From Squalus acanthias (lineage: Eukaryota), in NCBI GenBank assembly GCA_030390025.1, contig CM059438.1, positions 73,160,001-73,224,000 of the forward strand: a DNA stretch of 64,000 nt. Direction: 5' to 3'. The translations under genes and the position numbers were made by a program. Shown here piece after piece: positions 1 through 64,000 of the stretch; the stretch's first letter is position 1; every line of letters begins with the position of its first letter. The notes below the pieces were generated by a model. The model was not told the origin of the DNA, searched no databases, and was given only the letters and a program-made list of their open reading frames with translations.

Positions 1-633
1 CTATTGCCCACGTAAGTGTTACGGTTGATGTAAGCAGGTTTAGGGGCCTGTTTACAACAGCGTAAGGGGATATCTACACCATTAATTAAAATTTTCATAT
101 CGTAAGTTATACAACACTTTGAAATGAGTTTATGCAAATATTGGCCTGGATTACAGTTTTAATGATGTCTAAAATTATCAAATGTGAGAAGTCGCACAAC
201 ACCAGGTTATAGTCCAACAGCTTTATTTGACATCACAAGCTTTCGGAGCGCTGCTCCCTTGACGAAAGCTTGTGGCTTAAAATTATCAAAAAATTAAATT
301 TTGAGTGAGGTTGGTGGAATGAAGGTAATTACTAATAAAGTTCCAGTTCCGTAAATTGTAGTTAGATTAGATTTTGGGATCTCATTAGGGGATTCCCTTC
401 ATAAATTATTAAAATGGAATTCTGCTTTGTGATTGGAGAACCAGGCCCACGTGATCCCAGGTATGCTTGCGCACCGCCTGTGATCCTGGGATCCATGGGC
501 CATTACGCTGCCCTCTGCCTCCAGGCCAGAGACCGCAAGTTTTCGCATCCTTGCCACCAGCAGTTAGGTTTGTAATTCTTTCGCGGTTGGAAGTGTACTC
601 CGGAGGTACACCTCCAACTGTAATTTCAGTGCC
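1..633 (-). mobile_element. Partial non-autonomous DNA element related to the 29989/57262 family, inverted orientation
   Basis: GGATTCCCTTC...GATTGG...GGCCCACGTGATCCCAGG...CTGGGATCCATGGGCC matches the reverse complement of about 57395-57485. Confidence 0.6.
183..277. mobile_element. Short palindromic Penelope-derived insertion with 13-bp target-site duplication
   Basis: CACAAGCTTTCG...CGAAAGCTTGTG inverted repeat; TAAAATTATCAAA flanks at 170-182 and 278-290; ACACCAGGTTATAGTCCAACAG resembles shark Penelope termini. Confidence 0.65.
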
Positions 634-679
634 AATGTATTTAGTCCCTCAATGGTGTGATTTGTAGATGTGCTGCTCA

Positions 680-1000
680 GAACCAGCTGATCCACACAGA
701 CCAGGAGGACCCCAGATCCTGAGTTTGTGCTGAATTAGTTGTTCTCAGCCAGTTTTTTTTTGGGGGGGGGGGGAGGAGTCATATCGTTGGCCTCAGTGCC
801 CTTGGCCGAGGGAGAGGAATAAACAGCCAGAGTTTCTGATCACCACACAGTGAATCCAGCCAGAAAGTGTGGATTTCAGCTAAGGACAGGGGTCAGGCTT
901 GCCCACTGATGGTCACTGGCCAAGCTCAGATCAGAAAAATAGGCAGTTGTTGGCTGACACACATGGCTCATCCCGGGTCAGCACCTCCAGGAAAGGGAGG
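680..1000 (+). mobile_element. Old SINE-like repeat, same family as 50765-51075
   Basis: Shared blocks TTGGCCTCAG...CAGCCAG...AGAAAGTG...TCAGGCT between the two loci; family possibly LmeSINE1c-like (from memory). Confidence 0.45.
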
Positions 1001-1655
1001 GAAAAAGCCGCAGGAAAACGAACAGTATCCTTTTCCAAAGCGTTCGCTATCTGACACGGTGTGAAGTACCACTATAAGGTGAAACCATAATCGTTGGAAA
1101 CAGCCAAATGCCTAACTCTACATCAACCATCTTCTTACACTGTACATTCAGTGCTCCGATTCGGAATGCAAATGTTTAGAAATTGGTTGCAATGCCGGAG
1201 ATAAATATAAGATAGCTTTCTCATCTAAACGTGTAATAGAGGAGTAATGTCCATTGAGTAATGCGAGAAGTCAGCACAGCCAAAGACACTTGCTAACCTT
1301 TGACACAATAATCACTCACTGCGCTGATATACCTCGAGTATGTGTAGGAAATTAAAATCCAGGACTGTAATTACAATGTTTTGGAATAATATGGAGTGAC
1401 TGATGGCATTACAGCCAACATGGGACCCATTAATATATGTACCTTAGTAACATTTTGTATATATACACCTTAGTAACATTGAAATTACCAACATTTTATC
1501 ATGGTGAGTTGACAACTTAAGTAGCATGGTCATTTGTAATGGAGAACAATGGACACATTGTTCTGAGTGCAAACATAGATGGAAAGTGCAACATTTGAGG
1601 TTGGAATAGGAAAATAACACGCACGTTCTGATGTCAGAATGTGCAAAGTACAAGG

Positions 1656-1661
1656 TTTATT
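1656..1661 (-). terminator. Candidate distal poly(A) signal AATAAA
   Basis: AATAAACCTTGTACTTTGCACATT... followed by GTGCGTGTTATTTT. Confidence 0.5.
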
Positions 1662-2793
1662 TTTCAAAAAACACAGGGGGATATAGTATTCCGTATATAT
1701 TATAATACTGTATTTTCACCCACAATACAAGAGTGACCTCCAGTGTGTTGGGGTGCCCTCGGTCTTTGACTTCAGGCATTAGAACAGGCTAATGGTCACT
1801 CTCACTGGGAACCATAGTTTACATGCAGTAGACTCCTTTCCAGTTTGATCCCTGACAAGCTTTCCTTTTACATTTTTTTTTACTATGTTGAAGTCTACCA
1901 TTGAAATACCTTTGATAAGATCACGCTTGTCTTCAGAGCAACCTTTCTTCAACAACACTTATTTGATCTTAACAGGGTTCAGCTGAACAAACAGAATGCA
2001 GATACATTTAATTGTTTTACAATATTAATAACTTCTTAAAAGGCCTACGTCATCAGGATTTTTTTTTTGTGGCTTGCAAGCCAGAAACGTCTGTAAAAAT
2101 TGTGTTGAGATCATTGTATCCCTTCATTGATGCTGCTCAGATCACAGCCAATATGGGCGTATCAAAATCTGCCATTTCTTTTAACCGTAGACACTTTGTT
2201 GACTGTTTCAAAAGATTTAAGAGCAATATTTTTCTCTGTTCGCTAATTTTAGTGAGAAGATAGACAGGAGTATAAAGTACACAACACCACCTTAGACTCG
2301 CATCCACTCTTTTGGTAAAATTGGCAAAGTGAGGAAGCTCAGCTTTCCTACAAAGGTCACATTTGGGGAACAGTCAAAAAAATCATTCCGTATTTTCATA
2401 AGATGTGATTTTCCCAAGCCATCTGTGATACCAAATAGCTCATGTTTGCCATGAGTGCACGGCCATCGAGAGATATCTGTTGCTAGGGTAACCACCAGCT
2501 ATAAGCCCTTCCTCCAAGATGACACAGCCCCTTTAAAATGACAACTCAACCCTAACTATTCTTCGGAATGCTAGAAAGACCACTTGCCATTCGAGTTGTT
2601 TCTCGTTTTACCCAAGGAACGAAAAATTACTTTATGCGGGGTTTTTTTTAAAAATTATTACGCCAATCCAAGTAGCCTTTTTTCCCCTTTGAGAAATGAT
2701 GGTGCAGTTATGCCCAAAAAATTCATTGTTTGCTGTGGTAGACAGCATATTACTTTGCAACCGATTTACAACAGTTTTTTTTTTCCAATAAGC

Positions 2794-2799
2794 TTTATT
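2794..2799 (-). terminator. Candidate poly(A) signal AATAAA
   Basis: AATAAAGCTTATTGG, then an A-run and CTGTTGT. Confidence 0.4.
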
Positions 2800-3793
2800 T
2801 AGTCAATCATGCATGAACAAAAAAAGGACCAATTCAAACATTCCAAAAAATTCCATGTTTTCTTTTTGGTTAGCCACTTCCTGTGCAGGAAGTTTTTCGT
2901 GTAGACAGGAAGTGACATAAAAAGACGAGCAGGGCAAAAAGGTTAATGCAATATTCAAGCTAGGGGCATGACATGCAATTTCTCTCAGTTGCATAAAACA
3001 AAAAGTAACTGTGATGTGTAACAACATTTCGTCCTAATTATAATTAGGGTTGTGTTCTTTTTGGTACGAGTGTAAACCATCAATAAAAGACATAAGAACA
3101 GCTCAGCAAATGCGTCTTTATATAGTTTCAAAACATTCACACATTCTCAACATATTAGTTAATGCAACAAAGCCAGTTAACAATTTTTTTTTAAAGATTT
3201 GCAGAAGTCTTGTTTAAAAATTGTGCAAATTAGAAAAACATGAAGCATGTGAAATTTTCCTTCTAGGTTTTATTTTAATTCAAGGACTCTGCCTCATACA
3301 AAATGTAACTGTAGAAACTGCAGAAGTTCAAAGTTTGGCTGATAAATTATCAATCAGGCAGCAAACTAGTCAATCACAGGACCTTATTAGCTCCGGTCAT
3401 GTTGCATGGTTGGAACTCATTAACTTTCCCAACACTGTTTTATATATAAAGTTATCGCAACAAACTGCCAAATTGATATCAAATTTTTTTGTCTTTCCTT
3501 TGTTAAAAACAAACAGCTGATGAATACATATTGTATCAAAAAAGTGGTACCAAGATAAACAATAGTTCATGCACATACTTTTATCACATGCTACCATTAC
3601 GTCATCAAAGTACAACCACGAATAAACTGAACTCTGGCTGTGAAAATAGTTGGGTGTATCTTGAGTTTGGCAACCTACTGTAAACGGATGAAGGGAAGGT
3701 GTGCAGTTCCGGTTAAAAGGTGTGTAAGTTGCACACACAAAAGGTAGAGAGACCACAGGTAACAGTTTGACAGTGAACTGGCAAGTGTTTCAT

Positions 3794-3799
3794 TTTATT
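3794..3799 (-). terminator. Candidate poly(A) signal AATAAA (proximal)
   Basis: AATAAA followed about 25-60 nt downstream by GU/U-rich TGTTACCTGTGGTCTCTCTACCTTTTGTGTGTG. Confidence 0.55.
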
Positions 3800-5922
3800 A
3801 ATTTTTGTTTCTTTACCCACAGCAGCCCCGCAATACTGAATTGGGACAAAACGATTTTAAATAAGAGTGTTGACACTTTTGCGCACTGTTGTTGCACATA
3901 AACAGGGAGATGTTTTCCTTGCACCCCCGCCGTCACAATCGAGCTCAGACGTCACACTACAAACTGTCGTTTCCAAAAGTATGGGAGAGTTTACCTTTAA
4001 AAAAAAATTTCAACCCTTCTGCACAGATGTAGTTCTATAATTAATGAGTACAATTGGTGCATGCATTATTCAAGATGTAGGTTTGACTTAAAACGTCCTG
4101 TTAAACATTCCAGGAACAATTTTATCATCAATATATATTTCCCCCCCACCCCCCGCCACCCAATATCGGTTTTCTTTAAAATTTCAAATAATCGTTGTGC
4201 CTTTGTTATAAGGAAATCTATAAAACATTTGGTCACGATCATGCTGAAAACCTGAAACAGGAGAATCCAGCAGATAAAGCTACAGAATGGATGATTTGCT
4301 TTTTTGCCTGACAAATATCATCTTGTTGCATAGCCCTCCTGACAAACACTCGGATCATCCTCTGCAACCCAGTGTCCTCACTTTATCGTTTGATTCTGCA
4401 AAGTGCACATTTTGTAGGCTATTTCCCAACATTTTTTTTTTTTAAAAAGACACATTACAAAGGCAACAGCAATGTTTTCCCATGTATCCTTACGACATAG
4501 AAACTGTACACCATAAAACATGTGCTCATAACCTCCACAACCAAGTTTAAAAGACTGGACATGCACGGTGAAGTCTAAAGACAGCAGGCATAATGCTGCA
4601 CTGGTTCGCACGTTGTTTCAGCTCTGATCTTCCTGTTTGAACTTCAGAAAAGGTTCAAGCCCAGGCTTGCTCGTCAACGCCAAATTTTGGCTTAATGTTT
4701 CAAATTTGATTTTTGCAACATGTCATGACTAATTTCCAGTCCGGCTATCAAGAAACCATTTCTAGGTGTTTTGTTTTAAACCACCAATTCCTCTCACCTC
4801 TGCCATACCTCCCAGGGCCCCCACTTACCAGTTAAGATGCACTGAAGCGCGAGGCTGCATCTTCTCTTATGAGCTATTTAAAAGGTTAGGCACTTGGAAT
4901 TCAACAGTTGGAGCAACAAATACAAAAAGAGTGGAATGACGTCGGGCTGACTCTTTACATACAACTCCCTACTTTTTGTACACTTTTACGAAAAACCAAT
5001 GAATGCCATGAAGTCTGTGTGACTACGTGCGGCTATTTACCGGCGATGCAATAAAAAAATGATGCAGTCAGGATCACAGATCACGTTATCGCTACGGAAC
5101 GCCCCCCCACCCCCCCCCCCCAGCAAAAATGGAAAAAATAAAACAAATCAACAAAATTATTTAACAAAGTGTGAAAAGCAGCACACCGAAAGGCCTCTCT
5201 GGACCTGAAGAAATGACGCTGGCAACTCCACAACTTAAAATTGAACATGTTGGGGGAACGTCTTGGTGCAGATGAGAACAATGCAGAGAGATGTGGAGAC
5301 ATAGTGCAGGAATTTGTTTACTGGCTCCATTCAAGACATTTATTTTCTCTGTAATTGACATCAAGTCCTACATTTCAAAGGTTTTGCTGTCTGTGTTAGT
5401 CTCTCGATATGCATTAAAATATCTTATCCCCCTTTTTGTTTTTTTTCCCCCCTCTGGCATTCACAGTCTGTGATGAAAGCAGATCCACCTTTTCACAACT
5501 TGTGTTAGAAAGTGGCAAACTCATTCGCCACTTGTTCCCGTGGTTCACAAGAGCAGGCTATTGTATTTCATCAGGTTTTTTTTTTCCACTTTTATGTATA
5601 TGTTTATATAATAAATTTGGCATCTGTTGTTTTCTGAAATAGCCAATGTAGGGAGAGATAGAAAAACAGATGTTTTCCAGAATTAAACAGTCTTTTGTTT
5701 TCTTCACTTCAAGTGAACAATTTTTCACTTGCAAATTCAGTGCAAAAACAAGCTGAAGCAATCCTTAAAAAAAAAATCAGATTACTGGAACAATTTCCAG
5801 TTTCTAAATCCCCATGAATGCTGCATATGAATATACACACTGAGCTCTGACAGAACACCCTGTAGATGATAAAACTCATCATATTAATGCATAATCTGTA
5901 AGAGTCTCGCTAGACTGCCACG

Positions 5923-6483
5923 CTAGCACCAATCGTCTTCATCTGTTTCGCGGTAATATTTCCGCTCTCTCGCGCCCGTCCCAGGGCCTGTGCTCATGCC
6001 CAGGTTGCAGTGGTAACCATTCGGGACTCTGCGGCTTTGGTGAGGTTGAGATGTAAAAGATGAGACGCAAGAAGTCCTTGGGGACCTGCCCGTAGTCGTG
6101 GCAACAGCCACCTCAAAGGTCAGAGTCTCTTCTGGCGGCGTCTGGACCACGCTGCCGCAACCCTCGCGGTGTCCCAGGTAAGGGTCAGAGCCAATGCGCG
6201 TCACCATCGATTGTCTGCCCTCGCCGCTAGCGTAAGGGTGGTTCTGGGACTCGCTGCGCAGCAAGGTGTTGTGCTCTGAGTGGCCGCGGCTGAGCCTCCC
6301 TGGGGGAGTCGGGGGTAAGACGCCGTGCAGGTTGTTAAACTGAGCCGGAGAGGAGTTTGCAGTTTTGTAGGTGATGTTGGGGCGCGGTGTTAGAGGTGTC
6401 TGCGGAAGCTGCCGTCGCCCACGACACGGGGTGCTCGCGCCAGAGACTGACTGCAGAGGGCTGTCATTAACCGAACCACTGCC
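5923..6483 (-). CDS. CACNA1B: CACNA1B terminal exon 46, coding part (long C-terminus)
   Basis: CATGTAG|GGC acceptor; [46 protein letters not shown]...RIGSDPYLG...LTFEVAVAT...RRVPNGYHC...DEDDWC*; carries the SH3-ligand RQLPQTP and PDZ-ligand DDWC. Confidence 0.97.
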
Positions 6484-8907
6484 CTACATGAAAATTGGAA
6501 CAAAGCAATTCAAAAAACAAAAGAACAGACACACGGAAAACAAAAAAAACATCAACGGAAAAGGACATAAAGCCACACGAGAGAAGAAATAAGGCTGAAA
6601 AGGTCAGACGAGCACCAAAAAGGGAAAGTAAAGTATGAGGCAAAAATACACAGAGATGCAGAGAGAATTGGAGGGAAAAATGATTATCATGAGTGGCAAA
6701 ATCAACTATTGAAAAAGTAGGTAAATAATTAGCAGCATTAGGTATTAAACGCATAAGATAAAACCCTAGAAGAGAGTGGTAAATAGGAAGAATGCAGAAG
6801 TAGTTAGTTAAGGGCTCACAATAGAGATTTCATTAGTACAGTATTTAAAGAATACTAATTGAAGACATTTTGACCGAGCAGTCAATACATTTAAATGTCT
6901 AAAGGTGTAACTTTCATCAGAGAAAAGTTGTTAAAATAGAGTAAATTATTTTCTGTGCAATACTGGGGAGAGAGATGAATTCCTACGGAGACAGATGCCT
7001 TAAAATTTCACACTACCTATGAACATTAGTGAAAATGTTGTTGAGGTTAAGCAAGGTACGCGTGCTAAACATTAGTAAATAGAGGTACATATACTACAGA
7101 ATGGTGTGAACATAAACCAGGAGTTAAGAGATCGTAAGATGTGGAGTAATGTTCTCATAATATGCTAGGATAGAGAAGATTTGATATTTTTTCTATTAGG
7201 GAAAGTTTTTGGTATGCAAATGCAATCTTAGATAGAGGAAGCTAAATGTGTCTTCACTCGATTTTGAAAGAGCGATGCACAGTTTGTTTACTTTTAAGAT
7301 ATTTGGAAGCTGCTTTTCTGATCCAATCCTTTCATACTCGATCCACTATTCTTACTTTGTATTTATTTGTTAAAAGTCAGTTCTTGAGGATTACAATTGC
7401 TCTTAGTCTTGATCTGTAAGGTGCACTTCGATGCCATTACCCAAGGCAAAATACTCCCCCAAAATATGCTTGTGTTTGAATGTAGGTTCAATTTTCAAAT
7501 GATCTTGATGTGGCATTCACTGCAAATCAAAGTTGCCAACATTTCAGCCATTTGCTGAAGGTATTCGCAACTGCATCAGAATCAACTGAGAAATGTTGCA
7601 CATCTTTGGGTTACGAATTCATGCAACATATTCTGAGGTAGTTTTATGTATTTGAACTCAGCAGCTTGGACTGAGAATCATAATGCAAGTTACTGGTGCA
7701 AGAAAATGGAAAGTGCTGGTCCTGAGTTATAATGAATAAAAGCATCATAAATCAATGCGAATACTTCAATAAATTAGGGTTCAATAAAGCATCGTTCAAG
7801 TAAAAGTATCACCTTTATGCCGTTAGTAAAATAGCTCCCACCAAAATCTTTAAAACACATCAGCTATGAAAATGTATGCAACAGAAATTTCAATATGAAG
7901 CTGCCAACATTTCAGCAATTTGCCATGTGTTCTCAACCGTATCAGAATCAAATGAGAAATGCTGAATGTTACCACTGACTTCCAGGTGGTCCTTTAAGGG
8001 AACAAAATGAGAATCTGGTTTATTGAAAATTGTGTGTAAATATTAAACAAAATACTATTTTGACCAGGAATTGCATCTAAATCCTTTCATGTTAGCACTT
8101 CTTTCTTTTTTTTCCTCCTCGATAGTATCTGTTCTCTGGTATTTCTTATGTCTGGTGACCTTGTTGTCATGCTAAGAATTATGGGTGTCGAAATTCTGAT
8201 GCTGCATTTGTGTGCCAACACACCTGGCCATACAGTGCCAGAGCATCGTACACAAGTTCCGCACAAAGTATGTACCCAGTCTCAATCAGGAAATTTGAAG
8301 GGTGGCGCCAAGCAAAGATAAGAGGCTTCCATTCATAGAGGGAAAGTAAATCAGGAGAGCAAGACTCAACCTGGGCCACTCTCACACACCTCTTTACTAG
8401 CCAGCTCAAAAGCAGTACTGATGAAGGATCCTGGAGTACAAGAACTTCAAGTTGTTATGGCAAACTAGGAGATCTAAATAATCAGTACAGCACTGATACA
8501 GACGTTAGAAAGCAGAGCAAGATATTTTGCACACATTAAAGAAACTGAACATTTCTAATGTTACTTGATTGTGACCAGCCTCACATCCCCCTCAGCTTTA
8601 CTGTACCTACTTGATCACGTTTCAAATACTTCTGTGAAGCAAAAGTGAGTTTCTAACTTCAAAGGTCTCTTCATAGTCAATATTTTAGAATACAAATCAG
8701 AAATAACTAGAGTTTAAAAAGTTCACCATAATATCAATACTTTTAACACTATGTCGGTTGACAACAAAAGGTGCTTTCACCTTTTTAGCACCTAATTTAA
8801 CAGTTGATTTTTTAAAAACGTTTTCTTTCTCCTCATCAGTTAATTCATGTTTAAATAGAACTTACAGTTGCCAGTGAGATCCCCGGCATGTGCTAATTTC
8901 TTCTCAC

Positions 8908-9131
8908 CTGTCTGTGGAGGCTGTGGTCTGGGCCTGCACTAGGAGATGCAGACCGGCTGTGATCAGTTGACTTGGGCTGTGAGGGCTCCCGACTGCCATA
9001 TCGGTCGCAGGAATAGTAACGCTGCTTCTCATTGGAGGATGGAGGTTTCCGCTCCTGTGACCTACCTCGCTCACGCTCCTTTGATGGTTGGTCCCTTGGG
9101 TGAGCTACAGAACTGAGGTCATCCATTTGGC
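8908..9131 (-). CDS. CACNA1B: CACNA1B exon 45, 224 nt
   Basis: TTGCAG|GC acceptor; QMDDLSSVAHPRDQPSKERERGRSQERKPPSSNEKQRYYSCDRYGSREPSQPKSTDHSRSASPSAGPDHSLHRQ; CAG|GTGAGA donor. Confidence 0.95.
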
Positions 9132-9349
9132 CTGCAAGCAACATCACCATACAAAGTATTATACGTATGTAAGTGGAATCCGAATTTTATTTTGTTTTGA
9201 GAAGTATGTTCTTCAACAAGCAGTGTTCATACGCTTTACTGCTAGTGGAAAATACCACAGGCAGAATTGTGCAATAGCGAATATAAACACTATCCATTGA
9301 CTAATATAGCCATCCTATACTTTGTTCGTAAAGAATGAAACATATTTGC

Positions 9350-9656
9350 ATCTGTCTTTCGGATGAGACATTAAACCAAGGCCCCATCTGCCCACTCAGG
9401 CGAATGTAAAATGGCACTACTTCGAAGAAGAGCAGAAGAGTTCTCTCCGGTGTCCTGGCCAATATTTATCCCTCAACCAACATCACAGATTATCTGGTCA
9501 TTATCATTGTGGGACCTTGCTGTGCGCAAATTGGCTGCCGCGTTTCCTACATTACATCAGTGACTACACTTGAAAAGTACTTCATTGGCTGTAATGCCTT
9601 TTGGGACGTCCTGAGGTTGTGAAAGGTGCTATATAAATGCAAGTCTTTCTTTTTTT
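9350..9656 (+). mobile_element. SacSINE1-like Deu-SINE, 5'-truncated
   Basis: Deu domain GTCTTTCGGATGAGACATTAAACC...ATGGCACTACTTCGAAGAAGAGCAG and L2-type tail GCTATATAAATGCAAGTCTTTC; homologous to 37187 and 61851 copies. Confidence 0.85.
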
Positions 9657-9759
9657 AATCCTGCAAAGGTGTGGAATCAGACTACAGGACTGACACTGCA
9701 TCATGAATAAATACAATCTCATCAACTACCCTTTCCTCATCTCCTGCGCCTTGTGGCGA

Positions 9760-10043
9760 GGGGGTGGTAGTGGGGGCTTCTAATCTATAACTTTGCTTGA
9801 GTCTTGTAAATGTTGTACTTGTGTCCTCTCGTTCTCTGCTCGTTTAAATATCTTGTTTACTTCAACCTTACCTGTACCTGTCATTATTTTAAAGACCTGT
9901 AGCACGTCTCCTCTCAGTCTTCTTTTTGCCAGTGAAAATAAATGTAGTCATTTGAGCCTTCCTTCATAACCTAGCCCTTCAAGTTCAGGGTTCAGCCTGG
10001 TCACTCTCCTCTGAACCCTTTCCAATGCGCTTACACTAAACTT
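9760..10043 (-). mobile_element. Highly degraded CR1 LINE fragment, interrupted by the 10044 LINE
   Basis: Remnant RT C-terminal coding (reverse: GGTTATGAAGGAAGGCTC...TTTTCACTGGCAAAAAGAAGACTGAGAGGAGAC). Confidence 0.55.
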
Positions 10044-10513
10044 TTTTCTATTTATTCGTTTATGGAATGTGGGCGTCGCTGGCAAGGCCAGCATTTATTG
10101 CCCATCCCTAATTGCCCTGGAGAAGGTAGTGGTGAGCCGCCTTCTTGAACCGCTGCAGTCCATGTGGTGAAGGTACTCCCACAGTGCTGTTAGGGAGGGA
10201 GTTCCAGGATTTTAACCCAGCGACGATGAAGGATCGGCAATATACATCTAAGTCAGGATGGTGTGTGACTTGGAGGGGAACTTGGAGGTGATGGTGTTCC
10301 CATGCGCCTACTGCCCTTGTCCTTCTAGGTGGAAGAGGTCGCGGGTTTGGGAGGTGCTGCCGAAGAAGCCTTGGCAAGTTGCTGCAGTGCATCTTGTAGA
10401 TGGTACACACTGCAGCCACGGTGCACCGGTGGTGGAGGGAGTGAATGTTTAAGGTGGTGGATGGGGTGCCAATCAAGCGGGCTGCTTTGTCCTGGATGGT
10501 GTCGAGCTTCCTG
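10044..10513 (-). mobile_element. 3' fragment of a CR1/L2-group LINE with 20-bp TSD
   Basis: ORF remnant LHHRCTVAAVCTIYKMHCSNLPRLLRQHL...KSWNSLP; tail GGGCAATAAATGCTGGCC...; TSD AATGCGCyTACrCTAAACTT at 10024-10043 and 10514-10533. Confidence 0.85.
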
Positions 10514-12219
10514 AATGCGCCTACGCTAAACTTGTCCGGACTGCATGCATTTTGGGTGTAAAATGGACAATGAGCATTTCATTAAAGATGGTGACGTCAA
10601 CAATAAAGACCAACGAACCCGACACCACACAGTCTCATAATGGATCCTTCACAAGGTTCTGATCCAGCACACTCAGAAGTACTCAACAAATGCTGGAGCC
10701 ACAATGCTAGAGCCACATCTGCTGAGCACACAGTACCTTGTTCCAGTTCTTTGATCAGTTCTTGACACACTTTCTTTCAATTTACTGAAGGTGTCTTTTA
10801 TCCCTTTGGGAGCTATAACAAACCATAAAACTCGAACAAGTTTTTCAATATATAGGCATTGGCCTGGTGGTCCTATGGGATGTCCCACATTGCAGTTGAA
10901 CAGGGGGCAATGTCTGAATTCTCCATGCAACTAGCTTCCAGCTGTAGCTCTCCCTTCAAGAGGAGCAGAAGTCTAGCACTTGCCCTGTTTCGGGTTTTTT
11001 TTGGATCCTTTGGTGTTTCACTGTCCGTTGTGTTCCTGCTTACATAAATCCTCCTATCTTTTTATGGAGAGCCATTAATGATCCCGTCAGCTTTCTATAC
11101 TTAAATATTTCACTGAAAACAGCATTATTATTCTTGCAGAAGAGGGACATTTTCAGCTGGTAGAAAACCGGTTTGCGTTTGGATTATTTACTTCCCTTCT
11201 TTAGGCCCGTTGCTCCACTCTTCTCCAGCAGGCACCCTACTCCCAAGGCCTCTGTAATGACCCCCCAAGGGAGTGGGAGAACCGTGCAAGTTTACCTGCT
11301 TTATCATTTCCCCAACTCCCCCACATGGAAGTGGAAGCACTCAACCTCCATTCAGCACCTCCCTGTAATGACTCGAGAAACTGAGGGACTGCCAAGTGAG
11401 AAATGGGTGTCAGTGGTGGGTGATCTTGTATCCAACTTGTCCACCTTGCAATGCATAGGTAGGATTTTTCTGAAGTCGGGAATAATGAATAGCTTGTTCG
11501 TATTTGACATTGATAAATACGATAATTGTAAGCTTTCACAGCCTGTCACTCTCTGGCTTATAGAACTTAATGTGCTTTAAGTAATAGCATTATCCCCATC
11601 ATAACATTGCCTTCCTGGACAGCTGACAGCCGCATTTTACATGGGTTATTTTATTTTTATACTTTGTTTATTTAGCTTGCTATGAACTAGTGTGCAGGAC
11701 CCTCTCTGGTGGAATATATTACACATTTATAGTCGTATATAGTGAGATGTTTGCAATTGACTTGTCTAATTTCAGCATGGATTTCCAAAGCAGGGAAACT
11801 ATTTCAGAAAACTAAGCAAAGGTAAGATGATCTGAAGAGGTACATGAACAAAACATGCCACACAATCCAGATCAGCGTGGGTATTCATAGAAGGATCATC
11901 TGCCGTGGCGAGCTAAACCCCCTACAAGATGGTTTCCAAGGATTTATTTTATCTACATTAAGGATCACCTGTACATTCATGTTATTAAACAATTTTCCAA
12001 TAGCTCTTCTCAGATTAGTCAGCTGATGTGAGAGCCATTGTCATTCAATTGAAAGCCCACAAATTGATAAAGGTCTCATTTGATTTGCTGTTGTTGCAAA
12101 TTTACCGAGGAAACCAGATACCTGGATGTCTTCACCTGGCAAGAACATCTATCATCCGAAGTACGGATGTCTTCAAATCATGTACATTTGGTTATTGGGG
12201 GTGGGGGGGGGGGTAATAG

Positions 12220-12620
12220 GTTTTCACATCTTGCAAGTGGGTTCAAATCCAGTGCAGAGAGATAGTCTCCTCTGGCTGCTGCTTACAATGGTCCTATCTG
12301 AAATGAGATTGGACAGTTGTAATCTAGCTCTTAGTGCACTCTGCATCAATTCTAACACGAAGCCCTTTGCATAAAAGTGCTCCCCCATAAAGTGCATGAT
12401 AGCAGCGGGAAACCAACAGCTCTGGCCCAGCAGGAGTTGCTTTTCTGATGTTGGGACTGAGACACATCGTTAGAGCAAAGTAGACAGAGTTTTACTCTCC
12501 ATCCAACAGTACTATACCCAGCCTGGGAATGCTTGATGCAAACATTTGGTGCCCACAGTGTAAAGTGTTCCATTCCACAACATTAACATTCCTCATCTTT
12601 GATGAGCCCAAAATTCATGA
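12220..12620 (+). mobile_element. LF-SINE-like ancient tRNA-derived SINE
   Basis: B box GGTTCAAATCC followed by GGTCCTATCTGAAATGAG...CTAGCTCTTAGTG, recalling the LF-SINE core (from memory). Confidence 0.5.
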
Positions 12621-12726
12621 AATGAATTAAAACTAACTAAAAAAGAAAATCCTTGAATTATCAAATTTCAAGCATCTCTCTCACAATTCCCAGTTCTTCT
12701 ATCTGAAGGTGATCTCAGTTTGTTAC

Positions 12727-12943
12727 CTGTTTCTCCATCAGCATGTCTGCTGGGAGACCTCTCAAGTGATCGTTGTTTTTTCTCTTTTTTCCGATGGCAG
12801 CGATGCTGATGATGGTGGTGATGATGCGGCATTCGTTCCGGGATAATGCGCTCCAGAGAGTAATCGGGCAGATGCATTCCGTGAGATCGCTGTGGTGTCA
12901 GCGTAGACACAGAACGCTTCATTGGGCTTGTGTCTGGGATTGG
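12727..12943 (-). CDS. CACNA1B: CACNA1B exon 44 (poly-His region), 217 nt
   Basis: TTTTGTGTAG|CCA acceptor; PIPDTSPMKRSVSTLTPQRSHGMHLPDYSLERIIPERMPHHHHHHQHRCHRKKEKKQRSLERSPSRHADGET(G); G|GTAACA donor. Confidence 0.95.
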
Positions 12944-13319
12944 CTACACAAAATGGGCACAACACCCAAAAGAGTTAGAATGCCTGAGTTCAGTAGAGAC
13001 ACACTACTGTTACAATGATAAAATCTTATTCTGGTGTACTGTTGATAACAAGTATACAGCGTCCTGTTTAATATCACATTATTTAGCATAGTTCTTAATA
13101 CTGAAGAATTTATTAGGAAACGCAAAGCTGTAACATATGTCAACTCCAAATGCCATGCAGTAAGTTTTCATCAAGCTCATTTTATGGTTCTAAGCACCTG
13201 CAAATCTCCAAACAGAATTCCTTCGGTTGCTATGTGTAGTGGCTTCATAAACAAGTGAGGGAAGATTTCCTCATGAACCTGTTAGAAATACTGACCAGTG
13301 GAAATCTTCCTAGGATAGT

Positions 13320-13692
13320 AGGAACATTAGGAAGAGGAGTAGGCCATTCAGCCCCTCGGGCCTGCTCTGCCATCCAATGAGATCATGGCTGATCTGCGCC
13401 GCAACTCCATTTTCCCGCCTTTGCTCCATATCTCTTGATACCCTTACCTAACAAATATCTATCTATCTCATTCTTCTCCGCTCCAATTGTCCTAGCATCC
13501 ACAGCCTTTTGGGGGAGAGAGTTCCAAATTTCTACTACCCTATGTGTGCAAAAGGTGCTTCCTGATTTTGCTCCTGAGTGGGCTAGATCTAATTTTAAGA
13601 TTATGTACCTTATTCTCGATTCCCCCACCAGAGGAGATAGTTTCTCCATATCTAGACTATCAAAGGCTTTTAACATTTTAAACACCTTGAAC
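13320..13692 (-). mobile_element. CR1 LINE 3' fragment
   Basis: ORF remnant VFKMLKAFD...HRVVEIWNSLPQKAV...GKWS and CR1 3' tail GGCTGAATGGCCTACTCCT. Confidence 0.85.
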
Positions 13693-14576
13693 ACCTGCAT
13701 TTATTTATGATGTATCTTCACAAAGCAAAGCAAGGAAATCACCTTCACAGGGCGGAATGATGTGGTATATGGTAATGGCCTCTACTGGCTACCTGGTTCT
13801 AAATATTGCTTCTAAATATTGGACAACACTCGATCCCTGGGAATCCAAAACACCTCAAACCACGTGAACTGGGTTAACAATGAAGTTTAGCATTTCATCC
13901 TTCTGATCGGTCAGATATGTAAATCAGCATAACACAATATTTAGTGCCTATCAGATGCAGCCTAGATATTTACTTTGGTCTCGGTGTTTTTTTTAAACAA
14001 TTTTTAACTACTCTTGAAAGGTTTTTTTGTACTGTACACCCAAATATCATTACTGTAGCAAATATTTCATGCACTGGTATTGTCCCAGGAATGCACCTCA
14101 CAAACATACTAATGGTCTTTTTACGTGGTCCACTTACACTATTATTAGAATAAATCAACCCATTGTTTAACTAACAGAAATAGTCATCAACAAGGAAGAT
14201 TGAGGCTCAGACTAAACTGATGCATTGTAAACTAGGCCATGATTTCTATGCATAATCTGCATTTTGCAGTTTATATAAACTTGTTGATTTTTATGACCAA
14301 GACATTTCTTGATAGCACATTTTACACTAGCCTGTTCCACTGTATTTTGCTTATCTCTGGTTACTGATAACGTTATAATGTATTCATTAACATATCATTC
14401 ATGAACGCATCCTAGAAAGCTCAATTAACCAATAATTGCTAGTTTAAGATGGACCTAGGAAGCATATAAATGTTACATTGAAGAATATGCAGACATAATA
14501 CAAAGTTAAAATAGTTCTTATACTAGTGTTAAAGACCCCAGCACGCTCAGATAATTCACTGCCTGCACAAATGCAT

Positions 14577-15783
14577 CATAGAATCATAGAAAGTTACAGC
14601 ACGGAGGAGGTCATTTCGGCCCATCGTGTCCGTGCCAGCCAACAAAGAGCTATCCAGCCTAATCCCACTTCCCAGCTCTTGGTCTGTAGCCCTGCAGGTT
14701 AGAGCATCCCAAGTGCACATCCAAGTACTTTTTAAATGTGGTTAGGGTTTCTGCATCTACCACCCTTTCAGGCAGTGAGTTCCAGACCCCCACAACCCTC
14801 TGGGTTAAGAAATTTCCCCTCAAATCCCCTCTAAACCTTCCCCCAATTACTTTAAATCTGTGCCCCCTGGTTTTTGACCCCTCTGCTAAGGGAAATAGGT
14901 CCTTTCTATACACATTATCTATGCCCCTCATAATTTTATACACCTCAATAAGGTCTCCCCTCAGGCTCCTCTGTTCCAAGGAAAACAGACCCAGCCTATC
15001 CAGTCTTTCCTCATAGCTAAGATTCTCTACTCCCGGCAACATCCTTGTAAATCTCCTCTGTACCCTCTCTAGTGCAATCACATCTTTCCTGTAATGTGGT
15101 GACCAGAACTGCACGCAGTACTCCAGCTGAGGCCTAACTAGTGTTTTATACAGTTGAAGCATAACCCCCCTGCTCTTGTATTCTGTGTTACGGCTAATAA
15201 AGGCAAGCATTCCGTATGCCTTCTTAACCACCTTATCTACTTGGCCTGCTACCTTCAGGTATCTGTGGACATGCACTCCAAGGTCCCTTTGTTCCTCTAC
15301 ACTACTCAGTGTCCTACCATTTAATGTGTATTCCCTTTCCTTGTTAGCCCTCCCCAAATGCATTACCTCACACTTCTCCAGCTTGAATTCCATTTGCCAC
15401 TGTTCTGCCCACCTGACCAATTTATTGATATCTTCCTGCAGTCTACAGCTTCCTTCTTCAGTATCAACCACACAGCCGATTTTAGTATCATCTGCAAACT
15501 TCTTAATCATACCCCCTATATTCAAGTCAAGATTGTTGATATATACCACAAAAAGCAAGGGACCTAGTACTGAGCCCTGCGGAACCCCACTGGAAACAGC
15601 CTTCCAGTCACAAAAACACCCATCAACCATTACCCTCTGCTTCCTGTCTCCGAGCCAGTTTTGAATCCAACTTGACACTTTGCCCTGGATCCCATGGGCT
15701 TTTAACTTCGTGACCAGTCTGCCATGTGGAACCTTATCAAAAGCCTTGCTAAAGTCCATATATACTACATCAAACGCACTACC
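14577..15783 (-). mobile_element. 5'-truncated CR1 LINE with an open 366-aa RT C-terminal ORF
   Basis: DFSKAFDKVPH, GVPQGSVLGP and FADDTK RT motifs; (ATTCTATG)-type tail. Confidence 0.95.
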
Positions 15784-16272
15784 GCATTCTAAAGGAACTT
15801 TTTCACAAGTAACAATGGTGAGATTTTCCCACTATGGGCACATTCATTCTGGGTACAATCTTGAGTGTTCTCAAATGCTGTGTACACTGAATGTAGTGTT
15901 ACAAATTAGTGATCATTTCTTATTTCAGGCTCATAAATTAGGATTCGTAGCCACGTGTACAATCGTGTTAATAAATACAATAAATGGAGGACAAGCGTGG
16001 TGGCAGTTCTCTTTAAGATGTAGCAGGTTCCCAGTGGCACAGTTACAAGTTTCCCAAACTCAACGCACATGTCAGGAGGAGGAACCTCCACCAGTACTCA
16101 AAGCTTGAAACTCAGCTACAGGACTGGATCATACGCCAAGTTGAAATGACCTCCAGCATTCTCAACATCACAAGTGTAAGTGGGGCTTCATTTCAACGAA
16201 CGTGTAGGAAAATGCATAAAGATCAAAAGACTGAAGCAACGAAATAATGTAGACATAATATGAGTTACATAC

Positions 16273-16305
16273 TGCAAGGATACTCCCAGATGATCGAGAT
16301 GTTTT
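16273..16305 (-). CDS. CACNA1B: Candidate 33-nt in-frame alternative microexon of CACNA1B (KTSRSSGSILA)
   Basis: CCTTGCTGAAG| acceptor is the first AG after a ~365-nt AG-free zone; GCA|GTATGT donor; phase 0/0, no stop; same position as the CACNA1A alternative exon 44. Confidence 0.75.
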
Positions 16306-17854
16306 CTTCAGCAAGGGGTCGAGTAAGATGACACAGACAAGTGAAGCAGCCCATAGCACAGCAATTTGCAGACAACAGGGTAGGGAGGGGTTAGGGAGGG
16401 TTGGACGGGTAGAAACAGAGAAAAAGCAAAGCAAGACAGAACACCAGATATATTTATAAAAGCAAAATGGATCAACCAGAAAGTCAGAACAAAAAGTAGA
16501 TATCGGGAAAGTTACAGTGATAATGGAGAAAGGTTGATGGGAGAATAAAACAGAACAGAGAAAAGAAAATTGAGTGAAAGAAGAAGTCGGATTGAGAAAT
16601 GGTGGGCAGGATTGACAAGGCAAATGGAGGTTGGGGTGGAAAGACAAAGCACAAAACATTATGAAATGTTACTGCAGTTGAGCTCAAAATAACAAGCAAT
16701 TGCAAGTTTTCTTTTGGTTACATCAAATGATTTTTACCAGGCTAGATGAGGCAAGAAGCAACAGATACTGTGATTAAAAGCTGACAGTTTAAACCACAAA
16801 AACAACAAACACTCCCAATCAGAATGAATGATATCCAGGGCATTATTAAGCAATGGTATTACTCGGAGACAGAAATGTATACTGGTTAAAAACTTCAGTG
16901 CAATGGTTAGATATTGAAAAAGCAACAACACTTGAAAAGACCAGTTACTTAAGAAAGCATAAAACATTGATCGCTGATAAATACACTGGACACGAGAATG
17001 GGCTTCACCACAAGTAGAAGAGTGAAGTGAACTTTTATCTTTTGGAAGAGGCTTATACCTAGTGGTTTGCAGAGGTTAAATGAAGATTTATGAATGAATT
17101 TGGTTCTTTTTGACTTAATTTCTACTGTCTCATTACCTCTAATTTCAGATTTCAGTTCAACTCCATACTTGTCAAGTTAACTTACATAAACACTCGATGC
17201 TATGTTTTGAGGTGGCTTTCAGCAAATTAACTATAGCTGCCGAAATAGGAGTTCTTTATTAAGCTGCTAATAAATCATTTCTTGGATTGTAAACATTTCC
17301 AGTGGATTAGCGGTGTTATACTATTGTAAAAAGAGCTGTATTATTCAAATTTACCTCAAAATGATTTAGTGATAATATGGAAGCAAAAGTAACATTAAAG
17401 GCTAAACTAATTTTGTTTTGTAAAGGTGGCCAACAGCACTTTGTAAGAAACAAAGTCTGACTGATGATAATAAATAAGACTGAGGGCAGTGAGCAAGCCT
17501 TATATTGTTCATAAATCGAACGTACAATTAACTATTTAGAAGTCCTTGCCCTCAGGTTGTGGTGAAAGAGGCTTCCAATATAATCTTCACAAAGTCCATA
17601 CCTTTTTCTTTGGCCAGTCATAGTCTTTCTCTTATATATTTAATATTGTCTCTTCTCATATGCTTCCACCGCCACCCCCCCACTCCGCAATAGACTTGTC
17701 TCAATCACATGGCATTTTGTGACCACCTTGCCTCTGTTCAGCATCCCTCCAAGTAGGGATTGTGAGCTCAGCGCCTGCATCGAACCACTCCAAGCACATT
17801 GGCATTATTTGAAACCTTAATATTCGCTTCCGTTTTTCTTTGCAAATCCCTTAC

Positions 17855-17962
17855 CTGGATCTCTGCAGTCAGTCGAGGCATTGAAGCTGCACGTCCGTGG
17901 CTCTCCAGGCCTGGCTGATCGGCGTGATTCACATCATACCCTATCTCTCTCATCTCCACAGC
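17855..17962 (-). CDS. CACNA1B: CACNA1B exon 43, 108 nt
   Basis: TTGCACAG|GCT acceptor; AVEMREIGYDVNHADQPGLESHGRAASMPRLTAEIQ; CAG|GTAAGG donor. Confidence 0.95.
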
Positions 17963-18242
17963 CTGTGCAAGAGCAAGAGGATATCAGATCATATCCATTC
18001 CATTCAATTCATTATAACCTCTCCGTTCAGTGAGATTAAATCGCTGCCTAAAACACTTCCACAATCTACACAGATAAACAGTTAAAAGACAGCGTGGTTC
18101 ATTTTTCACAGGAATTTTTCAATCTCTCAATGACAAACATGACAAGATAGTTTATTTCTTCTCTACCTGGGCACTTAAATTTCTAGTATTTTCAATGTGA
18201 ATTCATGTCTTTTTTTCCTCAGTGTTGCTGCTTTGGTTCAGA

Positions 18243-18618
18243 AAACAACAACAACTTATATTTAAAGCGCCTTTAACTTAGTAAAACGTCCCAAGGCACA
18301 TCACAGGAGCGTTATCAAACAAAATTTGACACTGAGCCACTTAAGGAGATATTAGGACAGATGAGTGGTAGGTTTTAATGAGCGTCTTAAAGGAGAAAGA
18401 GAGGTAGAGAGGCAGAGAGGTTTAGGGAGGGAATTCCAGAACTTAGGTCCTTGGCAACTGAAGGCACGGCCACCAATGGTGGAGCGATTGAAATTGGGGA
18501 TGCTCAAGATGTCAGAATAAGAGGAGTGCAGATATCTGGGAGAGTTGTGGGGCTATAGGAGACTACAGAGATAAGGAGGAGCGAGGCCAAGAGGGATTTG
18601 AAAACAAGGATGAGAAGG
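18243..18618 (-). mobile_element. L2-like LINE 3' fragment
   Basis: Tail (TTG)n with GGCGCTTTAAATATAAG; body homologous to 58432-58745. Confidence 0.75.
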
Positions 18619-19079
18619 CACAATACCAAGGTAAACCTCACTATTGTTTCAATGGTGTCAAAAAGCCTGTCTGTCATTCCATGTGTCAGAGTTTCTAGTA
18701 TCATTTTAAAAAGCTCAGCCATTTATTGGCAGGCTGATTTTCTGGTGATGCAGAAGGTACACTGGATAGGTACTTTTTATTAATAACAAATGCATTCAAA
18801 ATTAAATTATGCAAGAGTTGATGCTAACTATAATGTGCATGCTTGGCTGAAGCACAAGGTCAGTGCTGACAAAGGATTTGAAAGGCTGATCGCATTTTAA
18901 ATTTTATGGTTAAATGTTTTGCAAACATTTTCTCTATTTGCAGGCGCAGCCATATCATTTACAATATTTGGATAGAGTCATACACCTGAGATCACAGGAC
19001 AACACCACATTATACTTATATAACACCTTTAATCAAGGTGCTTTACAAAAGGTCAGAAATAGGGCAAGTGACGAGTTAG

Positions 19080-19230
19080 TTTGTTTTTGGGATGTGGGCA
19101 GCTCCGACAACGCAGCATTCATTGTCCATCTCTAGTTGCCCCGAGGGCAGTAAGAGTCAACCATACAGAGGGAGACTGGAGTCATATGTAGGTCAGACCA
19201 GGTAGGAGTGATAGGTTCCCTTCCCTTCCT
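19080..19230 (-). mobile_element. SINE fragment of the 44770-45120 family
   Basis: GAGGGCAGTAAGAGTCAACCA...GACTGGAGTCATATGTAGGTCAGACCAGGTAGG matches 44850-44915. Confidence 0.65.
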
Positions 19231-20631
19231 TTTGTAAGTGAGGAGAGGATGAAGAAGAGAATCTCAGAGAGCAGGGCAGTGATGGCTGAAGGCTCTACCA
19301 ATGATGCTAGAGTGGACAGGGGGAGAATGCACAGTAGGATAGCCTCAAAAAAAGCAGAGGGTGTAAGGTGGGTCATAGGAAGAGGTTGCAGAGTAGAGCA
19401 CGGATGGATTTGTAAATGAGGATAAGGTAAAGATGTCTTCGTCGCACAAGTGAATTAATTATGTTAATTTGGCAATCATGTGGTTTTCCCCAAACATTTC
19501 TGCATCAATAGACCTGCTGATTTATATTTTCTTCCTGAAATCAGCTGGGAGCACATCTGTGCTTTTTCAGGTCAAAAATAAAACAATGTTCATAATCAGA
19601 AGATTTTGGACTTGATAGGCAGAATAACTTGGGAAAGAACAAGGCGCAGCTTTAAGTAAATAACCAATGCCAATGCTTTCACAAACTATCATGTTGAAAA
19701 GGTTTGGCGCGCATCATTAGCTGCATACTCAGTCCCTCCTCCTCCCATTGGAACTTGGTTCTGCCATCTCCACATGGTTAACATAAATAAGGTGCACTGG
19801 GCATTGATGCTGTCTTTCAATATGGATGGAAGATGATTTGTTCCCCGTGTCAAACAGGGAAATTGTGTGCATCATAGCAGAACTGCAACGCTGACATTTT
19901 CAGGTTTTATTGAGTTTAACGCCAAATTTGGAACTCCTCTCCATGTTACTGGGTTGGACCCTACAGTTATAAAGCTAATTCATCAGATTGTACCCCTTTT
20001 AAGTTATTTGTTTCACCTCAAGACAGTGCATTTTTAAGATTGCAACTAGAGAAACCAGATCCCACCAAGAAATTCTCAATTCTCATGTGTCTAGCCAACA
20101 ATGGAACTGTATGGCTTTCTGTTTCTACCATGGAGACTGGAAACTTGAGGTGGTTGTGTCTCGGGGAAGCTCCTGGTTGTGTAAAGTAATGTTTTAATAT
20201 CAGTTTTCGATAGGAGGGGTTCCCCAGCATTCAATCTGGTGCCATCTTAAGGTTTTTAGGTGCTGATTGAGCATGGGAATCATGTAATTCAGGCCTGTCT
20301 ATGTAAAAGGACATAGAACATATGTTTTGGAGCTACACATTTGGAAGTAAGTCTTTTTTTTAAGGGGTGGAGGTGGGGAAGTCATGGTCAATGAATGTTC
20401 TCCACAGGCTCTATCATTGGTACAGGTAAAGGACACATGGTCAATAGTTTGCTGCAGCTTTTATTCGATTCATAAACCTGACCAGAGTTATTCAGACCTG
20501 CCTCATGAGTAGATTAAAATCTGTATTCAAACCATTGACTATGCAGCTCCATGTTCAAACAATACATATTATAAAACAAAACTAACAGTCTACATGGGGC
20601 AGCATGTCGATACACCAAAAACCAACAGACC

Positions 20632-23600
20632 ATAAGAACACAATAAATAGGAGCAGGATTAGGCCATACGGCCCCTCGAGTCTGCTCCGCCATTCAATAA
20701 GATCATAACTGATCATCGACCTCAACTCCACTTTCCCGCCCGATCTCCATATCCCTTGATTCCCCTAGAGTCCAAAAATCTATCTATCTCAGCCTTGAAT
20801 ATGCTCAAAGACTCAGCATTCACAGCCCTCTGGGGCAGAGAATCCCAAAGATTCACAACCCTCCGAGTGAAGAAATTCCTCCTCATCTCAGTCTTAAATG
20901 GCCTACCCCTTATCCTGAGACTATGCCCCCTAGTTCTAGACACTCCAGCCAAGGAAAACAACCTCTCAGCATCTACCCTGTCAATCTCCTTCAGAATCTT
21001 GTATGTTTCAATGAGATCACCTCTTATTCTTCTAAACTCCAGAGAGTATCGGCCCATTCTACACAATCTCTCATCATAGGACAGCCCTCTCATCCCAGGA
21101 ATCAATCTATCAATCAATCTTTGTTGCACTGCCTCCAAGGCAAGTATATCCTTCCTTAGATAAGGAGACCAAAACTATGCAACTATGCACAGTACTCCAG
21201 GTGTGGTCTCAGCAAGGCCCTGTACAATTGTAGCAAGACCTCCTTATTCTTATACTTCAACCCCCTTGCAATAAAGGCCAACATGCCATTTGCCTTCCTT
21301 ATTGCTTGCTGTACCTGCATGCTAGATTTCTGTTTTTCTTGCATGAGGACACCCAAATCTCTCTGAACACCAACATTTGAAAGTTTCTCACCATTTAAAA
21401 ATATTCTGTTTTTCTATTCTTCCTATTTCCCTACATTACACACCATCTACCACCTTACTGCCTCCTCACAATTAATCTATCTATATTCCTTCGCAAACAC
21501 TTTGTGTTCTCCTCACAGCTTACTGTCCCACCTAGCTTTGTATCGTCAGAAAACTTGGATACATTACACTCGGTCCCTTCATCTCGGTCATTAATATAGA
21601 TTGTAAATAGCTGAGGACCCAACACTGATCCTTGCGGCACCCTACTAGTTACAGCCTGCCAACCTGAAAAAGATCTGTTTATCCCTACTCTCTGTTTTCT
21701 GTCTGTTAACCAATCCTCTATCCATGCTACTGTATTACCCCAACCCCATGAGCCCTAATCTTGTGTAATAACCTTTTATGTGGCACCTTATTGAATGCCT
21801 TTTGGAAATCCAAATATACTACATCCACTGGTACTCCTTTATCTACCCTGCTAGTTACATCCTCAAAAAACTCGAATAAATTTGTTAAACATTATTTCCC
21901 TTTCATAAAACCATGTTGACTCTGCCTAATCATGTTATGATTTTCTAAGTGCCCTGATACCATGTCCTTAACAATGGATTCCAGCATTTTCCTGACGACT
22001 GATGTCAGGCTAACTGGCCTGCAGTTCCCTGTTTTCTCTCTCCCTCCTTTCTTGAATAACGGTGTTACATTTGCGACCTTCCAATCCGCTGGGACCGTTC
22101 TAGAATCCAGGGAATTTTGGAAGATCAAAACCAATGCATCCACTATCTCTTCAGCCACCTCTTTTAGAACCCTAGGATGTAGGCCATCGGGTCCAGGGGA
22201 TTTGTCGGCTTTTAGTCCCATTAGTTTCTTTATACTTTTTCTTTACTTATATTAATTACATTAAGTTCCTCACCCTTATTAGACCCTTGGTTCCCCACCA
22301 TTTTTGATAAGCTTTTTGTGTCTTCTACTGTGAAGACAGATACAACATATTTGTTTAAGGTTTCTGCCATTTTCTTATTCCCCATAATAATTTCTCCTCT
22401 CTCAGCCTCTAAGGACCAATGTTTACTTTTGCTACTCTCTTCCTTTTTACATACTTGTAGAAGCTCTTACAATCTGCTTTTATATTTCTTGCTAGTTTTC
22501 TCTCATTCTAGTTTTCTCTCATTCTATTTTTTCCCTTTTTATCAATTTTTTGGTCATCCTTTGCTGGTTTCTGAAACTCTCCCAATCCTCAGGCTTACTA
22601 CTATTCTTCACAACATTATAAGCTTCTTCTTTCAATCTAATAGCCCTAACTTCTTTAGTTAGCCACAGTTGGATCACTTTTCCTGTGGAGTTTTTGTTTC
22701 TCAATGGAATGTATTTTTGTTGAGAATTATGAAATATTTCTTTAAATACTAGCCACTGCCATACCTTTTAATCTATTTTTCCAATCTACCTTAGCCAACT
22801 CTCCCCTCATACCTATGTAATTGGCTTCATTTAAGTTCAAGACTCTAGTTTCGGACTGAGGCAAGTCACTCTCAAACTTAATGTGAAATTCTATCATATT
22901 ATGATCACTCTGCCCCAGAGGATCCTTTACTATGAGATTGTCTCATTACATAATACAAGATCTAAAATAACCTGTTCCCTGGTTGGTTCCATGATGTATT
23001 GTTCTAGGAAACTGTCCCAGACTTTGTTACAAGCTCCTACTATTTCTTGATTAATATTTTGTAGCTACTGTTAGAGGGCCTATATACTACTCCTACCAGT
23101 ATTTTCTGCCCCTTGTTATTCCTTATCTCCACCCATACTGATTCTACTTCCTGATCTTCCGAGCCGAGATCCTTTCTCTCTACTGTCCTTATGTCATCCT
23201 TTATCATCAGGGCTACTCCCCCTCCTTTTCCATTCTGCCTGTCTATTCAAAACGTTAAGTACCCTGGAACATTTAGTTCCCAACCTTGGTCACCTTGCAA
23301 CCACGTCTCTGTAATGGCTATTAGATCAATCGCATTTATCTCTATTTGTGCCACTAGTTCATCTATCTTGTTACAAATGCTTCGTGCATTCAGGTAAAGA
23401 GCCTTTAATTTAAATTTTTTACCATTATTCCCTGCTTTGACCTTATTCTCTGCTACACTGCCACCGTTAAACTCTCTATCCCTTCCTGTCACACTCTGCT
23501 TATTTTTACCCAAATCGCTACACTGCTCTATTGTCTTGACCTTTCTCTTTAGATTTCTAAATTTCCCCTCACCTGACCCCTCACCCACCTTTTTGTTTTA

Positions 23601-24130
23601 GTTTAAAGCCCTATCTACAACCCTAGTTATTCGATTCTCCAGGACACTGGTCCCAGCCTGGTTTAAGTGGAGCCCGTCCCAATGGAACAGCTCCCTCTTT
23701 CCTCAGTACTGGTGCCAGTGCCCCATGAATCAAAACCCATTTCTCCCACACCAATCTTTGAGCCACGCATTTAACTCTCTGATCTGCTTGACTCTATGCC
23801 AATTTGCGCGTGGCTCAGGTAGTAATCCAGAGATTATTACCCTTGAGGTTCTGCTTATTAATTTAGACCCTAGCTCCTCAAACCCCCTCAGCAGAACCTC
23901 ATTCTTGGTTCTACTTATGTCGTTGGTTCCTACATGGGCCACGACAACTGGATCCTCCCCCTCCCACTCCAAGTTCTTCTCCAGCCGCGAGGAGATATCC
24001 TTAACCCTGGCACCGGGCAGGCAACACAGCCTTCCGGACTCTCTTTCACGGCTGCAGAGAACAGTATTATCCCCCTGACTATACTGTCCCCTACTACTAC
24101 CACATTCCTTCCTTCTCCCCCATCTTCAAT
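20632..24130 (-). mobile_element. Near full-length degraded CR1 LINE (ORF1 esterase-like, APE endonuclease, RT)
   Basis: VVVGDSIVRG and VAHVGTNDI (SGNH-like ORF1); LYLNARSI..IAITETWL (APE); KSPGPDG, PQGSVLGP, FSDDTK (RT); many frameshifts. Confidence 0.95.
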
Positions 24131-24360
24131 CCCCATTACTTAACAATGCAGGCCACTTCCACGTTATCATAACAAAACATCTCACATTTTTCTTCTAGTC
24201 ACATGCCTCATTTAAACTAGATGCGCTTTACAGAATCAAATATAACTGCAAGCAAATATGAGCTTTGGTTATGATGTCAGCTGCATTCACCCACAATTGT
24301 CAATGGTAATTATAAACTGCACAACACAATTATCTTGAACGTTACAAATGAAATTCATAC

Positions 24361-24493
24361 CTGAGGGCTGCTTTGGGTGACCGGAGTTTCTTCTGCCTGG
24401 CTACGTTCAGGTATTCGTAATTTAGCCTCATTAAAGGCTGCCTGGGTCCGCAACCAGGGTGAGGATTCTTTTAGTCCACTGCCTTGGTACAGG
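24361..24493 (-). CDS. CACNA1B: CACNA1B exon 42, 133 nt
   Basis: CTTTTTCTGTCATTTAG|C acceptor; LYQGSGLKESSPWLRTQAAFNEAKLRIPERSQAEETPVTQSSPQ; CAG|GTATGA donor; SG.KES..W motif as in Cav2 tails. Confidence 0.9.
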
Positions 24494-26670
24494 CTAAATG
24501 ACAGAAAAAGTCATTAGTACAGTACAGGCCATCCTGTTAAACAACACGCTTTCTGTTATAACCTGACTGGGATCTAATCGCCAGACCTTTTTGTGATACA
24601 CATGCTTTATTATAGGGACACGCATTATGGTGTACACTTCCCAAACATTCAAAATACACAGCTCTGATGGAGTGTAATGTAATGAGGATAAAGTATATCT
24701 GTTCTATCAAAAAAAATTTAATTGTCACAATCAGATGGAGGCGCTATGTTAATAATCAGCCATTTAGAATCATGATGGAATAAACCAGCAGTCGGTGTGG
24801 CTGTGAAAGGGCGTTCGCTATTTGAACGGCACATTCAAATTTAAATGCACACTGATATTACAATAAAAATATATGGGAGTTGACTTAGTAATGTCCTCAT
24901 CATTGCTGAAAGAGACCAGTCATCATTTTTACTGCAATATCATGGTGCACAAGGAATGCAGTGAATCATTTCCACATGATGTATGTCATTGAGTCATGTT
25001 TGGCAAAAGGATTAACATTTGCACAAGACACCACAGATCTCTTTAATACCAGTGGCTGGTATTCAACTAATCTCCTCCCACAAAGGTCAAACTTAAAAAA
25101 TCGAGCATGAAATTAGATTAATGTGAAAGCACTTGGCATCCAACGTGAAAAGGAGCTAAAAGCCAAAAATGTTTCTCTTAAAAGAATGATTAATACTGCT
25201 GAGCAATGTCAGCGAGACACATTGACTGTGGCTGTGCTGGTGGGTCAGCGCCCACAGTCCTAATGAAACGATTACTAGAATTAGACACCTGTTGGTATTA
25301 TTTTCACAGCCCTCAGCCAATGTTTTCAACACCAGAGAAAGTAAAATGACAGTACAATGAAAACAACACTTGGACATGCTGTACTCCATTTGCTCCAAAT
25401 GTTGGCTGCTGCCAACTCAGAACAAAAGTACCTATTCCTCCCCTTCACTCGCATCACAAAAACAAAGCAACTCCAATAGAGAAGAGGCTCCAAATCCTGA
25501 TTGCCAGAGAAAACACAAATGGCACTGTTACAACTCACATTGAAAATAGCATTGGTCAAAATGTTACAATTCAAAACGTGCATCTGACCATTGTTCTGGT
25601 ACAATATTATAGGTTGTATAGGTTTCTATTTCACCAGCAACAGTGTGTTGCTTGCGATAAAAACCTCAATTTACTCATGAATACAGAATTCCTGAATTAC
25701 GTCTTTGATACTTGCACTGAGAAATGCAATACATCTCTATTGTTCCAATATGCTCCAGTGTTCCACTGTATTAGAATACAGTGCCACAGTCAATCATCAC
25801 TCAATAACCCACTTCACAGAGGAGATTCAAAGAGACACCCACATGATATCTAACAACAGGCATCACACAATACAGCGGTGTACCAAGACAATGCAGCACT
25901 GAAGTGGCAGACGAGGATTTGGACTGATGATGCTCCACAATTTGAGTTAGACTCAGATAGGCATGGTGGGAGGGCAGAGAATTGAAGAGTAAGTCAATTC
26001 AGTCTGCTTATGCACACATTGTAGCGGCCAATTACAGAATAGCATTGATAGCAGATCATCTATCTAACCTCATTGCCAGGGGAATTTGTGTGGTATGGGA
26101 ATTAAAAGGTAAGAGAAAATAAATCGGAGGGAAAAAGTTAAATTTTCACCTCAGAATACATTTTTACATTGCATGATGAATCAACACAATATTGAAGATT
26201 GGGCTTTAACATTCGAGATTTTTTCTGCAGCTTTGAGATAATAATTTAGGATGGAAACTGACAAGAGTAATGATTGATCTGCATCAAGTTTTAATACATG
26301 TAGGTTGCAACGCTACAAACTGTTCCATGAAGGAAAATCTCCACACACTGGGAGCTACAGCAGAGCAACAATTGCCCAGCAGCCAGCACAACAAGAGCTT
26401 CTATGCAAGTGGTTTCTCACTGTTTATGGGAACATCAATTATTTTGAGAACAAGTAAAAGCCATTTGGCCCAACCTGGACAACTTTTCCTGGTTGATCTC
26501 CCTACCACCGTCTCACTATATCCCTCAATCCCTCCCCAAAATATCCAGTGTTCTCTTCAATTCATGTATACTTGACCTCCCCTTGTAATTTATCCCCTAT
26601 GCCTATTGGCCCTTGTATTGCGTAAGTCTGAGATACATCAAGACATTGATTAGAAATCTCAACTACTTAC

Positions 26671-26792
26671 GCATTTCCACCATTGTTGAGCGTGTTCTTA
26701 CTCATCTGGCGATATGTGTTGTTATGTGAGGGGGGCTCTTCTTGCGTTGGTGTCAAAGCTCCCACCATGCGCTGAAAGAACGATGTTCGAGT
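26671..26792 (-). CDS. CACNA1B: CACNA1B exon 41, 122 nt
   Basis: CACACAG|ACT acceptor; TRTSFFQRMVGALTPTQEEPPSHNNTYRQMSKNTLNNGGN(A); GC|GTAAGT donor; phase matches neighbours. Confidence 0.9.
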
Positions 26793-28749
26793 CTGTGTGA
26801 AGTATAATACAGCGCGGGTTCGGCATGAAAGGGACTTATGGATGCAAACCAAAAAAAAAAATGTCCAAGCAAAATCAAAGGCAAAAATCTGATGAGACTG
26901 ATTCATTGGTGGACCCCACCGCTGGATATTGGCAATTGCATGGAAACGTGCGTGGCCTTACAATGATGTATTGTAAATGCCACGCAGTGTTAACCCTCCT
27001 TCTGGACTTTCTTTAAGCCCTTCGATCTCGCATACAGAAAGGATGGCAATTGGTAATTTACTGAAAAATTGCACCACAGAATGACAGCAGATTACAGTAC
27101 ATAACAGGCAATGGGTTATCTAGTCAGCTGTCATGAGGTGGATTATTTTTAAGGAAATCAGCGCTTTCCAATTTATTTTCTCCCGGGATCAATTACATGG
27201 TTTTCGTATCAAAAGTTTGAAGGAAAAAAATAATTTAAGAGCAAGCTTTTGCTCATTTTAGGCAAAAATCTGTCTTTGAATCCAAATGGGCATGGAGTAA
27301 TACAGGCCAGGTGATAGGTATAGCAGCCATGCAACACTGTACTCAATATCAGGCCTTTGTTTCAGCTTGGTGACTATTGGCAGTCAGGAGAGAGCCATCA
27401 GTCTGGGAGAAAGCAGCTCAAAGGATGAGGAAAGGTGCGGAGGGCAGCAATGGGCGAGGCAGGCTGGAGCAAGAATTGGACGGATGGTGGAATGCAGGTG
27501 GAGGGACAAGGATCGCAGACAGCACAAAATGGTATACGTACAAAGAAAATGCAGAGAATTTGAGACCAGCGTAAAAGAGAGGGACACAAAAATGGCTCAG
27601 GAGGTAATGTACGCATGCTTACATTGAAGCAAATGGGGCATTGTTGGAAAGACAATGACAATAGTTCTAATGGAGAAATAAACAATTGTAAATTGTCCCC
27701 ACATTGCAGTTATGTCACTTATGCTGCTACCAATGTGAGTACAAACAGCATTCACATAGCTACTTTGGGCCTTGTGTTTAGTTGCCTCCTTCTCACATTC
27801 ACTCACTGAACACACATCAGCTTTCGATTCCAGTAGGGAGACAACCCACCCAGCAGCAAAAATGAACAGCAGTCAGCACTGGGCAAACCTGCAACTGAAG
27901 AAGTGAGAGGCCAGCCATGTAACCGCTGTACTGATGGGAGGGCAACTAATAAAATGGACTCTCAGATTTTTATAAGCTAAACTAATGATTTCAGTTTTAT
28001 TTTATACCTGTCTTACATTGATGAATGAGGAAAAGTGAAATCATCGTATATTTCAAGAGAGGGAGAGAAATAAATTTGTGCTCTGTACAGTCCTTGTGGT
28101 AAGGGTCAAATCTCTAGCGATCCCGTGGAAGGGAGATCTGTTTTCTCTGGTGGTCTAATGATTGCGGAGGGCCTTTGCTTCCTGTTAGTCTAATGAGGGA
28201 AACATTGTTCTTCAGCTTTGGCAACACCACGTTTTCAGGCCTCTATAGTCAAACCAACCCCTTTCCCCAACAGAAAGAGTAAGTCACAAACATGCCTAAT
28301 TTTAGAAAATAATTTCTGATTGCCAATGGGCAGAGGTGGAGAAAAGACAAAGTCCTTGGAGCTGGTCTTCCATTAGCTCTATAGGCAATAGAATGGTAAC
28401 TGGCAGGGGGAGCCAAATATGAGTGGAGACAAATTCAAAATGGAGAATTAAAGAAAAAATATTTCATGGTAAATACTGGATGGACTGGATATCTAGAAGC
28501 AGGCGCAGCCTCAAGACTCCCTACTGCTCTTAAGTATTCTTCCAAAACACAAATCTTTGAATTGTTGAAAGTTTACCTCAAAAATAAGGGAAGGCAATTT
28601 TCTTTTACTTTAGGACATAAGAACAAGATAGGAAAACAAGAACATCAGGATGAGAATAGCCATTTGGCTCAACGAATGCATTCTATCCAGAATACATGCA
28701 TCATGGACTTTCCCCACCTCTGGTTCTTGTTGATCCCGTATTTTCAGAA

Positions 28750-28960
28750 ACAAGGTTGGGGGGGGGGGGGGGGGGGGCGGGAATTGAACTTCGGCACCTG
28801 GGTGGTAACCTGGCAGCGCGGATCGCCAGCTTGTTGTACAACCTGCCCAATCTTTGTTCCATTGATTTCACTGGGATGAAAATTAGCCGGATTCTACAAT
28901 GGTTGGGCAATCCACTCTGCCAAGTTACTGCCCAAATGGTGCAGATGAAAATTACCCCCA
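28750..28960. mobile_element. MITE-like remnant with GGGGG...AAAATTACCCCC terminus
   Basis: GC-rich island ending in GAAAATTACCCCC, similar to the 52990 terminus. Confidence 0.4.
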
Positions 28961-29388
28961 GTAAGTTCCCTCCCGCTGTGAAAAAACCCAAAAGCTGTCC
29001 TAATGTAGGAGAAAGAGTAACACACACACATGTATATACATATAGACACATGCATACATAGAAGCCCAGTGTGTTTATTACTGATTTTTTTTTAAAAAAA
29101 GGATTTGAAGCAGGCCTGTTATACTGCTCCAGTAATCAGTGCAAAGTGGTCTAAAATGGGACAGTGTGAGCAGTTAAGACATCCTAAAAATCCTACAGGA
29201 AAAGAAGCTGAACATTATTGGGAACAGCATGATGTCCAACCAAATTTACACATAATTTGTGGAATTCATTGCTGAAGCGGGTGGGATGGAATATATATTA
29301 ACAGATACATTTACATGGGGCTAAAATAGTGATCTCATTAAACAGCTGCTGGGCTGAGGAGTTAGCAAGTATTGAACAACCCACGCAG

Positions 29389-29408
29389 CGAGAGAGAGAG
29401 AGAGAGAG
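29389..29408 (+). repeat. (GA)n microsatellite
   Basis: Direct observation. Confidence 0.9.
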
Positions 29409-29563
29409 AAGTTAAATAGCCAGTACACATTTTGGAATATGCAAAGTTCCATTCTTGATATAAACGCTGTGAAAGATATTTAGAGAAATATTCCTATGAT
29501 GGAAACTTAGAAACAGTGGGTCAATAATCACGTGCTGGTTCATGACTGAGTCGTTCTGGTTAC

Positions 29564-29673
29564 CTGCGGCAAGCTGCCAGGCTGCTGTTGCTGCATTCTT
29601 TTACTTTTGTTCTGCTTATAATAATCAAAAATCATCAGAGCTGCGTAGACTTTCCCCACCGTCAACTCTGTAG
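29564..29673 (-). CDS. CACNA1B: CACNA1B exon 40 (IQ-like calmodulin-binding motif), 110 nt
   Basis: TTTCTTTCTGCAG|CT acceptor; (P)[36 protein letters not shown]; CAG|GTAACC donor; IFD.YKQNK is Cav2.2-type (Cav2.1 IMEYYRQSK, Cav2.3 IMDYYKQSK). Confidence 0.96.
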
Positions 29674-29988
29674 CTGCAGAAAGAAATAAAAATATGAGCG
29701 CGATCCCCACTCTTGCCAGCCTTACCCTTTCAATTCAGTGAATCTCAGTAGACTGTCCTTCTCAATTAGGATTAATTAAGGACAAAATTTCTTGGGGCAT
29801 TTTCTTTTACAAGTATTTCTTTATCCCTTATTGAGCCATTGTGCTATCCAAAAATTGAGAACAAGGTATATAGATTAAAAAAATTAAACACAGTGAACAG
29901 TTGCTTTAACATAAAAGGGTGAGGAAGAGTCCTCGGGGTCTGACATATTAGTTAATGGTGACCCTGGATAGATGTGTGTGAAAACAGA

Positions 29989-30748
29989 GGGCCGTATTTT
30001 CCGATTGGAGGCTTCCTGCGTGCGGAGGCCTCCGATCTGGAAAAAATCTACAGACTTACCCGAGGGCTCCCGCGGTCCGGACACTTCCACTCCTGGGCCT
30101 CTCCAAACTTGAAATGCGCAGGGCCCACGTATCCCAGAGGCGCATGCGGTTCGCAAGCGTCCCTGGGATCACATGGGCCATGGGGAGCCAATAGGAGAAG
30201 GGAATCTCCCTTCATACACTTGACAGATAGACCTGTCAAATATATGAATGGAGATCACCCCAAAAACCCTGTAAAACATTAAATACATTTTTATAAACCA
30301 CATTTTTAAAATTAGTTGAAATTACAATAATTTAATATTTTAAACAAAAATTTAATTTTTTGAAAAAATAATTAAAGTTTTTTACAGGGCTAAAAATAAA
30401 CTTACCTTTTTAAAAAAAAGTATTTTTAAATAATAAATGAGTGAAAAACTTTTTTTTTTTAAACTTAAAAAAATCTTATGCTGGTAAAAGCAGGCCTTAC
30501 TCCTGCTTTTACCAGGCGTAAGATTTCTAAGGGTTTTCTGCGGGCGGAGGTTCTCCAGAAAGCGGAACTATCCGCCCGCAGAGGCCCTTCTCCAGGGCAG
30601 GCGTCCGATCTGTCAAGAGCATTCTTGACAGAATGGAAATGCCAGTTTTCAACGCATGCGCTTGGCATGCCTGAAACCAGCATTTCCGATGTCCCTACGG
30701 GTGTGTACACAGCTCGTACACACCTGTAGGAATCGGAATATACGGCCC
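29989..30748 (+). mobile_element. ~760-bp non-autonomous TIR element (PIF/Harbinger-like MITE), copy 1
   Basis: TIR GGGCCGTATTTTCCGAT / ATCGGAATATACGGCCC; AGA on both flanks; colinear with 57262-58012. Confidence 0.85.
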
Positions 30749-32877
30749 AGAGTTTCTCGTCAGTATGGTTGCTCTGACATTTCTAATAACCCTTCTAGAC
30801 TCTCAAAAATCAAGCCAATGATTGCTGACCACAGATCTAAAAATGGGTGCATCGGATACACATTGAAGATTTTTTAATTCTTAAAAGAGATTAATAACTT
30901 GCTTTAATTTTGTCTGTGGAGGCACTGGTTCAAATTAATAAAAGGCAAATTTAGGGCTGATGTCAGGAGTTTCCTGGTCACACAAAAAGTGATCAACACA
31001 TGGAATTGGCTTCTGGGTAGGGTAGTGGAGGCAAAAACTTGCGAAGAAACAATTGGATACAGTGAAGCAGGCAACCTGGGCGACAAGGACAGCAAACGCA
31101 TTGTAGAAATGAACAGCAAATTTCACAGATTCTGACCTGCATGTCCTCATAACTAAGATATGGAAAAGGAGGGCTCAGAGACCTGCAAGAATGTGGTGCA
31201 TACTTTGTGAAGGGAAGTAACTGTGCCAGTGAGTGCTACCTTCTTGAACACCTGGATTCCTTTTCAGTGAAAGAAGAAATTCTTTATAGGTGTGGCCATC
31301 CTTCACTTATTACCCTCACAACGTCAGAGAAGTCAAAGGTGAAAGTGGGATCTGGCAGTGGGGAGGTTCTGCAGAAGCCAGCCTCTGTCACTTATTTTCT
31401 TCCTGTTCCTGTTCTGCCTCCAATATAGGGACATATATGGAATGCCATAAGGTCTCTGTGGCAGAAGGTTGGGAAACACAAGATTTCCCTGCCTGAAAGG
31501 CTGCCTGCAGATTCCTTTCCTAGCTTCACGGCTGAGAAAATAATTTTCAAAACACTTGGGTCAAAGCTGATGTTTCAGATAAAGTTTGCGGACATTCAAG
31601 GCCTGTGAACTCAACCACTTCCTGGTCTGACAAGTCGTGCGGAATTTCCCCTCTTCTCGACAGGCTTAACTTGATTCAAGCGCAATTCTGGTGTAAATGA
31701 TGGAATTTATGGGACAGCAGCTTTGGCCCTCAGTTGAAAACGTGCATCAGTGAGGTTGATGGTATCTTCTGCTTTGTAATTCATGGCTTCCTAGATCTTT
31801 TTGGGTTGACATACTATTTGCCATAACGTTAAAAACAACAAAAAAAAATCACTAACGTCTCTTTTCTAGCTAGATTACTACAGAGGAACACCATGCAACT
31901 CATATTCAAATCATGATTCAAATAACTCGCCCTCAATTTGGTCACGCACCAGTTACGTGGCCTCCTTCACTCATAGATTAAACATACTATTCAACAGCTT
32001 CAATTATGGTGTTCTCTATTTATCATTGCTGATCTTAAGTAAATGAAGAGTGTAATCGCACATGAGCTGGAGTTTCTTTATTTAGTATTTTACACCATTC
32101 TGTGCTACTTTCTGGAGTTTGCTACTGGACACCCAACAATTTTAGAAAATGCAAGTTGATATGCCACAGTGCTGCACACAGAGCGCAAGAACTGACGGCT
32201 CTGAGAGAGAAAGCAGTAAGATGGGATTTGCCACCTCAACCAATGGCTCAAAATGATCAACAAGAATAAATAAAAGGCACAAAAAGCTTCCAACTTCTCC
32301 CTCATTATAACCTTCCCTGCCTATTTTATGTGACTACTATGGGTATCGTTACTGTAAACTTTCTTCCTGTGTTCCTCCTAAGCTCCAAGCACACCATCCT
32401 ACATGGTCTTCCTCCTCCCTGTATCCAGCTGTACTGAAGTCTCTGATCACCTGTTACTTAACAGGGCCTCAAAACTGTGGAATTATTCAGCTACCTTAGC
32501 GTTCCCTTCCTCGCACAATCTATGGGCTTTTAACACCGAAGCTTGGTGTTGCCAAATTACTACTACTTCATTTATTTCCGACATCTTTTCCTTTTCAACC
32601 TCAGTGTTGTCCTGCATTATGGGCCGAGGCTCTTCAGCCAAGTTCTCAGTAATAAAATATCAGATTATTTCCCAAATTAAATCAAAGCTAGATACTTCAG
32701 TTCATTTATTTGGGTTCAGCTATTACTAATAATATACTTTTGCATTTTTTGAGATTGAACAACGGTAATATATCAATTGAAATCATGCCATAAAAATATT
32801 GACCCAATAAGCACAACCAATGCATTTTTATGTCCTTTAGGCAAACCAAACCCTCTGGACTTAGAAAGAATACTCAC

Positions 32878-32985
32878 GTCTATGTGGAGGCACCAGTATA
32901 TCCAGAATCTTCTGAGACAAGTTCGGCCAAACAGCAGTTATTTCCTTCCGAAGTTCGGCATCACATTGCTGCTGGTATGCACCTC
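32878..32985 (-). CDS. CACNA1B: CACNA1B exon 39, 108 nt
   Basis: TCTTCTCCCGTAG|GA acceptor; (G)[35 protein letters not shown]; C|GTGAGT donor. Confidence 0.95.
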
Positions 32986-33989
32986 CTACGGGAGAAGACA
33001 GGCACAGTCAGACTCTGCTCCTGCTCCAGAATATATAGAAATTATTGTTCTGTACCTGCTCTGATCCACATCCAGGCAAACGGCAGCTGTATTTATGTTC
33101 ACCATGTGTGCAAGGCTAACTGAAAAGGCCTGAGCCCTTGGGGTTATCACCATGAAGCAACATGTTGCGCCAACATTTTTGTCCATTCATTACATATCTA
33201 CCCCGACAGTGCAGGAAGAAAACAATCCTTCAGACAAGCAGATCAATAGGAGATAAATTGTGACTCTACATACTTGGGATAGAAGCAAAATTAGCTGAGA
33301 TATAGAGATAGCCACTGGAATCAAAAGGACTTATTTGCAATTTAAGAATGCCCACGAGAAGAGTAAACACAGGGGAGGGGGAATTACAGGCAAATGATGA
33401 AAGAGAGATGGGAGATAGTGAAAGAGCATACATGCCTCATTAGTGCTGAAGTATAAATATAATTTACTCCCTGCAAATGGTGAGCAGGGACAATCTTCTC
33501 GCTCTAAAAAAAACACTTGTGAAAATAACTCATTACAGGACCAAGCACATTCCAGCTGCTTTCCTAGGCTATCACAATCGATTTTTATTACGACATAGTA
33601 AAGTAAGTCTACTAGTATTTACAAAATATCTAAAGCACCATTTGACTATTCGATGTATCTTACAGAATTTCTTTTACAGTTACTAATTTAACTTTTGGAT
33701 TAAAAAAAACTTGTGGTACTGAAATTTAAAAAAGCACAAAATGAGTTCCAACACCGAAGGTTTGGCAAAGTGGACTGCAGCTACTCAAACAGAACTTTTA
33801 CACCGTTTTTCCCTCTGAAGCTGTTAGAAAACAGCTACTCCTCTAGCTATGAACTGAAAAGGAACAAAATCAATTTACTAGATTGTTGTGAACTTGATTT
33901 AATTCAGTTTTAAAGTGACCATTTTGCCCAATTATTCCCTAGACCACCTACAATTAACTCAATCATGAACAGTACCCGCTACAATCATG

Positions 33990-34192
33990 AACTAGAATGC
34001 ACTGTCTGAAAGGGTGGTGGAAGCAGATTCAATAATAACTTTCAAAAGGGAATTGGATAAATACCCGAAAAGGAGAAATTTGCAGGACTATGGAGGAAGA
34101 ACCGGGCAGTGGGACCAATTGGATGGCTCTTTCAAAGAGCCGGGACAGACATGATAGGCTGAATGGCCTCCTTCTGATCTGTGTGATTCTAT
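33990..34192 (+). mobile_element. CR1 3' tail fragment
   Basis: GAAGGGTGGTGGAAGCAGATTC...GGCTGAATGGCCTCCTTCTG...GATTCTAT. Confidence 0.75.
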
Positions 34193-34492
34193 CATACCCA
34201 ACTTCTTTAAACTACTGGCAGTGCAGATAAAACTTTCAAGATAAACCTCAGCAAAATATAGCAAAACTCTTGACAGCCATTTGGATTAACAATTCCTAAA
34301 TCTTACAAAATGTGTGATCAGTTTGAACACCTTTAGAATTAAGTGCAAATACACACTTTGGACAGCTTGCTTCCACTGACTGCCAGAAAATAGATAGCCC
34401 CTTTACCCACTGCTGCTGTCAGAGAAATCGACCTCTTGGATACGTATAACCCTCCACCGCTTCATTTAACAACTCTGATGACAACTGATTCT

Positions 34493-34635
34493 CAGGGAGT
34501 GAAGGGTTATGGGGAGCGGGCAGGGAAGTGGCTTTGAGCCCAAGATCAGCCATGATCTTACTGAATGGCAGAGCAGGCTCGAGGGACCAAGTGGCCTATT
34601 CCTGCTCCTATTTCTTATGTTCTTCTTATGTTCTG
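34493..34635 (+). mobile_element. CR1 3' tail fragment
   Basis: AAGGGTTATGGGGAGCGGGCAGG...GATCAGCCATGATC...CTCCTATTTCTTATGTTC. Confidence 0.8.
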
Positions 34636-34898
34636 ATAGATGCACAGTCCCAACTCAATTGTAAAGGAACTGGATATCTCAGATGCAAAGCAATTTCTCA
34701 GCTTTTCATGGTCCTTACATTTCTACTTATTTAGGAGCTATAGTGTTTGTAACTGCATTTTCTGTATCGTCAAGACTGCTACCTACCTTAGCCAGTATTT
34801 CCAACATACTTTCTTTCTCACTCAGCTGTCTGCACAGAAGCTGTCTTACTTCCTGCTTTGAAGTCTTCATTATTATCCATTTCTAATGCTCATTTGGT

Positions 34899-35866
34899 CA
34901 GTCTATTTAAATGTCCAACAAACACTATACAGTACTGAGAGGGCATTGTGAAATCACAGATCTTGGCAGTGTGATCTCACCATTTTGGTCTCAATAGTTA
35001 ATCAACTTACATGCAGGGTATTCGAGAATGACTGCCAGCTTATTTTAACACCTGCGATTATGTTCTACCTGAAAATCTCAATTCACAATGCTGACATTCT
35101 TGCAGTTTTTCAAAACTATATATTTTCTGCAAAATGATGAAGAGACAGTTTAGTTGGGTAATGTCTTTTGTTGGAAGCTGTGTTTGCTCCCTGGATGGAA
35201 TTGAGAGATATATATTTCTGATGAAGTATTATATTACAGCATTGCAAGGGAGCTTCATGAGTTTATCAGAAGAAAACTAACTGAGCTGACCATTGAAACA
35301 GGTACAACACTGTCTGAGATTGGGAATATCTATGAATTCCTTAGCCCTGTGAGGTTTGCTTTAAATATTCCTATTATTGTACACCCAAATGCAAAGTTGT
35401 TTTTCTCTTTTTAGAGAAATGTAACTCTGAGGTAATCCTGGCTTTCATTGTCTCCAGGTAACCAGCCTCACAGAATTCTCTGCTGGCCTGAGTCAGGCTT
35501 CATAACTCCCTCGCAGGAGGGAGTGATGCACTTGTATGCAATGTTCTGGTGAATCCCAGCATTTCTCACTGAAGAGCAAGAAAAAAGTAAGAGAATGCTA
35601 TAGACGTGAGCTATTCCCGCTTTCACAGCAGTGCCGAAAGCCATCTACTAAAATTATAAAGCTGATTTTTCCATGTAAATCGTAATAACTGAGCCGCTTG
35701 AAATATAATTTTCATTGGGATTATGCCAGTCTATTTAAATGTCCAACAAACACTATACAGTACTGAGATGGCATTGTGAAATCACAGATTTTGGCAGTGT
35801 GATCTCACCATTTTGGTCTCAAAAGTTAATCAACTTACATGCAGGGTATTCGAGAATGACTGCCAG
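34899..35866 (+). repeat. 140-bp direct duplication (34899-35038 and 35727-35866)
   Basis: The two copies differ at 3 positions by eye. Confidence 0.95.
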
Positions 35867-36532
35867 AAATATATACATATATATATATATATAAAAAAGT
35901 CAGTACAATAAAGGCCTTTCTATAGTGTAATAGGTTCCAGGCTTTATCTGAAGAAATCCACTGTGAATTACATCACCTATCAGAAGACGCATAGTGTCAC
36001 TATAGTTCTGTTCCAGTCCGAATAATGCCGAATAACTGACTGACTGACAAGTTGCACAGCCAAGGAAAACAGATGTCTATCAGCATCTCGCGTTACTGAG
36101 CATTTACAGGAAGTGGGATAGATGACCTCAGTACCCAGACTGTGAGAGCAGCGGCTGTACTGGTTAACACAGGAGGCCTTGAATTAATCGGGAAAAACCA
36201 CACAGAAAGAGATGCGTTCTAGAAAAGATAATGCAAATTGGCATGGTGATGAAATCAAAAATAACCCATTCTCCTTGTATGATGTGTGATTATTACTGTT
36301 GTCGGCTATAATCCATTAAAATAGAAAAACAGATCCCTCATCTCCAGGGTAGCATTCCGTATTCCTGTAGTGAGGACCTTGACTTCACTGACATTATTAT
36401 GGACAGACACATCTACAAAAACGCTCCAGGAGTCACTCATTCCCATTCGGGAGGATAGGCATTCAGATTGAACTGACTTGGATTTGGATCACCTTAAATT
36501 CATGTAAACCAAATGCGAGTCGCACAAATGCA

Positions 36533-36719
36533 AAAGCAAAATACCGCGGAAGCTGGAAATCTGAAATAAAAACAGAAAATACTGGAAATACTCAGCAGGT
36601 CAGGCAGCATCTGTAGAGAGAGAAACAGAGTTAACGTTTCAGGTCGACGAAGTTCTGACGAAGGGTCATCGACCTGAAACCTTAACTCTGTTTCTCTCTC
36701 TACAGATGCTGCTTTTATT
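36533..36719. mobile_element. Palindromic Penelope pLTR fragment with 11-bp TSD and hammerhead-like motif
   Basis: Inverted repeat 36604-36647 / 36669-36712; GCACAAATGCA flanks at 36522-36532 and 36720-36730; matches the terminus of the 59315 element. Confidence 0.9.
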
Positions 36720-37186
36720 GCACAAATGCAGTATGGACAGCATGAAAACCAACTAATGGCTGGAAATTCCCTAAATGCCTCTGAAAGAAGATGATGCATT
36801 CATCTGCAAATCACAAGAAATGCATGGCTAGATTACTAAATGGACTGGTCAGGGAAATAAAGGACTCAAAATGATTTGCATCTCCAGATCACAACTCTAA
36901 CGAAAACCCAAATAGGGACCAAAGGAAAACATTCTGTTCCACCTATAAGCATTAGGATGTTCTATTATATTGGAAGCTTGGTGTACACATACCATATCTG
37001 ATGAATTAGTTTAGCACCAGAGACAGAATTAGTAAAGGTAGAAAGGTTCATTTGCCTTTGGATAATTAAACTCCTTTAAGAAATGTCATTACCTAGAAGA
37101 AAAACTGATTATATCAACGTTAATTTTTCATTGTACATGGTGACTATATTTTTTGTTGTGAAACAACTTATGAAAAGTACTTAATG

Positions 37187-37595
37187 GTTCAAGCACCACT
37201 CCAGAGACTTGAGCACATAAGTTAGGCTGACATAATGCAGTACTGAAGGAGTGCTGCACTTTTGGAGTTGCCGTCTTTCGAATGAGACATTAAACCCAGG
37301 CCCCATCTGCCATCTCAGGTGGATGTGCATGATCTCATGGCACTTTTCGTAGAAGAGCAGGAGAGTTCTGCCAGTGTCTTGGCCAATATCTATCCCTCAA
37401 TCAACATTACTAAAACAGATTATCTGGTCATTTATCTCATTGCTCCTTGGTTGACCTTGCTGTGCGCAGATTGACTGCCGCGTTTCCTACATTACAACAG
37501 TGAATACACTTCAAAAACTACTTCATTGGCAGTAAAGCACTTTGGGACATTCTGAGGTCATGAAAGGCACTATATAAATGCAAGGTATTTCTTTT
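37187..37595 (+). mobile_element. SacSINE1-like Deu-SINE
   Basis: GGTTCAAG B-box remnant, Deu domain and L2-type tail; homologous to 61851-62311. Confidence 0.85.
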
Positions 37596-38091
37596 GAATA
37601 ACATTTTAGTGATTACATCTCAATCTTGAATCTATCAAAGTGGACATCATCCACTTGCTGACATCCCATTTTTTAGTTCATGCCTTCCCGTTCAGCCAAA
37701 AGGGCACAGCTCTCCACAGCCAATGGCAATACAGCTTCACAGTCTCAATCAATCATTGACAATCATGTGTGTTTTAAGAAATGGCAGATACACGGGAGTA
37801 AGTGCAAAACTGCACTCTCATCTCGAGGCTAAGGTGATGACGATGAATTACTCGAGCTTTGCATTTGCGCTTTATGCCAGTGTCTGAATCTATTAGTGAG
37901 CTTGTAATCCCTACTAGATGTTCCTTGTTCTCTGTTTAACTTCCATACAGTTTCAATCCACTGATTGATGGTTGGTATGCCTTTCCTTTGTGTTTTGGAT
38001 CCAGCCAAGACCTCATATCCCTTTTGCGACACAATGACCATTTGACTGAGCTTTAACATCTATGACTAAAAATTACTGCTGGTGATATCAG

Positions 38092-39009
38092 TGAGCAGAA
38101 GCGAAAAGAAAATTGAAGGAAATCAGCCATCAATTTAAGATCAGCCATCATCTTATTGAATGGAGGAGAAGACTCGAAGGGCCGAATTGCCTACTCCTGC
38201 TGCAATACAGTCAAAGGAATGTCATACAAATACATTATGCATTGCTCCAATTATATCACCAACAGTAATGTCTAGGCTCGAGTAATAACTTCTATCCAAA
38301 CACTACTAACTTTAAAGAATCTTGAAAGTTCCTCAACAATATTTTGCAGACATGACTACATGTAAACAGTGGAGTGATGGAGTATTCTGGACTGTCTGGC
38401 TAGGCATCAATACTGCTGAGTGACAGAATGCATTGGGAACAGTTGGCCAGGCAGCGATACTGTTGAATCGCATGATGGATTGGAAGCACATGACTAGAGA
38501 CTAATACGTCAGCTTCAGGTAGAACAGCCTCACTAAATCAGCTGAATGACCTGATTCAGAAAAACCCAATTAAGATTATCGTAATAGCTTGTGAGTTTGA
38601 AAACAATCAATTTAAAATGAGATTTGAGGAGAAAGCCTTTAACAGAGAATTATTACAGGGATTCTTGAAATGCAAAATCTCAAATTTAGTTTACTCTTTG
38701 TGGGTTCATTTTTTAAAAAATATGCACAAATTATTTTCTATAAAATTTCTGATACTGAATATCCTGCAACTGAGTTTTGTTAATTATGAGGACCATAAAA
38801 TAGTCCTTGATTTAGTATATTCAAGCATAAATCAAAAAGTGCAACATAATGTCACCTGGATCTTCAATCATTTCTGAACTCAAAAGGTTTGAGCAGAAGT
38901 GAAAAGTGACATTTGCCTGTATGAGGAAATCAGCCATCAATTTAAGATCAGCCATGATCTTATTGAATGGAGGAGAAGGCTCGAAGGGCCGAATTGCCTA
39001 CTCCTGCTC
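38092..39009 (+). repeat. Local duplication of a CR1 tail plus its 5' flank (about 38092-38201 and 38890-39009)
   Basis: Both copies share TGAGCAGAAGyGAAAAG and AGGAAATCAGCCATCAATTTAAGATCAGCCAT...CCTACTCCTGCT. Confidence 0.8.
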
Positions 39010-40940
39010 CTCGTTCTGATGTTCATATGAAATGCTGTACTCTTCCATTCTCTTCAACAAGATTTAATCCACACTTTGTTTTGCTATTGGATAATAGTGA
39101 TACACTCTTCACACTGACCTTATGCATATGTGATGTTTAACAAATTACACTGATATTCTAACTCTTTACAAAATTGTCAACATATCTCAGAAAATTGTAC
39201 GTGTGTACTGTCAGAATCCTTCCTTGTTGCACACTCAGTTCGAGTCACTGGTTTCCATTATTTCCATTAGCATATCAATGGCAAGCAGCCATTTAATTTT
39301 TCAATGACCGATTTAGAAAAATTGTTTAGCTAATGCTTTAAAAAATGTCAACACTTCGCCCGATATTTATGTCAAGATGGGGATGAAACCTCCCCTTGAC
39401 ATGGCGTGTTATATCAATGTCATCACTATTTGTTGACACCATACTATGACTTCATGTAAATTAGGTCATAAACTCCAGTAATACCCCTTCAGACTAAAGT
39501 GCAATTTAAGTACATCACTGCTGATTAAAAATGCCATGCTTGCCCTGTATTAAAAAATTCCACTGTGATATTTCCAGAGGGGGAATGCAGTATAAAGTAA
39601 GATATTATACAAATTAAGTAATTTAGTACTGCCTTCTGAAGCTTTACAACATTCTGCATAATACTTAAGTCTATCTATTCTATTAGTTTCACTCATGTGG
39701 CAATTTGTTCTCTTCTGGGCTCTTAGAGTTAGCCAGGCAGCATAAGTTGGTGTTGAACGGTCCACAGATTTCTTTTGTGTGTGTCTAATCAGCTTCCACT
39801 TAAACAGTAAGCTTTTAAGAGTACGTTACAGGTCTGATTTTTTCATTGTGTGTGATATAATGTAGCCAGGCCATGTTGTGACTTTGTGTGCAGAAATCAG
39901 TTTTTCCAATCTTCACTCCACTGTAGCAGACAACAAAGTCTGCTCCAGCTATAGATGATAAGTAAGGCTCACTCCCCTCCTGCAGCATAGTCACCGAGAA
40001 GTAATGGCCATTTCCGCCCCCGCCACCCCTTCCATCTGATCTGTGTTATCAATTTTGAAACTTATCGCTTGGCTCTTTTATTTGACTGTCGCCATCCAAC
40101 CAAGTCTACTTGCATTGATTTCACAGGCTGACTTCTTTCTCTGGTTTCTCACTGGCGAGCAATCCTCAGAATGTCAACTTAAAAATGAAGGAAATTCAAG
40201 TCTAATGTTTTAACTTCTGATAACCGCTCCCCCGCACCCACCCCCCACCCAAAAAAAAAATGTTTTAGTGGATATTATCAGGGCTAGTGGAAGAAAAGGA
40301 AAGACAATTCTGATTAAAAAGCTTCCCTTGCAACTTAATGCAAAACACAATTTATATTTCAAAGGAGAAAACAGAGCCCTTTATTCTCTGGCAAAATCTA
40401 GCACACTGTCTGAAACAAATCTGGAAAAGAGTGCTAATAAATTTCAGACAATTCAAGATCTGATATTTCAATAATTTCTGTTATTTAAATGCCATTATTA
40501 GTTGCTAATTGTCATATAATTTTGATTGGCTTGTTGCTGACTGAGGCAGTCAGCAGTATACATTAAAATATTTTTCTTTAATATTGAAATCTCCAGTTTC
40601 ACAAGCAATAAGACCTATGACGGGGCACAGGACTAGATGAGGGCTCCTTTCTAAGAAAGTGCTTGCAAGTCTTTTTTTCTGTCCTGTGCACTCATACTCA
40701 AAATGCACACATTGAGCTCTAAATAGCACCCAGTGAAATGATGGGATGGTCAGTTATTTTGCATCTTTAGCAGTTTAAAAGCAGTAAAGTGGACAGTCTG
40801 TGTCTAAAAACATCTCATTAATATTAAAAATATAGTTTCTTTTTCGGATTTGAAATAGGTCAGATCTCCCTATCTGTCATGACTGTTCTTCGCTCTGTAT
40901 AGCGTGCTGCAGATTTGTAAAGTATGGATTTAAAATATTC

Positions 40941-41337
40941 ACTAGAGTTTAGAAGAATGAGAGGGAATCTCATTGAAACTTATAAAATTCTGACAGGGCT
41001 AGACAGACTGGATGCAGAGAGGATGTTTCCCCTGGCTGGGGGCTCTAGAACGAGGGGGTCATAGTCTCAGGATACAGGGTAGGACATTTAGGACTGAGAT
41101 TAGGAGAAATTTCTTCACTCAGAGGGTGGTGAACCTGTAGAATTCTCTACCACAGAAGGCTGTGGAGGCCAAGTCACTGAATATATTTAAGAAGGAGATA
41201 GATAGATTTCTAGACACAGAAGGCATCAAGGGGTAAGGGGAGAGAGCGGGAATATGGTATTGAGATGGAGGATCAGCCATGATCATATTGAATGGCGGAG
41301 CAGGCTCGAAGGGCCGAATCCTGCTCCTATGTTTCTT
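40941..41337 (+). mobile_element. CR1 LINE 3' fragment
   Basis: CTAGAGTTTAGAAGAATGAGAGGG...GAGGGTGGTGAACCTG...GATCAGCCATGATCATATTGAATGG. Confidence 0.9.
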
Positions 41338-42759
41338 TTCATCCCTCCCATGGACCATTTCGTGGCCAAGCTGGTGGCTGGACAACCTTCGACCAGATTT
41401 CGGCTGATGAGATTGTGCAACCGCTCAGTCCAGAGATGGACTCATCACTTTCCTGAACTGGCTGAATTGAGGAACTTTCAGAATATTTCCCGATGTAAAT
41501 CTTACAGCTCCTTTATTCTGCATTATTCTTTTTTAATTGCAAGCATTTGAACACAAGTGCCTTGTAAGTTAGAAAAACATGTCACAATTCATCATTTCAG
41601 AGTCTTGGGCTATATTTTCCTCCATTCACTAAATTTAGTGAAAAAAATGCATGGTCTACTTCTGTTAATTCAAAGTCATTTGTTTGCTTGAAAAAAATCA
41701 AATTATCTACTAATTGGAATGAATAAATGTAAGTAAAATAGTACAGGAGCTAATTGGAATTAAGCAACTGTGACCTTAAAGCAGGAAACACGGCTTTTTA
41801 AATTTGCTTTTTTTTTGCTAAAATTTGTGAATGGAGAAAAATATACCTCAGATGACAAGGGAAACAAGTCAAGGTTGGATGTCTTGTGACCTGCAGTTTA
41901 CAACGATAGATCCTAACAAAGTTAACATGCAGCTGGAGTCTTACCCTGCATCAATTGAAGGGAGTAGTTTATAAATATCAGGAAGCTCATGTAGAGAGCA
42001 CTACTGGGCCATTGTGCAATGAACAAAGGCAGCAAGTTCTTAGAAGAACTCAGTAATAGGACTTACATCAATAATTGCTGGCTGCAGCTGGTATTGTAGA
42101 GGCTTCATTATATTGGTACATCCAAATGATTGCGTAAGTTGGTTTACATGTTTTTCCCCCCCCAACTACATTTTATATCGTTCCCAGCACAATAAGCCAG
42201 CATGCCAACTGATAGCCTTTTCATGATCAACCAAATTTATCGATCATTTATCTATCTCCAAACCCAAGAGTCAATGCATTGTGACCTAATTATTCACACA
42301 TATATAAGCATGAGATATTTGCAATCATTAAAACCTATCCCGTTCTTAATCTGCTTAATGAACTTGGCTAGATTCTTAGAGCTACTGAGATCCTTAGGAA
42401 GCTCAGTAAATAGGATGCTGAAGCTCTTGGATATGTGGAAAGTATGCGATGGCGTTGCCTTTTGTAGGACAACCTATGTAATGACAGTCAGTAATTGTTC
42501 TGTCTGTCATTGCCCATATCATAATGCAAATTAAACATGCAGTTCAATAAGCCTAATGTTTTACTAAGACAGATGTCCACTGGAGCAAGAGTAAAACAGT
42601 TGACTTCCTTGAAAAAATAAAAAATTAATTTAAATGGTATATATAGATCACAAAAAGGCATGAAATCACTTTTCAATAAAATGCCTGTCATTACTCAATT
42701 CCTTGTATTGGTCAAATCCATGCCAAAAACTATCTTCTCTCATTTCTTTCATCGACCTC

Positions 42760-43460
42760 CAGGCTGCTACTATACTCTCTAACCGCCTGGCCAATATCAA
42801 GACCAGGATGAGTTGAAATTTCCTTCAATAATGTTGGCAAGTCAGTGCCATCTGCTTCAACCCCAAGCAGCACTTACGTGCCTCTGGCTTGAAGCGATCA
42901 GCTTCTGAGTCTGGTTGTGGAGGTGTGGAACTTTGGAAGTTCTGTTTGATCCCACACTGAACTTCCTTCCTCAAATCCATTCCATCGCCAAGACTGCCTT
43001 CTTCCACCACTGCATTATCACCCGTCGCCACCCTCTGCTGCTGAAACTCCCATTTTCCACCTCCAGGCTTGGCTTTAACAACACTCACCAAGCTGACCTC
43101 CCCGCTTCCAACCTTCAACAAATTATATTACATTCCTCCCCACACAAGGTCGCGCATTCTCATCGGCCCTATCCCTGCCAAGTTCCACCAGCTTCCTGTG
43201 TCCAGCAAATTGACTTCAAGATTCTTATCCATTTTCAAATTCTGACAGCCTCTGTTCGACCCACCTCATCAATCTGCTCTATCCATATATTTCTGCACTC
43301 TGCTCCTCCAGGTTGATTGCTTATTTTTTGCTTCCTCTGCTCCCCTCTGTTGGCCACTCTTTCAGTCATTACGCCCATGCCATCCAAAACTCGCTACCTC
43401 AGTCCCTTAGTCTTGCCACCTCTTGCCCCACCTTCAAATGTCACGCAAAAACTCTTCTTT
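42760..43460 (+). mobile_element. Degenerate L2-like LINE fragment
   Basis: Remnant L.VLFDPTLNFLPQIHSIAKTAFFH...QQIDFKIL, typical of the L2 ORF2 C-terminus. Confidence 0.65.
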
Positions 43461-43744
43461 GGCTACATGTCCCCCATTTATAGCCCTCCATGATACCCTT
43501 TTTTCCCTCCAACTCACCATCCACTTTTTGTCCTCATTGTAAAGGGTAATGAAACACTGTATGTAAGAAGTACTATAGAAAACAAAGTTTGTTCTCATCT
43601 CTGAAAGGGGGTTCCACTCTTGTGGGAATTCCTGGTAATGATTTTGAACTACTTGACCTCTTCGCTTCCAAACTGTAGAAATGGGCATTCACATTGTACA
43701 TCTACTGAATCTTTTGGATGGTTGGTAGTGTTGCACTAGACAGA

Positions 43745-44388
43745 GTTATTAGGAAGGCAATTGGTATGCTAGCCTTTATTGCAAGGTGGTTGGAGTATAA
43801 GAGTAAGGAAGTTTTGCTGTAATTACAGTATATAGGGTTTTGGTGAGACCACACCTGGAGTACTGTGTCTGTTTTGGTCTTCTTACCCAAGGAAGGATAT
43901 ACTTGCCTTAGAGGGGTGCAACAAAGGTTCACTAGATTGATTCCTGAGATGAGAGGGCTGTCCTATGAGGAAAAATCGAGTAGAATGGGCCTATACTCTC
44001 TGGAGTTGAAAAGAATCTAATTGAAACGTACAAAATTCTTAGAGGGCTTGACAGGGTTTATGCTGAGAGGCTGTTTCCCCTGGCTGAAGAGTCTAGAACC
44101 AGGGGTCATAGTCTCAGTATAAGGGGTCAGCCTTTTAGGACTGAGATGAGGAGAAATTTCTTCACTCAGAGGGCTGTGAATCTTTGGAATTCTCTACCCT
44201 AGAGGGCTGTGGATGCTCAGTTGTTGAGGTTGATGGATTCTGGGGCACTAAGGGAATCAAGAGATATGGGGATAGGGCATGAAAGTGGAGTTGATGTAGA
44301 AGTTCAGTCATGATCTTATTGAATGACACAGCAGGCTTGAGGGACCTTATGGCCTACTCCTGCTCCTATTTCTTATGATCTTATGATC
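43745..44388 (+). mobile_element. CR1 LINE 3' fragment
   Basis: GTGAGACCACACCTGGAGTACTGTG...CTCCTATTTCTTATGATCTTATG tail. Confidence 0.9.
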
Positions 44389-44769
44389 TGGCACACCGTA
44401 TAGAGCAGTAGACCAAGAGATTGTGACCGTTTCCTTTCCTGTGTGTGTGTATGTGAGTGTTGATTCCTTGTTGAGAAACTAATGAAGATGCTATACTTCT
44501 ATACTCAGGGCTGCTTTACACCAGTGCACTCTTATATGCCAACACTTTGCTTTTCTGGCACAGTGGAAGCATAGTTTTTTTTGCAGTGATTCAACTTTAT
44601 TCAGGTTTCTTTATTGCATGACTTATGTACACTTCCTATTATTCATTTACTGTTGAGAATCACACCCAAAAATTTGAAGTTGAGGTAATATGCAATCACA
44701 GGCTTCGCTTATGATCTTTAATGCGGAGGGCATGTCACTCAGCTGCCTGTCAACCATAGTTTTTTTTAA

Positions 44770-45120
44770 ATTATTCATTCTCAGGATGTGAGCATTATTG
44801 GCAAAGCTGGCATTTATTGCCCATCCCTAGAGATACTAGGCCACTTCAGAGGGCAGTTAAGAGTGAACCACGTTGATGTGGGACTGGAGTCACATATAAA
44901 ACCAAACCAGGTAAGGATTCCTTACCTGAAGGACATTAGTGAAATAGTTGGGCTTATGCAGCAGCTTCATAGTCATTTTACTGATACCAGTTTTATATTT
45001 CCTTTTTCTAAAAAAACTGAATTCAAATGGTGATAGTAGGATTTGAACTCACGTTCTTTGGATTATTAGTCCAGGCCTCTGGATTACTAGACCAGTAACA
45101 TAACCACAACAGTACCAACC
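44770..45120 (-). mobile_element. tRNA-derived SINE sharing its 3' tail with the 10044 LINE
   Basis: A-box-like TGGTTATGTTACTGG and B box GAGTTCAAATCC; tail GGGATGGGCAATAAATGCC...CACATCCTGAGAATGAATAA. Confidence 0.8.
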
Positions 45121-45552
45121 CAGAGTCTGAAGATCATTCTTCAAGCTGAGTTCTCTGTTCTTTACTAACACTGTCTCCATAAATAAACACAGGATGTTAC
45201 CCGAGTAGTAGAGTTCCTATGTGCCTGATTGAATTAGCCTAAAGGTACTGCTAACACACGAGGGTGAGTGGAGATGGTTTTCATTACAACCTCCAAGGTG
45301 AGTGCCTCCACCCTGCTGTATAAACCTTTCATAAACCTGACACAAACCTAGACATCGACTTAAACAAAAGTCACTCAGTGCATAGATGATATAGGTGATT
45401 ATCACTGACACACATCAGCATCAATTATCCGCCTTAACAAAAAATACCAGCAGAAACCCCATCTGGCAGGTGAATCAGTTAACAACAGTTTAATAAAAAT
45501 GCCAAAAGAACAGTCATCAGAGATTTTTTTCCTCAAAATCATCTGACATTAA

Positions 45553-45649
45553 GGGCTGGATTTTTGCAGCATATGGCAGTGGAAAGAGACTGGAAATAGG
45601 CCTTGGCCCTCCTCTGGCAGCAAACCCAGCCCGGAGGAAATTTCAGCCC
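45553..45649. mobile_element. Tiny MITE remnant
   Basis: Imperfect TIR GGGCTGGATTTTT / AAATTTCAGCCC. Confidence 0.4.
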
Positions 45650-45855
45650 CATCTTTTGCCCTCCTACATTAAAAATACATATTGCACCCTTTGGCATCTG
45701 CTTTAAACTATCCCGAGTGGCATTTGCTTGGAAAGGCGGACAGTAAATAAGACCTTTTGAGATAATCCTTCCACTCCAGGGTTAATGCCTTCAATTCTGC
45801 TGCACAGCTATTGCAGTATTGCATGCAAGAGAGATGGTATGACCTGTCCACTCAC

Positions 45856-45961
45856 CTCCAGCAATTTTGACATCGAGGGCTGTTCTAATCAAGGCCATCA
45901 GGGTAGATGTGAAATGCACAGAGCCATCTTCAGCAATCGGCATGTTCATTCTTACAAGCCG
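45856..45961 (-). CDS. CACNA1B: CACNA1B exon 38, 106 nt (pre-IQ)
   Basis: TCTCAG|CGG acceptor; [35 protein letters not shown]; G|GTGAGT donor. Confidence 0.96.
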
Positions 45962-48439
45962 CTGAGAGCAAATAGCAACAAGACCATAGTTAGTGGGAAT
46001 TTCTGCACTGAGCACAGTCGACAGACAATGCATGTGATAAGCTACACTTTCAACAATATTAACCTCTTTATCTGCTGACGCAACTGGTGTCAAACCTGAC
46101 CATTTGTTTTTTTTAAGCTGTGCAGACTCCAGAGACCTAGGAAAATGATGCAAAACCAGTTTCCTACTTTGTACATGAGAAGGTTAGAAGACATATAAAA
46201 CTGATTTTTTTTTTTTAAAAGATAGTTTTGGTTTAATCTGGTACTTTTCATGGACTTTGAGTCTTCAAAAACAAAGTGGCAACTGGCAAGTTCTTTATTC
46301 TGGAAGGCATTTTAATCATCTGCATTTCAACCACAGATATGACTGATTTTGGGGCCCAAAATAACCTCATTATGATTCATGGTAATCATTGCCCTTGTTG
46401 CAAATTCCTGCGTCTAATCTCTCAGGTGGCTGAATAGGACAAATGGGAATACTGTTGAAAGCAGCAATGTACTGCAGGCATCAGTTTCCGAGAGTAAAAT
46501 ATCGAATTAATAATGCTCCTGAAATTTCGGACCCGGCAATCGGAAGGCTGGTTCACAAATTCTGCGAAGGTGGCAAGAGTTTGCAATGCTAAGACACTGT
46601 AGATCTGTCAGCAGACCAGGGGTTAACACAAGTGAACATTCTTTAGTCCGAATACAACGCGATGCAACGAACAACTTACTGAAATAGAGTCAGTATGAAT
46701 CCATTCGAGAGCGAGAGAAGTGAGCGACAGAGAGAGAGTAATGCATAGCAATGAGCAGGCAGATGAAGTGCTCCCCAATAGAGCAGAAACAGGCACGGGC
46801 TTGCATGCAATTCAAAAGACTAGCAATTTAGTACATGCTGGAATGCAAGGGCACATGAACTGTACAGGGATTTTTGTCCTGCTATTCTGAAGAGAGACCG
46901 TGGAAGACCTGACAGACCAATATACAATTACAGAAGAAAGAGAAAAAACTTTAGAGTCACAATTGAATTTTCTTTGAAATAGAAAAGCAGATTTTAAGTT
47001 TTTGCCAGACAATAAGATTTAAAGCAAGATCGTTTTGCAAACAGTAAGAGGACAGAGAAGTAAAATAAAGAAAAAGGTCTTTGTAACAATGTAATGTTCA
47101 ATACAAATTGTTAATTAAATCTAAAAAAAATTGTCACTTTATAGAGTAGTACAAACTAGATACAATTACAATGCTCCACTGCACATCTACACGTTCTAAA
47201 TTAAAAAGGTGCTGTTATATTTAGTAACTGCAGTAACTATAAATCAATAGCTAAATTTATTTACGAACAATTCAATTCTGATGGAAATGAGTGAATATGT
47301 ATCGCACAATTATCAAGAAAAATCTTCATGGTTGATTTATCTAAAACTTTTTGATCTTCCATAGCTTTGCTGACAGAAAAATAAAATCAACATTTCTATG
47401 TCTCTCTTCCTGTAACTGTCTCTCGAATTGTACCCCACTCTCTAATTCTATCACCTTCTACTCTTTCTGCTTCACTCTTTCTCTCCGAGTAGCTCTTGCA
47501 CGCTTTCTTTTATTCGCTCCGTCTCCAACTCCCTCTTTCACCTTTTGAGCCAATTGGTTTTTTGGAAAACTTTACCTTTCAGAAATCAGTGTGTTTCAGT
47601 GTAAACAGGTAATGACATTTATTTTGGTTGATTTTGTGAAGTGTCACAGCCAATGAAAAGTGCACAAAAGTGGTGCTTGAGACATGAAAGAAAAGTGACT
47701 TGAGACATGAAAAGTTTGGATACCAGACACTAGAATTAATACACATACAAATCTTCAGTCCCCCTGCACCTGTTTAGTTCCTTTTAACCAATACTATGAA
47801 AACATGCAAAGTGAAGGGGACAGCATCTCATTAATTCTGGCTTCTTTGGTATTTATTTTAAGAAGCTGTGGAATGCAGCACTGCCCTCTACTACCGGAAC
47901 CCATACACAACTTGAACTGTTAGCGAGAGAGGATGTTGCCTGCTGTTGTAAGTCTCGAGGCGCTCACATGTTTCTGTTATTTGAGCTAGTTTCTTTTGCT
48001 GCATGATGACGAGCATTAGCCCTTCAAAAAAGATGCCGCGTAATTGGATTGCCTCCATTAAAGAGCCACCAACTGAAAGGGGTAAGGAGGTTCAGAGACA
48101 ATACTTGGACTAAGCACTCCCCTTTTAACTAAGCATCTTCGATTGGAAATCGTTTATAGATTAGGGCTTGAAAGTCAATATAAATAAAATAAAACCTATG
48201 GAGGTATCGTAGAAGGTCATTGAACCCTTTGTAACAATATCACTCTCAGTTAACTCTAAACAAGCTTTTCAAGCTGATAAAACACAGATGGGCCTAAACA
48301 TTATTGACAATGTGACTTTTTGAATACAGAATGGGACAGTGCAAACAACGGTTACATAAATATAACAGCACTCACAGTAAAACACAGATTTGGATTTGAC
48401 ACACAAGGTTGGTTTGTGTAGATTTGGTTTATATGCTAC

Positions 48440-48536
48440 CTTGTAGGCGACTCTTGCAGGACATTTCTTTCCCAGGCCTAAGGGTGGACACATGTGTCTC
48501 AACATCTCATACATGTCATTGTAAGTGATGCGCCCA
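48440..48536 (-). CDS. CACNA1B: CACNA1B mutually exclusive exon 37b, 97 nt
   Basis: CTTTTCCAAAAG|T acceptor after a long pyrimidine tract; encodes (C)[32 protein letters not shown]; AAG|GTAGCA donor. Confidence 0.96.
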
Positions 48537-48955
48537 CTTTTGGAAAAGAAGTGAGGCAAAAGCAAAAAAACAAAACAAAAAGGGAACAAAAACAGAAAGG
48601 AAAAAAACAAAACAGAAATCCAGGTTAATTAAGTTTCCAAAATGGAGGTGCAAGATTTTCCAGTGCAGATACAGGCTTTGCACGGGAATGTGTCTTCTTG
48701 CAATGAAATCTAGGCTCCCTAATCCCTGTTTCAATAAGGAATGATTGACAGTTTAGTAAATGGTAAAAGGATGTATAAATGATGGCTTCCTTTAATAGAA
48801 GATACTTCAAGTCAGCATGCCAAGAAATTTCTAGCAAACTCATAAAAGCTAAATATTGGCGTGAATGGAACAAGATGGTTAGGTCAATCATTCCTATTCA
48901 GATGCAGACAGTCAGGGCTTTTTTGGATACTCTGCTTATCAATTTAATTCCAAAC

Positions 48956-49052
48956 CTTATAGGCCAACCTATGTGGGCAGTTCTTTCCTAAGCCAAGAGG
49001 TGGTGAGATAATACGCAACAAATTGTACATATCCTTATAATGAATCCGGTAA
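48956..49052 (-). CDS. CACNA1B: CACNA1B mutually exclusive exon 37a, 97 nt
   Basis: TTTTTCCAG|T acceptor with TTCTAAC branch-like motif about 22 nt upstream; encodes (C)[32 protein letters not shown]; AAG|GTTTGG donor; resembles mammalian e37a ([33 protein letters not shown]). Confidence 0.95.
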
Positions 49053-50764
49053 CTGGAAAAAGAATTTCACAAGTTAGAAAATGAGCGCTACAAATGAATT
49101 TATGAAACAAGGCTTCATATCAGTGAACTGATTGATTCACGCAAACCAAAAGGAAGACACAGTTCATGCAGAAATAATTGATTTCTGAGCAGAAAACAAA
49201 AAAGAAAATGAAAAATACTTCGAAGTGGGACACATACAGAATAAATTCAAATGCTCATTAAACAAAATCCGTTGCCTCATCAGGCTGCATTTGCACAGGT
49301 GAGCATATTTTCTTTTCGAATTTATTGAAGTTATAACCTGAGCACTTCAAATGTTCTCATTGGTGTTTCATGGTTGAATTTTTTTTTTTATGTTTGCACA
49401 AATATGCAGTAGAAGTTCCAGTTTTTAATTTTTTAAAAACCCCAAAATGTTTGTACTACTGGATGGGATGCTGCATCAGATCTGTAGGATTTATAAATGT
49501 TTCTGAGACGGGCTGTAAATGGCACAGTCCCTTTAAGTGTCTCTTTTTCAGGATTTTAGCATGTTTGACTTGGGCATCAAAGAAATTGGAACTGAAGTAT
49601 TTATCTGGACATTTCACGCCATGGTAATATTTTTCAAGTACAAAAAGAATAATACTCTGTGAGCTAATCATTGATTGAAAACCCCAGACAGTTCATGAGG
49701 AAAACTATACTTACATTTGATCCTCAAGGAAATAATGAGAGGAGTGACTATCACCAATACCACATTCACAATGAAAATGTAACTATATTATATGAGCAAT
49801 CCACACAGCTTTGATTTTAAACATTTCAAAACTAAACCAAAAAGAGTACATAATGATTACAATTGAGCGTCATAGCACTGTAAAATATTGGCCCGGGGTT
49901 ACAAGGAGTGATCAATAGTTAGGTAATAATGAATGAGAAAATAGGGTAAAACTGCCACAAATTTTCAGTTAGAATCCATTAATCCTGTTTGATTTCAGTT
50001 AGCTTTTGAAGGAACACTCTGGGCTGTATTTTCAAATTTCAATTAACAGGACTTATTATTATTGAGAAAGTCCTTCACATATATTACTATCTGCTTTTTT
50101 AAAAATATACACCAAATATAGATTGCATCTGCAGAAGTTCCACCATTTTGTTTGTCTTGCCCAAGTTACCTGCAGGAGAAAGACAGTTAGGAAATGACAG
50201 ATCATCTTCTTCGCCTCCATTATGAATATTTATTCCTTTATGGGTGCACGACCTCACCCAAGTTTCATTTTTTTGTTTCACGTGTACTGTTTAAAATAAC
50301 AAGCTCCAGAAAAAAAAACTGCTTTTGTTTCGCCCGTAACCTTTTATTTATGAAGCAACTGGCAGCTATTTTGGCGCCTGTGTGGTCGAAAATTTAAAAA
50401 AATTCTAAATCTAAATTTAATAAGAGCAGAGATAAGTTAAGTATCTTCATGTAACTGTTCAGTACTGTTTGATAGTGATGGTTTCACCAATGGGTGCACA
50501 GGACACCTTTATATCCCAGGCAAATGCGAGCAGAGGACAACAGCAAGAGTCATCCCTTTTCCTGGACTACTTGCTCGGAAGCTTGTACTGGGACACTGAT
50601 GATGCAGCATGACTGCCACATTCAGGACTAGAAGATGGCGTGGACTCAACTCACCATCAATAATCCTTTGGCAATCAAGGCCAGGACTTGAAAATGTAAT
50701 TCTTGTCTGTGTGCATCATTCTTATCTTTATCAGTCACTGGCTTAGTGTACAGAGGTATCGCAC

Positions 50765-51075
50765 CATGCTGTACAGACTAAGGCTCTAAATCCTGTACTA
50801 GGCTATCTGATCTCAGTCAGGGCTAACAGCGGAGGTGCTACGATTGGCCTCAGCATCTATGTGCTAGGTAGTGGGAGGGAGGGAGGGGGACAGGAGAGAA
50901 ATCAGCCAGGGAACATAAACCATTGAGCACTGCTAGAAAGTGCACGTGTGGGGACATCGGGAGGGTATACAATCAGGCTCAGGTGGAATGCCTTCTATGG
51001 GTGAATGGCGTGCCAATGCTCACATATAAAGAATGGTCACTTGGGTCAGGTTCCAGAGGACCGCTGGTGCTCTTG
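50765..51075 (+). mobile_element. Old SINE-like repeat (LmeSINE1c-like, tentative)
   Basis: CTGCTAGAAAGTGCACGTGTG...GCTCACATATAAAGAATGGTCACTTGGG; related to 680-1000. Confidence 0.45.
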
Positions 51076-52529
51076 AAAGCAGAGTCCAGTAAAAAGAAAA
51101 GAAAAGGGAGAAAATTGGCAAGCACTAATAATAATAATAATAGAAAAAATCAGAAGCAATGGTCCCACATGTATTCTCGGCAATGCTGCCACCTATTTCG
51201 CCTGCAACCAAACTTGAAACAGACAAGTTTCTGCACAACTGCGGTGCAGACAGAGTGCACTCAGTAAAGGGAAGTTCGAATATTCAAAGTACAAAATACA
51301 GAACAAGTCAGTGAAACATTTGTTCTGCATGTGGACACAGTTTGCATTCGTGTCTATTTTTGGTGCGAGATGAAGATCCAGTGAGGGCCGCTGTCCCAAA
51401 ATGACATCTTAATCTCAGTCCCAATGTAACATTATTGCACTGACCTCGGACATGCATGCTAAATCTACCAATCAACGAAATAAAAATCACACGAATTTGA
51501 CATCTCATATCTATATGGATTTTTGTTCCATATTCTGCACCCATTTATTTTCTGTCTTTGTTTTGATATCTAGTTATTCCCATGCTCTTCCATTTGGGGC
51601 CTGAAATAAACAACAGTGGGACCACTGAGCTTTAAATTGTGGAGTTCCAGGTGTGAAGATGGACACACATTAGACATGGGGGATTTTAGCCCATTCCTCA
51701 CCCATTCAGATTCTAATAACCAAAATTGAACAGCCATAATCTAGATTTATTCCAACCCAGGGACTTTCAGTCTTATTATACCCTTGGGCTGCAGTTAAGT
51801 GCATTTATATGTCGAAGATGAAAGTGCTAAAATACAATCAGGAGGCAACAGTCTAAGCTGTTGTCACCAAAAGGCAATAGTAATCCTTCCGGCATGTTGA
51901 TATCTTCTACTCAAGACCATTAGCCTGTAAAATGCAGTGTACTTCAGGCAATCACATTTTAATCCTTATCCTAGACAATCGCATCCCATTCCCCTCTGAA
52001 CAGCAGCAGTGGAGTAAAAATATTGACAGAATGCAAGAATGTTTAGTTAATTAAGTCACAGAATTCTCAGCCACTTCTATCACCTGAGAGCCAATATTTT
52101 ACTATTTCTAGCCAGAAAACAGCAGCCAATATTTGCTTTATTGGAGCTACAGTCCGCCATCACTTATCAGTACTCCAGCTAGACGGTCAGTTTGCTCAAT
52201 AACGTGAGGGCTATAATCTTTTTGTGGTATCAGAGGGCAACGGTCACCTCACCAACACCAGTCAAAGGGCAACAGTCTGACTCGTCCAATAGAAATCGCA
52301 TGTCATCAGGAAATGCGCGCGGTATTACTGCGCTCCAATGTCACTTCCTGAAACTTCAGTCAATCCGCTGGAATAATGAAAATGACTGTGTCACATGACT
52401 GATTTTAGCCAATTACACTCGAGATTCTAAGGCCAAGGACGAAGAGGAGAATGTTGTTCTATAATAACCCATTCCATAATAATCTGAAGTTTCAGCACAT
52501 ACCAGCTTTAAACTAAAGACTATTTTTTT

Positions 52530-53000
52530 TTGACAGGCTGGTTTCCAGTTGGGTGGGGAATGCTGGACAGGGGGGGCGGAAAGAGTTCCGATCCCCGACT
52601 CCAGGGGTGGGGGCAGGGGGAGGGGGGCGGAGTGTTTGCATGGGGCGGGTTGATGGTGGGTGAGTTTGGGGAGGCGGTGGCAGGAAGCACTCCTGCTCCT
52701 CCCGGCCTACAAGGATTGCTCCCCGAGGCTCGCTACAGTTACCGGGAATCCCGAGGCCTGGGAATCCCCGGCTGGCCGAAGCAAAACTTGTGCAGCACGT
52801 TGAAGCAGAGGCTTCAAGGGCCTCACAATATCATATTTAAAATGCCAGCCTACCGCCTGGCAGAGGGTTGGCTGCCCGACCCCCTCCCCCCCCATCCCGC
52901 GGGAGTAAAAGCCGAAAGTGGGCGGGTTGGGGTCAGGATTTAGATTTTTAATACCTTAACATGCCCCACCCACCCATTTTTTCAGGTTAAAATTCCCCCC
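52530..53000. mobile_element. GC-rich MITE-like remnant
   Basis: CpG/G-rich island ending GGTTAAAATTCCCCCC. Confidence 0.45.
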
Positions 53001-55233
53001 AATGACCACAAGCAGGAATTCTGAAAGAATAAAAATAGCAGCTTTACATTCTCGTTTTTCTAATTTATTTCTTTTACATTTTCTTTTCTTACTTCCTCTC
53101 ATATGTTCGCTGTTTCTAATTTTGCCCTCACTCCTGGATTTGTTTCTTTGATGCATGTTTTCATCTTTCTTGTTACTTTCCCTTCCAGTTCACTATTCTC
53201 AGTTTCGTCAAGTTTTGTTTTCTTACATATTTCCATTTTTTAGTTTGCTTTTTTTTTTCCAAAATTCACTTTTTATGCATCTCTTTCAATTCCTCTATGT
53301 TAAACAAAGAGTATTACTACTATGGAAAGGAAATACTGCCGTTTTGAACAAGGTCATATGGTTCCCTAACCTCTGACACTAAGGTTTGTCCTTAGTACTG
53401 GGCAAGGTTTAAAGTTGTAACATTTTTACCAGGGTTACAATGCTGTCGAAGGTTTTTGTGAAACCCATGTGTAAGAGGTTCCTCCTTCAAGTTTCAAATG
53501 CTTGAGTTGCAAAGCATATTTTGATAACTTTTTTTCCCCCCCAGTATTGTTGTTGAAATAACTGGGATATCATAATTAAGAGTGGAACTGATTCCTATTA
53601 CGAGACCTGACCTTGGTTACGATTAATACATTTAAGTGCTGCCCATACTATTCCTTCCTCGTGCAGCAGACAACTTAAGCTTAAAGCCGCCGCTGGCTTG
53701 ATTATCCACAGTCTCACTTTATTGTTTCCTGACTGTCCTGTTAGCAATCATTGACTTTGGCCACAGATGACTCCCAGTATTAGGGACACTCTTCTGGACA
53801 GTGAAACAAAGTTCACAATCAATCATGACAACCGAGTGCAAGCATCAGCTTCCCCAAAGGTGAGCTGCACAAGCAAAATAAAACAAAGGCATGCCAAATT
53901 ATCAGTCGCCGGATAACCGCAAAATTTAACAACCTGCGGAAAACACATATTCATTCTCTGAATCGGTCACAACAACTTTTGGCCAAATAGTTTGTTGACC
54001 TTTTATTGCTGATAAATGATACGAGTTTGTTTTAAAACATAGTTTGGTTCAATGTTTTAAAGCTCTTTTTTGACTTTCACCTGATCAGTAGGCTTCAGGC
54101 AAGTCTTCCTTTACGGAGCTCTTTGGAAATCCTTTCCTTCATTTACCTTAAGGCTTCTGTCAGATGTATTTAAATGGTTTACAGTGTGAGTTCACGGATT
54201 AACTGATTGATCACTGCAGCCCTTAAGGGTTACTGTACTAATCTAGGATCATAAATGTAGCGATTCCTAAATTGTATCTGCCGCGGCAGTTCACGAACAG
54301 GCTCGAGTGGTTCGGACGATGAGGAAAGGCCATCCTACCAACTGATGATCGTGTGCCCCCTTCAGGCCAGACCATGAAATATCACTGGTCACGGAAGCAG
54401 CACTTCGCACTAAACTGCTCAGTGGCTGTCCACACTGGATAATAAAGGTGCCGAAAATGAGCAGTCATAAATGGAAGTATCAAAAAACAGAATGGAGGAA
54501 GACAGGCAGTTGAAAATATTCCAGCTGACTGGTGTAGCCCCAATAGACAGCAGGCTGGTGCAGCAACGGGCTCTACCATGGAGGGCAGGGAACCACGGTC
54601 CCTCATATAATGAGTTTCTGATCTCAGCTGGCTCATCATGGGGAGGCATCAACTGGATGGCAGGAACCTTCCCAGTGAGAAAACCGCAGGCCAAGTTACT
54701 ACCGGGAGCTCTTGTGCGTGCCATGGAAGCCAGTTTCAGGAGGGCATCGGCAAAGATTTGGTTACTTGCGCACCTTCTTGGCTGGGGAATGGCGCATTGC
54801 ACGATGAGGCCCATAGGGTGAAGAAAAAAATGGGAAGAAGAAGAAAAAGTTGAGAATTTTTCATCAGACCTTTCAACTCTTTGAAAATGCAGCTGGCACG
54901 ATCATATTAAGACATTACTGCGAGCTGCTTGACCTTGTGGCTATATTCTCAGCCGACATTTTCAGTCATTTCTTCGGATCGGTGCTCACTTTTATTACAT
55001 CTTTTGATTATAAAGCCACTGATAAGTAAAGCCAGATGTGGCAGATTTTTATGAAAGATATCCTTGGCATACGTTTCCTCTCCAACAAATTTATACAGTT
55101 TTTTTTTCAATTTTATAAACTAACACGTGCTTGACAACATACTACCTTCATCATCTTTTAAAGATTACACAATTATCGTAAGTACCGCACATATTATGTG
55201 GTAATAAATTCAATGATGTACAATTTTACATAC

Positions 55234-55361
55234 CAGGCTCCAGGATCATAGTCAGCCCAGACGCGAATGAACTCATCCAGGTGGTGTGGTCCCAGGATAG
55301 AGGAGTCTCGGGTTAAATACTCAAAATTATCCATAATAACAGCCACAAAAAGATTTAACAT
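55234..55361 (-). CDS. CACNA1B: CACNA1B exon 36 (end of IVS6 and start of EF-hand region), 128 nt
   Basis: TTTTCCCAG|ATG acceptor; encodes [42 protein letters not shown](C); GCCTG|GTATGT donor, phase 2. Confidence 0.97.
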
Positions 55362-55559
55362 CTGGGAAAAGGACAAAAACAATCACATGGAATGCCCATT
55401 AAATTAATCAACTGATATATATCACTGTTATTTTTCAAAAAACACATTCAAAAGGAATTCCTGACAACTATAGACCAGCCAGTTGTAGGTAGCCTATGTA
55501 GATGCAGTTTAATGTTAGTATGAAATTATTAATATAATAGTAAGGAACTAAAAGACAGA

Positions 55560-55950
55560 GCATATGATAAATGGAAACGCGATACAATGTGTTGATGAGG
55601 AAAGAGATCCTGCAGATAAACCTATTAAACTGTTAGCCCAGTGATCAGCTGCAGTAGAAAGACAAATTGAGTTGCATTAACAGAGGGATACAGTACAAAT
55701 CAAAAGTGTTTATACTGCTGCTGTGGAAGGCACTGGTCAGGCCCCATCTCATTCACTGTGTGCACATCTGGTCACCTAATCATAGCAATGGTATTACTGC
55801 TTGTGAGAGGGTGCAGAGACAACCAATAAAGGTGACTCTGGCTATCAAGATTTTAAATTATAAGGAAATGTTAAAGATGTTCGACTTGTTTTCTTTGGGA
55901 CAAAGAGCCTTCAAGATGAATCCATTGAAATTTCAAAGATTATGGAAGAA
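55560..55950 (+). mobile_element. Old CR1 fragment
   Basis: CINRGIQYKSK...KALVRPHL.HCVHIWSP...ERVQR...LFSL. Confidence 0.8.
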
Positions 55951-57261
55951 ATGAACAACGGCGATCTCTGCAAATTGGTCACTATGTTGAGGTTGCTAAC
56001 TGCTGGATAAGATGCACCGCTGGCACTGCTGTGGTGATACTTCAAAATATTCCTATTCATTACATCCAGGTCTGACTCAGAGTAAAATGTTTACTTTCTA
56101 ATGTGATTGTAGATGAGGAAAGTTTCAGCAAAAAAATCTGTTTTTTCCCTTGATTTTTTTGGGGTCAAGCTATCTTAAGCCATTTTTGGAGGGGTAGGAA
56201 TCCCGAGAGTGCCAATCATGAAGAAATAATCTTCTACTACTTTGTGACAACGTTAACCACTTTTTGTTAACGTCTATTTTTTTCAATAAAATGTTTTAAG
56301 CCAGGTGTTCCTGCAATTTCTTTGGCAGGACATATATTACAGAGGGAGAGCAGACATTGTTCCCAGTCTATTAGAACTGAGGAAAATATAGCCCCTAATT
56401 GGCTCTTTAAACTCACGAATACGGCCTGCTTCATACTGGTAACTGATTCCACAAGTCTGTTGGGTGAAAACACCATTCCAGATATGTTTTTGGAGATCGG
56501 AAGCATTCAGAGATGGCGGTGAAGGGTGCTAGATGGGATTGATCTATTAAAATAGGATGGACTTTTCCTATCCCTAAAGCAATGCACCTTCACTGTGCAG
56601 TAAAAACTTTTGCAAAGACTTATTTTAATTTACCATGAAGTCCGCTCTGAGGAATGGGCCTCCAAATCAATACAGCTACATCTGTTCCTACTGAAGATAC
56701 ATCTGTAGTGCATCAAAGCGCTTCCATGCACGACAAAGGTCAGTGCAATGAGATGCAAATGCTTCTGGACTCTAGAATCTTAGCTGGTGCCACTTTCATG
56801 GAATGAGCAAAAGTCTTTGATGCTGTAACAAATTGGATAATTGTAACTTCTTAGTTATTCTCGTGAATTGGTTCCACTTCTGTGTAATAGATAACAGGTA
56901 ATGATGCTGTCTTTCTACACTATCGTCAGAAGTCTTGCACCCTATGCAGACTGCCTCCTTGTGCAGGTGGATCTGCGGCAATTCCTGGATCACTGGTGTT
57001 CCGCCCAAAGCAGATTGCTCACGTTTCTGATGGCCAGCGATTTGCAAGGGTCCACTTGACTTCTTGAAGCATCTGGATGTTACATTTGTCAATTAGCAAC
57101 TCAGCTGTTCCAAAGATGGGAGGTGCTTCAGTTTCCACAGTAAGCGAGGCTACTCACCGTTCTCCACTCGGTGTACTGCTCTTAATCAGCATTAACAACC
57201 TTGCTGAAAGTACTCTAACTTTCAAATCCAAATGTACACAGATGGCTGTTGTTGTCATAAT

Positions 57262-58012
57262 GGCCCGTATTTTCCGATCGCAGGCTTCCTGCGCGCGGAG
57301 GCCTGCGATCTGGAAAAATCTACGCCCTTACCTGAGGGCTCCCGGGACGCACACGCTTCCGATCCTGGGCCCCCCCAAACTCCAAGTGCGCAGGGCCCAC
57401 GTATCCCAGAGGCGCAGGCAGTTCACAGCGTCCCTGGGATCACGTGGGCCATGGGGAGCCAATCAAAGAAGGGAATCTCCCTTCATACACTTGACAGGAA
57501 GACCTGTCAAATATATGAATGGAGATCACCCCCAAAACATAGTAAAACTTTAAATAAATGTTTTAAAAAATCACATTTTTAAAATGACTTGAAATTACAA
57601 TAAATATTTTAAACAAAAATTTAAATTCTTGAAAAAAATAATTCAAGTTTTTTACAGGGCTAAAAATAAACTTACCTTTTTCAAAGTATTTTTAAATGAT
57701 AAATCAGTGAAAACATTTTTTTGTTTTTACTTCTTTTCAACTCTTATCCTGGTAAAAGCAGGCCTTACGCTTTTACCAGGCGTAAGAATTGTAAAGGTTT
57801 TCTGCGGGCGGAGGGTCTCCAAAAAGCGGAACTTTCTGCCCGCAGAGGCCCTTCTCCAGGGCAGGCGGAGGATCTGTCAAGACCATTATTGACAGATCAG
57901 AAATGCCGGTTTTCAGCGCATGCACTGTGCATGCCTGAAACCGGCATTTCCGATGTCTCTACAGTTGGGTACACAGCGCGTACCCACCCGTAGATATTGG
58001 AATATCTGGGCC
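57262..58012 (+). mobile_element. ~750-bp non-autonomous TIR element, copy 2
   Basis: TIR GGCCCGTATTTTCCGAT / ATTGGAATATCTGGGCC; colinear with 29989-30748. Confidence 0.85.
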
Positions 58013-58047
58013 ATGATTTTTCAAAAACAGCAATACTAGATAGCAGA

Positions 58048-58745
58048 CAACAACTTGCATCTATATACAGGAAACTCTTTATTAACCGGCACCGACAGGA
58101 CCGGCGTGGTGCCGGTTAATCAAAAAGTCCGGATAATGGAGAGTTATATCTCCCAACGTACGAGAGCCCCGTACACACTGACATGCGCCTGCATTCGGAG
58201 CTCCGTCTCCCCGGGGACCGCCAGCTGACCATCTGTCGTGTCCGCTGCCTACCCGGGCTGCACATTCCCCTCCCAATCTACACGCTACGATACAAGGCAA
58301 ACGCCTCGGGGTTTTTTTAAGTTATTTTTAAAGGAGAGATGAAGGAAAACCCCGGTTACCTACTCAAGAATTTTGCCGGTTAAGAGAGATTTCCGGTTAT
58401 TTGGGTGCCGGTTAAAAGAGAGTTTCCTGTAGCGCCTTTAACATAGCAAAAGTGCCACAAAGTGCTTCACAGGAGCGCCATCAGACAAAATGTGACACCG
58501 AACCACGTAAAGAGGTATTAGGACAGGTAGTCGAAAGCTTAGTCAGATATAGGTTTTAAGGAGTGACTTAATGGAGAAGAGAGAGGTGGAGCGGTTTAGG
58601 GAGGAAATTCCAGAGCTTAGGGTCTAGGCAACTGAAGTCACGGCCGCCAATGGTGGATGAAAAATTGGGGATGAGCAAGACGCCAGAATTGGAGGAACGC
58701 AGAGATCTTCGAGGGTTGTAGGGCTGGAGAAGGTTACAGAGAAAG
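58048..58745 (-). mobile_element. L2-like LINE 3' fragment, interrupted by the Tc1/mariner MITE
   Basis: Removing the MITE restores CAACTTGCATCTATATAGCGCCTTTAAC; body homologous to 18243-18618. Confidence 0.8.
58068..58429. mobile_element. Tc1/mariner (pogo/Tigger-like) MITE, 362 bp, TA target-site duplication
   Basis: 26-bp TIR CAGGAAACTCTTTATTAACCGGCACC / GGTGCCGGTTAAAAGAGAGTTTCCTG; TA at 58066-58067 and 58430-58431. Confidence 0.9.
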
Positions 58746-59314
58746 AGTGGAATGCGTTTTAAGAACCAATACAGGGAAGGTTTCAGATGACATTGCTAAA
58801 CTGTCAGTTTCTAATGTTGCCCGTAAATATGCTATTCTTTCGAATATATATTTCAAACCTTAAGTGCTATAGCAGCTTGGTGAAAAGGGAACGGAGTGCT
58901 AAGCACTTGTATGTCCATTGCAGATGGATGAGATGCACTTGCAGGTGTGTCACATGACTCAAATTGCTGTGCAGTAAGATGAATTTCTGTTTGACCCAAC
59001 GTAGATGAATTCACCTACTGCTAAACATCAAGAATACAAATGCAAGGTTTTTCTCTGTGGTTAGAAAATTGCTGGATTATAGTTTTCAGACAAGTGGAAT
59101 CGATGTCCGAGCATCCCTGCCCTAAAATAGTTCAGAATCCATTTGGATTGATAATCAGACTCTCAGCTCTCAAGGTAGTCAAGGAGAAAACATTGAGGAA
59201 GTGGCTTCTTTTGAGATATGTGAAGCATATATTGTTAGAAAATTCAATTTTTCCCCCTAATAAAAATGAACCCAGAAACTGCTAATTTGCACTCGTACCA
59301 GGCAAGCACTTGTG

Positions 59315-60757
59315 ATAAAAACAGAAAATGCTGGAAATACTCAGCAGGTCAGGCAGCATCTGTGGAGAGAGAAACAGAGTTAACGTTTCAGGTCGATGAC
59401 CCTTCGTCAGCACTGGAAAAAGCTGGAATTCGAACAGGTTTTTAAGCAAGTGCAGGGGCAAGGAAAGAGGGGAGGGGAGGAAAGAACAAAAGGCAAGGTC
59501 TGTGATAGGATGGAAGGCAGGAGATATTAAGAGAGATTAAGAGACATTAAGAGATGGTGCAAGGCAAAAGGAGATGGTAATGGGACAAGTTAAGAAACAA
59601 AAGATGGCTCTAGAAAAAAAAATAGGGGCAGAGGTTATGGTCTGAAATTGTTGAACTCTATGTTGAGTCCAGAAGGCTGTAAAGTGCCGAATCGAAAGAT
59701 AAGGTGCTGTTCCTCGAGCTTCATTGAAACAGTGTAAGAGGCCAAAGAAGGTGAAGTCTGAGTGGGAGTGGAGCGGAGAATTAAAGTGACAGGCGACCGG
59801 AAGCTCGGGGTCACCCTTACGGACTGAACGGAGGTGTTCCGCAAAGCGGTCCCCCAATCTGCGTTTGGTCTCCCCAATGTAGAGGAGACCGCATCGTGAG
59901 CAGCGAATACAGTATACTAAATTGCAAGTAGTACAAGTAAATTGCTGTTTCACCTGGAAGGAGTGTTTGGGGCCCTGGACAGTGGGAAAGGTGGAGGTAA
60001 AAGGACATGTCTTGCATCTCCTGCGCTTGCATGGGAAGGTGCCGGGCGAAGGGGAAGGGGTGTTGGGGGTGATAGAGGAGTGGACCAGGGTGTCGCGGAG
60101 GGAGCGGTCCCTTCGGAATGCTGAAAGGGGAGGTGAGGGGAAGATGTGTTTGGTGGTGGGATCACGCTGGAGGTGGCGGAAGATGATCCGTTGAATGTGG
60201 AGGCTGGTGGGGTGAAAGGTGTGGACAAGGGGAACCCTATCGTGGTTCCGGGAGGGAGGGGAAGGGGTGAGAGCAGAAGTGTGGGAGATAGAATGGATAC
60301 GGTCGAGGGCCGTGTCAACCACAGTAGAGGGAAATCCTCGGTTGAGGAAAAAGGAAGATATGTCGGAAGCACTGGTATGGAAGGTGGCATCATCAGTGCA
60401 GATGCGGAAGAGACTGACAAACTGGGAGAATGGAATTGAGTCTTTACAGGAAGCGGGGTGGGAGGAAGTGTAGTCCAGGTAGCTGTGGGGGTCAGTGGGC
60501 TTGAAGTGAACGTTTGTCAAGAGCCTATCCCCAGAGATGGAGACAGAGAAGTCGAGGAAGGGAAGGGAAGAGTCGAAGATGGACCATGTGAAGGTGAGGG
60601 AAGGGTGGAAATTGGAAGCAAAGTGAATGAAATTTTTTAGTTCAGGGCGAGAGCAGGAAACAGCACCGATACAGTCATCAATGTACTGGAAAAAGTGGTG
60701 AGGGAGGAGACCCGAGTAGGATTGGAACAAAGAATGTTCCACATATCCCACGAAAAG
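59315..60757 (-). mobile_element. 5'-truncated Penelope-like retroelement (RT C-terminus plus GIY-YIG endonuclease), 7-bp TSD
   Basis: 404-aa ORF with YIDD, CKRRRCKTC and LVYCIRCSRCGLLYIGET; frameshifted end EEQHLIFRFGTLQPSGLN; ACTTGTG at 59308-59314 and 60758-60764. Confidence 0.95.
59378..59414 (-). ncRNA. Minimal hammerhead ribozyme-like motif in the Penelope terminus
   Basis: CUGACGA-AGGGUC AUC GACCU-GAAACGUU core on the minus strand. Confidence 0.6.
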
Positions 60758-61850
60758 ACTTGTGCATTGTTATGACATTCTTTTGTCCACTATTTCAGCA
60801 GAGACATGAATCAGTTTAAAATAAAAAGATGCACCTCCTTTAAAATAATGGATAAAGGAATGTCGGACGAACGCACTGTTCATATGCTAATGTGACAATC
60901 ATCAATTCCTAGGCTATAGTTTTTGCTTAATTTCCCTTGGATTGTCAATGTGGGAATGGGCATCAAAAAATTGACACATACTGTCAGAGGAGCCCATTAA
61001 AGGGCTGTTAGCATTTTTCTTTTAATGGTCTCTAATTTAATCATTTCAATTTTGTAAAGGTTATGCAATCTTGGCAATCAGTCACAAAACACAGGACTGC
61101 GGATGACATTTGTTTTTTTTTAAATTTATAACCTCTACCAAAATATCTGACTTGCATGTTTCCTAAGCCAAGCAGGGAAACTAGCAGGTAATGGTCTAAT
61201 TTAAATTTTACGTTTAAAGCTGTTTTGAATCATTCTATTTCAGTTTCACTAACGAATGTAATAAACGTGATGTCAGTGGCAACACCTAGAGCTTTCGAGC
61301 ATAATTCTGTCATCAATGCAGCAGGCAAAATGGCTACTCTAGAAATTGGACGCAGCTGGCTGAGAATTTCATTAAATTATATTCGACATGAAATATTTTT
61401 GTGTCAGCTTATTTTTCCTGTTCTGTTTTGAATGCTCTCGTTTCTGCCATGAAAAGCTGCCATTCTGCCAAAGGATGTCTGTTGTTCATCAATGTTGTTG
61501 CATTTGAGACTTGCGCTGTGATTGCATGGTAAGGACACGCAATTCTTGAGAATCCAACTCTAGACTTTAACATTTCTGCTCGGATCCTGAGGTAGGTTGT
61601 GGCGGCTTGGTTTTGCTTCTCTTGTCTGGTGTGAAAACAATTGCAATCTGCTACAATTTGCTAAACTGTCAGTTAGATAAATTCTGCCCTTGCTTTTCCC
61701 AATGTATTGGGGATCATTTTGACTTTGGGTAGTCGGGTAAAGCGGGACCGATAGCTAACGGGTTGCTGAATCGATATTGCCCATTTTACACTATCATCCA
61801 ACTTCAAAATGACCCCCAATGAGCTTCTGATGCCAGCCAGGCCAGCTAGG

Positions 61851-62311
61851 AAAAAGACAGACTTGCATTTATACAGCATCTTTCATGTCCTCAAAACATC
61901 CCAAAGCACTTTACAGCCAATGAAGTACTTTTGAAGAGTAGTCACTGTTGTAAAGTAGGAAACACAGCAGCCAATTTGCGCACAGCAAGCTCCCACAAGC
62001 AGCAATTTGATAATGACCAGATATTCTGTTTTGGTGATGTTGATTGAGGGATAAATATTGGCCAGGACACCAGGGATAACTCCCCTGCTCTTCGAAACTG
62101 TGCCATGGGATCTTTTACGTCCACCTGAGAGAGCAGACATGAGGTTTAACATCTCATCTGAAAGATGGCACCTCCGACAGTGCAGCACTCCCTCAGCACT
62201 GCACTGGAGTGTCAGCCTTGATTATGTGCTCAAGTCTCTGGAGTGGGACTTGAACCCACAACCTTCAGACTCAGAGGCGAGAGCCCTACCCACTAAGCCA
62301 TGGCTGACACC
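61851..62311 (-). mobile_element. Full-length SacSINE1-like Deu-SINE
   Basis: tRNA head TGGCTTAGTGGG (A box) and GGTTCAAGTCCC (B box); Deu domain GGTGCCATCTTTCAGATGAG...GGACGTAAAAGATCCCATGGCAC; L2-type tail. Confidence 0.9.
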
Positions 62312-62644
62312 TGCGATACGTTTCTCCAGAGAGAACGGAAAGAAGACGTGCCTTTCTTTTGCAGTTCCAATCAATCAGTACAAGAGCAGCACTGGGAAAA
62401 GCTTGGCAATGGGTTCCCTATCCATTGCCTTGATCAGGGAATGAGGGAGAAATTGGGTGCGTCCTTTTTCAGCTTTGAAATATGAGAAACAAAGACTGAA
62501 GAATGAAGCGACTCAAAGCCATGCAAGTACTGTCATCCTTCCATCTCCACTCCACCATTTGGTTCTCTAATGTCATGTTGCATCTAGCGCTTCATGGCAT
62601 GGTCTCGTTCTTCTTAAGTAACAATCTGAAGAAAACAAATTATT

Positions 62645-63410
62645 GGCCCGGAATTTGCAGTTGTAATGACGGCGAAACTGTCAGCATTCGCCGTCATTAC
62701 TCTCTAAAACTGACAACTTCTGGCGTCCGCACATGCGCTGTTAAATGCAGAAATCCGGAGGTTGCTGTCAGTGATACCCTGCTCCTCCACAGGGTGCACT
62801 GTTGCAGTCTTCGCAGATGCAATTAACACAGAATCAGCGATTTGACGTGAACTTCAACTTTTTACACTCTATTCTCGCTGTAAAAACCATTGAAAAAGTT
62901 AAGCCTTGTTGAATGAAGTGTAACTAAGATTTTAACAGTGTACTAAGTTATAATTACTGCTGAACAACCTCTCTGGCCCTGAATAACTATATATATGTGG
63001 GGTGTCATTCCCTCCATTCCATGATTTAAAAAATCCACAGATTTTTAAAATAATAAAAATTAATTAATTTTTAGTTTGTATATAATTATTTCAGCTTCTA
63101 CCTTAATCCCATGTCCATGTTTCAATCTTTATTTCACTTTCTGTAAAATGATTACAAAGTGAACGATAAAATGCACTTTTTACTTCCTGGTTTGCTGTCT
63201 GAGAATTCTTTAATCTGATTGGCTCCTCAGCCTGTTTGATGACATCACTGTTGCTGGCCACTACAGCTCTCCTGTAGATGGCAGCAGATATAAAGTCACA
63301 TCGGAAAAGGGGAAATCGATGCCAAAGAGCCCGCTAAAACATTGTGAGCAACTTTCTTCGAGGTCAGCGGTGAGCGCAGTCACTTCGCCGCTGACCACAA
63401 AATCCGGGCC
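62645..63410. mobile_element. ~765-bp TIR element (Harbinger-like MITE, second family)
   Basis: TIR GGCCCGGAATTTG / CAAAATCCGGGCC; subterminal hairpins at 62663-62700 and 63362-63396; AT-rich core. Confidence 0.75.
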
Positions 63411-64000
63411 ACTATTTTAGCTAACTTAATAAAGCTCTGCTTCTTTAGCAGTAATCAAGTTAAATTTATTTTCATTTTTTTTAACCCTTAGCTATTCGCT
63501 CCCCTATATTTAGCATTGCCCGTAACATGCACAGATCCATAGGGCAAGGTGCTGGGCAACAAACCTAATGCCAGGCAGCTAGCAGTGTTACTTGAAGCTG
63601 GGAAGGGACGTTCCCTCCAAAATCGCCTCCTTTACGGTGGCAAAGTGCCTAGCAACCACTTTCTCTTTTCCTTTGTTGGCTTGGCCGAGACTGGAACCCC
63701 ATACCATACCATTCAATGGCACAGCCTGTTCATACTTTGACACACTGTGCTACTGGGGCACCTAATCCAGTCATTTGTAGAACGACCTTCCGCTACTTGC
63801 TTTTCACAGCAAACAAAATGTGGAATGTCAAGTACAAAAGTACACCTGCTCATGGAGCATTTTCATTAATCTGAACCCAATATTTTACCGCTTAATAACA
63901 GTATGAAGCACAGTGTCTGCAAACAATAATAAAAAAATAAGGTTCAGAAGAATTTCTTTGCACAGTTTAGTTTGGAATGCTTAAGATTATACATAATATA

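Follow-up and report, generated by a model that had tools for sequence, protein, structure and literature searches.

A probable cassette exon of 33 nt behind a long AG-free zone in the CACNA1B gene of Squalus acanthias, and its counterpart in CACNA1A

An intron in the part of CACNA1B that encodes the C-terminal tail raises the question, in Squalus acanthias, of whether it holds a short exon of its own, and if so whether that exon is old and still in use. The window (the whole stretch of DNA analysed, 64 kb in length) carries the gene on its minus strand, and a protein search with the last exon gives CACNA1B proteins as the best matches, the top one being from Chiloscyllium punctatum (83%), in agreement with the identity assigned by an earlier sequence-only reading. 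That reading had also proposed a 33-nt exon encoding KTSRSSGSILA. The exon sits in frame in a 4,911-nt intron of the Cav2 gene, with the SMPRL exon on one side and the SPMKRS exon on the other, and the following features are present.

17855..17962, minus strand: upstream constitutive CACNA1B exon, ending ...RLTAEIQ in phase 0, with donor CAG/GTAAGG; covered whole by the spliced contigs X5 and X6.
16308..16671, minus strand: AG-free zone of 364 nt, 73% pyrimidine, from an AG scan; single copy in the genome.
16483..16489, minus strand: candidate distant branch point TTCTGAC, with its A at -179; full YNYURAY match.
16390..16396, minus strand: candidate branch point CCCTAAC, with its A (16391) at -86; full YNYURAY match.
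16311..16313, minus strand: UGC at -8 to -6, a possible SRRM3/4 element; one of 11 TGC in the zone.
16309..16311, minus strand: CTG, the presumed former acceptor, at the position of the CAG acceptor in the CACNA1A paralog.
16306..16308, minus strand: AAG, the first AG past the zone and presumed working acceptor; stands in the alignment opposite the AGG that opens CACNA1A exon 44.
16273..16305, minus strand: probable 33-nt cassette exon, KTSRSSGSILA, from reading frame and homology.
16267..16272, minus strand: donor GTATGT after the 33-nt exon, a hexamer identical to the donor after CACNA1A exon 44 in this genome.
12727..12943, minus strand: downstream constitutive CACNA1B exon, starting PIPDTSP...; mapped flank.

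Translation of the minus strand shows the 33-nt exon to be open in frame, with no stop. The preceding exon has its end at 17855, in phase 0, and the following one begins at 12943, so a length of 33 nt leaves the frame intact; the earlier proposal of an in-frame 33-mer followed by GTATGT is thus upheld. The 60 nt before the AAG acceptor are 63% pyrimidine, which is a weak tract, and the donor has five of nine consensus letters compared to eight and seven in the neighbouring exons. There are 240 open candidates of the form AG-(3n, up to 60 nt)-GT in the host intron, a number that would favour the reading that the AG...GT pair is fortuitous, follows a pyrimidine-rich stretch by chance and plays no part in splicing.

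Several other elements of the window are recorded here. Tandem similar exons at 49053-48956 and 48537-48440 (minus strand) both match one Cav2.2 stretch and are presumably the mutually exclusive 37a/37b pair, the second of them with a 139-nt AG gap ahead of its acceptor. At the last exon (6706-6479, minus strand) two AG gaps of 111 nt follow one another, and 5 nt past its acceptor comes another AG (TAG GGCAG) that would change the reading frame if used; the last exon of Cav2.1 has a choice between acceptors 5 nt apart. LINE-like reverse-transcriptase fragments lie between the 33-nt exon and the downstream exon, at 13330-13700 and 14575-15830, where thousands of run contigs fall, and more are found at about 20700-24100 and 59540-60770.

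Ahead of the 33-nt exon, the AG at 16673-16672 (minus strand) is followed by the next one at 16307-16306, and this AG-to-AG gap of 366 nt is the longest on both strands of the 64 kb, the runners-up being 161 nt (minus) and 155 nt (plus). The AG-free, pyrimidine-rich zone described in the sequence-only reading from 16671 down to 16308 is therefore real. Shuffling its bases gives an AG-free order in 15 of 20,000 trials, with a mean of 6.5 AG per shuffle, and the AG gaps at the 12 other mapped CACNA1B acceptors range from 6 to 139 nt. The zone occurs once in the genome and contains no tandem array apart from one weak 26-nt repeat (16377-16402). A YNYURAY scan of the zone finds full matches only at -179 and at -86, the latter being the CCCTAAC already recognized at 16390-16396, and one-mismatch candidates at -364 and -354, close to the 5' end of the zone, where a distant-branch-point exon would be expected to branch. 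The 20 nt downstream of CCCTAAC are 85% pyrimidine, and the zone is much longer than a branch point at -86 needs. In raw counts, TTCT occurs 13 times and TCTT six times in the zone, where the window's rates for the same length are 2.3 and 2.1; both motifs are linked to PTB.

PMC1431707 connects zones of this size with branch points far from the acceptor, with scanning for the first AG and with cassette splicing; it describes exons with distant branch points as enriched for cassettes, with zones that can be conserved in the absence of alignable sequence and regulation by PTB in the tested cases. The zone seen here exceeds the 150 nt that mark an AG exclusion zone of such an exon, and it is not due to a repeat. 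Its AG gap of 366 nt compares with zones of 381 nt for PTBP1 exon 11 and 287 nt for GABBR1 exon 23 (PMC1431707), and the shark exon resembles this class in its pyrimidine richness, its probable cassette behaviour and a zone length kept without sequence. The main text of this source (Gooding et al. 2006) makes no mention of CACNA1 and attributes one 369-nt zone to a repeat, which lends the chance-pair reading a second argument.

The relationship with CACNA1A bears on both the origin of the exon and the chance-pair reading. In human Cav2.1 (PDB 8x90) the junction contains an additional 12 residues, which human Cav2.2 (7mix) and Cav2.3 (7xlq) lack; a 36-nt CACNA1A exon 44 at the matching position, as stated in the sequence-only reading, is supported, as is the direct joining of the flanks in Cav2.2, for the human chain 7mix. 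The downstream exon has two further matches in the shark genome, one CACNA1A-like (G000:C22) and one CACNA1E-like (G000:C2783). In the CACNA1A paralog, RRKVRNRGNNLS is present 5.3 kb upstream of the downstream-exon match, with a 358-nt AG gap ahead of it (75% pyrimidine) and the donor GTATGT after it. It is identical at 11 of 12 residues to chick Cav2.1 exon 44, RRKVRPRGNNLS, which is alternatively spliced (PMC5958201). The 14 kb above CACNA1A exon 44 did not reveal the exon that precedes it. In L004:5684-6082 (G000:C22, minus strand), the acceptor of this CACNA1A exon is doubled, TAG CAG, so that one more Gln might be encoded (39 versus 36 nt).

When an 81-nt piece around CACNA1A exon 44 is compared with both strands of the whole window, its best gap-free match is the 33-nt exon, in register, with a score of 42/81 against an intron mean of 20.2 (SD 3.9). 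The two exons share a junction in the C-terminal tail, phase 0, the residues R, G and L in the order R..G..L, the GTATGT donor and an AG gap of about 360 nt. They differ in that the shark exon is a paralog rather than an ortholog of exon 44, has 33 rather than 36 nt, and is serine-rich rather than arginine-rich, with two basic residues versus five and without the RR motif of the chick Cav2.1 exon. The zones themselves align with a score of 52, not above chance (shuffle maximum 56, n=300), and have no branch-point positions in common; the TGC of the CACNA1A paralog is at -14. The 1,745-nt intron of the CACNA1E-like paralog has no such exon or zone, its longest AG gap being 109 nt and its best insert-like window being without splice sites. 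An AG gap of 323 nt lies upstream in the same CACNA1E-like gene (L007:5156-5479, minus strand).

A broader view comes from CACNA1B proteins of other vertebrates, with counts that rest on database gene models. Of 141 proteins, 32 have a related insert of 12-13 residues (11 bird, one bowfin and 20 teleost, with one teleost model shortened), 56 skip it, two have unrelated residues and 51 are uninformative. A further 104 bird and reptile proteins, among the matches listed, comprise 40 with the insert, 37 that skip it and 27 with unrelated letters, although this second set is biased because the query itself contained the insert; its carriers include birds (chicken among them), crocodilians, turtles and tuatara. 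Forms with and without the insert are annotated for single species, among them Pelodiscus sinensis and Motacilla alba. A chicken Cav2.2 insert, which the sequence-only reading had mentioned, does exist (database protein P0164). The description of the exon as hidden and kept in the shark was overstated, since homologous inserts are annotated in birds, crocodilians, turtles, tuatara and bony fish, and it is neither hidden nor shark-specific. Compared with the annotated insert (for example chicken UniRef100_A0A8V1AJW1, Amia XP_066568568.1), the shark exon has the matching gene and junction but starts one codon later and has S-S where most inserts of birds and fish have S-P.

Models from turtles and from some birds (P0194-P0201, P0205-P0208, P0213 and others) carry a different 13-residue insert at the same junction that starts with V and is apparently the upstream exon extended through a later donor; 29 proteins with V-starting inserts were excluded from the counts of homologous inserts. 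None of 45 mammalian proteins includes the insert, 27 skip it and 18 are uninformative, and a loss in mammals is suggested rather than established because the models are mostly partial. Protein searches, two of them with queries limited to 2,000 residues, found no shark protein with the insert. The shark motif is in none of 143 additional representatives, and the best 120 of 636 matches to an insert-bearing query are all birds and reptiles. The one named shark protein recovered, Chiloscyllium punctatum CACNA1B (P0001), is of the skip form. No paper describing the Cav2.2 exon, or the AG-free zone that both paralogs have, was found in the open-licence literature.

The annotated inserts also locate the exon. 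Among 4,878 windows of 33 nt in the intron, scored against five 12-residue inserts (bird, turtle, tuatara, bowfin and teleost), the window at 16305 is the best with 20.4, the next having 14.2, and it is bordered by AAG and GTATGT; KTSRSSGSILA is identical to the bird insert at six of 11 residues. Peptide and DNA homology thus both land on the exact 33-mer, while the zone is shared by the paralog and is single-copy, so that in spite of the 240 candidates and the repeat-derived precedent the chance-pair reading is largely refuted and is very improbable. The earlier suggestion of an ancestral Cav2 exon gains support from this combination of peptide homology, DNA homology and a paralog with a shared layout. 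Judged from sequence, the 33 nt appear to be an actual ancestral cassette-type exon, and an origin that predates the separation of CACNA1A and CACNA1B is supported.

The aligned register shows CAG/AGG in CACNA1A and CTG AAG/ in CACNA1B. We infer that the old CAG acceptor was lost to CTG in this lineage and that the next codon, AAG, would have supplied the new AG in its place, which would account for 11 codons rather than 12. A different possibility is use of the exon at the ancestral length of 36 nt, KKTSRSSGSILA. This would take a rare TG acceptor one codon ahead of the AG, or else an A at 16310, where the T would be an allele or an assembly error. The longer frame is open and its K falls under the first R of all homologues; TG acceptors adjoining an AG exist but are rare, and first-AG scanning predicts AAG, such that we give this possibility little weight.

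Whether the exon is spliced in at all is addressed by contigs from seven (X1-X6 and X8) of ten candidate RNA runs, none recorded as RNA, which were taken as RNA by guess, with a joined junction read as spliced; the ranking of runs was driven largely by repeats because the query contained LINE-like repeats. No contig covers 16273-16305, and four of the runs bridge the junction at depth 3-4, with the tissue not recorded. The skip junction 17855-12943 is direct in X5 (29 letters of the 12943 exon) and X6 (nine letters), whose loose ends were matched to that exon by eye, and is inferred from bin depths in X1 and X4; X2, X3 and X8 have no bridge across the junction. The skipped form is present in shark RNA. 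The lack of a contig over the exon says nothing against inclusion, since contigs drop minor forms and the depth is 3-4.

These data invite the reading that the exon is vestigial: its CAG acceptor was lost in the lineage, it is no longer or barely spliced in, and the zone is a remnant. CTG does stand where CAG was, skip junctions alone are seen in the contigs, the Chiloscyllium punctatum gene model skips the exon, and the insert is missing in all 27 informative mammalian proteins, so that loss seems possible in vertebrates. However, a replacement AG is present exactly one codon on, in frame and with no stop, identity with the bird insert is retained at six of 11 residues, and the zone remains AG-free where its own bases predict 6.5 AG. 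We consider a vestigial exon unlikely, though it deserves more weight than the 36-nt reading or the chance-pair reading. The 33-nt exon is probably a working cassette in Squalus acanthias. There is good reason to regard it as the shark form of the optional CACNA1B exon, which has a common origin with CACNA1A exon 44, and it is likely included in part of the transcripts, probably in neurons.

A plausible mechanism for the working cassette is that the spliceosome would branch far upstream (best at -86 and -179, with weaker sites to -364) and then use the first AG downstream. Because the first AG past the branch point would be used, any AG arising inside the zone would do harm, and this would keep the zone AG-free. 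The long pyrimidine tract is likely bound by PTB-type repressors, giving skipping by default, and inclusion would require a neural activator. The lead candidate, with the chances about evenly balanced, is SRRM3/4 acting at the UGC at -8; the TGC noted earlier just 5' of the acceptor is indeed there, at -8 to -6, and the genome has two loci encoding an SRRM_C domain. The exon is like SRRM3/4 (eMIC) microexons in being short and frame-keeping, with a UGC near the acceptor, a weak 3' end, a set-back candidate branch point and an AG-free zone (bioRxiv 2024.09.17.613571, 2021.02.24.432780). It is unlike them in its length, 33 nt against 6-27 nt in the studied set (bioRxiv 2024.09.17.613571), and in its modest donor, and the same source gives the UGC near the acceptor as a common motif that is not strictly required. 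SRRM3/4 control of the exon is plausible, and 33 nt with a 364-nt zone are a better fit to distant-branch-point exons than to SRRM3/4 microexons.

With the exon included, the cytoplasmic tail would gain a basic spacer rich in serine, which would end five residues ahead of an S-P-M-K site. The added residues would be likely to tune how release-site proteins bind, and not gating. We take the S-P that lies five residues past the junction to be S2013 of Cav2.2. S2013 is tabulated as a Cdk5 site in a review (PMC8609871). Chick Cav2.1 without exon 44 has its vesicle pull-down cut to about 62-66%, through the RR motif (PMC5958201), and this vesicle-capture function does not carry over directly because the shark Cav2.2 insert is without RR.

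The exon is not a new element, since the public annotations of other vertebrates contain it; what is new here is the zone common to both paralogs together with the probable acceptor slip. The comparison makes the exon-44 cassette and the long AG-free zone older than the split between CACNA1A and CACNA1B, and offers a clear example of an acceptor shifted by one codon. It also suggests, in a form open to testing, that a variant of the Cav2.2 tail was lost in mammals; the corresponding Cav2.1 variant has an effect on the capture of synaptic vesicles in vitro. A more far-reaching scenario, which we put forward tentatively and think rather doubtful as a whole, is that exon 44 of Cav2.1 and the matching Cav2.2 exon form an old distant-branch-point pair that has kept zones of about 360 nt since duplication, the Cav2.2 exon being a working neural switch in most vertebrates that outlived the loss of its acceptor in sharks by sliding one codon and was dropped by mammals. 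If true, exon 44 of human CACNA1A would be preceded by an unexamined long intronic zone in which the gain of an AG could upset splicing, and mammal-centred work on the N-type channel would be missing a presynaptic tail variant.
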